Of a DNA stretch of 47,447 nt, positions 1 to 47,447 are shown piece by piece; position 1 is the stretch's first letter, and each line of letters begins with the position of its first letter. A model generated the notes under the pieces. That model was not told the DNA's origin, ran no database searches, and was given only the letters and a program-made list of their open reading frames with translations. The position numbers and the translations under genes were made by a program. Source of the stretch: Lishizhenia sp. (lineage in GTDB: Bacteria; Bacteroidota; Bacteroidia; Flavobacteriales_D; Crocinitomicaceae); the NCBI GenBank assembly GCA_007117055.1, contig SKHH01000038.1, positions 1 through 47,447 on the forward strand, written 5' to 3'.

Positions 1-449
1 AGTTCTGGTTTTTCATGGAAGAATAGTTTCACCTTTGCATTTTCAGAGATTTGTTCTTGGGAAGAGAAATTCATTTCCCAAACCTTTTGGTCTTGATGCC
101 ATTTTGTAACAAAGTATAAAAAGCCGTCAGAGTACCACCAAGTTTCAATACCATGTTGTTTTCCATTGACATAAGGGATTTCATACCTGTTTTGTCCGTT
201 TTCATGCCACCAAGTAGCAATGCCATGTCTTTGTCCATTGATATAAGGGATTTCACCCCTTTTATGTCCGTTGGGGTACCAATAAGTTTCAAGGCCATGT
301 ATTTGTCCGTTGACATAAGGAGTTTCATATCTCTTTTGTCCGCTGATATGCCACCAAGTTTCAATGCCATGTTTTTGTCCATTGACATAAGGGGTTTCAC
401 GTTTCTTTTTTCCGTTGGGATATGTGTATGTTTCAACTTTTGTTTTCAT
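1..449 (-). CDS. MORN-repeat (YwqK-like) protein, 3' end beyond window
   Basis: Hand translation from ATG at 449: MKTKVETYTYPNGKKKRETPYVNGQKHGIETWWHISGQKRYETPYVNGQIHGLETYWYPNGHKRGEIPYINGQRHGIATWWHENGQNRYEIPYVNGKQHGIETWWYSDG..., open to position 1. Absent from ORF track because there is no stop in the window. Confidence 0.8.
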   Translation of the reverse strand, partial: MKTKVETYTYPNGKKKRETPYVNGQKHGIETWWHISGQKRYETPYVNGQIHGLETYWYPNGHKRGEIPYINGQRHGIATWWHENGQNRYEIPYVNGKQHGIETWWYSDGFLYFVTKWHQDQKVWEMNFSSQEQISENAKVKLFFHEKPE

Positions 450-537
450 GTAAACTTTGGTGTTTCATGGAAGAACAGTTCTAATTCTGTATCTTCAAGG
501 ATTTACTGATGGAAAGTGAATTGTATTTGTCACTATA

Positions 538-849
538 TCAGTCTTCATGTTCTCTTGATGGGGCATTAGATTTATAGTTAAGTTTTAGTTTTTTCAGAAC
601 ATCCAGTGTTTTTTTGTTGTGTTGATTGGACTTAAAGTCTATATATTCAAAAACAGGACGTGTTTCCAAGAATTGGATAAGTCTTTTAGAAATGAAAATA
701 CGTTTATACCATGGTAGTTTCATGATGTGTACAATCATTTTTTCTGCTTCGATGTATCTTTTTTGTGACAACTCCAATTGAGTCAACATTTTATCGAAGT
801 TATTGGTCATTATTTGATTGTGCTTTTTATATACATCAGATTCTTGCAT
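538..849 (-). CDS. hypothetical protein
   Basis: ORF track 103 aa. Motif copy 941..975 lies 92 nt upstream. Confidence 0.6.
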   Translation of the reverse strand: MQESDVYKKHNQIMTNNFDKMLTQLELSQKRYIEAEKMIVHIMKLPWYKRIFISKRLIQFLETRPVFEYIDFKSNQHNKKTLDVLKKLKLNYKSNAPSREHED

Positions 850-940
850 CTTTCATTGGGTTTATAAGATTAAACGTTATTTTCTTCTGTTTGTTACAAA
901 GTAATTTTTAATTAAACTCTTTCAAAAAAAGTTTAATTAA

Positions 941-975
941 CAATGAGTTGGTGGGGAGAGTTTAGTGGATTTTAG
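941..975 (-). promoter_or_regulatory. intergenic motif copy
   Basis: caatgagttggtggggagagtttagtggattttag, abutted by the 10-bp palindrome arms 908..917/931..940. Confidence 0.6.
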
Positions 976-980
976 GGCAT

Positions 981-1010
981 AAAAAAAGCCAGACATTTCT
1001 ATCTAGCTTT
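981..1010 (-). terminator. rho-independent terminator
   Basis: aaagccaga/tctagcttt hairpin (G.U on the minus sense), then T7. Follows 1046..1525. Confidence 0.65.
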
Positions 1011-1045
1011 ACACATGAACTTTCTTATGTGTTTATGTGTGAGAG

Positions 1046-1525
1046 TTATTTTAGGTATACCATATCTACCAATTCAGATACTGGAGCACCTTCATTTAGT
1101 TTTTTAGCAAACTCTAAAAGAAGTTTAGCTTTCTTATTGCGATTACCTTCAATTTGCAAAGTAAATGCATTTATGCGGCTCTTCATGGTCATTTTGGTAA
1201 TGCCTTGAGATTGCATAATAGTTTCATTTCTTTGTCTTTGTTTAATATCCATTTGCACCAGTTCCCATAGGGAGAGTGTAGGATTTTCTTTTTTTTGTGT
1301 ATCGATGATTCGAATCACTCTAGTTGCAGGTATTAAACCATCTTCAATTGCTTTTAGAACTGGCTTTGGAGCTTCTGCTAATGAGATATATTTATAGACT
1401 GCTGGTTCAGATTTATCACATTTAGCAGCAATGTCTTTCACGCTCATTCCACGACGAAGTTTGAGGTCAAGAAAGTAACGACCTGCTTCTAGGGGGTTGT
1501 TGAAATTTTTTCTAATGTTAGGCAT
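1046..1525 (-). CDS. ParB/KorB-type HTH domain protein (no N-terminal ParB/Srx domain)
   Basis: RGMSVKDIAAKCDKSEPAVYKYISLAEAPKPVLKAIEDGLIPATRVIRI resembles the ParB central HTH plus the L..LP..v...l..g motif. Terminator follows at 981..1010. Confidence 0.6.
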   Translation of the reverse strand: MPNIRKNFNNPLEAGRYFLDLKLRRGMSVKDIAAKCDKSEPAVYKYISLAEAPKPVLKAIEDGLIPATRVIRIIDTQKKENPTLSLWELVQMDIKQRQRNETIMQSQGITKMTMKSRINAFTLQIEGNRNKKAKLLLEFAKKLNEGAPVSELVDMVYLK

Positions 1526-1672
1526 GGCTATATGTTTTATCTACTATCATAACTTTGAAACCTATAAAAAGTTCTTAAAAAGTTATGAACAATTTAAAGT
1601 TGATGCAAATTTACGATTTTTTTTGTAATAAACAATAAGATTATTAGTTTAATATGTTAAAAACAGCGAAAG

Positions 1673-1698
1673 AAAAAAGGGAGCTAAAATTAGCCCCC
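1673..1698 (-). terminator. rho-independent terminator
   Basis: gggagctaa/ttagccccc hairpin (G.U on the minus sense), then T6. Follows the ParB-like gene. Confidence 0.6.
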
Positions 1699-1731
1699 TC
1701 CTTTCAAACCACATATTGGTTTATTTGTTGC

Positions 1732-2655
1732 TTACGCCTCGTTTGAGACTTCAGCTCCAACCACCAGAGCGAGGATGTCTTGTTTCGAGGTATCACCTTT
1801 GAGTGCGGCATCCAATTGGATGAGCATTTTAGCTCCTTCTGTTGGCGAGTCTACAACTTCGCTGATAATTTCAGCTAATTTCTGGTTGTAGCTTTTCTCA
1901 GCAAAAGGCACTTTTTTGGTTTTCCCTTTTTTCAGGGTTGATTTGGTGGCTTTGGCTTGTTTCTTTTTGCCATTACCTTTCCCTGGGTTTGCTTGTGGCG
2001 CTTCTGCAGCTTGTGCTTTTGCATCTTCAATAGCCACATTGACAGATTCAATCAATTCCTCTTCACTTGAAGTTTCAGACATAATTTGTCGAACAGCTGT
2101 GAGGGAGATTTCATCATTCTGCACTTTCACTTGCACTTCTTGTGGTGCTTTAAAGAGAGAAGCATAGTTGTAGAAGGTGGCTTGTGAAATGTTCATCACA
2201 CCACACGTGTAGTCACGCACTTCTTTTGCAGTAGCTTCTGGGTTTTGTGCCAAGAAAGCATTCGACAGTGCGTCTGCCAATTCTGCATTTTCAACGTCTG
2301 TGAAAGACTTTCCACTGTTAGAAGTGGCTTGCTGCTCCAGACGGCTCAACAGGTCTTCAGAAGTTGGAATGAAAGGAAGAGAAGGAACCCCTGCTTTACG
2401 AGCGAGACGTACACGTCGTTCTCCATCGGTAATTACAATATTCCCAGTCTTACGGTCACGAAAACCTGTAACAGGAGGAATTTTGTAAGGGTCTTCTTGA
2501 AAGGTTCGAGCCAAACGGTCAGCCTCTAACTGGGTAATCCCAAAGTCTTTGCGTTTGTTGAAACCTTCTTCTACGACGAATTCGTCGATTTGCTTAAGAG
2601 TTGCCTTCTTGTAAGGCGCTGTCCCCTCAGGGATTTGGATTTGATTTTTGCTCAT
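1732..2655 (-). CDS. ParB-like protein (ParB/Srx N-terminal domain plus HTH)
   Basis: NIVITDGERRVRLARKAGVPSLPFI matches the ParB GERR box. Downstream NISQATFYNYASLFKAPQEVQVKVQNDEISLTAVRQI is HTH-like. Lys-rich linker. Terminator follows. Confidence 0.8.
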   Translation of the reverse strand: MSKNQIQIPEGTAPYKKATLKQIDEFVVEEGFNKRKDFGITQLEADRLARTFQEDPYKIPPVTGFRDRKTGNIVITDGERRVRLARKAGVPSLPFIPTSEDLLSRLEQQATSNSGKSFTDVENAELADALSNAFLAQNPEATAKEVRDYTCGVMNISQATFYNYASLFKAPQEVQVKVQNDEISLTAVRQIMSETSSEEELIESVNVAIEDAKAQAAEAPQANPGKGNGKKKQAKATKSTLKKGKTKKVPFAEKSYNQKLAEIISEVVDSPTEGAKMLIQLDAALKGDTSKQDILALVVGAEVSNEA

Positions 2656-2749
2656 GGCAATTTGAAATTAAATGGTTTGTATGAAAGTATACGAGAATTG
2701 AACTATAAAGTTACACTATATTCTCATTTTTTTTTTTCTTTTCTTTTTT

Positions 2750-3328
2750 CTACTTAAACACTTTAGGGTCAATGCCTAATGAAATGTAGTAGTCTTGCAT
2801 AAGGATTTTATATCCTTGCAGTTGCTGTTTTTGGATTGCTGCTACAATTAACTTGATAGCACTTGGTGGGTTTCCTGTTTTTTTGAACAGATTTGCGATG
2901 CTGCTTGCACCATATAATGTACTTATGTACATTTTCCCATCTTTTTCTATGAGCAACCCTTTTTTTGCGAGTTTCAACATTTCTTTTTGTTCAATAAAAT
3001 GGGAGACAGCAAAATCTAAGTTGTCATTCACTTCAAATGTACTGCCTGTGCCTGTGTCAATTTTGACTTTGGGCAGTTTTTTAAATTCTTCTTCTAACTT
3101 TAGAAGTAGTTGTCGGTTTTGTTTCAGTTTTGTAGACGGTTCATAATCACCGTTTGGTTTTCTATCAATAGAGCCAATGGGATTTACATCAGGCATTCCG
3201 CCATTTCCATCATCATAGTAATTAGCAATTTGTTTCCCTTGGTATTTTACAACACAACGAATTACTGTCCCTTCATGCCCTTCCATGGTTTGCATTTTCG
3301 AAAATGTTACTGGTATTCCTTTATACAT
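2750..3328 (-). CDS. hypothetical protein (start corrected)
   Basis: Track ORF 2750..3427 reads through motif copy 3357..3387. First ATG after the motif is MYKGIPVTF at 3328. Confidence 0.6.
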   Translation of the reverse strand: MYKGIPVTFSKMQTMEGHEGTVIRCVVKYQGKQIANYYDDGNGGMPDVNPIGSIDRKPNGDYEPSTKLKQNRQLLLKLEEEFKKLPKVKIDTGTGSTFEVNDNLDFAVSHFIEQKEMLKLAKKGLLIEKDGKMYISTLYGASSIANLFKKTGNPPSAIKLIVAAIQKQQLQGYKILMQDYYISLGIDPKVFK

Positions 3329-3356
3329 TGGGATATTGTTTTTGGGTTTGTGATGG

Positions 3357-3387
3357 CAATGAGTTTCAAGGGAGAGTTTGGTTATCC
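3357..3387 (-). promoter_or_regulatory. intergenic motif copy (block 1 degenerate)
   Basis: caatgagtttcaagggagagtttggttatcc. Confidence 0.5.
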
Positions 3388-3690
3388 TTTTTCTATTAAC
3401 CTTATAGAATTCATCTGTGAATGCCATATTCTCGCTTCCCTTTTACCAACTTTTCCATTAGAATTAAAAAGGCGAACCATGTAATATTGTGGATACACAC
3501 CTGAAAACTCTATCATAAAAATCAAGCCTTTTCTCACAGTTGTACCATCCACCCATTTAATGGTGTCTCCAATGTCAAAGCCATGTTTTTCAACAAAATT
3601 ACGTTCATTTATTATTCTTTGCTTTCTTCTGTTTTCAGATAGCAATTCGATGAGGCTTTGTTCTTCTTGTTGAAGTTGTTCTAAATTCAT
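3382..3690 (-). CDS. hypothetical protein
   Basis: ORF track 102 aa. Stop lies inside motif copy 3357..3387. Confidence 0.65.
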   Translation of the reverse strand: MNLEQLQQEEQSLIELLSENRRKQRIINERNFVEKHGFDIGDTIKWVDGTTVRKGLIFMIEFSGVYPQYYMVRLFNSNGKVGKREARIWHSQMNSIRLIEKG

Positions 3691-3703
3691 ATCTCAAATA
3701 AAT

Positions 3704-3747
3704 TAACAAAAATATAAGTGAATGATACTTGACCATTCACTTATATT
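3704..3747 (-). terminator. rho-independent terminator, T-tract doubles as a TATTTTTG (TAnnTTTG) box
   Basis: 14-bp hairpin aatataagtgaatg/cattcacttatatt. Minus-sense TATTTTTG at 3707..3714, 16 nt from ATG 3690. Confidence 0.6.
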
Positions 3748-3757
3748 TGTTTGGTTA

Positions 3758-4066
3758 TTAAATCAGGTCGAGTAGTTGTCGGACGGTCAAACCGTTATTC
3801 TCGAATGCTTCTAAGAAAGTAACATTCAAATCTTCCACTTCAACTGAATCGTCAATTTCAGCTTGTGTTTCCAGACGTGCCAGTACATCAACGGTAAATT
3901 CATCCATACTCAACAATTGCGACAAGTTATGGACTCGTAGTCGTTCTACCAGTTGCCCTACTTGAGCGGCAAGGGCTTCAAATTCTTGTGATGGGTCATT
4001 TTCAGTCCAGTCAGCACTTGCGTTTGCGATAAGAACTTTTTGAAATTGGAGTAATTGGGTTTTCAT
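3758..4066 (-). CDS. hypothetical acidic protein
   Basis: ORF track. Motif 4091..4125 is 24 nt upstream. 14-bp terminator hairpin downstream. Confidence 0.7.
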   Translation of the reverse strand: MKTQLLQFQKVLIANASADWTENDPSQEFEALAAQVGQLVERLRVHNLSQLLSMDEFTVDVLARLETQAEIDDSVEVEDLNVTFLEAFENNGLTVRQLLDLI

Positions 4067-4090
4067 GGGAATAAGTATTGATTATGACTA

Positions 4091-4125
4091 CAATGAGTTG
4101 ATGGGGAGAGTTTGGTGGATTTTAG
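4091..4125 (-). promoter_or_regulatory. intergenic motif copy (consensus-like)
   Basis: caatgagttgatggggagagtttggtggattttag, 24 nt from ATG 4066. Contains the TAA of 4122..4568. Confidence 0.7.
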
Positions 4126-4568
4126 AAGCGAGTTTCTACTGCATAGATAGCATTAAACTCTTCCAAAGATATTTCAACCACCTTCTCCAAGGTAAGGGCA
4201 ATTTCTCCACCAAAAAAGTACCAACAATTACCTTGACATTCCACATTCTCATCATGGTAAAATTCAGAGGCTATGTTATGAGACATTTCTTCTGCCTCTT
4301 CGAGTGAAGATGCTATCAGGGTGCTTTTATGGTAGTACTGCCGTTCTCCATTCTGCTCTTTAAAGACACGAAAGAAATGTTTCTCATTAGGATTTTCAGG
4401 TTCTAACAATGTAACTTCTTTACAAGAAATGCCAGATGGATTAACCCATTTCATTTCACTAGACACTGCATCTTCTAAGTTGTAGTCTTCAAGTTCATTT
4501 CCTGCTTCAAGGAAATTCTTTTTTAGAACTTTTTCATTGACGTCACAGCGAATTGACACTTTGTTCAT
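4122..4568 (-). CDS. hypothetical protein (start corrected)
   Basis: Track start 4601 lies in the leader or motif. ATG MNKVSIRCD at 4568. Stop inside motif 4091..4125. Confidence 0.7.
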   Translation of the reverse strand: MNKVSIRCDVNEKVLKKNFLEAGNELEDYNLEDAVSSEMKWVNPSGISCKEVTLLEPENPNEKHFFRVFKEQNGERQYYHKSTLIASSLEEAEEMSHNIASEFYHDENVECQGNCWYFFGGEIALTLEKVVEISLEEFNAIYAVETRF

Positions 4569-4598
4569 AATATAAGTTTTAAGGGGGTTTCTATTTAA

Positions 4599-4633
4599 CA
4601 ATGAGTTGATGGGGAGAGTTTGGTGGATTTTAG
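4599..4633 (-). promoter_or_regulatory. intergenic motif copy (identical to 4091..4125)
   Basis: caatgagttgatggggagagtttggtggattttag. Confidence 0.7.
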
Positions 4634-5103
4634 TCCACCAGTTTTTGGTAATGATTTAAAAGTGCTTGTTTTTCCTTTTTCTCAAGTGAGTCTCCAAATT
4701 CGTCTCTTATAGACTCAATCAAGTCTGCACGGGAATCAAAAAAATCTTCTATTACTTCATCTGGCGATACAATGTCATTCACTTGACATAAGTCAAACAA
4801 TTCTTTAAGCGTCCAATCTTCCAATGGGCTGCAACATAGTTGCTCGATATGAGAAACATCTTCTTCCAGAATGGTTATAGACTGGTCAAGCTCAGAAAGT
4901 TCTGAATTGAAGAAGTTTTTTTTATCTAAGAAGAAATAGATTTGTTCATCTATTTTTTCTGCTTCTGGTGAGGTGTCCATGTTTTGAATTAACAAGTCTT
5001 CAAGTTCTGTGGTAGACACAATCACATCAAGGATTACATCATCTTCTTGAAGATGTATTTTAAGGTGACGTGTTGGGAATTTTTTTTCTTTGTAAGAAAT
5101 CAT
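4630..5103 (-). CDS. hypothetical acidic protein (start corrected)
   Basis: Track start 5136 is in the leader. ATG MISYKEKKF at 5103. Leader is paralogous to that of 4122..4568. Confidence 0.7.
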   Translation of the reverse strand: MISYKEKKFPTRHLKIHLQEDDVILDVIVSTTELEDLLIQNMDTSPEAEKIDEQIYFFLDKKNFFNSELSELDQSITILEEDVSHIEQLCCSPLEDWTLKELFDLCQVNDIVSPDEVIEDFFDSRADLIESIRDEFGDSLEKKEKQALLNHYQKLVD

Positions 5104-5163
5104 GGGGAAATGGTTTAAGGGGTTTCTATTTAGCAATGAGTTGATGAAGAGAGTTTGGTGGGT

Positions 5164-5586
5164 TTAAATATTTCCTAGATATTGTGAAGGCTTGGCTCCT
5201 TGTCCTTTCTTCTCTTCAAACAATTGAAGCAATTCGTGGCAGATTTGCCGTCCAGAACGGTTTCTTGGGTCTGTAAACCTGCAGCTTGATTGGTTGGTAT
5301 CTTCTGGATTTTCAATTTTTTCTGCGAGTGTTTCTATTATTAGAAGCATCATACGAACAAAATTTTGTTCTAGTGTACGATGACCAGTTGCCAGCACCAT
5401 TGCTTGCATCATAATTTCGCCATTTACTTTGCTACTACTATTGAGTGCATTGCCAATTTTATCAAAGGCTTCGAACAGTTCTTCGGTTTGCTTTACTTCC
5501 CAAGGGTGTAAATATTCTGTTCCATCTTCATTGAGTTGAAACAAATTTTTTTCTGTGAGATAATTGATAAATGCCTGCTTGTCCAT
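5164..5586 (-). CDS. hypothetical protein
   Basis: ORF track. Motif copies at both ends. Confidence 0.7.
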   Translation of the reverse strand: MDKQAFINYLTEKNLFQLNEDGTEYLHPWEVKQTEELFEAFDKIGNALNSSSKVNGEIMMQAMVLATGHRTLEQNFVRMMLLIIETLAEKIENPEDTNQSSCRFTDPRNRSGRQICHELLQLFEEKKGQGAKPSQYLGNI

Positions 5587-5639
5587 GCTGTTGGGTTTTA
5601 ATTATTCTTAATGAGTGTACAAGATGAGGTTTGGTGGAT

Positions 5640-5906
5640 TTAATCTATTTCTTGGTTGCCATTTTTGTCTGTGGTGATAACTTCTGCTCCTTGGAGAGAA
5701 ATTGTACCTTCAGATTTAACGCCTGATTCATGAATAACAAAAATCCCATTGGTATATGTGTTGGCATCTTCTGGCGCTAATCCTTCTTCGGTGTCCTGCG
5801 CTTGGCTCATTAGACCTCTTACGGCTTTATGAGCTATTTCAGGTATTTGGGAAGCAGAAACTGCATCTTCAAATTCAATTGTAAGGATAAAACTTACTTT
5901 TTTCAT
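5640..5906 (-). CDS. hypothetical protein
   Basis: ORF track. Motif copies at both ends. Confidence 0.7.
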   Translation of the reverse strand: MKKVSFILTIEFEDAVSASQIPEIAHKAVRGLMSQAQDTEEGLAPEDANTYTNGIFVIHESGVKSEGTISLQGAEVITTDKNGNQEID

Positions 5907-5961
5907 GGGGATAAGTGTTTAATTTGGTTGCAATGAGTTATGGATGAGTGTTTGGTGGATT

Positions 5962-6336
5962 TTAGTATTCAACATCATCTTCGGTTTCATCATTCCATTT
6001 TTCTTCTGTAATGATATACCCCATTCTGTTAACAATATGCAACCCTTTTGAAATGTACCAGATAGGCTCTAAACCTTGTTCTACTGCTTCATTTTGCGCC
6101 TTTCCACAGCAACAAACTTCTTCTTGTTCATTACAATCACACTTAAAGTTATCAACAAAAGTGTCATAAGGATTGTCATCGTTGACAATAACTGTCCAAA
6201 TGTTGCGTACATCTTGTTCTAAAACAAAAGCAAGTTCTTCTCCATAGGTTTCAAACACAATTCCGTCTATGGGTGTTTCTGGGTTGAGATGATTTTGGAT
6301 TGGTTTAAAGTGTTTTTCGAAATCTTCGTATTGCAT
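5962..6336 (-). CDS. hypothetical Cys-cluster protein
   Basis: ORF track. Contains CDCNEQEEVCCCGK cluster. Motif-flanked. Confidence 0.7.
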   Translation of the reverse strand: MQYEDFEKHFKPIQNHLNPETPIDGIVFETYGEELAFVLEQDVRNIWTVIVNDDNPYDTFVDNFKCDCNEQEEVCCCGKAQNEAVEQGLEPIWYISKGLHIVNRMGYIITEEKWNDETEDDVEY

Positions 6337-6386
6337 GATGATGGTGTTTATGTCTTTAATGAGTTAATAGGGAGAGTTTGGTGGAA

Positions 6387-7007
6387 TTAAAATCGTTCCT
6401 GAAGGTTCAGTTCTACAGCAAACTTTTCCATCTTATTTTTGGCTCGATGCAATTGTATTTTTACTGTACCGATTGGTTTCCCAATAATTTCTGCAATTTC
6501 ATCGTATGAAAGTTCTTCAAAATAACGCAATTCAATGATTTTTTTCATTTGAGGAGATAGCATATCTATCAAGTCACGCACCATGTCTTTACGTGCGTTT
6601 ATGTGAATCGCTTCCTCTGGGTTTGGTTCCGAATCTTTCAGGCTCATCATTAATTTATGAGAACGAAGATTATTATCAGCTACTTCATTGGTCAATGGGT
6701 CTTTTAAAGACACAATATCCAGTTTTCTTTTACGTTTCACGTCGATGACGTGGTTGTTAGCGATTTTGAACACCCATGTAGAAAACGCTTTAGTAGGTTG
6801 ATATTGGTCAATGTGAGAGAAAACTTTTTCCCAAACTTGTTGCACAATATCCTCTGCTTCTTCAACTTGTCGCACCATTTTAGAAACAAAAAACAAGAGG
6901 CTACGATTAAATCGTTTTACCAACAGTTGGCTTGCTATGTTTTTTTCGCGTTCTGTGCTGTTTCCTTGGAGAATAGCAACTTGGGCTTCTACATTCAATT
7001 CTTTCAT
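6387..7007 (-). CDS. RNA polymerase sigma factor, sigma-70 family, ECF-like (group 4)
   Basis: Region 2: AEDIVQQVWEKVFSHIDQY...FSTWVFKIANNHVIDVKRKRK. Region 4: LSPQMKKIIELRYFEELSYDEIAEIIGKPIGTVKIQLHRAKNKM. Motif copy 7013..7046 lies just upstream. Confidence 0.9.
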   Translation of the reverse strand: MKELNVEAQVAILQGNSTEREKNIASQLLVKRFNRSLLFFVSKMVRQVEEAEDIVQQVWEKVFSHIDQYQPTKAFSTWVFKIANNHVIDVKRKRKLDIVSLKDPLTNEVADNNLRSHKLMMSLKDSEPNPEEAIHINARKDMVRDLIDMLSPQMKKIIELRYFEELSYDEIAEIIGKPIGTVKIQLHRAKNKMEKFAVELNLQERF

Positions 7008-7012
7008 ATCTA

Positions 7013-7046
7013 CAATGAGTTGCTGGGGAGAGTTTGGTGGATTTAA
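7013..7046 (-). promoter_or_regulatory. intergenic motif copy upstream of the sigma-factor gene
   Basis: caatgagttgctggggagagtttggtggatttaa, 5 nt from ATG 7007. Confidence 0.7.
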
Positions 7047-7444
7047 AGTTCTTCAAAAAGTGGTTTAATTGCTATTACATTTTCTCGTCGCTCTATCATA
7101 ACCCGAAAACGCCCAAACTTAGCATCATAAACTTCATGTGTTTCAATAGATTCATCTAACACAATCGGTTTTTGATTTTTATTCTTAGAACTCCAATCAC
7201 TCATTAAGTGATTAAGGTCAAGAACATCAAAAGAAACAACCTCTATTGGGGTTTGATTTACTGTTTCAACAGGATAAACTTGGACACCTTCTCGTGTGAG
7301 ATACTGGATATAACCTCCTTCCAAAACTTCTCCATAGTTAATAATGGAAGTCATGTTAACTTTACGCTTACCTTCTGGTGTTGATTTTGATTTATAAATC
7401 TCCATCAAGATAAGGTGAGTATTAGATGTATTTAGTCGATTCAT
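7043..7444 (-). CDS. hypothetical protein
   Basis: ORF track. Motif-flanked. Confidence 0.7.
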   Translation of the reverse strand: MNRLNTSNTHLILMEIYKSKSTPEGKRKVNMTSIINYGEVLEGGYIQYLTREGVQVYPVETVNQTPIEVVSFDVLDLNHLMSDWSSKNKNQKPIVLDESIETHEVYDAKFGRFRVMIERRENVIAIKPLFEEL

Positions 7445-7480
7445 ATCTACAATGAGTTATGGATTGGAGTCTGGTGGGTT

Positions 7481-7921
7481 TTAGAGAGCATTTAAGTCTC
7501 CGTCAAAATATGTGGGATTTTCGATATCATCCCCAAAATATAATTGCAATGGCACATTTGGGAATGCTGTTTCAGCTTCTTTTTGCGTTCCAAATACCCC
7601 GAAAGAAGGAAAGTTGGCAGCAATCACATCTGAGTGAGATAAATCGGGTTGCCAATAGCTTTCAACTTCCTCTGCGATATTTACTTTGGAAATGAATACC
7701 CAATCATTCATCCCTACTGTTTCTTCTAAGTTATATGCAAGCAAAAAATCTGATACTGAATATGCATTACCTAATGATGCTGCTCGTTGCATGAACTCAA
7801 AAGCTTCTTTTGGCATTTTGCCGCCTGCATCTTCAATTTCAGACCATTCTTGAATGGTATAAGCATCGGTGCTAACTTTGTCGTCATCTGCACTTAAAAC
7901 GTAAACTGTAAGATTTTTCAT
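7481..7921 (-). CDS. hypothetical acidic protein
   Basis: ORF track. Motif-flanked. Confidence 0.7.
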   Translation of the reverse strand: MKNLTVYVLSADDDKVSTDAYTIQEWSEIEDAGGKMPKEAFEFMQRAASLGNAYSVSDFLLAYNLEETVGMNDWVFISKVNIAEEVESYWQPDLSHSDVIAANFPSFGVFGTQKEAETAFPNVPLQLYFGDDIENPTYFDGDLNAL

Positions 7922-7957
7922 GTCTACAATGAGTTATAGGTTTGAGTCTGGTGGGTT

Positions 7958-8200
7958 TTAGAGATATTCTTCTCCATAAACCTCTACCAACTTTTCTATG
8001 ATGGCGTTTTCTGCTTCTTGTGGATTGTTGGCTTCTTGAGAAAAAAGAGAGGCTATGCTATAAATTGTTTCTGGGTCGCCTTGATTCCAGTCATGTTTCT
8101 CATCTTCTCCTGTCCGATAGAGATGATTTTTGTTTTTTTTGCGTTCAGCCTCATTTAAAGACATTTGTACAACTTGCTCTATAGACAAAAACGTTTCCAT
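7958..8200 (-). CDS. hypothetical protein
   Basis: ORF track. Motif 8219..8252 upstream. Confidence 0.7.
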   Translation of the reverse strand: METFLSIEQVVQMSLNEAERKKNKNHLYRTGEDEKHDWNQGDPETIYSIASLFSQEANNPQEAENAIIEKLVEVYGEEYL

Positions 8201-8218
8201 TGGGTTTATTTTTTTGAG

Positions 8219-8252
8219 AATGAGTTATGGATTGGGGTTTGGTGGATTTTAG
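8219..8252 (-). promoter_or_regulatory. intergenic motif copy
   Basis: aatgagttatggattggggtttggtggattttag. Confidence 0.65.
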
Positions 8253-8280
8253 GGCCAAGAAAAAAATAATTGAAATTTTT

Positions 8281-8311
8281 TTTGGATTTGGTTTAGAATT
8301 TTATAATTTTG
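8281..8311 (+). promoter_or_regulatory. host-type (Bacteroidota sigma-A-like) promoter for the tRNA island
   Basis: TTTG at 8281..8284, 19-nt spacer, TAATTTTG (TAnnTTTG) at 8304..8311. First tRNA starts at 8325. Confidence 0.45.
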
Positions 8312-8324
8312 CATTATATATTAT

Positions 8325-8396
8325 TGCGCGGTGGAGAAGTGGTATCTCGTTAGGTTCATATTCTAAAGTTCGGCGGTTCGAATCCGTCCTGCGCTA
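8325..8396 (+). tRNA. tRNA with CAU anticodon (Met or lysidine-Ile)
   Basis: Hand-folded cloverleaf. D stem gaga/tctc; anticodon stem ttagg/tctaa; loop ttCATat; T arm ggcgg-ttcgaat-ccgtc; acceptor tgcgcgg/ctgcgct with a U1.U72 mismatch. Confidence 0.7.
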
Positions 8397-8516
8397 CGAA
8401 GTCAAAAGACAAAAAAAGAAGTAATGAACTACGTTATTAGCATGATTGAACAGGAACGTGAAGAGGAAGCTCTTCTGTCTGGTCGTGCTATGTAATTAAT
8501 TTAAGATTTACAGAGA

Positions 8517-8545
8517 AGCTCGACCAAGTTGGTCGGGCTTTTTTG
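8517..8545 (+). terminator. rho-independent terminator (plus strand)
   Basis: agctcgaccaa/ttggtcgggct hairpin followed by T6. Confidence 0.6.
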
Positions 8546-8558
8546 TTGCCGTTAATAT

Positions 8559-8630
8559 GCTGCAGTAGCTTAAAGGTAGAGTCGGAGTTTTTCAAACTCT
8601 TGGGTGTGGGTTCGATTCCCATCTGCAGTA
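8559..8630 (+). tRNA. tRNA, anticodon UUC (reads Glu GAA), non-canonical body
   Basis: Acceptor gctgcag/ctgcagt; D arm gctt-aaaggta-gagt; anticodon arm ggagt-ttTTCaa-actct; T arm gtggg-ttcgatt-cccat. Confidence 0.7.
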
Positions 8631-8647
8631 CTAAATTTGTTATTTTA

Positions 8648-8721
8648 CGCCCCATCGTCTAGTTGGCCTAGGACGGTGCCCTTTCACGGCATTAACACGG
8701 GTTCGAATCCCGTTGGGGTGA
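8648..8721 (+). tRNA. tRNA-Glu (UUC), canonical bacterial Glu-type body
   Basis: cgcccca-tc-gtct-agttggccta-ggac-g-gtgcc-ctTTCac-ggcat-taac-acggg-ttcgaat-cccgt-tggggtg-a. Closely resembles the E. coli tRNA-Glu layout. Confidence 0.85.
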
Positions 8722-8731
8722 CTTATTAAAA

Positions 8732-8803
8732 GCTGCAGTAGCTTAAAGGTAGAGTCCTTCCTTCTCACGGAAGTGGGTGACGGTTCGAATCCGTTCTGCA
8801 GTT
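8732..8803 (+). tRNA. tRNA, anticodon CUC (reads Glu GAG), paralogue of 8559..8630
   Basis: Same acceptor and D arm as 8559..8630. Anticodon arm cttcc-ttCTCac-ggaag; T arm gacgg-ttcgaat-ccgtt. Confidence 0.7.
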
Positions 8804-9172
8804 CTATTCTTGCAGTTCATCTGCATTTACAAGAACGGTGTCCAAATCTAATATTGGAAGGCGGTCAATTTGAATAATACTAATTTCAAAAATTCCTGCG
8901 TTTTCTAGGAATACTTGCAAAGAACCGCTGATGTGTCGAATTGCGCTGATGTGTCGAATTGCAAGGTCTGCAAAATTGAAATCGCAAGCGGAGTTTTCCC
9001 ATGCTTCTTTTCCTTCTGGGGTTTTCTTTACCCAGTTGGTAAGAGTTGTTTTTAGGGAGTTAACGACAGAATTGGCATCTTCATGTTGAGATGATACTTC
9101 ACAAGTGTATATCATTATAACGTTTTCTTCTGAATTTCGTCGTTCTGCGATAAAGGAAATCTCTTTTGCCAT
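8804..9172 (-). CDS. hypothetical protein with in-frame 18-bp tandem duplication
   Basis: ORF track. AIRHISAIRHIS is encoded by the perfect repeat 8927..8962. Motif about 9194 upstream. Confidence 0.7.
   Translation of the reverse strand: MAKEISFIAERRNSEENVIMIYTCEVSSQHEDANSVVNSLKTTLTNWVKKTPEGKEAWENSACDFNFADLAIRHISAIRHISGSLQVFLENAGIFEISIIQIDRLPILDLDTVLVNADELQE
8927..8962. repeat. perfect 18-bp tandem duplication (2 copies)
   Basis: gctgatgtgtcgaattgc occurs twice, at 8927..8944 and 8945..8962. Confidence 0.95.
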
Positions 9173-9223
9173 TGTATTGTGATTTGTGCTACAAATGAGT
9201 TTTTAGGGAGAGTTTAGTGGGTT

Positions 9224-9817
9224 TTAAGATTCTTCTTCATCTTCTATTGATAGAAGTTTAAAGAATCTTTTAACTGCTCTTTCTGCTATTTTCTTCGCTT
9301 CTTCTATAGATTCATGTTTTCCTAAGTCGCTTTTAATCGCAGGGAGAAAACAGGTTGCTTGATAGCGTTTTGTTTCTCCCCTTGAAACGAATGCACTATA
9401 AAATACGGAAGCAACTTTTACTTTGCCAATGTATAGTTTATTGTCTTTCCATTTCAATATGCCGTTATCTTCATTGACAATTTCGACCCCTTCTTCTAAG
9501 TTTGTTCCATCCAAATCAATGGATGCTGGTCGAACAATAACTTCTCCGAATTTTGTGTAATACACTCCAGAGGGAACAATACGCTCTTTAAAGTCATCAA
9601 AGTCAGTGCTACTGATTCGTTCTTCTGACTCTAATTTTCCCACTGTTACCCAATCAAAGACGATAATGCCTTCATTTTCTCGAACGTCTTGAATAGCATC
9701 GTTATCTTGACGAGCTAGTTTAATTGCTTGTTCAACATCTTCTGCAAGTCCAATAAATCGTTCACTGCTTTGTGATTGATGTATGTCGGTGTGAGTTATT
9801 TTTACTAATCGTTTCAT
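9224..9817 (-). CDS. hypothetical protein (C-terminal domain shared with 9853..10101)
   Basis: ORF track. Motif-flanked. C-terminus is KWKDNKLYIGKVKVASVFYSAFVSRGETKRYQATCFLPAIKSDLG... Confidence 0.7.
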   Translation of the reverse strand: MKRLVKITHTDIHQSQSSERFIGLAEDVEQAIKLARQDNDAIQDVRENEGIIVFDWVTVGKLESEERISSTDFDDFKERIVPSGVYYTKFGEVIVRPASIDLDGTNLEEGVEIVNEDNGILKWKDNKLYIGKVKVASVFYSAFVSRGETKRYQATCFLPAIKSDLGKHESIEEAKKIAERAVKRFFKLLSIEDEEES

Positions 9818-9852
9818 GACTTCAATGAGTTTTTAGGGAGAGTTTGGTGGAT

Positions 9853-10101
9853 TTAATCTTCTATTGATAGAAGTTTTAAAAATCGATTTACTCCTGTTTC
9901 TACTTGAGTTTTAGCTGCATCTTTGGTTTCAAACCTACCCAAATCACTTTTAATTCCAGGGAGAAAGCAAGTTGCCTGGTATTTTTTAGGGTCTTCTCTT
10001 GAAATGAAAGATGAATAATGCACTGAACCAACTTTTATTTTGCCGACATACAGTACATCGTCTTTCCATTTTAAGGGAGATATAGAGATATTTTGTTTCA
10101 T
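9853..10101 (-). CDS. hypothetical protein, tandem paralogue of the 9224..9817 C-terminus
   Basis: KWKDDVLYVGKIKVGSVHYSSFISREDPKKYQATCFLPGIKSDLG. Confidence 0.7.
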   Translation of the reverse strand: MKQNISISPLKWKDDVLYVGKIKVGSVHYSSFISREDPKKYQATCFLPGIKSDLGRFETKDAAKTQVETGVNRFLKLLSIED

Positions 10102-10141
10102 ATTTTCAAGTGTCAGTAAATTTGTTGTTTATATGATGTAG

Positions 10142-10176
10142 CAAAAATTACATTCATAAAGCCTTTTAGATGAATG
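10142..10176 (-). terminator. rho-independent terminator
   Basis: cattcat/atgaatg hairpin at 10151..10176, then TAATTTTTG on the minus strand. Begins 3 nt after the stop of 10179..10415. Confidence 0.5.
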
Positions 10177-10178
10177 GT

Positions 10179-10415
10179 TTACTCAATTAAATCATTAGAT
10201 ACACAAAAATGTATATCTCCTGTTACCATTACATCAGAGTGTGATATGGGAGAGTTTTGACATTGGTCAACGGTTATCTTTCCTGAGCATTTAATTCGGA
10301 AGATAGTTCCTCCATCAGGACTTTGAACCCACATAGTATTTCCTCCAACATTAAACTCTAAGACAGCTGCCTTGATTTGAAGACGTTCGCCTTGTTCAAA
10401 AGTATTGTTTTCCAT
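10179..10415 (-). CDS. hypothetical protein
   Basis: ORF track. Degenerate motif copy near 10420..10458. Confidence 0.6.
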   Translation of the reverse strand: MENNTFEQGERLQIKAAVLEFNVGGNTMWVQSPDGGTIFRIKCSGKITVDQCQNSPISHSDVMVTGDIHFCVSNDLIE

Positions 10416-10475
10416 GTTATTAAAGTGATTTTAAAGAGATTGTTCGGTGGATTTTAGAATCGAATGATTCATAGA

Positions 10476-10688
10476 TTAATCAGCAGAACCTGTTCGCTCT
10501 GAGTGATAGATACTTCCAACAGTAACTTGAACGCCTTCTTCTGGATTCCATTGGTCTACATCTTTCTCTGTCACTTTTTCGCAGAAATTCTGAACCTCAT
10601 CTTGAGAGAGTTCGCGACTGGATGTAATGTAAATGGTGCGATGTTGAGTTTCAACACGTGTTCCTTGGTATGAATGAGAATGTGTCAT
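10476..10688 (-). CDS. hypothetical protein
   Basis: ORF track. Start overlaps the stop of 10688..10933 (TAATG). Confidence 0.6.
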   Translation of the reverse strand: MTHSHSYQGTRVETQHRTIYITSSRELSQDEVQNFCEKVTEKDVDQWNPEEGVQVTVGSIYHSERTGSAD

Positions 10689-10933
10689 TATGCTTGAAAT
10701 TTAGGGTTTGGGTTTTTGATTATATTAAAATCTGAATAAAACACCTTAATAAGTTTCTCGCGGGTGTCTATAAACCCATCTTCTACACCTTCACGGGGAA
10801 CGACTCGCATAGGAAGTCTGTAAGTGCAAGACACAAAACTTTGTCCTTTGTCGTGATTTTGACAGTGATTAGTGGTGAAGAACATTTCTTTTGTTTCTTC
10901 GTTGCTGATTGTTATAATTGTTGTTTCTTTCAT
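10688..10933 (-). CDS. hypothetical protein
   Basis: ORF track. Variant motif 10940..10974 upstream. Confidence 0.65.
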   Translation of the reverse strand: MKETTIITISNEETKEMFFTTNHCQNHDKGQSFVSCTYRLPMRVVPREGVEDGFIDTREKLIKVFYSDFNIIKNPNPKFQA

Positions 10934-10939
10934 GTGGTT

Positions 10940-10974
10940 AATGAGTTTCAGTAACAGGTTTAATGGGTTTTAAG
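10940..10974 (-). promoter_or_regulatory. intergenic motif copy, variant class (..GGTTTAATGGGTTTTAAG)
   Basis: aatgagtttcagtaacaggtttaatgggttttaag, 6 nt from ATG 10933. Confidence 0.6.
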
Positions 10975-10976
10975 AC

Positions 10977-11015
10977 AAAAAAAAATCACACATCCATAAA
11001 AATGTATGATTTGTG
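10977..11015 (-). terminator. rho-independent terminator
   Basis: cacacatc/gatttgtg hairpin followed by T9 on the minus strand. Confidence 0.55.
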
Positions 11016-11101
11016 TTCGTAAATGTTGTATACACCCAAATTTTGTCTATTGATTTTGCTGGTCTTACAGATATACAATGTACTTACCGTTGTGTGTAAT
11101 A

Positions 11102-11278
11102 CTATTTTACCTTGTCATAGTAAGTGTGGAAATTTCTACTTTCCATTACTTTAGATATTTCATCATTCTCACCTTTGAACACAACGAATGTCATCCCAAT
11201 AGTTTTTTCGCAAATCCCAGTAGCAATCATATCAGATACGATTACCTCTTTTTTTGTCATTACATTTTGATATTTCAT
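11102..11278 (-). CDS. hypothetical 58-aa protein (not in ORF track)
   Basis: Hand translation MKYQNVMTKKEVIVSDMIATGICEKTIGMTFVVFKGENDEISKVMESRNFHTYYDKVK*. AGTACTACAC element 19 nt upstream. The plus ORF 11078..11287 is its shadow. Confidence 0.5.
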   Translation of the reverse strand: MKYQNVMTKKEVIVSDMIATGICEKTIGMTFVVFKGENDEISKVMESRNFHTYYDKVK

Positions 11279-11378
11279 TTAATTTAGTATTAAAACCAGT
11301 ACTACACTCGTCCGTTATCGGTAAGTTTCCTCGCTAACAAATGATAAACAACATTAAACGATTGTTTATCATCAGCCG

Positions 11379-11576
11379 TTATAGGGCATTTATAAACCCC
11401 AAATAAACAGACCACCAATAAACTTGAAAAAAGAAACTTGGATAAAACACCCACCATTGAGTAGGTGAAAGCCATCTGTAGCTTGGTAACGAAAGCGTGT
11501 TCTTGCCAAACATTGTTACTATCACCAACAAGTTTAATATGGTAATTCCGAATGTGAAAATAAATAAGTATGTCAT
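11379..11576 (-). CDS. small membrane protein (2 predicted TM segments)
   Basis: ORF track. Hydrophobic segments LFIFTFGITILNLLVIVTMF and WWVFYPSFFFQVYWWSVYLGFI. Confidence 0.55.
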   Translation of the reverse strand: MTYLFIFTFGITILNLLVIVTMFGKNTLSLPSYRWLSPTQWWVFYPSFFFQVYWWSVYLGFINAL

Positions 11577-11621
11577 TTTGATTTAAATTAAAAACGCCCT
11601 ATCACATAAGCTATACAAAAG

Positions 11622-11870
11622 TTAGTAACAAACAACTTCCACAACTCCTATGGAATAACCTTGTCGTTCATCATCGTTCATTCCCTCAACATACAAAGTG
11701 TTTTTTTTGGAAGAGTCCACCCAGTTGAACAACTCTACACTGTTCAGGCAAAAATGCTCTGATATGGCTTGTTTTGCTTTTGTCAAAAAACGACCGTCAT
11801 CCAGTCCTTCTGTTTGAACTGCAGCAACAATAACGCCTTCATCATTATCAGTTAAAATAAATGTCTTCAT
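11622..11870 (-). CDS. hypothetical protein
   Basis: ORF track. Motif copy near 11921, about 50 nt upstream. Confidence 0.65.
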   Translation of the reverse strand: MKTFILTDNDEGVIVAAVQTEGLDDGRFLTKAKQAISEHFCLNSVELFNWVDSSKKNTLYVEGMNDDERQGYSIGVVEVVCY

Positions 11871-11953
11871 GGTCTATGTGTTTAATATGAACAAAAAACG
11901 GTTCTTCTTATTAGTTCGAGGGCAATGAGTGCTGAAATTTGGTTTGGTGGAGT

Positions 11954-12340
11954 TTACCCCAGCTCTTTTATGGCCTCAAGAATAACAGGCATTCGTTGGT
12001 CATATTTTAAAACTCGACGACGAGGATAGTCATCTGACTTCCCAAGTTTTTGACAAACCAATTCAGAAAGGGCATTGAGTTTTTCTTCCTCATTTTCGTC
12101 TGTCCAACTTTCTGGAAGTTCTACAATAATGTAGAGAGTCCCACAATTTCCATTTTCACCCAATAAAACCCCGTTGCGGAATCCTAGAAGTGTGTGGTTG
12201 AGGTTCATTTTTGCAGTTCGATTTCCAGAAAACTCTGGTATCCAAAGCGTATTACAAGTTCCTTTTGGATTTGACACTCGTCCTCGATTTGGGCCTTGTA
12301 TGCCCAATAGGGATGTGTAGTAATGTTCTAATTGATTCAT
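11954..12340 (-). CDS. hypothetical protein
   Basis: ORF track. Motif near 12347 upstream. Confidence 0.7.
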   Translation of the reverse strand: MNQLEHYYTSLLGIQGPNRGRVSNPKGTCNTLWIPEFSGNRTAKMNLNHTLLGFRNGVLLGENGNCGTLYIIVELPESWTDENEEEKLNALSELVCQKLGKSDDYPRRRVLKYDQRMPVILEAIKELG

Positions 12341-12433
12341 GTCTAAAATGAGTTGTGTTTTTGTGTTTGGTGGAGTTTAGAAACTTAAAATATCGTTAAT
12401 AAACTTTTTTACAACAATTGAAATTGTACCACC

Positions 12434-12661
12434 CTACAATGCTTTTTTCCAGTCATCGTATTGTTTTTGGGTATAGGTTTCATCCGAAGGGTCATAACAA
12501 CCTACTGCTTCTTGAATCTCATTAGGATTTGCTTCCAGAAAAGCGATTCGACGACGAAGACCTTCTAAAATTTCTTCATTTGTTGCTTCTCCATTAGGAT
12601 TTTCACTCATTACTAAAAAACCTAAATCAAAAGCGTGTTGGTAGTATTTTTTATCAGACAT
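12434..12661 (-). CDS. hypothetical protein
   Basis: ORF track. Motif near 12679 upstream. Confidence 0.7.
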   Translation of the reverse strand: MSDKKYYQHAFDLGFLVMSENPNGEATNEEILEGLRRRIAFLEANPNEIQEAVGCYDPSDETYTQKQYDDWKKAL

Positions 12662-12760
12662 AATTTATAGATTTGTCAACAATGAGTTATTAGGGAGAGT
12701 TTGGTGGGTTTAAATTTACAAATCAAACTAAATAGGTGCTATACTGTAGCGCCAAGCGAG

Positions 12761-13102
12761 TTAGCTGCAATTACTAAAAGCATCGTGCAACTTTTTGACT
12801 TTATCTCGACAAATACCAACAGCTTTTTCTGCGGCTTCTTGTGCTGATAACCCTTCTCCTAAATATTTGGTATCAAATCCTAATTCGTAACAATGAAAAA
12901 CCCAAGCAGGTTTATAGTATGCGTGTCCACAAGTTATTGATATTCTACATTCACCAGCTTTTGTACTAAAACCCGTTGGTATTTTTTCTTGGGCATTTCT
13001 GCCATATGAAGTGCTATCTTTCCAAACCAAACCAGCAGCTAACAAGTGTTTTGCAAAAGCAAGGCAGCTTTCTTGTAATTGAGTTTTTTGTTCCATATTC
13101 AA
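12761..13102 (-). CDS. hypothetical protein
   Basis: ORF track. No motif copy upstream. Confidence 0.65.
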   Translation of the reverse strand: MNMEQKTQLQESCLAFAKHLLAAGLVWKDSTSYGRNAQEKIPTGFSTKAGECRISITCGHAYYKPAWVFHCYELGFDTKYLGEGLSAQEAAEKAVGICRDKVKKLHDAFSNCS

Positions 13103-13161
13103 TTTGATTTTTTAATTCAACATTTGTTTTTCAAATCCTTGCCTTGCATATAGAGATGAGG

Positions 13162-13410
13162 TTAATCATCCATCTTTCCTGTAAACATTTTCAACCAGCG
13201 TTTTGATACTTCTCTATAGATATTTGTTTCTGCAATATGCAAAGCACTAGCAACATCTAACTTAAACTCTTCTGCAATTTCTTTTGCATGGTCGCGTGTA
13301 CCAGAGGGAGATGCTAAAATTCCCGTTTGTTGCCATTGGTTAATTTCTTGCAACATTTGAGCCAGCTGTTCATCTGACTTATCATGAATAAATTTCTCTA
13401 CTTTTCCCAT
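13162..13410 (-). CDS. hypothetical protein
   Basis: ORF track. Motif 13444..13477 upstream. Confidence 0.7.
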   Translation of the reverse strand: MGKVEKFIHDKSDEQLAQMLQEINQWQQTGILASPSGTRDHAKEIAEEFKLDVASALHIAETNIYREVSKRWLKMFTGKMDD

Positions 13411-13443
13411 CGGATATTTCTTTAAGTTTCTTTTCTATGTTTA

Positions 13444-13477
13444 CAATGAGTTATTAGGGAGAGTTTTGTGGGTTTAA
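13444..13477 (-). promoter_or_regulatory. intergenic motif copy
   Basis: caatgagttattagggagagttttgtgggtttaa. Confidence 0.65.
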
Positions 13478-13487
13478 AAAAAAGAAA

Positions 13488-13595
13488 GAAAGTAGACAGC
13501 CTGACTCAGGAGTATTTTACATGATTGCTACGCAACCACAACCTATCTACATACCAGACAGCAACCCTTTAGACCGTAAGTTGGTATCTACTTTC
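13488..13595 (-). other. ORF-free structured element closed by an 11-bp helix
   Basis: gaaagtagaca (13488..13498) pairs with tatctactttc (13585..13595). The single mismatch is G.U only on the minus-sense RNA. A U-rich tract follows on the minus strand. Confidence 0.4.
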
Positions 13596-13599
13596 AAGT

Positions 13600-13989
13600 T
13601 TATTTATTGCCTTGGTCTGAAATTTTTTGCAAGTTATCAATAAGTTCTGTATATTCAGTTAATTCTCCAATAGGAAATCCAATTCTCCAAATTTCTGTGC
13701 CTCTTCGGTAATTTACAACAGTTTTTAAAGAACCATTGCCATACCATGTTATTTCCAAACCATGCTTTTCCCCTTTTATGTAATTGATGACAGTGTCTTT
13801 AGTTCCTTCTTTATTCCACCACGTAGCTTGTCCATGCCGTTTTCCTTCATAAAAAGGAATGATACATTGTTTATTCCCGTTGGTATGCCACCAATATTGA
13901 GTCCCATGTTTCAACCCGTCTATAAAAGACGTTTCCTTTCTTTTTGCGCCATTTGACCAATGTTCTGTTTTCACTTCTTTGTTTCCCAT
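13600..13989 (-). CDS. MORN-repeat (YwqK-like) protein
   Basis: Repeats WHTNGNKQCIIPFYEGKRHGQATWWNKEGTKDTVINYIKGEKHGLEITWYGNGSLK. Motif 13996..14030 upstream. Confidence 0.85.
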   Translation of the reverse strand: MGNKEVKTEHWSNGAKRKETSFIDGLKHGTQYWWHTNGNKQCIIPFYEGKRHGQATWWNKEGTKDTVINYIKGEKHGLEITWYGNGSLKTVVNYRRGTEIWRIGFPIGELTEYTELIDNLQKISDQGNK

Positions 13990-13995
13990 GTTTTT

Positions 13996-14030
13996 AATGA
14001 GTATATAACAAGATTTTGGTGGATTTTAAA
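13996..14030 (-). promoter_or_regulatory. intergenic motif copy
   Basis: aatgagtatataacaagattttggtggattttaaa, 6 nt from ATG 13989. Confidence 0.65.
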
Positions 14031-14090
14031 GACACATTTTAATGCGTGTATATAGTTTGCTAATATTGATTCACAAAACTTACACACAAA

Positions 14091-14300
14091 TCAATGAGTA
14101 TCAAGGGAGAGTTTGGTGGGTTTTGCTTCCTTCACAATGAAGGGAGAGGAAACTTTTACTTCATAATTATGAATTCGCTTGATTTCCTGGGCCACCCATT
14201 CAGCTTTTGGTTGCATTAACCGACAAAACCCTTTTTCTATCACTTCAACGCCAATGGAATACATGGCGTTAAAATGAATACGTTGTTTAATTGATGTCAT
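14091..14300 (-). CDS. hypothetical protein
   Basis: ORF track. The last 10 codons (KPTKLSLDTH) are the motif read in frame. Confidence 0.6.
   Translation of the reverse strand: MTSIKQRIHFNAMYSIGVEVIEKGFCRLMQPKAEWVAQEIKRIHNYEVKVSSPFIVKEAKPTKLSLDTH
14092..14125 (-). promoter_or_regulatory. intergenic motif copy (tandem with 13996..14030, no ORF between)
   Basis: caatgagtatcaagggagagtttggtgggttttg. Embedded in the 3' end of ORF 14091..14300. Confidence 0.6.
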
Positions 14301-14304
14301 AGGA

Positions 14305-14718
14305 TTAAATATTCACACTTGTTATCTCTGCAAAGATTCGAATTATTCCATGCATTTCAAGTATTTGTTCAGCTGATTCCATTATATCATCATCACCTTC
14401 CGCACTTTTAAAAGCAATTTCAATTTTTTCTATAGCTTGTTCAGCGCTTAAGTCATTAGCATCATATTGATATAAACCTACTGGTTCTCCTTCAGAATTA
14501 CACAGTTGAATTACTTTTAAATCTTGTTCATCTTCCAAAGACCAAGAACCAGAATAACATGTATCATCGAGTTCATAACTAAGCGTTCCACTGGTATAAC
14601 CCTCTTCAAGCATACTGTGGGCACGATTAAAGCCTTCTTCTTTTAAAAGCTCTTCATGTAGTGGGTTAATCTCTTCCTGAGAATCTATCCACCAATTGAT
14701 TTTAAGTTTCTTTTCCAT
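14305..14718 (-). CDS. hypothetical acidic protein (start corrected)
   Basis: Track start 14772 reads through the motif (NPPNSPLILIE). ATG MEKKLKINWW at 14718. Confidence 0.7.
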   Translation of the reverse strand: MEKKLKINWWIDSQEEINPLHEELLKEEGFNRAHSMLEEGYTSGTLSYELDDTCYSGSWSLEDEQDLKVIQLCNSEGEPVGLYQYDANDLSAEQAIEKIEIAFKSAEGDDDIMESAEQILEMHGIIRIFAEITSVNI

Positions 14719-14722
14719 GGCT

Positions 14723-15676
14723 TCAATGAGTATCAAGGGAGAGTTTGGTGGGTTTAACATTCTCTGAGGCATAATTAGCCAGAATGGTAGGTATCAAACG
14801 AATAAACTTTGTCAGGGAGTGCTTTATTAACATTGAACTCAAATAAATTCCTTTGTCAGTTGTGAGAATCGTTTCTTGGTTGTATAAAAATGAATGCTCC
14901 TTGCCATTTTGAATAAAGTGTACAAATATATTTCTTCGTTTTAACACCAAAGAATAACCCGCATATTGAAAACTTACAACATTTTCATCTTTTTTCTTAT
15001 TGCTTAATTTTCTAACAAGCGATTTTAAGGTGTCTTCAGGGAAGTTTGGCAACACAGGTGGTGTCCAGCCTTCCAAAATCTTTAAAGCTTCCAATTCAGC
15101 TTTAGAAAGCGTTTCTACCTTATAGTTACACCACACATAACCACGGTAGTTTGTAATAAGAGAGGATTTAACTCCATTATATCGAACGATATTTTCGTTG
15201 AAGTTTTTGCCTGCAGGTTCTGGGGTTTCTGGGTCAATTAAATTTGCTCCATTTGAGTTAACAGCATTTGAATTGTAGAAATAAGCTCCCAACAATTTAT
15301 CGGCTATCATTGATTCAACTCGTTTTCGGCTAATTTCAGGCAAAGTATCTTTGGTGTAGAAGTCTTTAAATTCTACTGGAATAACTGAAATAAGATTGCC
15401 GTAATCTGAGTGCTTGCAAACAAGATATTCAAAGGTCTTGTAATTCACAAAGAACTTAAAATGACCGTCTAAAACGTCATCTTTAGCATATGTTTTACCA
15501 TCATGGCTTGTTGGTAGCAAATTGTGAACAATGAAACAAAATACATTATCAGAAATGCGTTTTATGTTTCCTCTCCCACCTGAGCAAAAGACTTTTTGAC
15601 TTCCACCACCCCATGCAGAAAGACAGTGAAAAAATTTGCTTTCTAAAAATTCGGTATTGACTATTTGTTTTTCCAT
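14723..15676 (-). CDS. hypothetical protein (start corrected)
   Basis: Track start 15694 is a TTG inside motif block 2. ATG MEKQIVNTEF at 15676. Confidence 0.75.
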   Translation of the reverse strand: MEKQIVNTEFLESKFFHCLSAWGGGSQKVFCSGGRGNIKRISDNVFCFIVHNLLPTSHDGKTYAKDDVLDGHFKFFVNYKTFEYLVCKHSDYGNLISVIPVEFKDFYTKDTLPEISRKRVESMIADKLLGAYFYNSNAVNSNGANLIDPETPEPAGKNFNENIVRYNGVKSSLITNYRGYVWCNYKVETLSKAELEALKILEGWTPPVLPNFPEDTLKSLVRKLSNKKKDENVVSFQYAGYSLVLKRRNIFVHFIQNGKEHSFLYNQETILTTDKGIYLSSMLIKHSLTKFIRLIPTILANYASENVKPTKLSLDTH

Positions 15677-15779
15677 GTTGTCAATGAGTGTCAAAATAAG
15701 GTGTGGTGGATTTTAATCAATTGGAGGTTTTGGTAAATACACCCAGTGAGTTACAGTAGATGGAAAGTCTTTGTTTTAC

Positions 15780-16070
15780 TTAATTCAATTCTACTGTTAG
15801 AACAGTTTTTTGAATAGCTGTTCGGATAATTTCAGAACTAGGAATATATGACCAAGGAGCGTCTAATGGTTTTCTGGTGGGCATATTTGAGTCTATTGCA
15901 ATCACAGCCTGCCAAAGTGTTATCATGCGTCCTTTGGGGTTTAAAATAATGGTGTAGGCATCCTCCCATGTTTTTTGACAGGGATTATCTATGACTTTTT
16001 GAAGTCGCTTTTGAATGTCTGGTTTTGTTTGACCAAACATGTTTTTTACAAATTGTAGTGTTAATTCCAT
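15780..16070 (-). CDS. hypothetical protein
   Basis: ORF track. Motif 16076..16110 upstream. Confidence 0.7.
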   Translation of the reverse strand: MELTLQFVKNMFGQTKPDIQKRLQKVIDNPCQKTWEDAYTIILNPKGRMITLWQAVIAIDSNMPTRKPLDAPWSYIPSSEIIRTAIQKTVLTVELN

Positions 16071-16075
16071 GGCTT

Positions 16076-16110
16076 CAATGAGTAAAGAATTATAGATTCG
16101 TGGATTTAAA
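16076..16110 (-). promoter_or_regulatory. intergenic motif copy
   Basis: caatgagtaaagaattatagattcgtggatttaaa. Confidence 0.6.
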
Positions 16111-16146
16111 AGTCAAAATCCCCGCCTAATGGACAAGACGGGGATT
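16108..16146 (-). terminator. rho-independent terminator
   Basis: aatccccg/cggggatt hairpin at 16117..16146, then TTTTGACTTTT on the minus strand. Confidence 0.6.
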
Positions 16147-16221
16147 CTGGAAAACATGAAATTGCGTCTCTTTCTTTACTTGGAGGGGCAGACGCACCAG
16201 AAATTCCCCTTGAACAATTTT
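16147..16221 (-). ncRNA. candidate small RNA (motif-to-terminator unit without ORF)
   Basis: Lies between motif 16222..16256 and terminator 16108..16146. Longest ATG ORF is 14 codons. Internal gcgtct/agacgc hairpin. Confidence 0.3.
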
Positions 16222-16256
16222 AATGAGTTTCAATCTTGAGTTTGGTGGAAATTAAC
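16222..16256 (-). promoter_or_regulatory. intergenic motif copy (orphan: no gene follows)
   Basis: aatgagtttcaatcttgagtttggtggaaattaac. Confidence 0.6.
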
Positions 16257-16625
16257 TAGATAAAAGCTTTCCCACTGTTCTTCTGGTAATGCTTGCACCA
16301 AGTTTTGGTGAGGCACAAACTTTAGAATTTCATCAATGGTTGTATCATCCCCTAAGGCAATGGAGCGCTTTAAGTCTTCAATGACTGCATTTCGCAAAGC
16401 TTGGGCACGAACCTCTTGAAGTTTTACAGTTTCTTGAATAAAATTCGCAACATCCTCATTGTACTTGGTCGATAGTTCAGAAAAGCTGATTCGACCACCA
16501 TCTTCTTCAAACACATTGCCGTCATGGTCAATGGTTAGATAAGTGCTTTTATGGATGTTTTCGCCATCAAAATCAATATTGATTTCTATTAAGCCATCTT
16601 TACGTTCTTGCCGTGTTACTTTCAT
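16230..16625 (-). CDS. hypothetical protein
   Basis: ORF track. Motif near 16631 upstream. Stop inside motif 16222..16256. Confidence 0.7.
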   Translation of the reverse strand: MKVTRQERKDGLIEINIDFDGENIHKSTYLTIDHDGNVFEEDGGRISFSELSTKYNEDVANFIQETVKLQEVRAQALRNAVIEDLKRSIALGDDTTIDEILKFVPHQNLVQALPEEQWESFYLVNFHQTQD

Positions 16626-16661
16626 AACTTCAATGAGTTGAGATTTTAAGGTTGGTGGGTT

Positions 16662-16898
16662 TTAAAGTTGTTCAAATTCAAATTTTATATCTTCATACCC
16701 ATTATCATTGAGCCATTCTTTCATTACAATTGTACTGTTTTCTGACAAGAGGCATTCAACATCGAAAAACCTTTTAACTTTTGAAACACCATCTTCAATA
16801 ATTGCTTCATAAGCATTTATTGTTTTGTTTCCTGTTGGGCCGAGTTCAAAATCATTGTCGTGAAATTCAACATCAACTGTGTAATATATTTTCTTCAT
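16662..16898 (-). CDS. hypothetical protein (start corrected)
   Basis: Track start 16952 reads through the motif. ATG MKKIYYTVDVEF at 16898. Confidence 0.7.
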   Translation of the reverse strand: MKKIYYTVDVEFHDNDFELGPTGNKTINAYEAIIEDGVSKVKRFFDVECLLSENSTIVMKEWLNDNGYEDIKFEFEQL

Positions 16899-16957
16899 GA
16901 GCTTAATGAGTTTCAATTTTGAGTTTGGTGGGTTTTGTTGCTTTTTTTTCAAGGAAA

Positions 16958-17245
16958 TTAAGCCAACCCACGACTATAATCCGACAATAGAATTTTCATT
17001 GTTTCTTCAGTTGAAATATCTACATGGTCATTTGAAACTTGGATTTTACCACTCATTTCAAAAAACCTTGTAATAGTCCATTTACCCATGTCGCCTTGTA
17101 CTACTATCCATGTAGCATAAGACTCTTTGCTATCATAATACACATTGTGAATTAAAGCAACTTTACCAGTTATCCAGTCTTTAAATTCTTTGCTGTTTTT
17201 TAAAACTTCTTCTGTAAACATCTTTTGAATATTTGTACTGTTCAT
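16958..17245 (-). CDS. hypothetical protein (start corrected)
   Basis: Track start 17287 reads through the motif. ATG MNSTNIQKMF at 17245. Confidence 0.7.
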   Translation of the reverse strand: MNSTNIQKMFTEEVLKNSKEFKDWITGKVALIHNVYYDSKESYATWIVVQGDMGKWTITRFFEMSGKIQVSNDHVDISTEETMKILLSDYSRGLA

Positions 17246-17382
17246 ATACTCAATGAGTATTAAGGGAGAGTTTGGTGGGTTTATCAATAGTGTGCCCCGT
17301 ATAAATTTAACACCGTGTTCCTTGCTGTAAAAGAAATCATCTTAACGGTTTTAGATTATACGAAAAACAAAACAAAAAGTTT

Positions 17383-17661
17383 CTATATTTTCTTTTTTCG
17401 TTTCCGTTCCTCCTTACGCCTTTCTCGACGTTTAGCTTGCCCTGAAGGCGGAGTTCCTAATATCATAGGCTCATCTAAAATAGGCGGTGCAGTTATTTTG
17501 TAACTAGGGAGATTTGCAATGTCTTCTATTTTTATTTGCTGATTTTTCGCTTCTTCTGGAGTTATCCATATCACATCTTCACCTAGTTGTTCAACTAGAG
17601 ATTGCGCTAAATTTGTTGTACTGCTTCCTCCTGCTCCTATGATTGCGTATTTTTTGCTCAT
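17383..17661 (-). CDS. hypothetical protein with basic C-terminal tail
   Basis: ORF track. AIIGAGGS N-terminus, KRRERRKEERKRKKKI tail. Starts 6 nt after the stop of 17667..18194. Confidence 0.6.
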   Translation of the reverse strand: MSKKYAIIGAGGSSTTNLAQSLVEQLGEDVIWITPEEAKNQQIKIEDIANLPSYKITAPPILDEPMILGTPPSGQAKRRERRKEERKRKKKI

Positions 17662-17666
17662 TTTTT

Positions 17667-18194
17667 TTACTTTGGGTCGAACAAGTTTGGAATGTATGAA
17701 GAAATTTCATTGTATTTTTCTTCTGTTCCATCTGAAAGTGGATTAAAAGAATAATGAGCAAGTTCTCGACCTGCTTCAATGATTTCATCTTCATCCATAT
17801 CTTCTGTTGCAGAAACAAACACCATAACATTCTTTTTTATCGTAGCTTCTACTTGGAACCGCACAGGGGCAACTCCTTGTTGAGAGCAACATTCAAGAAA
17901 GAGTGTTTGGTGAATTTCGGTTGTGCGATATTGACAGAGTTGAAAATCTTCAAGTGTCGCAAAGCGCAAACTTTCCATAGGCTGAATACCATCAGTATCT
18001 AAACGAAGCGTTCCTGCCTTCATGTCAATGTCTCCAAGTACAATGGCAATACAATTGTTTACAAGGTCAAACACTACATCACCACGACGAAAGAAGGAAA
18101 TTGAATTTACTTCCACATCATCTCCAGTAAATTCTGGATATGGATTGTCTTTGAGGTTTGGATAATAATCCGAAGGGTTAACTTTGTTTTTCAT
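17667..18194 (-). CDS. hypothetical protein
   Basis: ORF track. Motif near 18201 upstream. Confidence 0.75.
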   Translation of the reverse strand: MKNKVNPSDYYPNLKDNPYPEFTGDDVEVNSISFFRRGDVVFDLVNNCIAIVLGDIDMKAGTLRLDTDGIQPMESLRFATLEDFQLCQYRTTEIHQTLFLECCSQQGVAPVRFQVEATIKKNVMVFVSATEDMDEDEIIEAGRELAHYSFNPLSDGTEEKYNEISSYIPNLFDPK

Positions 18195-18288
18195 GCTTTC
18201 AATGAGTTTAAAGGGAGAGTTTGGTGGGTTTTAAAGAATTTGTTTCCTGTCCAAAATTCATTTTTTCCGTTATAGCTGTTTGTAAAAG

Positions 18289-18609
18289 CTATTGAAGATT
18301 TTCTGAATAAATTTTGTGCATTTCAGGATAAACTTTCTTCACAGCTTCCTCGTGTGTCATTATACCTTTAGAAACTGTTTCATCTACCCATTTTCTTAGA
18401 TGAGCTGTTTTTTCTCGATACTCATCTCCCAATTTAATTGCATTTGCAAGGTTTTGACAAGCCTGTTGGTCAGATTTACGGCCTATTATACCCCAGTATT
18501 TTGCTGCTGTTTCCCATTCGCCAAGTTGCTCCATTAAGTGTACAGCATAACTTTTATTTAAGCTATCTGATGCCTCAAATAAACGTTTACATTCTTCTAG
18601 GTTTCTCAT
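18289..18609 (-). CDS. hypothetical protein
   Basis: ORF track. Motif near 18615 upstream. Confidence 0.7.
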   Translation of the reverse strand: MRNLEECKRLFEASDSLNKSYAVHLMEQLGEWETAAKYWGIIGRKSDQQACQNLANAIKLGDEYREKTAHLRKWVDETVSKGIMTHEEAVKKVYPEMHKIYSENLQ

Positions 18610-18644
18610 GCTTTCAATGAGTTTAAAGGGAGAGTTTGATGGAT

Positions 18645-19421
18645 TTAATATTCTCGATTTTTTGTAATAAAGTCACGAATAATATTCTTATCTTCATAAG
18701 ATAATGAAATCTTACAACATCCTTTATAGTCGCCTACTGACATCATCTCAAAATAGGGTGGCAATTCAGGGAGGTTTTCAGTATTCATTTGCTTGAGTTC
18801 AGCAATAAACTCAGTACGAAGATAAAAGGCTTCTGGAGCGCAGAATTGCACATAATTTCGATATTGCTTTCCTTTCCAATTGACTGTAAACACATTATCT
18901 CCAACGGCTAAATGAAGTCCACGAACCACAAAAGAGGTGGTGTCAGATTTCTTGTAAGGATTGCGGTAAATAAGTCCTTTTTCAATCAAAAGCTCCACGA
19001 GTTCCCTTGTTGGAAAGTGTCTGTAATATTTACTACCCAGTCCGTTAATGGCATATTTCACCAATGGACGAACTTCTTTATCACAACCTTGTCGGCTTTG
19101 TTTACGCGCCCAAGTAAGACGATGATTGTTGATTTTTTGAAGTGCTTCGCTTATCCTTTGACGTTTCTCTTCTGGTAATTTCATATTGAACATGAAACAC
19201 CACACAGAATTTAGTTGTGATGCAATTGGTAAAATATACTCTTGATAGATTTTGGGAGTAATTTTTGTCTTCACCAATTTATTGACAAAGTTTTCTACAT
19301 CTTCAATATCACCTTCAGATGAAAGATTTGATATCTTGGCTGCATATTCCTCTGGAGACATCCCCGACATTGCAGAAGATAAAGTGAGGATAAAATCTAT
19401 TGCTTGTTTGTTGTTTTCCAT
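18645..19421 (-). CDS. hypothetical protein
   Basis: ORF track 258 aa. Motif near 19427 upstream. Confidence 0.75.
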   Translation of the reverse strand: MENNKQAIDFILTLSSAMSGMSPEEYAAKISNLSSEGDIEDVENFVNKLVKTKITPKIYQEYILPIASQLNSVWCFMFNMKLPEEKRQRISEALQKINNHRLTWARKQSRQGCDKEVRPLVKYAINGLGSKYYRHFPTRELVELLIEKGLIYRNPYKKSDTTSFVVRGLHLAVGDNVFTVNWKGKQYRNYVQFCAPEAFYLRTEFIAELKQMNTENLPELPPYFEMMSVGDYKGCCKISLSYEDKNIIRDFITKNREY

Positions 19422-19436
19422 GTTTTAAATGAGTTT

Positions 19437-19781
19437 CTAAAACAAGTTTGGTGGATTTAACTGTTCTTCAAATTTATTAATGTTTGCGTGATATGCTTGA
19501 CAATCAATATCAACCAACATAACGGTTTCATCGGCAACATAAATATTATTTTCACGCCAAATTAAGCCGATTTCTCTGGCTAATTTCTTTGCGGTTGGAA
19601 TAATGTTGCGAAATGTAATTTTTTTTCCATTTGCTAACCTTGCCTTTGGTTTGATAAGACAAATTGAAAAGTTACCAAATTGCCCGTAATCATCAATGTA
19701 GGCATCTTGAACAGGTAATAGTTCTTTTATTTGCTCTACAAACTTTGTAACCTTATCTTTCTGTTCTTGAGTTGTTGCCAT
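19437..19781 (-). CDS. hypothetical protein
   Basis: ORF track. Motif near 19787 upstream. Confidence 0.7.
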   Translation of the reverse strand: MATTQEQKDKVTKFVEQIKELLPVQDAYIDDYGQFGNFSICLIKPKARLANGKKITFRNIIPTAKKLAREIGLIWRENNIYVADETVMLVDIDCQAYHANINKFEEQLNPPNLF

Positions 19782-19830
19782 ATTTTCAATGAGTTCTTAA
19801 AAGAGGTTTGGTGGATTTAACTAGGGAGAC

Positions 19831-20589
19831 TTATGCTGCCTTGTTTTTCTTCTTATTACGATGATATCCCGTTATTCCTTTTTTACGCAACTCTTGAAGT
19901 GCATTGCTTGCCTTAGAACCTGCTGGTTGAGTTCCATGAATTAACTGAGCAAAATTGCCATCAAAATTCCATGCGTGAGAATCGTCTTTATCAATCGGTA
20001 AACCTAATTCCTCAGCTTCTTCTGTGCTATAAACAACCTTTACATTTTTCAAATTGTATTGGTCAATCAATTTATCCATATAACCTCCGTAAGAAGCTGT
20101 TAACTTTAAATTTTGTGGTATATCGTTTAAACGACGAACCCAAAATTTAATGGACTTGGTATATGCGTAAAAAATAATGTTTGGATACATTTTTGCGACC
20201 TCTACCCATGCGTCAAAATAAGATTGAACGAAAAAGTCTCCGCTTGCGTGAATGCGAACTAGACGGCAATATTTATCAATATCTTGTGACTTAATAGAGG
20301 CTAATAAGACCTCTAATTTTCCTTGCACCCCCTTGGCATTACGAAGTGTTTCAAAGTTGCGTTTGTGAAGCTTGTAGGCATTTGTGCTACGGATTTCCAT
20401 TGAAGCCGCATAGCAACGAAATTCCGTAAATTCACCGTCTTGAATACGGTTTCCATTTTCAGTCTCTACAACCTGAGATTTGCAATCTTTAGCTCCAGGA
20501 CAAGCTGTTCCTGCAACCAATGAAAGTATTGCTATTCGGTTGTTTAACTTTGCATTTCCAAAAGTAAAGTGTACTGTTTTCTGTTCCAT
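19831..20589 (-). CDS. GP88-like protein (tentative family call; start corrected)
   Basis: ATG MEQKTVHFTFGNAKL at 20589. LVAGTACPGAKDCKS...FRCYAAS...RIHASGDFFVQSYFDAWVEVAKMYPNIIFYAYTKS resembles my recollection of the phage GP88 domain. Confidence 0.6.
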   Translation of the reverse strand: MEQKTVHFTFGNAKLNNRIAILSLVAGTACPGAKDCKSQVVETENGNRIQDGEFTEFRCYAASMEIRSTNAYKLHKRNFETLRNAKGVQGKLEVLLASIKSQDIDKYCRLVRIHASGDFFVQSYFDAWVEVAKMYPNIIFYAYTKSIKFWVRRLNDIPQNLKLTASYGGYMDKLIDQYNLKNVKVVYSTEEAEELGLPIDKDDSHAWNFDGNFAQLIHGTQPAGSKASNALQELRKKGITGYHRNKKKNKAA

Positions 20590-20624
20590 GCCTTTAATGA
20601 GTCGAAATTGGGAGTGTGGTGGAT

Positions 20625-20942
20625 TTAATAATTCACCAAAGCCCAAGAAAGCGTTTCATCATCTAATTGCACAGGCATTAACCTTCCTTTCGGAAATTCT
20701 TTAGGATATAAATCACGTAGTTGTTGAAAGCAACGAATATCCCACTTCAAAATGATTTCATAAGCTTGATTAGCTAATTCTTTGCTAATTTTGTAATGCT
20801 GGTAACTTTCTCTACAACCTTGAATTGTAGTTATTCTCGCAGATATCAATGTAATCAAAGCGCCAACATCCCCAGAATGGCTGGCAATTTGTTGGTATGC
20901 TGATGCAGCACACTTCTTTTTTATTGTTTCCCATTTTTTCAT
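20625..20942 (-). CDS. hypothetical protein
   Basis: ORF track. Motif-flanked. Confidence 0.7.
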   Translation of the reverse strand: MKKWETIKKKCAASAYQQIASHSGDVGALITLISARITTIQGCRESYQHYKISKELANQAYEIILKWDIRCFQQLRDLYPKEFPKGRLMPVQLDDETLSWALVNY

Positions 20943-21033
20943 GCCTTTAATGAGTTTGTTTTTTAATTTTGGTGGAAATAAGAAAACTTAACCCCACTCG
21001 TTAGTAGGGTTAAGTGTATGGAACAAACAAAAC

Positions 21034-21669
21034 TTAGAGTTTTTTAAATAAGTCGCTTATTGGGATAGAGCCGAATCGAGATGTTGGAAAACCTCCGTTA
21101 GTTAAAACAACCCACATTTCTTTGAAGCTACCTTTAGGGGCAACTACTTCATCATAAGCTTTTGTGATAAATATCTCAGGGTTTTTTGGGTGTTGAATTG
21201 TTGTGCCAATTGGAGAATTTAAAAGTTCATCAGGACATCCGATAAGCATTTGGTGTGAAAAATCTTCATTGTGCACCCAAGCCAAAGCATTTACCAAAAC
21301 AGTATCTTCATTATATAGAATGCTACGTAAATGAACGTTATCACCTTTTTTAACAAGACCTCCCAACATATCTTTTAACGCCACTACTGGAATTAAATCT
21401 CCATGTAAAATGTTAGATTTGAGTTCTATGTTGTAAACATACTCTACGAACTGAATCTCACTTGTAGAATTTTTCTCCCAAACATTTATCATTTCAGAAA
21501 CCGTTTTACTTGAACAGAAATTTTCAAGTTCTTCTACACGAAAAATTGTTGTAATCTGTCGACCTTCTTGGTCTTCAAAACAAAACAAACTTTTCTTATA
21601 GAAATCTAATGCTACATTCACTCTTATTGAAGGCGCAAGTTTCTTGATTGGCAATATATCTAATTTCAT
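21034..21669 (-). CDS. hypothetical protein
   Basis: ORF track 211 aa. Motif near 21675 upstream. Confidence 0.7.
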   Translation of the reverse strand: MKLDILPIKKLAPSIRVNVALDFYKKSLFCFEDQEGRQITTIFRVEELENFCSSKTVSEMINVWEKNSTSEIQFVEYVYNIELKSNILHGDLIPVVALKDMLGGLVKKGDNVHLRSILYNEDTVLVNALAWVHNEDFSHQMLIGCPDELLNSPIGTTIQHPKNPEIFITKAYDEVVAPKGSFKEMWVVLTNGGFPTSRFGSIPISDLFKKL

Positions 21670-21681
21670 GTTTTCAATGAG

Positions 21682-22119
21682 TTATTGGGGAGAGGTTGGT
21701 GGGTTTTGTTCTTTTCTTTTTTTGTACTCAGCAACATTTCGCTCAATTGAATCTACTCCATATTCTTGTACAGGTAAAACATCAATTTTTCTAACGTTAA
21801 ACAAGTTGCTTGAATAACTTTCAATCACTTTTTTAGCTTTTTGAAATTTCTCTTCTGTTAAGTATCCAGAAATATCCATAGGATGACAGTAGAGGTAATT
21901 TTCACCTTCCCATGCTTTTGGGCAACCGCTTATTGAATCAGCTGTTCCATCGAACACAATTTCAAAACCAATCTTATTGAGAATTTCAGTGAATTGCCGA
22001 AATATCTCTTTCGCTTGTGAAGGATGCATTCCTTTACCCCATGCATATGGAGAGTTAAGTCTGAAATAACAATGCTTTAAGTGAGCAAAGTCTTCTGGTG
22101 TTTTTACAACTTTCATCAT
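21682..22119 (-). CDS. hypothetical protein
   Basis: ORF track. Motif 22126..22160 upstream. Confidence 0.7.
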   Translation of the reverse strand: MMKVVKTPEDFAHLKHCYFRLNSPYAWGKGMHPSQAKEIFRQFTEILNKIGFEIVFDGTADSISGCPKAWEGENYLYCHPMDISGYLTEEKFQKAKKVIESYSSNLFNVRKIDVLPVQEYGVDSIERNVAEYKKRKEQNPPTSPQ

Positions 22120-22125
22120 GTCTAT

Positions 22126-22160
22126 AATGAGTTTTGTTTTTGAGTTTGGTGGGTTTAATT
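22126..22160 (-). promoter_or_regulatory. intergenic motif copy
   Basis: aatgagttttgtttttgagtttggtgggtttaatt, directly after terminator 22161..22196. Confidence 0.65.
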
Positions 22161-22196
22161 GAAAAAATAAGGACCAAGCTCCCCAGCTCGGTCCTT
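22161..22196 (-). terminator. rho-independent terminator
   Basis: 12-bp hairpin aaggaccaagct-cccc-agctcggtcctt (mismatch is G.U on the minus sense), then TTATTTTTT on the minus strand. Confidence 0.7.
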
Positions 22197-22241
22197 TCCA
22201 CCCTTAAACCCCCATGGACTCTTTTGGCCCACGGAAATATC

Positions 22242-22400
22242 TTACGCCTTTTTGGCCTTCTCTCTTTTCAAAAGAAAGTTAGCAAATTTTTCAGAAATCA
22301 CAATGATAATTCCGATAAAAATAGACCGTGCTATGATTAGGCCTGACAAGCCTACCAATACAAGTCCAATATAAAATGCAACTATTTCAAATGTATTCAT
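22242..22400 (-). CDS. 52-aa membrane protein (not in ORF track)
   Basis: Hand translation MNTFEIVAFYIGLVLVGLSGLIIARSIFIGIIIVISEKFANFLLKREKAKKA*. Motif 22407..22441 upstream, terminator downstream. Confidence 0.55.
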   Translation of the reverse strand: MNTFEIVAFYIGLVLVGLSGLIIARSIFIGIIIVISEKFANFLLKREKAKKA

Positions 22401-22406
22401 ATCCTT

Positions 22407-22441
22407 AATGAGTTGAAGCTGTGGGTTTAGTGGATTTTAAT
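22407..22441 (-). promoter_or_regulatory. intergenic motif copy
   Basis: aatgagttgaagctgtgggtttagtggattttaat. Confidence 0.65.
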
Positions 22442-22741
22442 TTAACAATTCTCTGGGTTTTCAATTTGAACGCCAGAATAAGGGCAAAAAGGCTCAATGC
22501 TTTCCAGTGCCTCAGACTCCATTGCCCAAAGTCCTAAGTTGGTGCTATACATCAGCTCCAATTGAATGGGGATTCTTGACAAAAACCCTTGAGCTTCTTC
22601 TTTCGTCATTCCGCACAAAATAAGTTCATCGACTTTTTTCTGGTAGGCAATCGGAGTTTTTTCTGGTGTAAGAAAAACTTCAATTACTTCCTCTGAACCT
22701 GCAGGGTTAATTTCGGTAGGTGCTTTCACTTTATCTGGCAT
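22442..22741 (-). CDS. hypothetical protein
   Basis: ORF track. Motif near 22762 upstream. Confidence 0.7.
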   Translation of the reverse strand: MPDKVKAPTEINPAGSEEVIEVFLTPEKTPIAYQKKVDELILCGMTKEEAQGFLSRIPIQLELMYSTNLGLWAMESEALESIEPFCPYSGVQIENPENC

Positions 22742-22792
22742 AGCTTTGAATTTATTGACTACAATGAGTTATTGGTAAGGTTTTGGTGGATT

Positions 22793-22960
22793 TTAGTTCC
22801 ATTTCTTTTGAAACTTAACTTTCAATTTCTCATTTACAACGCCTGTTTTGCAAGCTGTTTCATATGCTTTAATAGAAGTACATATATCAGCATTTAAAAG
22901 CATATTTATTGCTTTGTATGCTTCTTCTCTTTTCCTGTTGTAATATCCTTCTGGCGGCAT
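22793..22960 (-). CDS. hypothetical 55-aa protein (not in ORF track)
   Basis: Hand translation MPPEGYYNRKREEAYKAINMLLNADICTSIKAYETACKTGVVNEKLKVKFQKKWN*. Stop inside motif 22762..22796. Confidence 0.5.
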   Translation of the reverse strand: MPPEGYYNRKREEAYKAINMLLNADICTSIKAYETACKTGVVNEKLKVKFQKKWN

Positions 22961-22978
22961 AAAAGTCTGTATTTAAGA

Positions 22979-23206
22979 TTAGTTTTCTGTAATAAACAAC
23001 ATACGACTATCTTGCGTATTTTGTTGCACCCAAGCATGAGAACCTCCAAAACCTATCTTAAAACCAAAAGTATCAACGGCTTTAATGTTGTTTCTGAAAT
23101 CATCCAATGAACGGCTTTTAAGAGCTGCATTGATAATTCCATTTAAAATCACAAGCGGTTCATTGTTGCTTGAGATTGTTGGTGTAGATTCAATTTGTAC
23201 TTTCAT
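22979..23206 (-). CDS. hypothetical protein
   Basis: ORF track. Motif near 23212 upstream. Confidence 0.65.
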   Translation of the reverse strand: MKVQIESTPTISSNNEPLVILNGIINAALKSRSLDDFRNNIKAVDTFGFKIGFGGSHAWVQQNTQDSRMLFITEN

Positions 23207-23248
23207 GCCTATAATGAGTTTCAGGTTTCTATTTGGTGGGTTTTAAAT

Positions 23249-23464
23249 TCAAGAATTATATACGCACTTGTATTGCCCCACGTTGGTCATACCATCGAAT
23301 ATAAACCACACATCCCTTCCTGTATCTTTACATCTGATATGCACAGCATTTTGCCCCAAATTTTCTTCCCCATAATCATTTACAGTCAAAGTGTCACTTG
23401 CTTCTGGGAGTTCTGAATATCTGTAGCTTTTGCCTACAATAAAATTTTCTACTTCTTGTGCCAT
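23249..23464 (-). CDS. hypothetical protein
   Basis: ORF track. Motif near 23470 upstream. Confidence 0.65.
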   Translation of the reverse strand: MAQEVENFIVGKSYRYSELPEASDTLTVNDYGEENLGQNAVHIRCKDTGRDVWFIFDGMTNVGQYKCVYNS

Positions 23465-23499
23465 ATTATCAATGAGTTTTTAGTTGTCGTTTGGTGGAT

Positions 23500-24558
23500 T
23501 TAAGTCGGCCCACAACTTTCAGAATATGCTCCATTTGGTAAAGTCCAATTATTCAAAATAATAGGCTCATCAAAGGTTTCTGAGTTTGCTAACTGTACGA
23601 GTTTTGGATTTTGTTTAGTTGCTTCATACACCTGTCCTTTTGCATACAAGTCATGCAATGAATCCTTTCGTTTCATGGTTACACGTTTGCCGTGAAACTC
23701 TGAAAACTTATCTTCTAATTCAGCTAATTTAGCACCTTGTAAGGGAGAGATAAATCGAGCAGTTTCAAATTGGTCAGCATTACCAAAAATGCAAAATAAA
23801 CATGAACAACGCCCAAATCCTAAACGATATGCAGGGTGAGGGTTAACTTTGTATTCAGCCATAATCGCCCATACACGACCTTCTTTCCAATCACGAATAG
23901 GTCGCCAATGGTCAACGATGCGCACTACACGTTTTCCATTTCTATTATCTGAACGGTCAGGTTCAAACATTTCATATCTGGCACGATTAGCAGACTCTTC
24001 TCCTCTTTCTCCTGTAATAACAAGTGTTTTGGTATTTTGAAAACGCTCCTGATTGATAATAGCAGCAGTTGCTACATCAATTTTAAGATAAGCTGAACAC
24101 CAGCGAGTTGAAAGGTCGGCTCCAATTTGTGGGAATTTCATTCTTGTGGCTTCCTTTCCACGAGTTCCACCAGCAGAATGCAAATAAACATCCCCATCAT
24201 CGTTAGGTACTTCAAACCAAGTTCTTGACTTCTTTTGGTTATTGCGGGTCATTTCACGCTCAAACCCACCTTCAAGCCAAGAAAAATAAATTGGAACGTT
24301 AAAAGCCTCAGCATATTTTTGACAATAATCACGAGTTATCGCCCAGTCAAATAAACGTTCACCTTCACGTCCATCAATGTCGTGATGCCACAATTCAATC
24401 TTTGATTGGTCAACCCCTAATTGCAAAAGATTAAGGTGACAAGCAACAGAATCTTTGCCTCCAGAAAACATAACCAAAATATGGTCGTATTCATTCAGTT
24501 CTTTGACTGTTAAGTTTCTAGCTTTAGGGATAGTATGTACAATCGAATTGCTTGTCAT
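23500..24558 (-). CDS. PP-loop ATP-pyrophosphatase / PAPS-reductase-like protein
   Basis: ILVMFSGGKDSVACHL (SGGKDS PP-loop), LSTRWCSAYLKIDV, and C-terminal Cys cluster FGRCSCLFCIF. Confidence 0.85.
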   Translation of the reverse strand: MTSNSIVHTIPKARNLTVKELNEYDHILVMFSGGKDSVACHLNLLQLGVDQSKIELWHHDIDGREGERLFDWAITRDYCQKYAEAFNVPIYFSWLEGGFEREMTRNNQKKSRTWFEVPNDDGDVYLHSAGGTRGKEATRMKFPQIGADLSTRWCSAYLKIDVATAAIINQERFQNTKTLVITGERGEESANRARYEMFEPDRSDNRNGKRVVRIVDHWRPIRDWKEGRVWAIMAEYKVNPHPAYRLGFGRCSCLFCIFGNADQFETARFISPLQGAKLAELEDKFSEFHGKRVTMKRKDSLHDLYAKGQVYEATKQNPKLVQLANSETFDEPIILNNWTLPNGAYSESCGPT

Positions 24559-24593
24559 ACTTACAATGAGTTCTAAAAGAGAGTCTGGTGGAT

Positions 24594-24797
24594 TTAAGAA
24601 AGATTTCCTGCCAACTGATAAAACACATTGACAATGGTTCTATGTTCTGGCTCTAAATTAAACACGCGACCTGTAAGTTCTTCAAACTCACCATCATCAT
24701 GTACATCGGAATCGTGAACAGATACTTTCGTTCCTTTGTTTTTCACGACAAACTTACGCCCTGTATCTTCGTCAATATGTTGAATAACTAATCTCAT
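24594..24797 (-). CDS. hypothetical protein (start uncertain: 24797 or 24848)
   Basis: ATG MRLVIQHIDED at 24797 sits 1 nt after the stop of 24799..25245. Track start 24848 would overlap it by 50 nt. Confidence 0.55.
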   Translation of the reverse strand: MRLVIQHIDEDTGRKFVVKNKGTKVSVHDSDVHDDGEFEELTGRVFNLEPEHRTIVNVFYQLAGNLS

Positions 24798-24798
24798 T

Positions 24799-25245
24799 TT
24801 ACTTAATTTTTGAGAATTGGTGAATAAGCTCGTTCTTTTGATGTACAAGTGTTTTTTCTATCAACTTATATCTTACATTTTTTCTTAAATAAAAGAAACG
24901 AGTTAATTCCGAATATTCACATTTTTTTTCGTGATAGTTTGAAAACTCAGTTGTGTCTGTTACTTGAATTACAACTTGACCTTCTTCTATGCTTACAATA
25001 AACCTTGGATTTATTTCTTCTGGTTCACCAAAAAATGGAGTAATATGAACGAATTTTTGACCATATTTCTCAATTTCCTTGATTTTTTGGGCATAAATAT
25101 TGTTTACTGAACCACCCAATCCACCACCGTAAGAAATTTTGATTTTAGTGGCAGGAAAAGAATATACTGATAGGTTTTTTGAAGGAATAAAAGGTAGACC
25201 TATTTCAATTGCTCTTTCTGGTTCCGTGTACTTTATTTGTGACAT
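24799..25245 (-). CDS. hypothetical protein
   Basis: ORF track. Motif near 25266 upstream. Confidence 0.65.
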   Translation of the reverse strand: MSQIKYTEPERAIEIGLPFIPSKNLSVYSFPATKIKISYGGGLGGSVNNIYAQKIKEIEKYGQKFVHITPFFGEPEEINPRFIVSIEEGQVVIQVTDTTEFSNYHEKKCEYSELTRFFYLRKNVRYKLIEKTLVHQKNELIHQFSKIK

Positions 25246-25295
25246 AATCTTGTTGTTGTGTGAAAAATGAGTTCCAAGGGAGAGTTTGGTGGTTT

Positions 25296-25940
25296 TTATA
25301 TGCCTAAAATTTCTAAAACCTTTATTTCTTCATCCTTTGAAGGTGGTCGAAATCCAGATAGGTGCATAGTTAAATGGCATTCAGTGTCATCATCGAAATC
25401 ATCGCTAATCACATTCGCATCTAAATCGTATGCACGAAAAAAATGTTGTTTCTTTGTTTCGCAATAATCTTGAATTACTACCGCAGGGTTTTTCGACAAA
25501 TCGTGGTAAATACAATACTTATCAAATGTATCTTGAACAATTTTAGTCGTCTTTTTAACAAGTTCAGCGGTAAATTCTTTGTAATCAACTTCACAAACAA
25601 TGTGACAAGTAGACTGCAATAATCCATAAGTTGACACAACTTTTACGCCAATTTCTTGCAATTGGTCTGATGGATGTTTTGTCTGAGAAATAGCGTCTGG
25701 ACGAATGTTGTCCATCAATAAATCAAGACACAACTGAACAGAACCCTCTGTGGGAGTATATTTCAATTTTGTTGCATTGATAGGAACTTTTGACCCATTG
25801 GTGAACATTGGTGGAATGGGTGTATCTACACCACGATTCATCATTTCTCGCAACACCACATCGCAACAAGAGTTTGGGAAATCAATGTCAATACGAAATG
25901 AAATTGTAGATACTGATGCAGTATGTTTATTGTTCTTCAT
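25296..25940 (-). CDS. hypothetical protein (start corrected)
   Basis: Track start 26048 reads through the motif near 25947. ATG MKNNKHTASV at 25940. Confidence 0.7.
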   Translation of the reverse strand: MKNNKHTASVSTISFRIDIDFPNSCCDVVLREMMNRGVDTPIPPMFTNGSKVPINATKLKYTPTEGSVQLCLDLLMDNIRPDAISQTKHPSDQLQEIGVKVVSTYGLLQSTCHIVCEVDYKEFTAELVKKTTKIVQDTFDKYCIYHDLSKNPAVVIQDYCETKKQHFFRAYDLDANVISDDFDDDTECHLTMHLSGFRPPSKDEEIKVLEILGI

Positions 25941-25983
25941 ATTTTCAATGAGTTCAAAGGGAGAGTTTGGTGGTTTTTGCTCA

Positions 25984-26196
25984 TTATTTTTTTGAAGCCA
26001 AACGAACGTGTGCTTTTGGAATCCAGAACGTTCCATAATTATCACCATTTACCAGATAGCTGTAATGTGTTTTATCTACGCAAGAACCAGTGTAAACGGT
26101 ATTCCATTCATCCTCTGTAAACTCTATAGTAGGACGTATGCAGAATCCACCTTCTACTTTATACGGCTTCGTAAAATCTTGTATTTGCATATACAC
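25984..26196 (-). CDS. hypothetical protein
   Basis: ORF track. No motif upstream. Confidence 0.6.
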   Translation of the reverse strand: MYMQIQDFTKPYKVEGGFCIRPTIEFTEDEWNTVYTGSCVDKTHYSYLVNGDNYGTFWIPKAHVRLASKK

Positions 26197-26233
26197 TTAT
26201 ACGAAATGATAGAGATTTAGTTTCACTAGTTCC

Positions 26234-26482
26234 TTATGAATCAGCAAACTCATAAAGTTCTGAGTTTTTAAATGAACCCATGAATACATTGAAGTTTTCA
26301 AAATCTTTTTCAGTAGCCAAACGGTGGTTTTTCGGCAAATTTACCGACCCAGAAGTATTGGAGAAAGTTGACCCCTTCAGAATGCTTGCATGAAGTATGC
26401 TAAGAGAGTTTGGAGTTTCGGGTTGAATGTATCCCAATGTATTCTCATTGGCAACTACTAATTTTATTCTTTGCTGTTCCAT
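26234..26482 (-). CDS. hypothetical protein (start corrected)
   Basis: ATG MEQQRIKLVV at 26482. Motif near 26488. Confidence 0.65.
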   Translation of the reverse strand: MEQQRIKLVVANENTLGYIQPETPNSLSILHASILKGSTFSNTSGSVNLPKNHRLATEKDFENFNVFMGSFKNSELYEFADS

Positions 26483-26587
26483 GTCTTCAATGAGTTTCAA
26501 GAAGAGGTTTGGTGGATTTAAAAAAGAAAGAAATAAAGTAAATCTTTGCCCTATTCACAGTGCATTTTCGCTATTTACCCTTTTCTT

Positions 26588-26986
26588 TTAAACGTTACAC
26601 AAGCCTCGAATGTTCATCATGAGCAAATTTACATTTTGCATTTGCTCATTTGTCATGTAGTTATTCGGGCCTCCACTATAATCTTTCATGTGAGAAATTG
26701 TACGATATAAAAAGTTGAGTTTTCTCTCAGAGAAACATGAATCATTTATTGTAATGTAAAGCCCAATTCCATTTTCAAACATACCCATCAAGTGAGCATC
26801 TCCAGAAACTGCAATTCCTCCAGGATTGAAACTTACTTTACATTCTGTAAATGGAAGTTCTTTTTTGAGAGCGCGTAAAAACGCCATAGAAATTTGTTGG
26901 AATTTTTGCTGAAGTTCATGATTATAGCCTAGCTCCTTGCCATTGGCATTCATGAAATTGTATAATTGTGCTAATTTCTTTTCCAT
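26588..26986 (-). CDS. hypothetical protein
   Basis: ORF track. Motif 26993..27026 upstream. Confidence 0.7.
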   Translation of the reverse strand: MEKKLAQLYNFMNANGKELGYNHELQQKFQQISMAFLRALKKELPFTECKVSFNPGGIAVSGDAHLMGMFENGIGLYITINDSCFSERKLNFLYRTISHMKDYSGGPNNYMTNEQMQNVNLLMMNIRGLCNV

Positions 26987-27022
26987 GTCTATAATGAGTA
27001 AATGAATTATGTTCAGTGGGTT

Positions 27023-27148
27023 TTAGTGGAGATTATTTCTCAAATCTTTTAGTCGCTTCCATAATGCAGCTCTTTGAGCTGATTTATTAGGACTTTTAAG
27101 TACTGAAGAAATTACTCTGTCTATTTTTTCTTTCCTTTTCTGCTCCAT
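27023..27148 (-). CDS. 41-aa basic micro-protein (not in ORF track)
   Basis: Hand translation MEQKRKEKIDRVISSVLKSPNKSAQRAALWKRLKDLRNNLH*. Variant motif 27154..27188 upstream. Stop inside motif 26993..27026. Confidence 0.45.
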   Translation of the reverse strand: MEQKRKEKIDRVISSVLKSPNKSAQRAALWKRLKDLRNNLH

Positions 27149-27153
27149 ATCTT

Positions 27154-27188
27154 CAATGAGTTTCAAAGAGAGGTTTACTGGGTTTTAA
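27154..27188 (-). promoter_or_regulatory. intergenic motif copy, variant class
   Basis: caatgagtttcaaagagaggtttactgggttttaag. Confidence 0.55.
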
Positions 27189-27340
27189 GATAAAAAAATC
27201 ACACTTCCTTGTTTTCGTCTCTTAAATAATTTCCTCCTACACAGTAGGGGGTGTGGGGTTATACAAAGACAGTGCTACACACGTGCCTTTAACAGCCGCC
27301 AAAAGCAACTCCGCTGTGATACGCTGTGTTTGGCTTGGTA

Positions 27341-27544
27341 TTATGCCCCATAATCGGAAAGCGTAGTATCATAGTCATTCATACACGCATAAAGTAATTC
27401 AAACTCCTCAGGGTCTTCATCAGTTTTACCTGTTTCAAGGTACTCAATAGCAACATTGTGTTCAAGTGTGCTTTGTCCTCTTGCTTCAAAATGTCCTCTC
27501 TCAACTTTCAAAGCATCAATTAATTTTTGTTTTCTTTCATCCAT
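27341..27544 (-). CDS. hypothetical acidic protein
   Basis: ORF track. Alternative upstream element acggtgcatataacg at 27558..27572. Confidence 0.6.
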   Translation of the reverse strand: MDERKQKLIDALKVERGHFEARGQSTLEHNVAIEYLETGKTDEDPEEFELLYACMNDYDTTLSDYGA

Positions 27545-27701
27545 TTTTTTAAAAACTACGGTGCATATAACGTTATAAAATCAATCGGTGTTGCAGTGTC
27601 TTTTTTGCCGCTTCAGCTGTCTAAGTTAGTTTGTATCTATTGGGAAATTGTTTGCCGCTCATTCCCCGCAAGCTTTTATAATCGGTATGTTGTGGTGAAT
27701 A

Positions 27702-27908
27702 CTAATCCCACGCATCAACAATTATACAAGTCCTTTCAGGTAGTTCGTTAAGTACAGTTTGTAGTCGCTCTCTTTGTTCATCTTCATCAAGCGCATTCCA
27801 CTCTTCCATTGTTTCACATTCAAGTTCTTCAAGCGTGATATTTTCATTCCCACTTGTTACATTTACATCCCATCTAACATTAATGGTTTCTTTTGTATTT
27901 TTTTCCAT
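27702..27908 (-). CDS. hypothetical acidic protein
   Basis: ORF track. AGTACTACAC at 27929..27938, 20 nt upstream. Confidence 0.6.
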   Translation of the reverse strand: MEKNTKETINVRWDVNVTSGNENITLEELECETMEEWNALDEDEQRERLQTVLNELPERTCIIVDAWD

Positions 27909-27976
27909 TTTTATTTGGATTTTTGAGAAGTACTACACCTAACAAGGTGTTGCCAATTTACGCCACAGCAATCAAT

Positions 27977-28216
27977 TTACTTAGTCCAATTAATATCGCT
28001 TTTAATCATCCTAAGTACAGCAGGAAAAAGGTGTTGTAGGTCATTGCTACTCATACCGTTCTTTTCTGCTACCGTAGCCATTGCGTGTGCAAGTGCTGCT
28101 TCATCTTTCTCATTTTCTTGGAATAGCCAGTTTTTAACCATCCAGTGTGTAGGATATACTTTTTGTACACCTTTTTCGTATTCAAATCTTAATACATTTT
28201 CCATAATCGTTGACAT
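27977..28216 (-). CDS. hypothetical protein
   Basis: ORF track. Confidence 0.6.
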   Translation of the reverse strand: MSTIMENVLRFEYEKGVQKVYPTHWMVKNWLFQENEKDEAALAHAMATVAEKNGMSSNDLQHLFPAVLRMIKSDINWTK

Positions 28217-28608
28217 TTAAAGATACCTAACATTGTATATAACAAAATGGGGTATCGTTCCAAATTGCCACATTAGTAATTTTAATTTAGCTGATTATAG
28301 CTCGATGGGTCAGCATCATTTATTCTCACCTTACCATGTGCTTTACCGCTATAAAAAAAGTGGTGGCTGGTGTTCTTCTTTAACGAAACTTACCTTTCCA
28401 ACTTCAAAGAGTTTATAGGCTTTCAGTGAGTTTCTAACCACCAACCTTTCCACCACTAATTTATGTTGTTCAATGTCTTTAATGAGTATCAGTAATAGGT
28501 TTGATGGGTTTTAAGATAAAAAAAATCAAACTTCCTTTGTTTTGTAAAGTGTTTAATTTTAAAGTTTGTGGTCAGGCGTACAACACACACACCACCATCC
28601 GTTGTGTG

Positions 28609-28776
28609 TCACTTATCTTTAATCGTACATTTAATTTGTCCGTTTTCTTCTCGAATATTTATATTACTTATGTGTATATTATTTTTCAAAATACCTTTGT
28701 TTTGTAAATGACAAATTAAAATGTGAGTTATTTCACTTTGAGTTAACTCTATTGTTTGTTCAGTTGTTATTTCCAT
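28609..28776 (-). CDS. hypothetical 55-aa protein (not in ORF track)
   Basis: Hand translation MEITTEQTIELTQSEITHILICHLQNKGILKNNIHISNINIREENGQIKCTIKDK*. The plus ORF 28501..28707 is its shadow. Confidence 0.5.
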   Translation of the reverse strand: MEITTEQTIELTQSEITHILICHLQNKGILKNNIHISNINIREENGQIKCTIKDK

Positions 28777-28810
28777 TTTATTAAGATTTTTGTAAACAAC
28801 GTGCCATAAA

Positions 28811-28906
28811 AGTAGTGGGGCTGTAAACGACTTTAACGTTTGGTTCTGGTCTTATTGATATTGCCTGAATGCATCAGTTTGATTTTCACTAAAATGCCCC
28901 ACTACT
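28811..28906 (-). other. ORF-free structured leader closed by a perfect 11-bp helix
   Basis: agtagtggggc (28811..28821) pairs with gccccactact (28896..28906). 74-nt interior with aaacg/cgttt and ctga/tcag hairpins. Confidence 0.4.
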
Positions 28907-29010
28907 CATATGCTTTGTTTTTGGATATAATAAATTACAGAAGTATTAAAGTTAGTGTTTCACAGAAATTACTCTGTCTATTTTTTCTTTCCTTTTCTGC
29001 TCCATGTCTT

Positions 29011-29046
29011 CAATGAGTTTCAGCAATAGGTTTGATGGGTTTAAAG
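29011..29046 (-). promoter_or_regulatory. intergenic motif copy, variant class
   Basis: caatgagtttcagcaataggtttgatgggtttaaag. Start of a repeat of about 145 bp shared with 10940..11085. Confidence 0.55.
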
Positions 29047-29164
29047 ATAAAAAAAAATTCACACATCTATGAAAATGTATGACTTTTGTTCGCAAATACT
29101 GTATAAACCCATATTGTGTCTATTGACTTTACTGGTATTACAGACATATAATAGTTATGTGCCA

Positions 29165-29371
29165 TTATGTCTTAATGGCATCACCATTCATTTTTACAAA
29201 ATCAAGTTGTAATCCATCTCTGAACCTAATTAAGTAACCTGCTCGCCAATCAAGACCTCTACTTTCAATTTGGCTATCAATGTATTCTTCAATTTCTTTC
29301 TTTGTTGCAAATTGTCTAAATACTTTACCTTCTTTAGTTATTGCTTTATGTCTATAAATTCGTTTCATCAT
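29165..29371 (-). CDS. hypothetical protein (start corrected)
   Basis: ATG MMKRIYRHKA at 29371. Flanked by the perfect 10-bp inverted repeat GTTATGTGCC/GGCACATAAC. Confidence 0.55.
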   Translation of the reverse strand: MMKRIYRHKAITKEGKVFRQFATKKEIEEYIDSQIESRGLDWRAGYLIRFRDGLQLDFVKMNGDAIKT

Positions 29372-29476
29372 TCTAAAATTAACGGCACATAACAAGGTAT
29401 ATATGTTATACGCCAATGAAGTGTTGTACTTAATTTCAAAGTTTACGGTTAGGCGTACAACACATATACCCGACCG

Positions 29477-29722
29477 TTAGCTGTAATTATAAAACCTACT
29501 TTCAAGCAATCTTTCCCATTCAGGTTTAGCCATTTCAGTTTCATATATTTCTTTCAGCATTTCATTTGTTATTTTCAAAGTAGGTTCTTTAAGTCTATAA
29601 TGAACCCGAATTTTTTCTCGTTGCGAATAACCAAGTTTTTTCATAAACCAATAACTACAGTTAACAACAGGTATGGTTAATGCCTGTTCTGTGCTATTTT
29701 CTAAGTTTTGTTTTTTTTTCAT
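29477..29722 (-). CDS. hypothetical protein
   Basis: ORF track. Confidence 0.6.
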   Translation of the reverse strand: MKKKQNLENSTEQALTIPVVNCSYWFMKKLGYSQREKIRVHYRLKEPTLKITNEMLKEIYETEMAKPEWERLLESRFYNYS

Positions 29723-29783
29723 CTGTATTTATATTTTGAAAGTTTTGTGATTCTAATCAGGCACTAACCATACCTGCGGAACG

Positions 29784-30029
29784 TTATGCTCCATTTACAT
29801 ACCTACATACAAATATCTTTAGTTTTCTTATTTCTAAATGAAACGTCCAGATACATTCTATTTCTCTCCAGCTCCAATATTGCTTTTTCTTTCTCCAATT
29901 ATCGAAAACTAAACCAGTATATCCATCATACTCTTTTTGCCAATAAATTTTACCAGAAAAACGGAGCATAACAATGTGTAAAATCCATTGCTTATACTCC
30001 TTATATTGTTTTGTCGTAATTCGTATCAT
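29784..30029 (-). CDS. hypothetical protein (start uncertain)
   Basis: ORF track. An internal ATG at 29969 lies inside the GGAGCATAAC element. C-terminus ..NGA* is shared with 30088..30330. Confidence 0.45.
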   Translation of the reverse strand: MIRITTKQYKEYKQWILHIVMLRFSGKIYWQKEYDGYTGLVFDNWRKKKQYWSWREIECIWTFHLEIRKLKIFVCRYVNGA

Positions 30030-30087
30030 AGTGCTTTTAATTTAATTAGTGGTTAATTGATAAACGCAACGTATCTTACACTCATCG

Positions 30088-30330
30088 TTATGCACCATTA
30101 GACCTCATCTCTTCAGCATACTTTATCAACTCTTTGCCAATAATTTCAGCTTCTTCACAACTCATATAAAGCATAAAGCTTTTTTTGTTGTCTTCTTCTA
30201 TGCTGTGCATTACCAACCCTGTTTTTTCAGGATTTGGTTCGATTATTACAGACTGCTCTGCATCTGCTGTAAATATCTTAATTTGTTTCCAGCTCATTTT
30301 TTTTAGTTTTAAATTAACGGTGCTTTTCAT
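30088..30330 (-). CDS. hypothetical protein (alternative start 30297)
   Basis: ORF track. The second ATG (MSWKQIKIF, 30297) sits 16 nt after the GCACCGTTAA element. Confidence 0.55.
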   Translation of the reverse strand: MKSTVNLKLKKMSWKQIKIFTADAEQSVIIEPNPEKTGLVMHSIEEDNKKSFMLYMSCEEAEIIGKELIKYAEEMRSNGA

Positions 30331-30332
30331 TC

Positions 30333-30354
30333 TATCCCGCCATTATCCCGCCAT
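30333..30354. repeat. perfect 11-nt tandem repeat (2 copies)
   Basis: tatcccgccat occurs at 30333..30343 and 30344..30354. Confidence 0.9.
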
Positions 30355-30419
30355 TTTGGAGAGTTAGCAAGTTTGTGGTAGGCGCACTAACTATATACCT
30401 ACCGCTAGGTACAATAAAA

Positions 30420-30611
30420 CTATTTCAATCGCTTAATCACCTTATTGGTCATTTCACCAAATTGTTTACTTTCTTTTTCTGCTTTTTCTCTCATTTCAGC
30501 TTGCACATCTTTTGGAAGTCTATCACCAAAATGTCCAAGAAGTTCGTAAATTAAAGTACTTCTATTTCTACTCACTTCTGCATCAATCAATGCTTTAATT
30601 TCTTGAATCAT
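30420..30611 (-). CDS. hypothetical protein
   Basis: ORF track. Its ATG overlaps the TGA of a 20-codon upstream ORF (30608..30670). Confidence 0.6.
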   Translation of the reverse strand: MIQEIKALIDAEVSRNRSTLIYELLGHFGDRLPKDVQAEMREKAEKESKQFGEMTNKVIKRLK

Positions 30612-30675
30612 AACTTTATTCTTTGATTTGTACTACTTGTTTCTGTGGTGTCTAATCCAGTACAAGCCATATTTC

Positions 30676-30710
30676 CAATGAGTTTCAGGGAGAGGTTTGG
30701 TGGGTTTTAA
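30676..30710 (-). promoter_or_regulatory. intergenic motif copy
   Basis: caatgagtttcagggagaggtttggtgggttttaa. Confidence 0.65.
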
Positions 30711-31297
30711 ACTAACCTTTTTTGCAAGTGTTCAATCGCTTTCTTAATATATTCCTGCTCCAAATCATGCAATGCAATGGATATTCCACTTCCAAAATTA
30801 ACGGTAGCATTTTCTGCATTACAGAATTCATCGTTTAAATAAAAAGGGATTTGATATTGAATAGCTTCCGCTATATGTGGTGGCTCTATGGTTGAACTTC
30901 CATCCAATTGAGAAATCACCTTAGCAACTTCAATAGTCTTATCATTTTGCTCAATAGAAAATGTAAGCCTATTAGCTGCCGTCTGCAATAAAACATTACA
31001 AGCATCATTTTTAAATTGCTCAGGCTTTTTGTTTTTTCGAGCTGCTTCTACACGTTGGTGTATTTTTTCAATATCTTCATATCGTATGCCATCATTAAGT
31101 TGAGGCTTATCAATCTCAACCAACAAATCACCTTTGTGAGAAAATTTTACTTTTTGATAAAATTCTTTAATGACCTTGTAATCTTCAAATCCAGAAGTGT
31201 AATCTTTTTTGAATACAATTTGTAAAGAAAAATCTCCCAGCAAGGCAATTTCATATGCTCTAGCTAAATTCACAAAATGACCTACAATGTTTTTCAT
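30707..31297 (-). CDS. ComM/YifB (Mg-chelatase-like) remnant lacking the AAA+ core (start corrected)
   Basis: ATG MKNIVGHF at 31297. GHFVNLARAYEIALLGDFSLQIVF resembles the G-Q-x-x-KRAlEIAaaGgHNlLl segment. IEVAKVISQLDGSSTIEPPHIAEAIQYQ resembles the ComM C-terminal kVArTIADLdGs..I...HiaEAiqYR. No Walker A motif seen. Confidence 0.6.
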   Translation of the reverse strand: MKNIVGHFVNLARAYEIALLGDFSLQIVFKKDYTSGFEDYKVIKEFYQKVKFSHKGDLLVEIDKPQLNDGIRYEDIEKIHQRVEAARKNKKPEQFKNDACNVLLQTAANRLTFSIEQNDKTIEVAKVISQLDGSSTIEPPHIAEAIQYQIPFYLNDEFCNAENATVNFGSGISIALHDLEQEYIKKAIEHLQKRLV

Positions 31298-31346
31298 GTT
31301 TTCTGTTGTTTCCTTCAATGAGTTATTAGGGAGAGTTTGGTGGATT

Positions 31347-31646
31347 TTACGCAACAATTTTACAGATTGGAATACGTATTATTCCATTTGTTGCAAATCG
31401 AACAGGTGCGCTAATCACATTTGCCGCAACCAACGCCATTAAAACGCCTTTATTTTCAGCGTAATCTTTGATAGCAACTTCATCTTCTGACATTTCAATC
31501 TCAGGAATGTTTACAGATGCCATTGCCATTGGTTCACCCGTTTCTTTAACAGTGAGTTGTATTGCTTTTCTTTTGTTGCGATAAGCAAAGATTTTCACAA
31601 CACACTCTTCGTCTGAAAAAATAACTGTTTTTAATTGCTTGCTCAT
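31347..31646 (-). CDS. hypothetical protein (start corrected)
   Basis: ATG MSKQLKTVIF at 31646. Motif near 31665. Confidence 0.65.
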   Translation of the reverse strand: MSKQLKTVIFSDEECVVKIFAYRNKRKAIQLTVKETGEPMAMASVNIPEIEMSEDEVAIKDYAENKGVLMALVAANVISAPVRFATNGIIRIPICKIVA

Positions 31647-31695
31647 ATTTCCTGCTGTTTCCTTCAATGAGTTATTAGGGAGAGTTTGGTGAATT

Positions 31696-32127
31696 TTACT
31701 TGCGTTTATGATAAACGTGTTTGCCGTTTAAATAAACCCACACACCTTTCTTTTGCGTTAAAGGAACAATTAACGACGAATTGCCTGTGTTAATACAAAA
31801 TCCATTATCATCCCAAACTTTTTCCACAAAACCCTCCATTTCGCTGTATGCACAAACGCCAAATCCTAAATGATTTCTATTCTTAGAACTCATTCGTACA
31901 ATATCTCCTTCTTTCATGTTGGGTTGACTTATTTCACGAAACCATTTAAAGGCATATATACCTATAACAGCTATGATAAAAGCGCCAAATTCACTAGCAA
32001 GTTTCATCTTCTCCTGAGTTGCCTCTATCGGACTTGCATCTTTGTAAACCTGAAAGACAACAATACCCAAAAACAATAAAGACAAAACACTACATAGAAT
32101 CAAGTAAAAGATTGCGAAGATTTTCAT
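31696..32127 (-). CDS. membrane protein (2 N-terminal TM segments)
   Basis: IFAIFYLILCSVLSLLFLGIVVF and FGAFIIAVIGIYAF. Motif near 32152. Confidence 0.7.
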   Translation of the reverse strand: MKIFAIFYLILCSVLSLLFLGIVVFQVYKDASPIEATQEKMKLASEFGAFIIAVIGIYAFKWFREISQPNMKEGDIVRMSSKNRNHLGFGVCAYSEMEGFVEKVWDDNGFCINTGNSSLIVPLTQKKGVWVYLNGKHVYHKRK

Positions 32128-32180
32128 TTGCTTTTTTATTGTGTTTTCTTTAATGAGTTCAAAAATAAGTTTGGTGGATT

Positions 32181-32420
32181 TTATTCTTCTTTTATTTCTT
32201 TGGATAATCTATATTCCACTCGATAAAGGTCGCTTACATCATCACTCTGTAGTGACCCTTCACTCATTTCAATAAAGTGAACACCCATTAAACTGACTGT
32301 CAAATATCCATAAACACCATGACGTTTAGTGTAAATAGGTTCTTTGTATTCAATCTCTTCCAAAGGATTATTCAAATCAAACAATATGCACTTAAACTGA
32401 GAGGTGTTATTATTTTCCAT
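32181..32420 (-). CDS. hypothetical protein (start corrected)
   Basis: ATG MENNNTSQFK at 32420. Motif near 32446. Confidence 0.6.
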   Translation of the reverse strand: MENNNTSQFKCILFDLNNPLEEIEYKEPIYTKRHGVYGYLTVSLMGVHFIEMSEGSLQSDDVSDLYRVEYRLSKEIKEE

Positions 32421-32485
32421 TTTGGAATTTGTGTATAGATATATCCAATGAGTTTCAGGGAGAGGTTTGGTGAGTTTAAATATAC

Positions 32486-32513
32486 AAAAAAAACCCCTCA
32501 TTTCTGAGGGGTT
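32486..32513 (-). terminator. rho-independent terminator (bidirectional shape)
   Basis: 9-bp hairpin aacccctca-tttc-tgaggggtt with an A8 run before and a T6 run after. Confidence 0.75.
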
Positions 32514-32538
32514 TTTTCATGTTAAAGCAAATGGCTTA

Positions 32539-33048
32539 CTATTTTGCCCAGGGGTAGGTTGCTCGTTTAATCAGCTTGGCTACAGGTACGTTCGTTCCAT
32601 TGTTAGAACCACATTCGGCACTGAAACCTGCTGTTAGGTCTGGATTAGGCGCATCCGAAGCATTGTGATTGGCTGAACTTACAGTAAAAGCATTGGTAAC
32701 GTCGAAACATAAAAAACCAATATTCGGACTGTATGGCAACTGACTGTTGAATAGAACGTTTGGCGATAAGTTGTAAATATTGTCGACATTAGTGGGCGAG
32801 AAGCCAATATTTGGCGTTTCAGGCACAGGTAGGTCTGCAACTTTTGCAATCGCTTTTGGCAGTTCAATGGCAACATCTAATTGGTTGGTCGGACTGTACT
32901 CAAAAGGTACAAAGACTTCCAAGTCGGGAATGTAGTCATCCACACACAGGACTTTCTGAGAGGTGTCTACAACATCGGGGTTCGCTGTCGCTCCGAAGCT
33001 AACAGTCAAGAGTGCAAACATGCACAAAATTGAAAACAGGTTTTTCAT
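32539..33048 (-). CDS. secreted protein (signal peptide) in a GC-richer island
   Basis: MKNLFSILCMFALLTVSFGATANP looks like a signal peptide. PNIGF/SPTN repeats. Long shadow ORFs on both strands fit the higher GC. Confidence 0.7.
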   Translation of the reverse strand: MKNLFSILCMFALLTVSFGATANPDVVDTSQKVLCVDDYIPDLEVFVPFEYSPTNQLDVAIELPKAIAKVADLPVPETPNIGFSPTNVDNIYNLSPNVLFNSQLPYSPNIGFLCFDVTNAFTVSSANHNASDAPNPDLTAGFSAECGSNNGTNVPVAKLIKRATYPWAK

Positions 33049-33107
33049 AAAAATTAAACTTTAAAGGTTATGACCAATATCGGTCGAGTTAAACTGTTTG
33101 AGGTCTA

Positions 33108-33142
33108 CAATGAGTTGTAGTTTTGTGTCTGGTGGTTTTTAG
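33108..33142 (-). promoter_or_regulatory. intergenic motif copy
   Basis: caatgagttgtagttttgtgtctggtggtttttag, 60 nt upstream of ATG 33048. Confidence 0.6.
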
Positions 33143-33318
33143 CGGTAAATTGGTTTGTACTTTTCCTTTCGGCTGTACTTTCTCTTACCCTGAGCTTCAC
33201 CGCGAACGCTTGAATCCATCATCATCTGGTGGTGCGCTGAACGTGAAACTTTAAGGTTAATTTCTCGCTTTTCATCCGAAGAAACAATTTGAAACTTTTT
33301 GTTCTTTTTACGTGACAT
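33139..33318 (-). CDS. 59-aa basic protein, tentative ArfA-like resemblance (not in ORF track)
   Basis: Hand translation MSRKKNKKFQIVSSDEKREINLKVSRSAHHQMMMDSSVRGEAQGKRKYSRKEKYKPIYR*. Motif 33341..33375 upstream. Stop inside motif 33108..33142. Confidence 0.5.
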   Translation of the reverse strand: MSRKKNKKFQIVSSDEKREINLKVSRSAHHQMMMDSSVRGEAQGKRKYSRKEKYKPIYR

Positions 33319-33340
33319 ATCGTTTTCTGTTATTCTCCTA

Positions 33341-33375
33341 CAATGAGTTTACGTATCTCGTTTGGTGGGTTTTAA
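33341..33375 (-). promoter_or_regulatory. intergenic motif copy
   Basis: caatgagtttacgtatctcgtttggtgggttttaa. Confidence 0.65.
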
Positions 33376-33481
33376 CGAAAAGAAATTATTTATACTATTA
33401 TACGTATGAAAAACAAGAAAGTTTCATAAACCTGACAATATTAAATCCCTACGATAAATTATACGACATAGAGTTAACATA

Positions 33482-33516
33482 CAATGAGTTTATAAATCTC
33501 GTTTGGTGGATTTTAA
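33482..33516 (-). promoter_or_regulatory. intergenic motif copy (tandem, no sizeable ORF before the next copy)
   Basis: caatgagtttataaatctcgtttggtggattttaa. Only an 18-codon ORF lies in the 105 nt before 33375. Confidence 0.55.
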
Positions 33517-33610
33517 TGAAAAAAAATAGTTTATTCTTAAAACCCCTAAACTCAAATATTGGACTCATTCCCTACGGGAAGCTATATCTTGTAGGGAGAG
33601 AAAGGTTAAC

Positions 33611-33643
33611 AAAAAAAAGAACGGGTTTTTAGCCCGTTCTTTT
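33611..33643 (-). terminator. rho-independent terminator
   Basis: gaacggg-tttttag-cccgttc, T8 on the minus strand. Identical to 44343..44372. Confidence 0.8.
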
Positions 33644-33665
33644 AACTTTCTGGCAAAGGGAGAGG

Positions 33666-34373
33666 TTAGTCTTCTAAGTGAATTTCCATTCCATCTATGC
33701 GTACCCATTTAATGTTAGATAGTTTGACGGTGCGAAAGTAGAACTCCAGTTCTTTAAAGTCGTCTGTATTTGCCAATCGGTTTGCGGTCGCTTTGTGCTG
33801 TTCGGCTAATTCTAAGTTACCCTCAGCTTCTGCTTTTATTGCGGCTTGCATAGCTTTATTGAACATACTGTTTTTGACCGTATTTTTTTTGGTCTGCAAT
33901 CCTGAAGGTCGAAAAAACTCCTCACTCCTTGCATCTTCACGACTAATAGGTTCACCTTTGTGAAAGTATTGAACCTGTGGTGTATTGTGCTTTTCTGCTA
34001 TAAAAACGAGGTAAGCATTTTCAGCTGTCCACTGAGCTGGTTCGTCCTCTACTTTTTTAGAGAAACAAATTGCACGATTTTTATCATAATCAGGGTAAAA
34101 ACGCCCTAATGGTGCTTCTAATTCCCAATCAAAAGTAATTCCATTGCGTTCTAAGTTGCGGTCTACTTTCCCTTTGTACTTAGTTCCAATGGTCGCCAAA
34201 GTGCGAACACTTTTTTGTAGCTTGTGACGCTTTCCATCAAATTCAGGATAGTTTTTGTCAGTTCGTGAATCACCCTCATTCACAAAGTAGCTTATGAAAG
34301 AAAAAGTGTTAGCATTTTTGCTAAACTGCATAAACTCCATAAACTTGGCGCGGGTCATTTTTGTTGTCTTCAT
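33666..34373 (-). CDS. hypothetical protein, paralogue of 44400..45092
   Basis: YFVNEGDSRTDKNYPEFDGKRHKLQKSV and FYFRTVKLSNIKWVRIDGMEIHLED align with the other copy. Confidence 0.75.
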   Translation of the reverse strand: MKTTKMTRAKFMEFMQFSKNANTFSFISYFVNEGDSRTDKNYPEFDGKRHKLQKSVRTLATIGTKYKGKVDRNLERNGITFDWELEAPLGRFYPDYDKNRAICFSKKVEDEPAQWTAENAYLVFIAEKHNTPQVQYFHKGEPISREDARSEEFFRPSGLQTKKNTVKNSMFNKAMQAAIKAEAEGNLELAEQHKATANRLANTDDFKELEFYFRTVKLSNIKWVRIDGMEIHLED

Positions 34374-34431
34374 AATGTTTTGTTTGTTCTGAAATTAATG
34401 AGTTACCTTTCGGTGTTTGGTGGATTTTAAG

Positions 34432-34468
34432 AAAAAAAATATTGGAGAAGGTTTTACCCTCCTCCAAT
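34432..34468 (-). terminator. rho-independent terminator
   Basis: attggagaagg/ccctcctccaat hairpin (mismatch is G.U on the minus sense), then T8. Confidence 0.7.
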
Positions 34469-34471
34469 TGT

Positions 34472-34750
34472 TTACAAGGTCTTAATACGTGAAATTAAAA
34501 CACCTTTAACACCTATCTTTTTAAGGCGTTGAACGCAATATTTCATAACGTCCAGACCTGCTTGTTGTGCTTCGTATTTCACCAAATAAGGAAACGAAAT
34601 AGGACGCATAATTTCATAATACACCTGTTGAAATCGCTCGTTATCGTTCCGAGCATCAATAAATTCGCTCAACAAGTCAATAACTATGAGTGACATTTTT
34701 TCCTCGTGTGCATAGCGCATTTGCTTTAATTCTTCTTCGTTGTAAAACAT
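34472..34750 (-). CDS. hypothetical protein
   Basis: ORF track. Motif 34880..34912 lies 130 nt upstream (long leader). Confidence 0.65.
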   Translation of the reverse strand: MFYNEEELKQMRYAHEEKMSLIVIDLLSEFIDARNDNERFQQVYYEIMRPISFPYLVKYEAQQAGLDVMKYCVQRLKKIGVKGVLISRIKTL

Positions 34751-34912
34751 ACGTATAAATTTAAATGGTTATGTATGTATAACGACCGCACATCTAAAAC
34801 TTAGACAAGAAAAAGACAAAAAAAACAACTTTTTTTTCAATGGACGTTAAAATCTAACAAGACACAGTTATCCATAAAGAATGAGTGTTCTTTTTTAGTT
34901 TAGTGGATTTAA

Positions 34913-34950
34913 CAAAAAAACCCCGATACATTTCTGCATCAGGGTTTTTT
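34913..34950 (-). terminator. rho-independent terminator
   Basis: aaccccgat/atcagggtt hairpin flanked by A and T runs. Confidence 0.7.
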
Positions 34951-34967
34951 TGTTATGGAAACTAACT

Positions 34968-35300
34968 TTATTCTACTTCTTTGAAATCCGAAACATCAAT
35001 TCCCAGGTTTTCTAGCTTGGCTACAATAGCTTGAGAAAGCTCAAAAACACCATCGTAATCAACTAATACACCATCGGTGAACCAAAGACCGCCAGAAGCA
35101 TACCATGCGTTTCCTCCTGTCTTGACATCTGAAATTTCGAAAGTTCCGTAATCTTCATTTTCGAGTTCTACTGAAATATCCAGTTCAACATCGTGTTCTT
35201 TGTTAATAACTGCATAAGCTGTTTCAAGTGAAACGTGCATTTTTTCTTTCCAAACTTCTTTGTGAGGAAAGCTAAGTGTTTTGTTCGTTTTTTTCTCCAT
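34968..35300 (-). CDS. hypothetical protein (start corrected)
   Basis: ATG MEKKTNKTLSF at 35300. Motif near 35307. Confidence 0.65.
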   Translation of the reverse strand: MEKKTNKTLSFPHKEVWKEKMHVSLETAYAVINKEHDVELDISVELENEDYGTFEISDVKTGGNAWYASGGLWFTDGVLVDYDGVFELSQAIVAKLENLGIDVSDFKEVE

Positions 35301-35325
35301 GCAATTAATGAGTGCAAGAAATGAG

Positions 35326-35691
35326 TTAAGTGGAAATAAGAATGAAATCTTCTTGTGTTTCCTTGATGCCATTTAAGATAATAGGACAGGTAGAGTTGAT
35401 GTTCTTAAAGAAACGTGGCGCACTACTTCCTTTTTCATCTTGAAAAACCACAAACCAGTAATAGCCACCCTTCCAAAAATGAACGTTAACACTATTGACA
35501 GTATAAACTTCCCCATTGCGCAAAAATTTCTTGCCATACAATTCATGAGAAACTACACGTCCGTTTTCTCCTAAATGCATATTCAGAGCAAAACAATATC
35601 TCTTGCTTCGTAAGCCCTCTTTTGCTCTGGCTCTTACAACATTAGAATAATGTTCTTCATTAAAACGAACTCCGTTGGGCAACTGTTTCAT
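35326..35691 (-). CDS. hypothetical protein
   Basis: ORF track. Motif near 35696 upstream. Confidence 0.65.
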   Translation of the reverse strand: MKQLPNGVRFNEEHYSNVVRARAKEGLRSKRYCFALNMHLGENGRVVSHELYGKKFLRNGEVYTVNSVNVHFWKGGYYWFVVFQDEKGSSAPRFFKNINSTCPIILNGIKETQEDFILIST

Positions 35692-35695
35692 ACCT

Positions 35696-35830
35696 CTAAT
35701 GAGTTTTAGTTTCTCGTTCGGTGGTTTTAACGTTAGAAAATTTACGATGAAGTTTTCGAGCAGCTTTATAGGCTACTAAATCAAAACTTCCATCAGGTCG
35801 ATAAAATCCTTGAGTACTTGGTTCCTTCAT
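35696..35830 (-). CDS. 44-aa basic protein (start corrected)
   Basis: ATG MKEPSTQGFYRPDG at 35830. Motif 35836..35869 upstream. The track N-terminus is read-through. Confidence 0.4.
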   Translation of the reverse strand: MKEPSTQGFYRPDGSFDLVAYKAARKLHRKFSNVKTTERETKTH

Positions 35831-35870
35831 GTTTACAATGAGTTCAAAAAATAAGTTTGGTGAAAATAAC

Positions 35871-35902
35871 AAAAAAACCAAAGCCTGCCAAAAATGACAG
35901 GC
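35871..35902 (-). terminator. rho-independent terminator
   Basis: gcctgcc/gacaggc hairpin (G.U on the minus sense), then T7. Confidence 0.6.
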
Positions 35903-35962
35903 GATGGTGAAACATAAACACACAAAACAATGAAAAATAAACAGACAAACAAGGTTAATGTT

Positions 35963-36196
35963 TTAATTTTTTTGCCTTTGCAATTGACAGATATGCTGAA
36001 ACCTTTTGGTAGATAGTTCATTGTACCTTTGATAGGTAGCATCTTCCTCCATTTCTTTTGTGACAACCAATGAAAAAGCTCCTTGAAATAATTCTCGTTT
36101 CAAAAGAGCCAACTCAAATGCCTCATCTAAAGTAAGACCCGTTTTCAATAAACTCGCTGAATTAGCACGTTGTAATGCTTGGTTAATTTTTTTCAT
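35963..36196 (-). CDS. hypothetical protein (start corrected)
   Basis: ATG MKKINQALQRANSA at 36196, just after the motif near 36203. The track ORF to 36529 overlaps 36246..36668 out of frame. Confidence 0.55.
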   Translation of the reverse strand: MKKINQALQRANSASLLKTGLTLDEAFELALLKRELFQGAFSLVVTKEMEEDATYQRYNELSTKRFQHICQLQRQKN

Positions 36197-36245
36197 GACT
36201 CCAATGAGTTTTAAGTAAGAGTTTGGTGGATTTAAACAATTATGA

Positions 36246-36668
36246 TTAAAAACCACTTGACACAGCAACCACTTTAATATGGTTTTTAATGTCTTCCAAA
36301 GCGATTTGAACACGTCTTCCGTCCTGAACGGTTGAGTAGTGCCCTTGTTCCTCGAAACGCGCCACAAACGCTTGTATTTCGCTTTCAATTTCTTCTTCTC
36401 GAAAATTCTGCTTATCCATTCGGATGTCAAACCCATCGGGCGACAAGATTCGGTGTTTTTGTACGTTGTCCATTTGACAGAAGCGAACTTCACGTACTTC
36501 TGTGCCATCATCGAGTTTGATGCCGTCAATTACGTCGATGTAGAACGGATAAAGGTCTTGCGCATCACCTGTATCCAAGTTGGTAGTTTCGAGTGCTAAT
36601 AGGTCGTTTTCGTCAAGGTGTTTGATTGCTTCACGAAGTTGACCGATAGTTAAAATCTTTTGTACCAT
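36246..36668 (-). CDS. hypothetical protein
   Basis: ORF track 140 aa. Motif near 36701 upstream. Confidence 0.7.
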   Translation of the reverse strand: MVQKILTIGQLREAIKHLDENDLLALETTNLDTGDAQDLYPFYIDVIDGIKLDDGTEVREVRFCQMDNVQKHRILSPDGFDIRMDKQNFREEEIESEIQAFVARFEEQGHYSTVQDGRRVQIALEDIKNHIKVVAVSSGF

Positions 36669-36731
36669 AACTGTTGTTGTGTGCTTTTTTTGTTCGACTA
36701 CAATGAGTTTATGGGGAGAGTTTAGTGGGTT

Positions 36732-36995
36732 TTAACACTCCAATAAAGACAAAATATATACTCCATCATCAAACCCAAGTTCTGAAAAAGGATACGATTG
36801 CAAATCCCCTCCAAGGTCTTCAAAAATGACCTCTTTCTCCAGAGATACGCCAACTATGGTATTATTGGCTTCATCAGTAAAACTGTTCTCCAAATTAAAA
36901 CAACCTCCTTCTTTTTGGCTAAGCTGTTCGTTGATGGATTCCGTCAGTTTTGACTTGAGTGCTTGAAACTCTTGGGATAATTTAGTGCTATTCAT
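36732..36995 (-). CDS. hypothetical acidic protein
   Basis: ORF track. Motif near 37001. Confidence 0.7.
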   Translation of the reverse strand: MNSTKLSQEFQALKSKLTESINEQLSQKEGGCFNLENSFTDEANNTIVGVSLEKEVIFEDLGGDLQSYPFSELGFDDGVYILSLLEC

Positions 36996-37030
36996 GCTTT
37001 CAATGAGTTTAAAGGGAGAGTTTGGTGGGT

Positions 37031-37849
37031 TTAAGAAAACGCTTTTTTAATTGCTTTATTATTCACTTTCGCATACTCATTAATTGCCGTTTTTAAGTTC
37101 ACATCAAAATAACAGCTTTCGAGATTTGCGTAAATTTTTGCTAATTCTTCAGACAAACCGCGTGAACGAAGATAAAAAATCTTATCCTTGTTGCGTGAGG
37201 TAAATAAAGAACGAACTTTTACAACTCCTTTCAATGACTTGTTTTTTATGTAATCTACATACTCATTAATGTCCACAATTTCGTACTCATAAGGTGTTAC
37301 ATAGACTTTTTGCGTTTTAGTTCTCCAATACCATACTTCATACGGTTGAAACCCAATTATCGCCAATATAGAAGCCTTTAAACTCTTAGAACGTATTGAA
37401 CTTATATCTTCTAAGGTGTTACCCTCCAAAGTCTTATTGATTGATTTTAAAAGACGTTCGCTTTGAGAAATGTAGTTGTCTTGCAACTTGATTTTTCGCG
37501 TTGCCTTTCGAGCAAAATGAATTTGGTATCCATTTTCTGTCCTTACTTTAATCCAAGCGCCTTTGCCATTTTCCAATTCTTTTTCGGGTGAAGGAAAATA
37601 GTTTGAAAAGTCAAACATATCCAAATTGCTCAACCAAAAATCTTCTTGCTCCTGAGTGAAATCTAAGCCTTCTATATGCTCATCAAAAAGGTCTTGTGGT
37701 GTAATTATTTCATAGGAAATAGCATCAATCAATTGCTCAACTGTTTCAAGTCGATGACCAGTACGTAAAAAGTACAAAGAAGAAAATGATTTGAAAGCAT
37801 CTGACTTTACAAATCTTTCAATTATTGTGCTGTATTTTTTGAAATCCAT
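37031..37849 (-). CDS. hypothetical protein (start corrected)
   Basis: ATG MDFKKYSTII at 37849. Motif near 37873. Confidence 0.75.
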   Translation of the reverse strand: MDFKKYSTIIERFVKSDAFKSFSSLYFLRTGHRLETVEQLIDAISYEIITPQDLFDEHIEGLDFTQEQEDFWLSNLDMFDFSNYFPSPEKELENGKGAWIKVRTENGYQIHFARKATRKIKLQDNYISQSERLLKSINKTLEGNTLEDISSIRSKSLKASILAIIGFQPYEVWYWRTKTQKVYVTPYEYEIVDINEYVDYIKNKSLKGVVKVRSLFTSRNKDKIFYLRSRGLSEELAKIYANLESCYFDVNLKTAINEYAKVNNKAIKKAFS

Positions 37850-37936
37850 GCCTATTTTGTTTGTTCTGAACACAATGAGTCTTGTGCAGGTGTTTAGTGG
37901 ATTTAAGAAAACACTTTTACACCAATAGATTAAACC

Positions 37937-38107
37937 TTATTTGTTGTAAGGTTGATTCTTCCAAATCCATTCAATTTCATTGCCTGTTAAACTATTGTAA
38001 CGTCGATTTTCTATTTGAATCTTGGCTTGTTTTACAAGTTCAGATTTTTCTTGGATAGACTTTCTTTCCCACCAATTTAATGCTAATTCTCTGTCTGTAA
38101 ATCCCAT
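37937..38107 (-). CDS. hypothetical 56-aa protein (start corrected)
   Basis: ATG MGFTDRELALNWW at 38107. Motif near 38143. Confidence 0.55.
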   Translation of the reverse strand: MGFTDRELALNWWERKSIQEKSELVKQAKIQIENRRYNSLTGNEIEWIWKNQPYNK

Positions 38108-38150
38108 ATAAATTGTTTTTAAAAAGACTTCAATAATACTCACAATGAGT

Positions 38151-38471
38151 TCAAAATTTCTGTTTGGTGGATTTAAAAAATTGAACGGTAATTTCAGTCC
38201 ATTTTTTTACCGCATCATGCTCTTCCGCATCAACATATTCACCGCTATCTCCTGTTATTCGAATCTTCGATTTTTCTTCGTCAGTCAAAGAGTTAACAAA
38301 TGAATTTATAGCATCTTCCACAGAAACATCAGAAGAAAATCTTTTGGGCATTCCCGTAATAGGGCAAAAACCTTTTGCAGAAGCTTCCTTTGCTTGACTA
38401 GCGACAATTTCTTCATCACTAACATAGTCAATATAAAAGTGCTTTTCAAACTTCTGAATAATACTTTCCAT
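38151..38471 (-). CDS. hypothetical protein
   Basis: ORF track. Motif near 38488. Confidence 0.7.
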   Translation of the reverse strand: MESIIQKFEKHFYIDYVSDEEIVASQAKEASAKGFCPITGMPKRFSSDVSVEDAINSFVNSLTDEEKSKIRITGDSGEYVDAEEHDAVKKWTEITVQFFKSTKQKF

Positions 38472-38518
38472 TTCCTTCGGTTTTGACTAATGAGTTCCAA
38501 ATTTCTGTTTAGTGGATT

Positions 38519-38617
38519 TTAGGGCCAACCCATTTTCCAACCTTTTGGAACTTTATTGTCATCGCAATGAATGCGTTCAATAAAACCTGTTCGTGGACAT
38601 TTTCTGTGAATCTTCAT
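38519..38617 (-). CDS. 32-aa protein (start corrected)
   Basis: ATG MKIHRKCPRTGFIERIHCDDNKVPKGWKMGWP at 38617. Motif near 38623. Confidence 0.4.
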   Translation of the reverse strand: MKIHRKCPRTGFIERIHCDDNKVPKGWKMGWP

Positions 38618-38660
38618 AACATCAATGAGTATCCGTGTAAAGTTTGGTGAATTTAAGAAA

Positions 38661-38700
38661 TAAAAACCTAAACCCCGAAGCAGTAATAGCATCGGGGTTT
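38661..38700 (-). terminator. rho-independent terminator
   Basis: 9-bp hairpin aaaccccga/tcggggttt, then GGTTTTTAT on the minus strand. Confidence 0.65.
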
Positions 38701-38733
38701 GGTTAGAACAAAAAAACAAAAAAACAGCAGGGG

Positions 38734-38994
38734 TCAATCAAAAATACTATCTTCTTCTGTGAACGTCTTACCATTTTCCAGTCGCATGGTGAATACGTCA
38801 AAACAATCTTCACCCGTTTCCTCTAAATACGCTTCATAAGCCTGTAAAGGACTGTTGGGGTCAATGTTTTCCAAGGGTTCAACAATCTCAAAACTTCCTT
38901 CCTCCTGTGAGTTAATGGTAGCCTCTGGGTATTGTTCCTTTAGCTCCTCCAAAGTTCTTGAAGTTTGAACCGAAAATGTAAGTGTTCCTTTCAT
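38734..38994 (-). CDS. hypothetical acidic protein
   Basis: ORF track. Motif near 39001. Confidence 0.7.
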   Translation of the reverse strand: MKGTLTFSVQTSRTLEELKEQYPEATINSQEEGSFEIVEPLENIDPNSPLQAYEAYLEETGEDCFDVFTMRLENGKTFTEEDSIFD

Positions 38995-39030
38995 GCCTTC
39001 AATGAGTTCTGGGTGTTGGTTTGGTGGGTT

Positions 39031-39471
39031 TTAACTCAAATAATTAAAAACCATTTCTGCAGTTATATTGACGCATTCAACAGATTCTGACCAATCGTTT
39101 TCAATTCGTGAAAATTTTATCACATGAAATATGTTGTCATCTTCTTTCCCAATGTAAATAGCTTCTTGATTGTCGCTATTCAGTTGTATCAACATTTCTT
39201 CCAAACCGCTTGTAATAGCATGGAATTTTTCAGAAGATTTAAACTCCTTAAACTCTTCTTCCAAAGAATTTGAAACACCTTTTGGCAAGTTTGAAAAGTG
39301 TGTTACCTCTGGGATGGTGGTCGTAAAATTGTCAGATAAGACAAAGTTCCCATTCATAAAAGCTGATTCTGTTACGCCAAACTTATATTTGACCAGATAC
39401 TTGCGATTCTCTTGTGGTGAATTAGATTCAACTGAGTTCCAAATCAATGTTTCTTTAAAATCTCTTTCCAT
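39031..39471 (-). CDS. hypothetical protein
   Basis: ORF track. Motif 39477..39510 upstream. Confidence 0.7.
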   Translation of the reverse strand: MERDFKETLIWNSVESNSPQENRKYLVKYKFGVTESAFMNGNFVLSDNFTTTIPEVTHFSNLPKGVSNSLEEEFKEFKSSEKFHAITSGLEEMLIQLNSDNQEAIYIGKEDDNIFHVIKFSRIENDWSESVECVNITAEMVFNYLS

Positions 39472-39514
39472 ATCTACAATGAGTTCAAAAATCCCATTTG
39501 GTGGGTATAAAGAT

Positions 39515-39541
39515 AAAAAAACCCCTGAAAAAAGGGGTTTT
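39515..39541 (-). terminator. rho-independent terminator
   Basis: aacccct-gaaaaa-aggggtt with flanking A and T runs. Confidence 0.7.
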
Positions 39542-39576
39542 AATCTAATAGTTTTTTTTGTTAATATATCATCAGT

Positions 39577-39753
39577 TCAACAGGGAGAGCGACAAAGGGC
39601 AAGTTTATTTCCCAACAAACTGGGGGGTGAATAATTAGTGATTTTTTTTCTACCAACAATAAGTTTGGCATCCATGTCGCTACGCACCATCATCGCAATT
39701 TCTGAAAGCGAATCATCTAATCGGTGGTGCATTATGTATATGATACCTATCAT
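39577..39753 (-). CDS. candidate 58-aa protein (not in ORF track)
   Basis: Hand translation MIGIIYIMHHRLDDSLSEIAMMVRSDMDAKLIVGRKKITNYSPPSLLGNKLALCRSPC*. Degenerate motif (block 1 tttagggaattta) 19 nt upstream. Confidence 0.4.
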   Translation of the reverse strand: MIGIIYIMHHRLDDSLSEIAMMVRSDMDAKLIVGRKKITNYSPPSLLGNKLALCRSPC

Positions 39754-39811
39754 TGTTTCTGTTAATCATGTACAATGAGTGCTCAATTTGTTTTTAGGGA
39801 ATTTAAGAGGC

Positions 39812-39845
39812 AAAAAAAACAAAGCCCAACCTATCAAGGTCGGGC
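39812..39845 (-). terminator. rho-independent terminator
   Basis: gcccaacc/ggtcgggc hairpin (G.U on the minus sense), then T8. Confidence 0.7.
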
Positions 39846-39903
39846 GATGCTAAAACATGAAAACAAATAAACAGACAAGGAAAAAAGGTTAGTTCGTGCC
39901 TAT
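39846..39903 (-). ncRNA. candidate small RNA (motif-to-terminator unit without ORF)
   Basis: 58 nt between motif 39904..39937 and the terminator hairpin. The only ATG is followed by TTT TAG. Shares TTTCATGTTTT with the 16.1-kb unit. Confidence 0.3.
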
Positions 39904-39937
39904 AATGAGTTCAAGAATCCCATTTGGTGGGTTTTAT
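39904..39937 (-). promoter_or_regulatory. intergenic motif copy (orphan)
   Basis: aatgagttcaagaatcccatttggtgggttttat. Confidence 0.6.
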
Positions 39938-40263
39938 TTTCGACGTTTACGAGGATTGTTCAACTCTTGATATGAAGCCAAAAACTTCTTTGGGTTTTGG
40001 CGCTGTACAACACGCAATGTGTAACCAATGTTTTCAAGTTCTTTTTTGAGGTCGGCATATTCATCTTCTGTTGCTATTACAGAGCTTCTTATACAACCTT
40101 TGTAATCCGCACTTGAGTGTTGCCCTACGTGCTGATAGCAAGTTACATTCCCTGAAAAATCAGCAGCCTCGTGAGGGAAAAGTGCAAAAATTTCACCTTC
40201 AAATTCTTTTGTGGTTTCTTTACGAAATACCACATCAGTTATTTGTTCTTTTTTCTGTTTCAT
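39934..40263 (-). CDS. hypothetical protein
   Basis: ORF track. Motif 40268..40302 upstream. Confidence 0.7.
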   Translation of the reverse strand: MKQKKEQITDVVFRKETTKEFEGEIFALFPHEAADFSGNVTCYQHVGQHSSADYKGCIRSSVIATEDEYADLKKELENIGYTLRVVQRQNPKKFLASYQELNNPRKRRK

Positions 40264-40276
40264 ACTTTTAATGAGT

Positions 40277-40312
40277 TAAAAAAAACGGAGTGGTGGATTT
40301 AAACCACCCCGT
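40277..40312 (-). terminator. rho-independent terminator whose stem is built from motif block 1
   Basis: acggagtggt/accaccccgt at 40285..40312, then T8 on the minus strand. Overlaps motif 40268..40302. Confidence 0.6.
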
Positions 40313-40331
40313 TTTCTTAGAACAAACAAAC

Positions 40332-40748
40332 TTAATTCAATTCAGGTTTTGGGTTAAACTTCATTGGCGCATCTTTACCTATTAAGGCGTTATCAATCAC
40401 TTCAAACATTTCATCAAAATAGATATTCTCGTATTTGTGAGTGAGTTCCGCATATGCAGGTGTTAAAGCCTCTTTTCTTGTGGTCTTCTTTCTGAAAATA
40501 AGAATGTCATACGTATCCATTCCATTTAGAGAAATATATACCCATGCTTTGCGTCCAACGGCTGTATTGTTTACAAGCAAACGCAAGGTTCCAAGTGCAG
40601 GGTGAGAATAAATATCACCATTCGGACTGCAAATTGCTTCTACATCTTTTTGACCGAATCTACTTTCAATGCCCCAGGCCATAATGCCCCACTTGTTCAT
40701 TAAAAGCTGTTGCCAAATTGTTTGAGCAATTTCCATGTAACGTGTCAT
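40332..40748 (-). CDS. hypothetical protein
   Basis: ORF track. Motif near 40773. Confidence 0.7.
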   Translation of the reverse strand: MTRYMEIAQTIWQQLLMNKWGIMAWGIESRFGQKDVEAICSPNGDIYSHPALGTLRLLVNNTAVGRKAWVYISLNGMDTYDILIFRKKTTRKEALTPAYAELTHKYENIYFDEMFEVIDNALIGKDAPMKFNPKPELN

Positions 40749-40809
40749 ACTGTTTTTGTTTTGTTCTGCTTACAATGAGTTACAAGGAAAAGTTTGGTGG
40801 GTTTAAGAT

Positions 40810-41193
40810 TTACATTTGACCTAATCCAGAACTAGAAAATGGGTGGTCATCATCATATGGGTCAACATCGTAAATGGCTTCACCAAATTCATCATAAGCA
40901 ACTCCATGAATAATCTCATAGCCCTCAGAGGTGAGCCTTGGTCTTACAGAGCCTCTTTCTTCCATTTGACGTGCTTTGTAAGAAGCATTTGCGGGTGAAA
41001 TGCGTGTTGTGTTGTTGCGTTTTTTTGGGTCTACCGTGTTCCAGTATTTATCTTTACATACGGTTTTGGGTTGGCTTTTACAAAAAGCTTGTTGGTAATG
41101 CGTTTTAATGAATTGCGTACCACATGAAGGGCAAATGCAAGTTTCACCTACATTGCTTTTTTTGTTTAACTGGTATCTGGCTTTCATTTTCAT
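40810..41193 (-). CDS. zinc-ribbon protein
   Basis: CICPSCGTQF...FCKSQPKTVCKDKYW Cys pairs. Motif 41199..41233 upstream. Confidence 0.7.
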   Translation of the reverse strand: MKMKARYQLNKKSNVGETCICPSCGTQFIKTHYQQAFCKSQPKTVCKDKYWNTVDPKKRNNTTRISPANASYKARQMEERGSVRPRLTSEGYEIIHGVAYDEFGEAIYDVDPYDDDHPFSSSGLGQM

Positions 41194-41206
41194 GCCTACA
41201 ATGAGT

Positions 41207-41515
41207 TTAAGGTTTGAGTTCGGTGGAATTAAAAATTACAATTCCCAAAATTTTTTCCAACTTCAAACCTAAAGAAAAAGAGAAATCAAATTTTCCTTTC
41301 CTCAAACTCTTTACATCTTCAACAGAAATATCTAGTTGTTCAGCAAGTTCCTCAATGCTTAGTCCTTTTTCTTCCATAGCTATGATAATATCAATAGCAA
41401 TGACACCTAAAAGACGAAACATCTGGCGGTTTTTTTTGCGCTTTCTCATATTCTGAGCCGTCTTGCTGTCATGAGAAACAAGTGCATCAAATTTTTTCCT
41501 AGTTTTCTTGTCCAT
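41207..41515 (-). CDS. XRE-family helix-turn-helix protein
   Basis: MEEKGLSIEELAEQLDISVEDVKSLRKGKFDFSFSLGLKLEKILG. Confidence 0.7.
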   Translation of the reverse strand: MDKKTRKKFDALVSHDSKTAQNMRKRKKNRQMFRLLGVIAIDIIIAMEEKGLSIEELAEQLDISVEDVKSLRKGKFDFSFSLGLKLEKILGIVIFNSTELKP

Positions 41516-41552
41516 ATCTGCTGAAGGCCTCTTTTTTTGTTCGTTACACTAT

Positions 41553-41736
41553 CAATGAGTTGTAAAACATTAAAACGATTTTACAACAATGTATAAGAGT
41601 AATGTAGCTTCACTTGGTTTTACCCATCTTTTGCAGGTTATTAAGGTTGTTTACCATCCGAAAGGGTTATCTCCTCTTTTTACCGCTACACTACTCTTAT
41701 ACTTTGCCGTTGCTGGTTTGAGTTTGGTGGCTTTAG
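41553..41736 (-). promoter_or_regulatory. intergenic motif copy split by a 146-bp insertion
   Basis: Block 2 caatgagttg (41553..41562) and the remainder ctggtttgagtttggtggctttag (41713..41736) equal the intact copy 41994..42028. gttg is repeated at both junctions. Confidence 0.7.
41563..41708 (-). other. 146-bp structured insertion (candidate RNA element or miniature mobile element)
   Basis: 18-bp helix 41591..41608 / 41685..41702 (single mismatch is G.U only on the minus sense). 9-bp hairpin 41559..41587. Confidence 0.45.
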
Positions 41737-41969
41737 GAAAGGGTTTTATCCCACACTTCTTTTGTTTTTTCTAACACCAAAGGTGATGCTCCAAAGTCTT
41801 GCAATGTCTTAATCCAGAACTTTACAGCACGTTTCTTATTAAGCGCACCACCGCCTGTAAATTTGTCCATTGAAATAAATGGCTTGAGAATGATTTCCTC
41901 TTGTTGATTGGTAACGTTTTGAGGAATACCCAAGTCCTTAAGATTAGGTGCTTTTGAATTGAAGTCCAT
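41733..41969 (-). CDS. hypothetical protein
   Basis: ORF track. Intact motif 41994..42028 upstream. Confidence 0.65.
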   Translation of the reverse strand: MDFNSKAPNLKDLGIPQNVTNQQEEIILKPFISMDKFTGGGALNKKRAVKFWIKTLQDFGASPLVLEKTKEVWDKTLS

Positions 41970-41993
41970 TTCTGTATTTGTTTGTTACACTAT

Positions 41994-42028
41994 CAATGAG
42001 TTGCTGGTTTGAGTTTGGTGGCTTTAAT
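41994..42028 (-). promoter_or_regulatory. intergenic motif copy
   Basis: caatgagttgctggtttgagtttggtggctttaat. Confidence 0.65.
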
Positions 42029-42251
42029 AAGCCATGTAACAATAATGAGTTATGCCTTTCTCCGTTTTGTGGTAGTGGCATTTTCCAAGCATTCCATCTG
42101 GAATAAAGTCTTGCATTCTGCTTCTAGCCTTGTCGTCAGCCTCTTGTTGGCTATCAGCTTGAACAATAATATTTAAACGAGCAACAGGTTGACCATCCAA
42201 ATCAAAACTCTTTTTGCTCATGTAGTGACGTACTGTTTCTTTCAATGCCAT
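42024..42251 (-). CDS. hypothetical protein
   Basis: ORF track. Motif 42274..42308 upstream. Confidence 0.65.
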   Translation of the reverse strand: MALKETVRHYMSKKSFDLDGQPVARLNIIVQADSQQEADDKARSRMQDFIPDGMLGKCHYHKTEKGITHYCYMAY

Positions 42252-42273
42252 AGTTGTTTGTTTGCTTCATAGA

Positions 42274-42308
42274 CAATGAGTGCCAAGGGAGAGGTTTGGT
42301 GAATTTAA
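42274..42308 (-). promoter_or_regulatory. intergenic motif copy
   Basis: caatgagtgccaagggagaggtttggtgaatttaa. Confidence 0.65.
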
Positions 42309-42331
42309 GAATCATAAAAAATATGTACAAT

Positions 42332-42363
42332 AAAATCCACCAAACCTGACAAATATACTCATT
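42332..42363 (+). promoter_or_regulatory. intergenic motif copy in antisense (plus) orientation
   Basis: aaaatccaccaaacctgacaaatatactcatt, back to back (23 nt) with 42274..42308. Faces terminator 42405..42440. Confidence 0.55.
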
Positions 42364-42404
42364 ACTTGTGAGAAAATCTATCTTATAGGGAGAGATATAT
42401 TAAC

Positions 42405-42440
42405 AAAAAAAAATGAAACGAACACTTAAGTCCGTTTCAT
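42405..42440 (-). terminator. rho-independent terminator
   Basis: atgaaacg/cgtttcat hairpin at 42413..42440, then T9 on the minus strand. Confidence 0.7.
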
Positions 42441-42457
42441 TTGCTTTACATCTAATT

Positions 42458-43051
42458 TTATGGGTTATTCGGTGCGTTTCCTCCGTACATTTGCGGAATG
42501 TTGTCAGGGTGATTTTCAATCTGTTCAAGCAAAAACTTTGGATTAAAAACACCTTGTCCACAAACTCCACAACTTCTTTCTATTTTAAGTTTCCTGTGGC
42601 TTGGTCTTACACGTTTGCAACACTTACATTCAACTCGGTATTTTGTTTTATATGCCATTACTTTGGTGACATCCAAGTTGACAGATTTTCCACAACGCTC
42701 AGGTCTTGCACCTACTTTTACCGCCCATGCTTTCCATTGCCATGAATGGTCGGTTGTGCCTCGTTGCTCATAATCAAGTGCGTGAGCAATTTCGTGGCGT
42801 ATGGTATCCTCAGCCTCTTTTTGGTCAATTGTAGGTAACAAGTGCAAGCTAAGTTCAATAGTCTTGATATTTCGACTTTTATTAACTTTGCAAGTTCCAA
42901 AAGCAGTTCGCTTTTTGCCCCATACAAAACGCCACCCTTTCGAGGTCAAACCCCATTCGGCTAACAAATCATTAGCAAGTCGCTCTAAAAGATTTTTACG
43001 TTCTTTTGGAGTGATTAAAATGTGGCCATAGTTACCGATTGATTTATCCAT
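42458..43051 (-). CDS. SprT-like zinc metalloprotease with C-terminal zinc ribbon
   Basis: TIRHEIAHALD (HExxH) and CKCCKRV...CGVCGQG. Confidence 0.85.
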   Translation of the reverse strand: MDKSIGNYGHILITPKERKNLLERLANDLLAEWGLTSKGWRFVWGKKRTAFGTCKVNKSRNIKTIELSLHLLPTIDQKEAEDTIRHEIAHALDYEQRGTTDHSWQWKAWAVKVGARPERCGKSVNLDVTKVMAYKTKYRVECKCCKRVRPSHRKLKIERSCGVCGQGVFNPKFLLEQIENHPDNIPQMYGGNAPNNP

Positions 43052-43117
43052 TGTATTGTTTGTTTGTTCTAATTACAATGAGTTCATAAACCCAGTTTAG
43101 TGGATTTTAAATTGAAC

Positions 43118-43423
43118 TTATAATTTTAGAACGTACTTAGCACAACCCCGTTGAATGCCTGCTTTGGTCAAAGATGAAACTCCAAGTGCCCTTGCATCAC
43201 TAAACCCAACACAAGGAATTGAAATGCCAAACGTACAAAAGTGGTTAGGGTTATCAGTATAATACACTTTGCATCCATACACCTCCAACTCTGAATAGTT
43301 GCAACCGTATTGGTATTTTGCAATAGCTTTTAAATGCTTTTTTAAGCCAGAAACACTACCAAAATGTTCTTTAATAGCTTTCTTTAAAGCTGATTTGCTG
43401 AATTTTTTCAACTGAGTACTCAT
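43118..43423 (-). CDS. hypothetical protein
   Basis: ORF track. Motif near 43449. Confidence 0.65.
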   Translation of the reverse strand: MSTQLKKFSKSALKKAIKEHFGSVSGLKKHLKAIAKYQYGCNYSELEVYGCKVYYTDNPNHFCTFGISIPCVGFSDARALGVSSLTKAGIQRGCAKYVLKL

Positions 43424-43479
43424 AATTCCTGAATGTTTGTTCTGAATACAATGAGTTCTAAAATTTGGTTCGGTGGATT

Positions 43480-43653
43480 TTAATCTTCCAAAAACCCTTG
43501 TTGCTCTAATTGTTGGTCAAGTTCTAAGTGCAATGCCTTAAAAGTATTTCCAGAATCAATGCTTAATTTTTCACGAGAAACTTCTGCAGCCAATAAAGCT
43601 TCTTTTAAGCTATTGACCTCTGCTTCTGTTAAAGAGATGGTGTAATTTTTCAT
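43480..43653 (-). CDS. hypothetical 57-aa protein (start corrected)
   Basis: Track start is a TTG in the leader. ATG MKNYTISLTE at 43653. Motif near 43678. Confidence 0.6.
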   Translation of the reverse strand: MKNYTISLTEAEVNSLKEALLAAEVSREKLSIDSGNTFKALHLELDQQLEQQGFLED

Positions 43654-43707
43654 GCCACTATTTGTTTGTTCTGTCAACAATGAGTGTATGATTTTGATTT
43701 AGTGGAT

Positions 43708-43938
43708 TTACTTTCTCCTATTTATTCTCCTTTCTATTTTAGATACAACTACTTTGACTGTTATAAGACTGATTAAGTAACCTAAACACCCAGTGAATAA
43801 CAATACTCCAAAAAATAAAAAACGTTCACTACGACCAAGAAAAACATTAAATATGCCTATGCAACCAATAATAAAAACTACAATTGAAATAAACAAACAA
43901 ATTACCAGAAGATAAAAAGTGATTAGTTTATTTTTCAA
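43708..43938 (-). CDS. membrane protein (2 TM segments), apparent TTG start
   Basis: ORF track. LITFYLLVICLFISIVVFIIGCIGIF and FFGVLLFTGCLGYLISLITVKVV. No in-frame ATG near the 5' end. Confidence 0.5.
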   Translation of the reverse strand: MKNKLITFYLLVICLFISIVVFIIGCIGIFNVFLGRSERFLFFGVLLFTGCLGYLISLITVKVVVSKIERRINRRK

Positions 43939-43945
43939 GGTTGTT

Positions 43946-44194
43946 TTAATTTAGGGAGTATTGGAAAATAGGCACAAAACGCTCCGAAATACGCCAACAC
44001 TTTACGTTCTCGTTTATCTCTATGCGTTCTTTACCTTTTTTGTAAACTTCTGCAATAAGTTCTCCAGGATATAATCCGCTTGGTTTAATGTTAGACAAAC
44101 GATAAAAGGCGTTTTTCTTCAAAAAGACATTCACAGGGAAACCAAAAGCCTCACCATCATTATTAACACATATTGCAATGAATTCTACTGACAT
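43946..44194 (-). CDS. hypothetical protein (start corrected)
   Basis: ATG MSVEFIAICV at 44194. Motif 44216..44248. Confidence 0.6.
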   Translation of the reverse strand: MSVEFIAICVNNDGEAFGFPVNVFLKKNAFYRLSNIKPSGLYPGELIAEVYKKGKERIEINENVKCWRISERFVPIFQYSLN

Positions 44195-44215
44195 ATTCTT
44201 TTCTTTATCTCTACA

Positions 44216-44248
44216 ATGAGTTAAAGGGAGAGGTTTAGTGGATTTAAG
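44216..44248 (-). promoter_or_regulatory. intergenic motif copy
   Basis: caatgagttaaagggagaggtttagtggatttaag. Confidence 0.65.
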
Positions 44249-44271
44249 AAAACATCTTTTTTGTAACACTT

Positions 44272-44302
44272 AAATCCACTAAACTGGACAAATGTACTCA
44301 TT
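44272..44302 (+). promoter_or_regulatory. intergenic motif copy in antisense (plus) orientation
   Basis: aaatccactaaactggacaaatgtactcatt, 23 nt from 44216..44248. Faces terminator 44343..44372. Confidence 0.55.
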
Positions 44303-44342
44303 CTCTTGGGGAAATTGTACCCCATAGGGAGAGAAAGGTTAA

Positions 44343-44372
44343 CAAAAAAAAGAACGGGTTTTTAGCCCGTTC
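44343..44372 (-). terminator. rho-independent terminator
   Basis: gaacggg-tttttag-cccgttc, then T8 on the minus strand. Confidence 0.8.
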
Positions 44373-44399
44373 CTTAAACTTTCTCGCAAAGGGAGAGGA

Positions 44400-45092
44400 T
44401 TACCCCTCAATTGTTATTTCAATCCCTTTAACCCGTATCTTACGCAAATTTGACAACTTTACCGTGCGAAAGTGAAACTCTAATTTTTGAAATTCAGCGT
44501 GGTTGGCAAGTTGGTTAGCATTTGCACGAATTGCCTCGGCTAGGGAGAGGTTGCCTGACGCCTCTGCTTGTGCTGCTGCTTTTAATGCGTGGTTAAAAGC
44601 TGAATTTTGAACCGCTTTTTTGTTTCCTGCAAGCCCTGAAGGGGTAAAGAACTCTAAGGTTCGAGCCTCTTCTCGGCTAATTTCCTGACCTTTGTGGTAG
44701 TAGGTCGTCTGTGGTTTGCTATGGGTTTCCGCTACAAAGACAAGATAAGCGTTGTCTGCATTTTGCTCCGCTCCATCTTTGAAACAAATGGCTCGGTTTT
44801 TATCGTAGTCTGAATAGAAACGCCCAGTCATTTTGTTTGGCGTCCACTCAAATTCAATTCCACACTCCTTCAAAATTCGGTCAATCTTAGCTTTGTATTT
44901 GCTGTGCAAAGTAGCATTCAAGCTAACAAGTTTCTGTAATTTGTGACGCTTTCCGTCAAATTCGTCGTAAGTTTTGTCCTGACGTGAACCTGCCTCGTTG
45001 ACAAAGTAAGTCAAACCTGAAAACGTTGCGCCTTTGTTGTCATTCTGCATGAAATCCAAAAGCTGTTGCATTGTCATTTTTACCTGTTCCAT
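44400..45092 (-). CDS. hypothetical protein, paralogue of 33666..34373 (start corrected)
   Basis: ATG MEQVKMTMQQLLDFMQ at 45092 aligns with MKTTKMTRAKFMEFMQ of the paralogue. Confidence 0.75.
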   Translation of the reverse strand: MEQVKMTMQQLLDFMQNDNKGATFSGLTYFVNEAGSRQDKTYDEFDGKRHKLQKLVSLNATLHSKYKAKIDRILKECGIEFEWTPNKMTGRFYSDYDKNRAICFKDGAEQNADNAYLVFVAETHSKPQTTYYHKGQEISREEARTLEFFTPSGLAGNKKAVQNSAFNHALKAAAQAEASGNLSLAEAIRANANQLANHAEFQKLEFHFRTVKLSNLRKIRVKGIEITIEG

Positions 45093-45132
45093 AATAATTG
45101 GGGTTAAAGGGTTGTTTGTTTGTTCTGAAATC

Positions 45133-45167
45133 AATGAGTTGCCTCTCGGTGTTCGGTGGGTTTTAAC
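45133..45167 (-). promoter_or_regulatory. intergenic motif copy (1 of 3 near-identical)
   Basis: aatgagttgcctctcggtgttcggtgggttttaac. The 48-nt stretch 45133..45180 is identical to 45318..45365. Confidence 0.65.
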
Positions 45168-45173
45168 TTCAAA

Positions 45174-45281
45174 TTATTTTTTTGAATCCTCACTCGAATT
45201 TTGGCTTTTCAGCTTTTCATTTTTCTTTTCCTGCTGAATAAAATCCAAAAATTGTAACTTGCTCATTTTTAAAACTGCCAT
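45174..45281 (-). pseudogene. 35-codon N-terminal fragment duplicated from the 44400..45092 gene family
   Basis: MAVLKMSKLQFLDFIQQEKKNEKLKSQNSSEDSKK*. The first 16 aa align with MEQVKMTMQQLLDFMQ. Confidence 0.4.
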
Positions 45282-45317
45282 GATAACTGGGTTTAAAAGA
45301 TTGTTTATTCTTAACTT

Positions 45318-45352
45318 AATGAGTTGCCTCTCGGTGTTCGGTGGGTTTTAAC
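45318..45352 (-). promoter_or_regulatory. intergenic motif copy (2 of 3)
   Basis: Identical to 45133..45167. Confidence 0.65.
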
Positions 45353-45390
45353 TTCAAATTATTTTCTGTATTTCCACTCTACTTGAACTT

Positions 45391-45425
45391 AATGAGTTGC
45401 CTCTCGGTGTTCGGTGGGTTTTAAC
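45391..45425 (-). promoter_or_regulatory. intergenic motif copy (3 of 3, no ORF before copy 2)
   Basis: Identical core to 45133..45167. Confidence 0.6.
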
Positions 45426-45435
45426 GTTATAAATT

Positions 45436-45472
45436 CACTAAAACTCACTAAACTCTTTTTTGAAACTCATTG
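45436..45472 (+). promoter_or_regulatory. intergenic motif copy, plus orientation (first plus-strand gene)
   Basis: ..actcactaaactcttttttgaaactcattg, 28 nt upstream of ATG 45501. Confidence 0.55.
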
Positions 45473-45500
45473 ATTTCAGAACAAACAATAAAATACAACT

Positions 45501-45818
45501 ATGAACGCAAGTGATGTTTTAGTATTCGAGCCGCAAAATCGTTATCCAATAAAAGGAAACGAAATACAAATTGCAACTACAAATTACAAAGGGGTGCTGA
45601 TTACAGAGAGAACTTTCTTCCCTTGGAACCCGTTTAAAAACATTGTAGTAACCTATATTGTAGATTTAGTGTTGCCTATGGATACTGTTGTTGAAAATGG
45701 TGAAATGGATGATGCTTACTACACAGATGAAGGGTTTGGACTTCCCGTGTTTTCAGAAAAAGGTGGTTGTATTCTTGAAGAAGTCTTAAAGTTTATTGAC
45801 CAATACAAAGGTGGTTAA
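45501..45818 (+). CDS. hypothetical protein
   Basis: ORF track. Motif copies at both ends in plus orientation. Confidence 0.7.
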   Translation: MNASDVLVFEPQNRYPIKGNEIQIATTNYKGVLITERTFFPWNPFKNIVVTYIVDLVLPMDTVVENGEMDDAYYTDEGFGLPVFSEKGGCILEEVLKFIDQYKGG

Positions 45819-45849
45819 TATCCACCAAACCCAAAATTAAAACTCATTG
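45816..45849 (+). promoter_or_regulatory. intergenic motif copy, plus orientation
   Basis: taatatccaccaaacccaaaattaaaactcattg. The TAA of the preceding gene is its first triplet. Confidence 0.65.
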
Positions 45850-45876
45850 ATTTCATAACACAATAACAATCATATC

Positions 45877-46128
45877 ATGTCAGACGTTAAAGTTTCTACC
45901 GCTATTCTTTCTCACTTGTCAGACGTCCAAACTCACTTGGAGTTGGCTCTTAATTCTCAAAACCTGATAACACAACACGTTGCCAGTGAAGAAGCAAGAC
46001 AAAGAATCAACTTTGTGAAGATGCTTATTTTGAAATACCCCGACACTTCAGTTAGCGTTTCTAACGACAAGTTAGATGAAATTCAACGAGAAGTTTTTGA
46101 GCGTTTTCCAAAAAAGGCGGTTTCTTAA
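45877..46128 (+). CDS. hypothetical protein
   Basis: ORF track. Motif-flanked. Confidence 0.7.
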   Translation: MSDVKVSTAILSHLSDVQTHLELALNSQNLITQHVASEEARQRINFVKMLILKYPDTSVSVSNDKLDEIQREVFERFPKKAVS

Positions 46129-46158
46129 AACCACCAAATCAAACCTTAGCACTCATTA
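46126..46158 (+). promoter_or_regulatory. intergenic motif copy, plus orientation
   Basis: taaaaccaccaaatcaaaccttagcactcatta. Confidence 0.6.
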
Positions 46159-46186
46159 ACAGTATAACCAATAAACATTACAAGTT

Positions 46187-46501
46187 ATGTACAAGTCAGA
46201 AAAAACTGCTAAACTGAAAGAATTGCTTGAAGGGTTAACTGATTACTCAAATAAACAACTGATTTTTGATGCCGATGATAAAAGCCATTTAGAAATTTTG
46301 TCAGAGGCGGGTGAGCTTGCGCGTGATTTATCACGAGGTATTTTTGTGCCTGACTTAAATGGAAAAAAAGCCATTGAGTTTGCAAAAGAACTATTGGAAA
46401 AAGGCGAAAAAATCCAAGCCGTTTATGTCATTAAAAGAGAGTTGGGGATGGGTTTAAGAGAAGCAAAAGAATTTGTGGATAACGGTTTTAAGGTTTCTTA
46501 A
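46187..46501 (+). CDS. hypothetical protein with a ribosomal L7/L12 C-terminal-like segment (tentative)
   Basis: EKGEKIQAVYVIKRELGMGLREAKEFVDNG compares with the L7/L12 pattern K.avIKavRe.tGlgLkEAKdlVe. Confidence 0.65.
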   Translation: MYKSEKTAKLKELLEGLTDYSNKQLIFDADDKSHLEILSEAGELARDLSRGIFVPDLNGKKAIEFAKELLEKGEKIQAVYVIKRELGMGLREAKEFVDNGFKVS

Positions 46502-46531
46502 AATCACCAAACCAAACCTTAGCACTCATTA
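46499..46531 (+). promoter_or_regulatory. intergenic motif copy, plus orientation (last copy in window)
   Basis: taaaatcaccaaaccaaaccttagcactcatta. Confidence 0.6.
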
Positions 46532-46556
46532 ACAGTATAACACAACATCATTGAGC

Positions 46557-46682
46557 ATGGAGAATATTAAAGTCCTCAAGCAAGAAGCGAAAATCCTTTT
46601 GGAAAAAGGCGATGTAAACGGTCATATCGCCAAATTGATTGAAATTGACCAAGCCCAACAACGAATGTCAAGTGTAGCCTAA
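46557..46682 (+). CDS. 41-aa protein (not in ORF track)
   Basis: Hand translation MENIKVLKQEAKILLEKGDVNGHIAKLIEIDQAQQRMSSVA*, 26 nt after motif 46499..46531. Confidence 0.45.
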   Translation: MENIKVLKQEAKILLEKGDVNGHIAKLIEIDQAQQRMSSVA

Positions 46683-46994
46683 TTTAAGCCCCTAAATAGC
46701 CCCTATGGACGTTGGGTGTTAATTAGCTCACACAACTGCCTATGGGGCTTTAAGGGCCTAAATAGACCCTTAAATAAGCGTATCAATAATAAGGCGCTAA
46801 AAAGGAAGTTGCTCTAGGGACCCCCCCGACCCCATCAAAATATTTTTCTCATATTTTTCACATCTTTTTCTGACCCCTTGATTTATTATCAGTGTGACTT
46901 CTTTTTGTTTCACATATCATTTGCATCACATTATAATATGATTTAGGCCCCACCCCCAAAGTTTTTTAGAGCGTGTAATTTAGGTTTTTGAAAA

Positions 46995-47030
46995 TTTTTT
47001 TTCTGGTCAAATTTCTGATGTTTTTTTGAC
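46995..47030 (+). terminator. terminator-like hairpin (plus strand)
   Basis: ggtcaaa/tttgacc stem followed by ttttatttg. Confidence 0.35.
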
Positions 47031-47096
47031 CTTTTATTTGTTTATAGAGGTTATTTGATTATTTACCATTACACACAAGTTAATACTAGGGGTTGT

Positions 47097-47447
47097 ATGA
47101 AAAATTTAAGAGCTCATATTAGGATGATTTTGGAGCAAGTCATGGAGGTTGCCAACCAGGTTGTTCAAGGGTTTGATTTGGATGTTTTCAGAGGGTTAAA
47201 GACTTTTAGGGAAAGGGTTGATTATTGTCAGCGTTCTTTGGTTCGGATTTCTTCTGGCAGTTCTAGGATTGTATATGATTTGGGTGATGGCAAAGTTTTA
47301 AAGATAGCCAGGAATAGAAAGGGTTTATCTCAGAACCAAAAAGAGGCTGCTTTATCGGATGATTGGGTATTTTCTTCTGAGGGGATAATTGCGAAGGTAT
47401 TGGATGAGGTTGAGAGTGGAGAGTGGATAATATCTGAGAAGGCCAGA
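47097..47447 (+). CDS. protein with a kinase-like Gly-loop/Lys motif, 5' partial (runs off window)
   Basis: Hand translation MKNLRAHIRMILEQVMEVANQVVQGFDLDVFRGLKTFRERVDYCQRSLVRISSGSSRIVYDLGDGKVLKIARNRKG..., open to 47447. Not in the ORF track. G/T-rich codon style unlike the rest of the window. Confidence 0.6.
   Translation, partial: MKNLRAHIRMILEQVMEVANQVVQGFDLDVFRGLKTFRERVDYCQRSLVRISSGSSRIVYDLGDGKVLKIARNRKGLSQNQKEAALSDDWVFSSEGIIAKVLDEVESGEWIISEKAR

Follow-up and report, generated by a model that had tools for sequence, protein, structure and literature searches.

A stem/hairpin cassette of Flavobacteriaceae phages lies between the two halves of a promoter-like motif upstream of an HTH gene

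Results

Genes and repeated motif at the locus

The window analyzed here, i.e., the whole 47,447-nt stretch of contig SKHH01000038.1 from Lishizhenia sp. (assembly GCA_007117055.1), carries nearly all of its genes on the minus strand. Almost every gene is preceded, in gene sense, by TTAAAnCCACCAAAC-N11/12-AACTCATTG, and what comes next is either an ATG after about 6 nt or a 20–30-nt A/C-rich leader. Written on the gene strand (the minus strand of the window), this motif takes the form CCACCAAAC-N12-ACTCATTG and is present in about 76–80 copies: a strict pattern gave 37 exact matches where 0.03 were expected, a relaxed one about 60 copies, and 76 paired copies were counted on that strand when at most one mismatch per half was tolerated. 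It is likely an ECF-sigma promoter, judging from a highly conserved upstream box that contains AAC and whose spacing to a second box is fixed, the position directly before start codons, and the approximately 76 copies. Two sigma-70-family proteins that have only regions 2 and 4, and are thus ECF-like, are encoded on the 61-kb ENA contig, within which the window lies; one of them, the 206-aa product of the gene at 6387..7007 (minus strand; Sigma70_r2, Sigma70_r4 and Sigma70_r4_2 in the precomputed Pfam annotation), is a candidate reader of the motif.

One copy of the motif is split. Downstream of it, the gene at 41207..41515 (minus strand) encodes a 102-aa HTH protein, which passes the Pfam HTH_3 (XRE/Cro-type) threshold in a borderline manner (23.2 bits for a cut-off of 23) and has no homologue among 5.8 billion proteins. 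On the other side, the ORF list places a 78-aa gene at 41733..41969 (minus strand), whose stop codon falls inside the upstream half of the motif. The intact paralogous motif and leader at 41984..42026 (minus strand), a twin situated 290 bp upstream of the split copy, served as a proxy for the empty site, and comparison with it bears out the original prediction of a 146-bp insertion splitting the motif between 4-bp repeats. The net insert (41563..41708, minus strand) parts CAATGAGTTG (41553..41562) from GTTGCTGGTTTGAGTTTGGTGGCTTTA (41709..41735), and GTTG/CAAC is present at both junctions (41559..41562 and 41709..41712). The right part (41709..41735, minus strand), an orphan upstream, -35-like half with CCACCAAAC at 41722..41730, is identical to the intact copy 42000..42026 at 27 of 27 positions, and the left half with its leader (41530..41562) shows 91% identity with 41971..42003; sequence comparison and the motif scan place the downstream, -10-like half AACTCATTG and the start of the leader at 41541..41562 (minus strand). 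This pair (41730/41560) is the only clean split copy among the 76 in the window. The empty junction would read CCAGCAACTCATTGATAGTGTAACGAAC, in which the G in GTAACGAAC is a mark of the HTH leader.

The insert is identical in three independent assemblies, namely the window, the 61-kb ENA contig and two Logan contigs that overlap within its hairpin, and the break of the Logan contigs inside this hairpin was rejected as a sign of heterogeneity. No relative displayed an empty site, all three gene-carrying assemblies holding the insert; a flank-pair search among the fetched loci returned no occupied/empty pair, the HTH and SprT proteins had no relatives in viral contigs in the empty-site search, and the flanks of the insert gave no BLASTN match to GenBank phages. 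The view that the insert is a discrete foreign insertion is supported. The plus-strand ORF at 41589..41774, which looked spurious from the outset, does exist as an open frame, but almost all other genes of the window run the other way.

Structure of the insert

The insert contains a 22-nt inverted repeat (41587..41608 and 41685..41706) with arms 91% complementary and separated by 76 nt. In gene sense (minus strand), 41685..41706 forms the 5′ arm and 41587..41608 the 3′ arm of a closing stem of 18 + 4 bp, which covaries across the family described below and whose length is compatible with an RNase III-type processing site (approximately 20 bp). A second hairpin, GUUG-UAAAAUCGUUUUAAUGUUUUA-CAAC (41559..41587, minus strand), spans the junction; its 21-mer recurs in many contigs, its stems covary across 76 distinct versions, and in the gene-sense fold its apex gains three more pairs (C-G, G.U and U-A) around a UUUA loop. 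Both the helix and the junction hairpin of the original prediction are real in sequence comparison. Folding of the gene-sense RNA gave -47.4 kcal/mol (z = -3.27; none of 200 shuffles did as well), while the plus strand folds more weakly (z = -1.90). The GAAA-looped hairpin that had been described for the enclosed segment proved to be a reading of the plus strand, whereas the selected strand is the minus strand (see below).

No terminator-like site (stem and U-tract) was detected in 41000..42400, and the hairpin is followed by CAACUCAUUG; as it has no U-tract, a terminator role is not evident. The proposal of a regulatory RNA or attenuator was retained for its first part, a structured RNA on the gene strand, but not for the attenuator, whose stem and U-tract signature is absent. 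A host sigma-A promoter inside the cassette was also considered and rejected, no TTG-N19-TAnnTTTG being present.

A cassette family of Flavobacteriaceae phages

The first 26 nt of the insert match exactly an intergenic hairpin of Cellulophaga phage phi39:1, the only BLASTN match of the insert among GenBank phages. A search of the genome and its relatives for other copies or empty sites, as originally proposed, revealed no near-identical copy and no empty site. The 21-mer TAAAACATTAAAACGWTTTTA was found without mismatch in at least 120 IMG/VR contigs and in 49 bacterial contigs, nearly all from Flavobacteriaceae (Algibacter, Mariniflexile, Polaribacter, Formosa, and Flaviramulus), and the cassette family unit is present in more than 100 viral contigs; in many of the viral contigs, the architecture next to the hairpin is that of the window copy. 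Read in phage gene sense, this unit measures 147–158 nt. It starts with YAACG and a few bases, continues with GUAUAUGAGUAGUG..., the 5′ arm of the long stem, an interior of about 75–85 nt and ...CAUUACUUAUAUAC, the 3′ arm, and ends with a few bases, UGUUR, the hairpin UAAAAUCGUUUUAAUGUUUUA and YAAC. The hairpin apex, UCGUUUUAAUG, is invariant in the family, and the closing stem of about 20 bp shows conserved G.U pairs across units. The window copy displays the same boundaries and apex, as CAACGG ... TTG-TAAAATCGTTTTAATGTTTTA-CAAC.

We aligned 15 members from other contigs, excluding the window (alignment A1), and built from them a covariance model, R1. RNAalifold recovered both the closing stem and the hairpin on A1, with 10 compensatory pairs. 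The single A/C arm mismatch of the plus strand, predicted at first to be G.U in the gene-sense RNA, indeed corresponds to a G.U column of the family, conserved in 14 of the 15 members of A1 and in 88 of the 105 matches with letters at that pair. When applied to the window, R1 matched 41559..41712 (minus strand), i.e., 154 nt including both CAAC boundary copies, over its full length (model positions 1–154; 98.9 bits, E ~1e-19). The window copy ranks 21st of 132 R1 matches in 100 sources and belongs to the full-length class (at least 82 bits, 29 matches). Over these 132 matches, 94.5% of cells were paired, as against 78.5% in shuffles and 39–51% in slid controls, and 20 of 27 pairs changed on both sides, these counts being somewhat inflated toward structure since the alignment (A2) was fitted to the model. 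These results show that the insert is a full-length member of the stem/hairpin cassette family of Flavobacteriaceae phages, and that its ends coincide exactly with the boundary tetranucleotide of this family. In phage contigs, the hairpin lies 20–40 nt after a stop codon, or 120–200 nt when a cargo stem intervenes.

The insert matched no Rfam family, a comparison to which the original prediction had pointed: the Rfam 15 covariance models gave no match in 41400..41900 at E up to 10, and the sister loci likewise yielded none, whether judged by the gathering score or with E allowed up to 1. Some sister cassettes contain T-arm-like hairpins, and a tRNA identity was rejected for them, tRNA scans calling none. 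A literature search by sequence string returned nothing relevant. These elements may be included, unlabelled, among the roughly 10,000 viral structured-RNA candidates catalogued in PMC10690425.

A conserved core inside the closing stem

The 76 nt enclosed by the closing stem (41609..41684, minus strand) form a core with a predicted three-way junction. Homologues of this core are present in L091, L179, L181, L182/L186, L183, and L185; a scan with GATAACCCTTTCGGATGG revealed it in six viral contigs besides L091, and two further matches, in coding sequence, were considered coincidental. The closest relative is the L091 cassette, 87% identical in the core only. In the resulting alignment of six distinct versions (A3), three single-stranded stretches, GAUAACCCUUUCGGAUGG, CUGCAAAAGAUGG and CCAAGUGAAGC, are highly conserved, and inner helices 2 and 3 are 100% paired. 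One of three pairs changes on both sides in helix 2 and three of four in helix 3, with alternations such as GGU/ACC versus GAU/AUC, and GAGG/CCUU versus ACAG/CUGU, GCAA/UGCU or ACAA/UGUU. In all six contexts, the core is co-oriented with the flanking ORFs and starts just after a stop codon, with the next start 140–300 nt away and unrelated genes as neighbours. The core also contains a 15-codon ORF, which was not accepted as coding sequence, its L091 homologue differing in length and showing non-conservative changes while the RNA helices are kept. Homology and compensatory changes together show that the core is a conserved RNA, carried by at least six other phage contigs with different neighbour genes in each. 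In L182, the closing stem is directly followed by UUUUUU; this, together with the stop-proximal position of the hairpin, suggests a role of the hairpin at the RNA 3′ end.

Strand of selection

Mispairs in the stems were biased toward one strand. Among 31 distinct long stems read in the plus orientation of the window, we counted 493 Watson-Crick pairs, 40 A.C and no G.T, so that every wobble is a G.U on the gene strand. The same bias was seen among the 76 distinct versions of the hairpin stem (15 versus 2), and the hairpin loop ATTAAAAC was opposite to phage genes in 155 cases and co-oriented in 11. Such strand-biased arm mismatches (40 G.U versus 0) indicate single-strand selection, not double-stranded terminal repeats, and the comparison across family members shows that the cassette structure is selected on the gene strand. 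G.T pairs are, however, tolerated in folded single-stranded DNA too, so that the strand bias alone does not exclude a structure at the DNA level.

The bacterial copies of the 21-mer are oriented differently. Of 48 such copies, 17 follow a canonical Bacteroidetes promoter (TTG-N17-22-TAnnTTYG) at a distance of no more than 30 nt when read in the sense with the loop CAUUAAAACG, and none does so in the other sense, while the same test in phages gave 1 of 96 and 5 of 96. Given these opposite senses, host and phage RNA hairpins would be perfect complements over 21 nt. A single role at the RNA level, such as terminator or end protection, does not account for the opposite-sense host copies.

Modularity and other units in the window

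Three other cassette types each occur in two to three unrelated flank contexts, and on either side the limit of the shared block is exactly GTTR; in L185, a further junction, CAAC|GG, removes the 5′ arm. The window itself contains other units, all on the minus strand. A second module with a different conserved RNA core lies at 28810..28925 (R1 36.6 bits; 90% identity with L018 and 80% with L120). Family-type stem modules that start with TAACG, its TAA being the stop of the upstream ORF, are present at 29362..29479 (41.1 bits), 29660..29786 (39.7 bits; enclosing the start codon of the next ORF) and 29947..30090, and a solo family hairpin with the stem ATGATAAACAA directly follows a stop codon at 11343..11381 (22.1 bits; the same stem in L012, L016, L080, and L102). 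A stop codon embedded in TAACG was rejected as a general rule (11 of 55, versus 7 and 5 in the two control frames). The presence of further modules indicates that the family belongs to the gene pool of this phage-like element; the copy at 41.6 kb is unusual only in lying inside a motif.

No near-identical copy of the insert was detected in the window, in the extra fetched contig sequence, in viral contigs or in metagenome contigs. The window-specific arms had no match in viral contigs and matched only unrelated palindromic tandem repeats in metagenome contigs. No transposase or integrase was matched among the 20 window proteins scanned, nor was any listed in the precomputed Pfam annotation of the contig.

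The original prediction included a miniature mobile element that targets the motif. Our results support the assignment of the insert to a modular, evidently mobile element class, but not the targeting: one of about 76–80 motif copies is concerned, and the other modules (11343..11381 and 28.2–30.1 kb) lie outside motifs. The GTTG repeat is likewise real, while its status as a target-site duplication is not clear: GTTR/YAAC is conserved as the boundary of every unit and pairs within the structure, and could therefore equally be a recombination core or a microhomology. The inserted piece extends over exactly one unit, boundary to boundary, with only CAAC in common with the target, which does not fit random capture. 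Its entry fits site-specific recombination, double template switching at a microhomology adjacent to hairpins, or single-stranded DNA transposition.

Discussion

A proposed RNA cassette recombined into a likely promoter

With moderate confidence, we favor the view that the insert is a modular small-RNA cassette of Flavobacteriaceae phages, which would have been recombined in at CAAC and be transcribed by read-through, parting the promoter halves of the HTH gene. The unit may have entered by cassette exchange at this conserved punctuation, either site-specific or via microhomology. It would have no promoter of its own here, and read-through on the gene strand would start from the intact motif at 41984..42026. 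The long closing stem may act as an RNase III-type double-stranded RNA processing site that frees a discrete small RNA, and the hairpin may be a 3′-end structure that guards or defines the end of this RNA. As for the motif, it would serve as the promoter recognized by the ECF-like sigma factor that the element itself encodes. The insertion separates the motif halves and thus plausibly disables the promoter of the HTH gene: with the -35-like and -10-like parts about 150 bp apart, this gene would be left without a private promoter and, if the motif is a promoter, its transcription must come from 41984..42026 through the cassette. The reading of the insert as promoter-disabling is accordingly upheld for the separation of the halves, while loss of the promoter is a plausible consequence. 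It is from the sequence features set out above that we infer the production of an RNA, its processing and the loss of promoter activity.

A different role can be imagined for the cassette at this precise location, namely that of a cis-acting leader gained by the HTH gene, i.e., a structured 5′ UTR working as an attenuator, a riboswitch-like sensor or a translational gate. The cassette indeed comes immediately before the HTH gene, whose ATG is separated from the CAAC boundary by 44 nt; other family stems in the window enclose start codons or occupy 5′ UTRs, beginning at the stop of the preceding ORF; and the highly conserved single-stranded stretches of the core recall those of an aptamer. However, in its six other contigs the core is found upstream of unrelated genes, 140–300 nt from their starts and tied more closely to the upstream stop, no alternative terminator/antiterminator pairing or U-tract is present, and the stem followed by UUUUUU in L182 resembles the end of a stand-alone RNA gene. 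We therefore consider a cis-acting leader improbable.

The recombined RNA cassette must also be weighed against a mobile element acting at the DNA level, with hairpins functional in single-stranded DNA and RNA as an incidental product; it could be a palindrome-associated element of the IS200/IS605 type, which inserts 3′ of a tetranucleotide, or an attC-like recombination site in an AAC...GTT bracket. Several observations agree with such an element: one and the same tetranucleotide marks both ends of a precise insertion; every unit has the AAC/GTT bracket; cassettes that are identical in unrelated flanks break off exactly at GTTR; the CAAC|GG junction of L185 removes the 5′ arm; and a tolerance of G.T on one strand is usual in folded single-stranded DNA sites as well. 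By contrast, the two end structures are unlike each other, near-identical sister copies and recognizable recombination enzymes (20 window proteins and the Pfam list of the contig) were not found, the core is conserved in the manner of an RNA, its loops being kept and its helices showing compensatory changes, and the units are co-oriented with genes (the 155 versus 11 count, relative to the plus-strand loop). This explanation thus appears unlikely to us.

An IS200/IS605-type element, for which insertion 3′ of a fixed tetranucleotide, subterminal hairpins and a cognate TnpA are expected, could be considered on account of the YAAC junction and the hairpins at the ends; no TnpA was present among the 20 window proteins scanned or in the Pfam list of the contig. 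In integrons, the core sites recognized by the IntI integrase read RYYYAAC (R″) and GTTRRRY (R′). Like attC cassettes, the present units consist of variable cargo followed by an imperfect hairpin in an AAC...GTT bracket, with strand-specific folding and junctions at GTT; they differ by their phage context and by a conserved apical loop, which attC sites lack. An integron cassette or attC site was rejected because the junctions (GTTGTAA and GTTGCTG; CGTTATA / CGTTAGC in the family) do not match the core sites, and neither IntI nor attI was found, the integrase domain being absent from the precomputed Pfam lists. As in MITEs and REPINs, the insert is small and non-coding, with a long inverted repeat (22 nt) and a short direct repeat (4 bp) at its junctions. 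Here, however, there is no multi-copy near-identical population, the 4-mer is a boundary that is conserved inside the family unit, the arms show covariation from one subfamily to another and strand-specific G.U pairs (mismatches biased 40:0), the interior is a conserved structured RNA, and no RAYT or transposase was seen. A classical MITE was rejected on account of the absence of near-identical copies and the strand-biased arms.

Another possibility starts from the host copies of the hairpin: the cassettes may constitute a phage RNA system aimed at host transcripts, through pairing of the hairpin with host leaders. Phage and host hairpins would pair as kissing loops or as a full duplex, and host leaders with high expression would thereby be silenced, cleaved or hijacked. 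The role of effector or decoy modules would fall to the variable cores, some of which have two or three T-arm-like hairpins, and the units would move as transcript-delimited blocks at YAAC. The opposite senses in phages and hosts (17 of 48 versus 0 of 48 after host promoters) are consistent with this view, which we nevertheless hold to be quite improbable. Finally, it is highly improbable that the insert is promoter-killing junk, an intergenic fragment of another phage captured by illegitimate recombination with inactivation of the HTH promoter as its only effect: only 4 bp are common with the target and this phage uses another intergenic grammar, that of the ~76-copy motif, but the captured piece is one complete unit with all helices intact that scores like home copies, its core differs from the L091 core and the others in ways that keep both inner helices paired, it is the same in all three assemblies, and the window holds further family modules.

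Relation to known phage cassettes and structured RNAs

For the favored recombined RNA cassette, the closest concept is that of the promoter-early stem-loop (PeSL) cassettes of T4-like phages (PMC2839356, PMC4122927). PeSLs consist of a terminator and an early promoter, carry protein genes and exchange by homologous recombination between PeSLs (PMC2839356, PMC4122927). In both cases, short composite regulatory sequences are repeated between small accessory phage genes and act as exchange points, with unrelated cargo between identical boundaries, and the promoter-like motif repeated about 76 times among small ORFs of the window resembles a hyperplastic region. The present cassettes differ in that the cargo is often a conserved structured RNA inside a covarying closing stem and the boundary is a tetranucleotide. 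Moreover, although the repeated promoter-like motif and exchange at conserved boundaries would fit the PeSL type, the insertion in the window shares 4 bp with its target, brings RNA cargo and lands inside a promoter-like motif, not between cassettes.

Other systems share some of these features, and each of them (morons, MITEs/REPINs, attC cassettes, RNase III-flanked RNAs and Y RNAs) departs from the present family in at least one defining test. Morons are independent promoter-gene-terminator units inserted between phage genes. The window unit is likewise a discrete extra unit between two otherwise adjacent genes, but neither a promoter nor a U-tract terminator can be recognized in it, it carries RNA as cargo, and its insertion interrupts a putative promoter. 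A stem of about 20 bp, formed by the 5′ and 3′ flanks of a structured RNA within a longer phage transcript, is a point in common with RNase III-processed stems (rRNA precursors, T7 early mRNAs) and with the T4 tRNA region and its small stable RNAs; the present sequence family is unrelated to these, and its cleavage is a prediction. Bacterial Y RNAs (YrlA) resemble the cassettes by their long terminal stem and variable module, and the sister cassettes L006, L038 and L121 carry T-arm-like hairpins of the GGUUCGAnUCC type, whereas no Rfam match was obtained even at E up to 1 and the window core has no T-arm.

Significance

Portable regulatory or RNA cassettes are of a known kind in phage genomes; what is new here is an RNA family as cargo and the clean disruption of a likely promoter. 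The family is widespread in phages of marine Flavobacteriaceae and absent from Rfam; it extends over more than 100 viral contigs, includes several conserved RNA cores, and has an invariant hairpin that recurs in host genomes in the opposite sense. The R1 model, the A3 alignment and the natural pair of split and intact promoter motifs offer a basis for tests of RNA function, of processing and of the sigma-factor promoter. The locus provides a clean natural example of phage structured-RNA genes as portable cassettes with defined boundaries, one of which may change the wiring of a regulator gene through insertion into the promoter of that gene.

Repeated Promoter-Like Motif and Nature of the Element

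The two-box, promoter-like sequence TTAAAnCCACCAAAC-N11/12-AACTCATTG, one copy of which is split by the cassette at 41.6 kb, occurs in approximately 76-80 copies over the whole length of the minus strand of the window, where it precedes nearly every gene (for example at 4091-4117, 14092-14118 and 37001-37027); such density and conservation are unusual. In many copies, only about 6 nt separate CATTG from the ATG, a spacing which would yield leaderless or near-leaderless mRNAs. Within 45130-46510, three near-identical copies in tandem on the minus strand (45155, 45340, and 45413) give way to three plus-strand copies (45826, 46135, and 46508), which marks a divergent switch of gene orientation. 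The likely candidate readers of this motif are two ECF-like sigma factors encoded by the element, each composed of Sigma70_r2 and r4, without r3. The first gene lies in the window (6387-7007, minus strand) and the second at 14448-15050 of L177, the 61-kb ENA contig (k141_777838) which contains the window sequence. The window also carries four tRNA genes (Met and three Glu) at 8325-8804; they are encoded on the plus strand, against the direction of virtually all of its protein genes.

Where it runs on past the first base of the window, the 61-kb contig terminates in MORN-, NUDIX- and TonB-dependent-receptor-like genes (L177 18787-20480), and it is there that the repeated motif ceases. The element may sit integrated within a Bacteroidota chromosome, or the contig may be a chimera. 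The 47-kb window contains no structural phage genes, and its longest ORF is 352 aa in length.

Cassette Modules and Related Hairpins

Family-type modules and structured RNAs are also clustered at 28200-30100 of the window (minus strand), including a conserved RNA core (28810-28925, minus strand) common to the compared loci L018 and L120. Among its members are stems which begin at the upstream stop codon (TAACG, with TAA as the stop) and surround the start codon that comes next. At about 28520-28470 (minus strand), a promoter-like motif is followed by ATTG in place of ATG.

The exact 21-nt hairpin of the family was also found in Flavobacteriaceae chromosomes, just 3' of a promoter block that is highly conserved (CTTGACTTTGTAAAAAAAnnnnCTAACTTCGTTTAACG; loci L132, L136-L138, L148, L154, L160, L162, and L169), its transcription sense being opposite to that in phages. 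This block recurs within single genomes and precedes diverse genes, including L19 leader and RNase P RNA regions. In L018, L037, L054, L065, and L087, hairpins stand in tandem groups of three with a period of about 33 nt; their stems differ, while the loop CATTAAAACG is common to all.

Two unrelated metagenome contigs (L175 1300-1700 and L176 270-730) contain tandemly repeated units of about 120 bp, in each of which lies a long palindrome (GAGTAGTGTAGCGTATA...TATACGCTACACTACTC); these contigs were picked up solely through a chance match to the arm pattern.

Some sister cassettes enclose two or three T-arm-like hairpins (GGUUCGAnUCC) within one closing stem, as seen in L121 (in gene sense, about 60-250 nt past its hairpin), L006, L038, L092, and L063. 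Neither ARAGORN nor Rfam called a tRNA in these cassettes, which may be tRNA-mimic or decoy RNAs.
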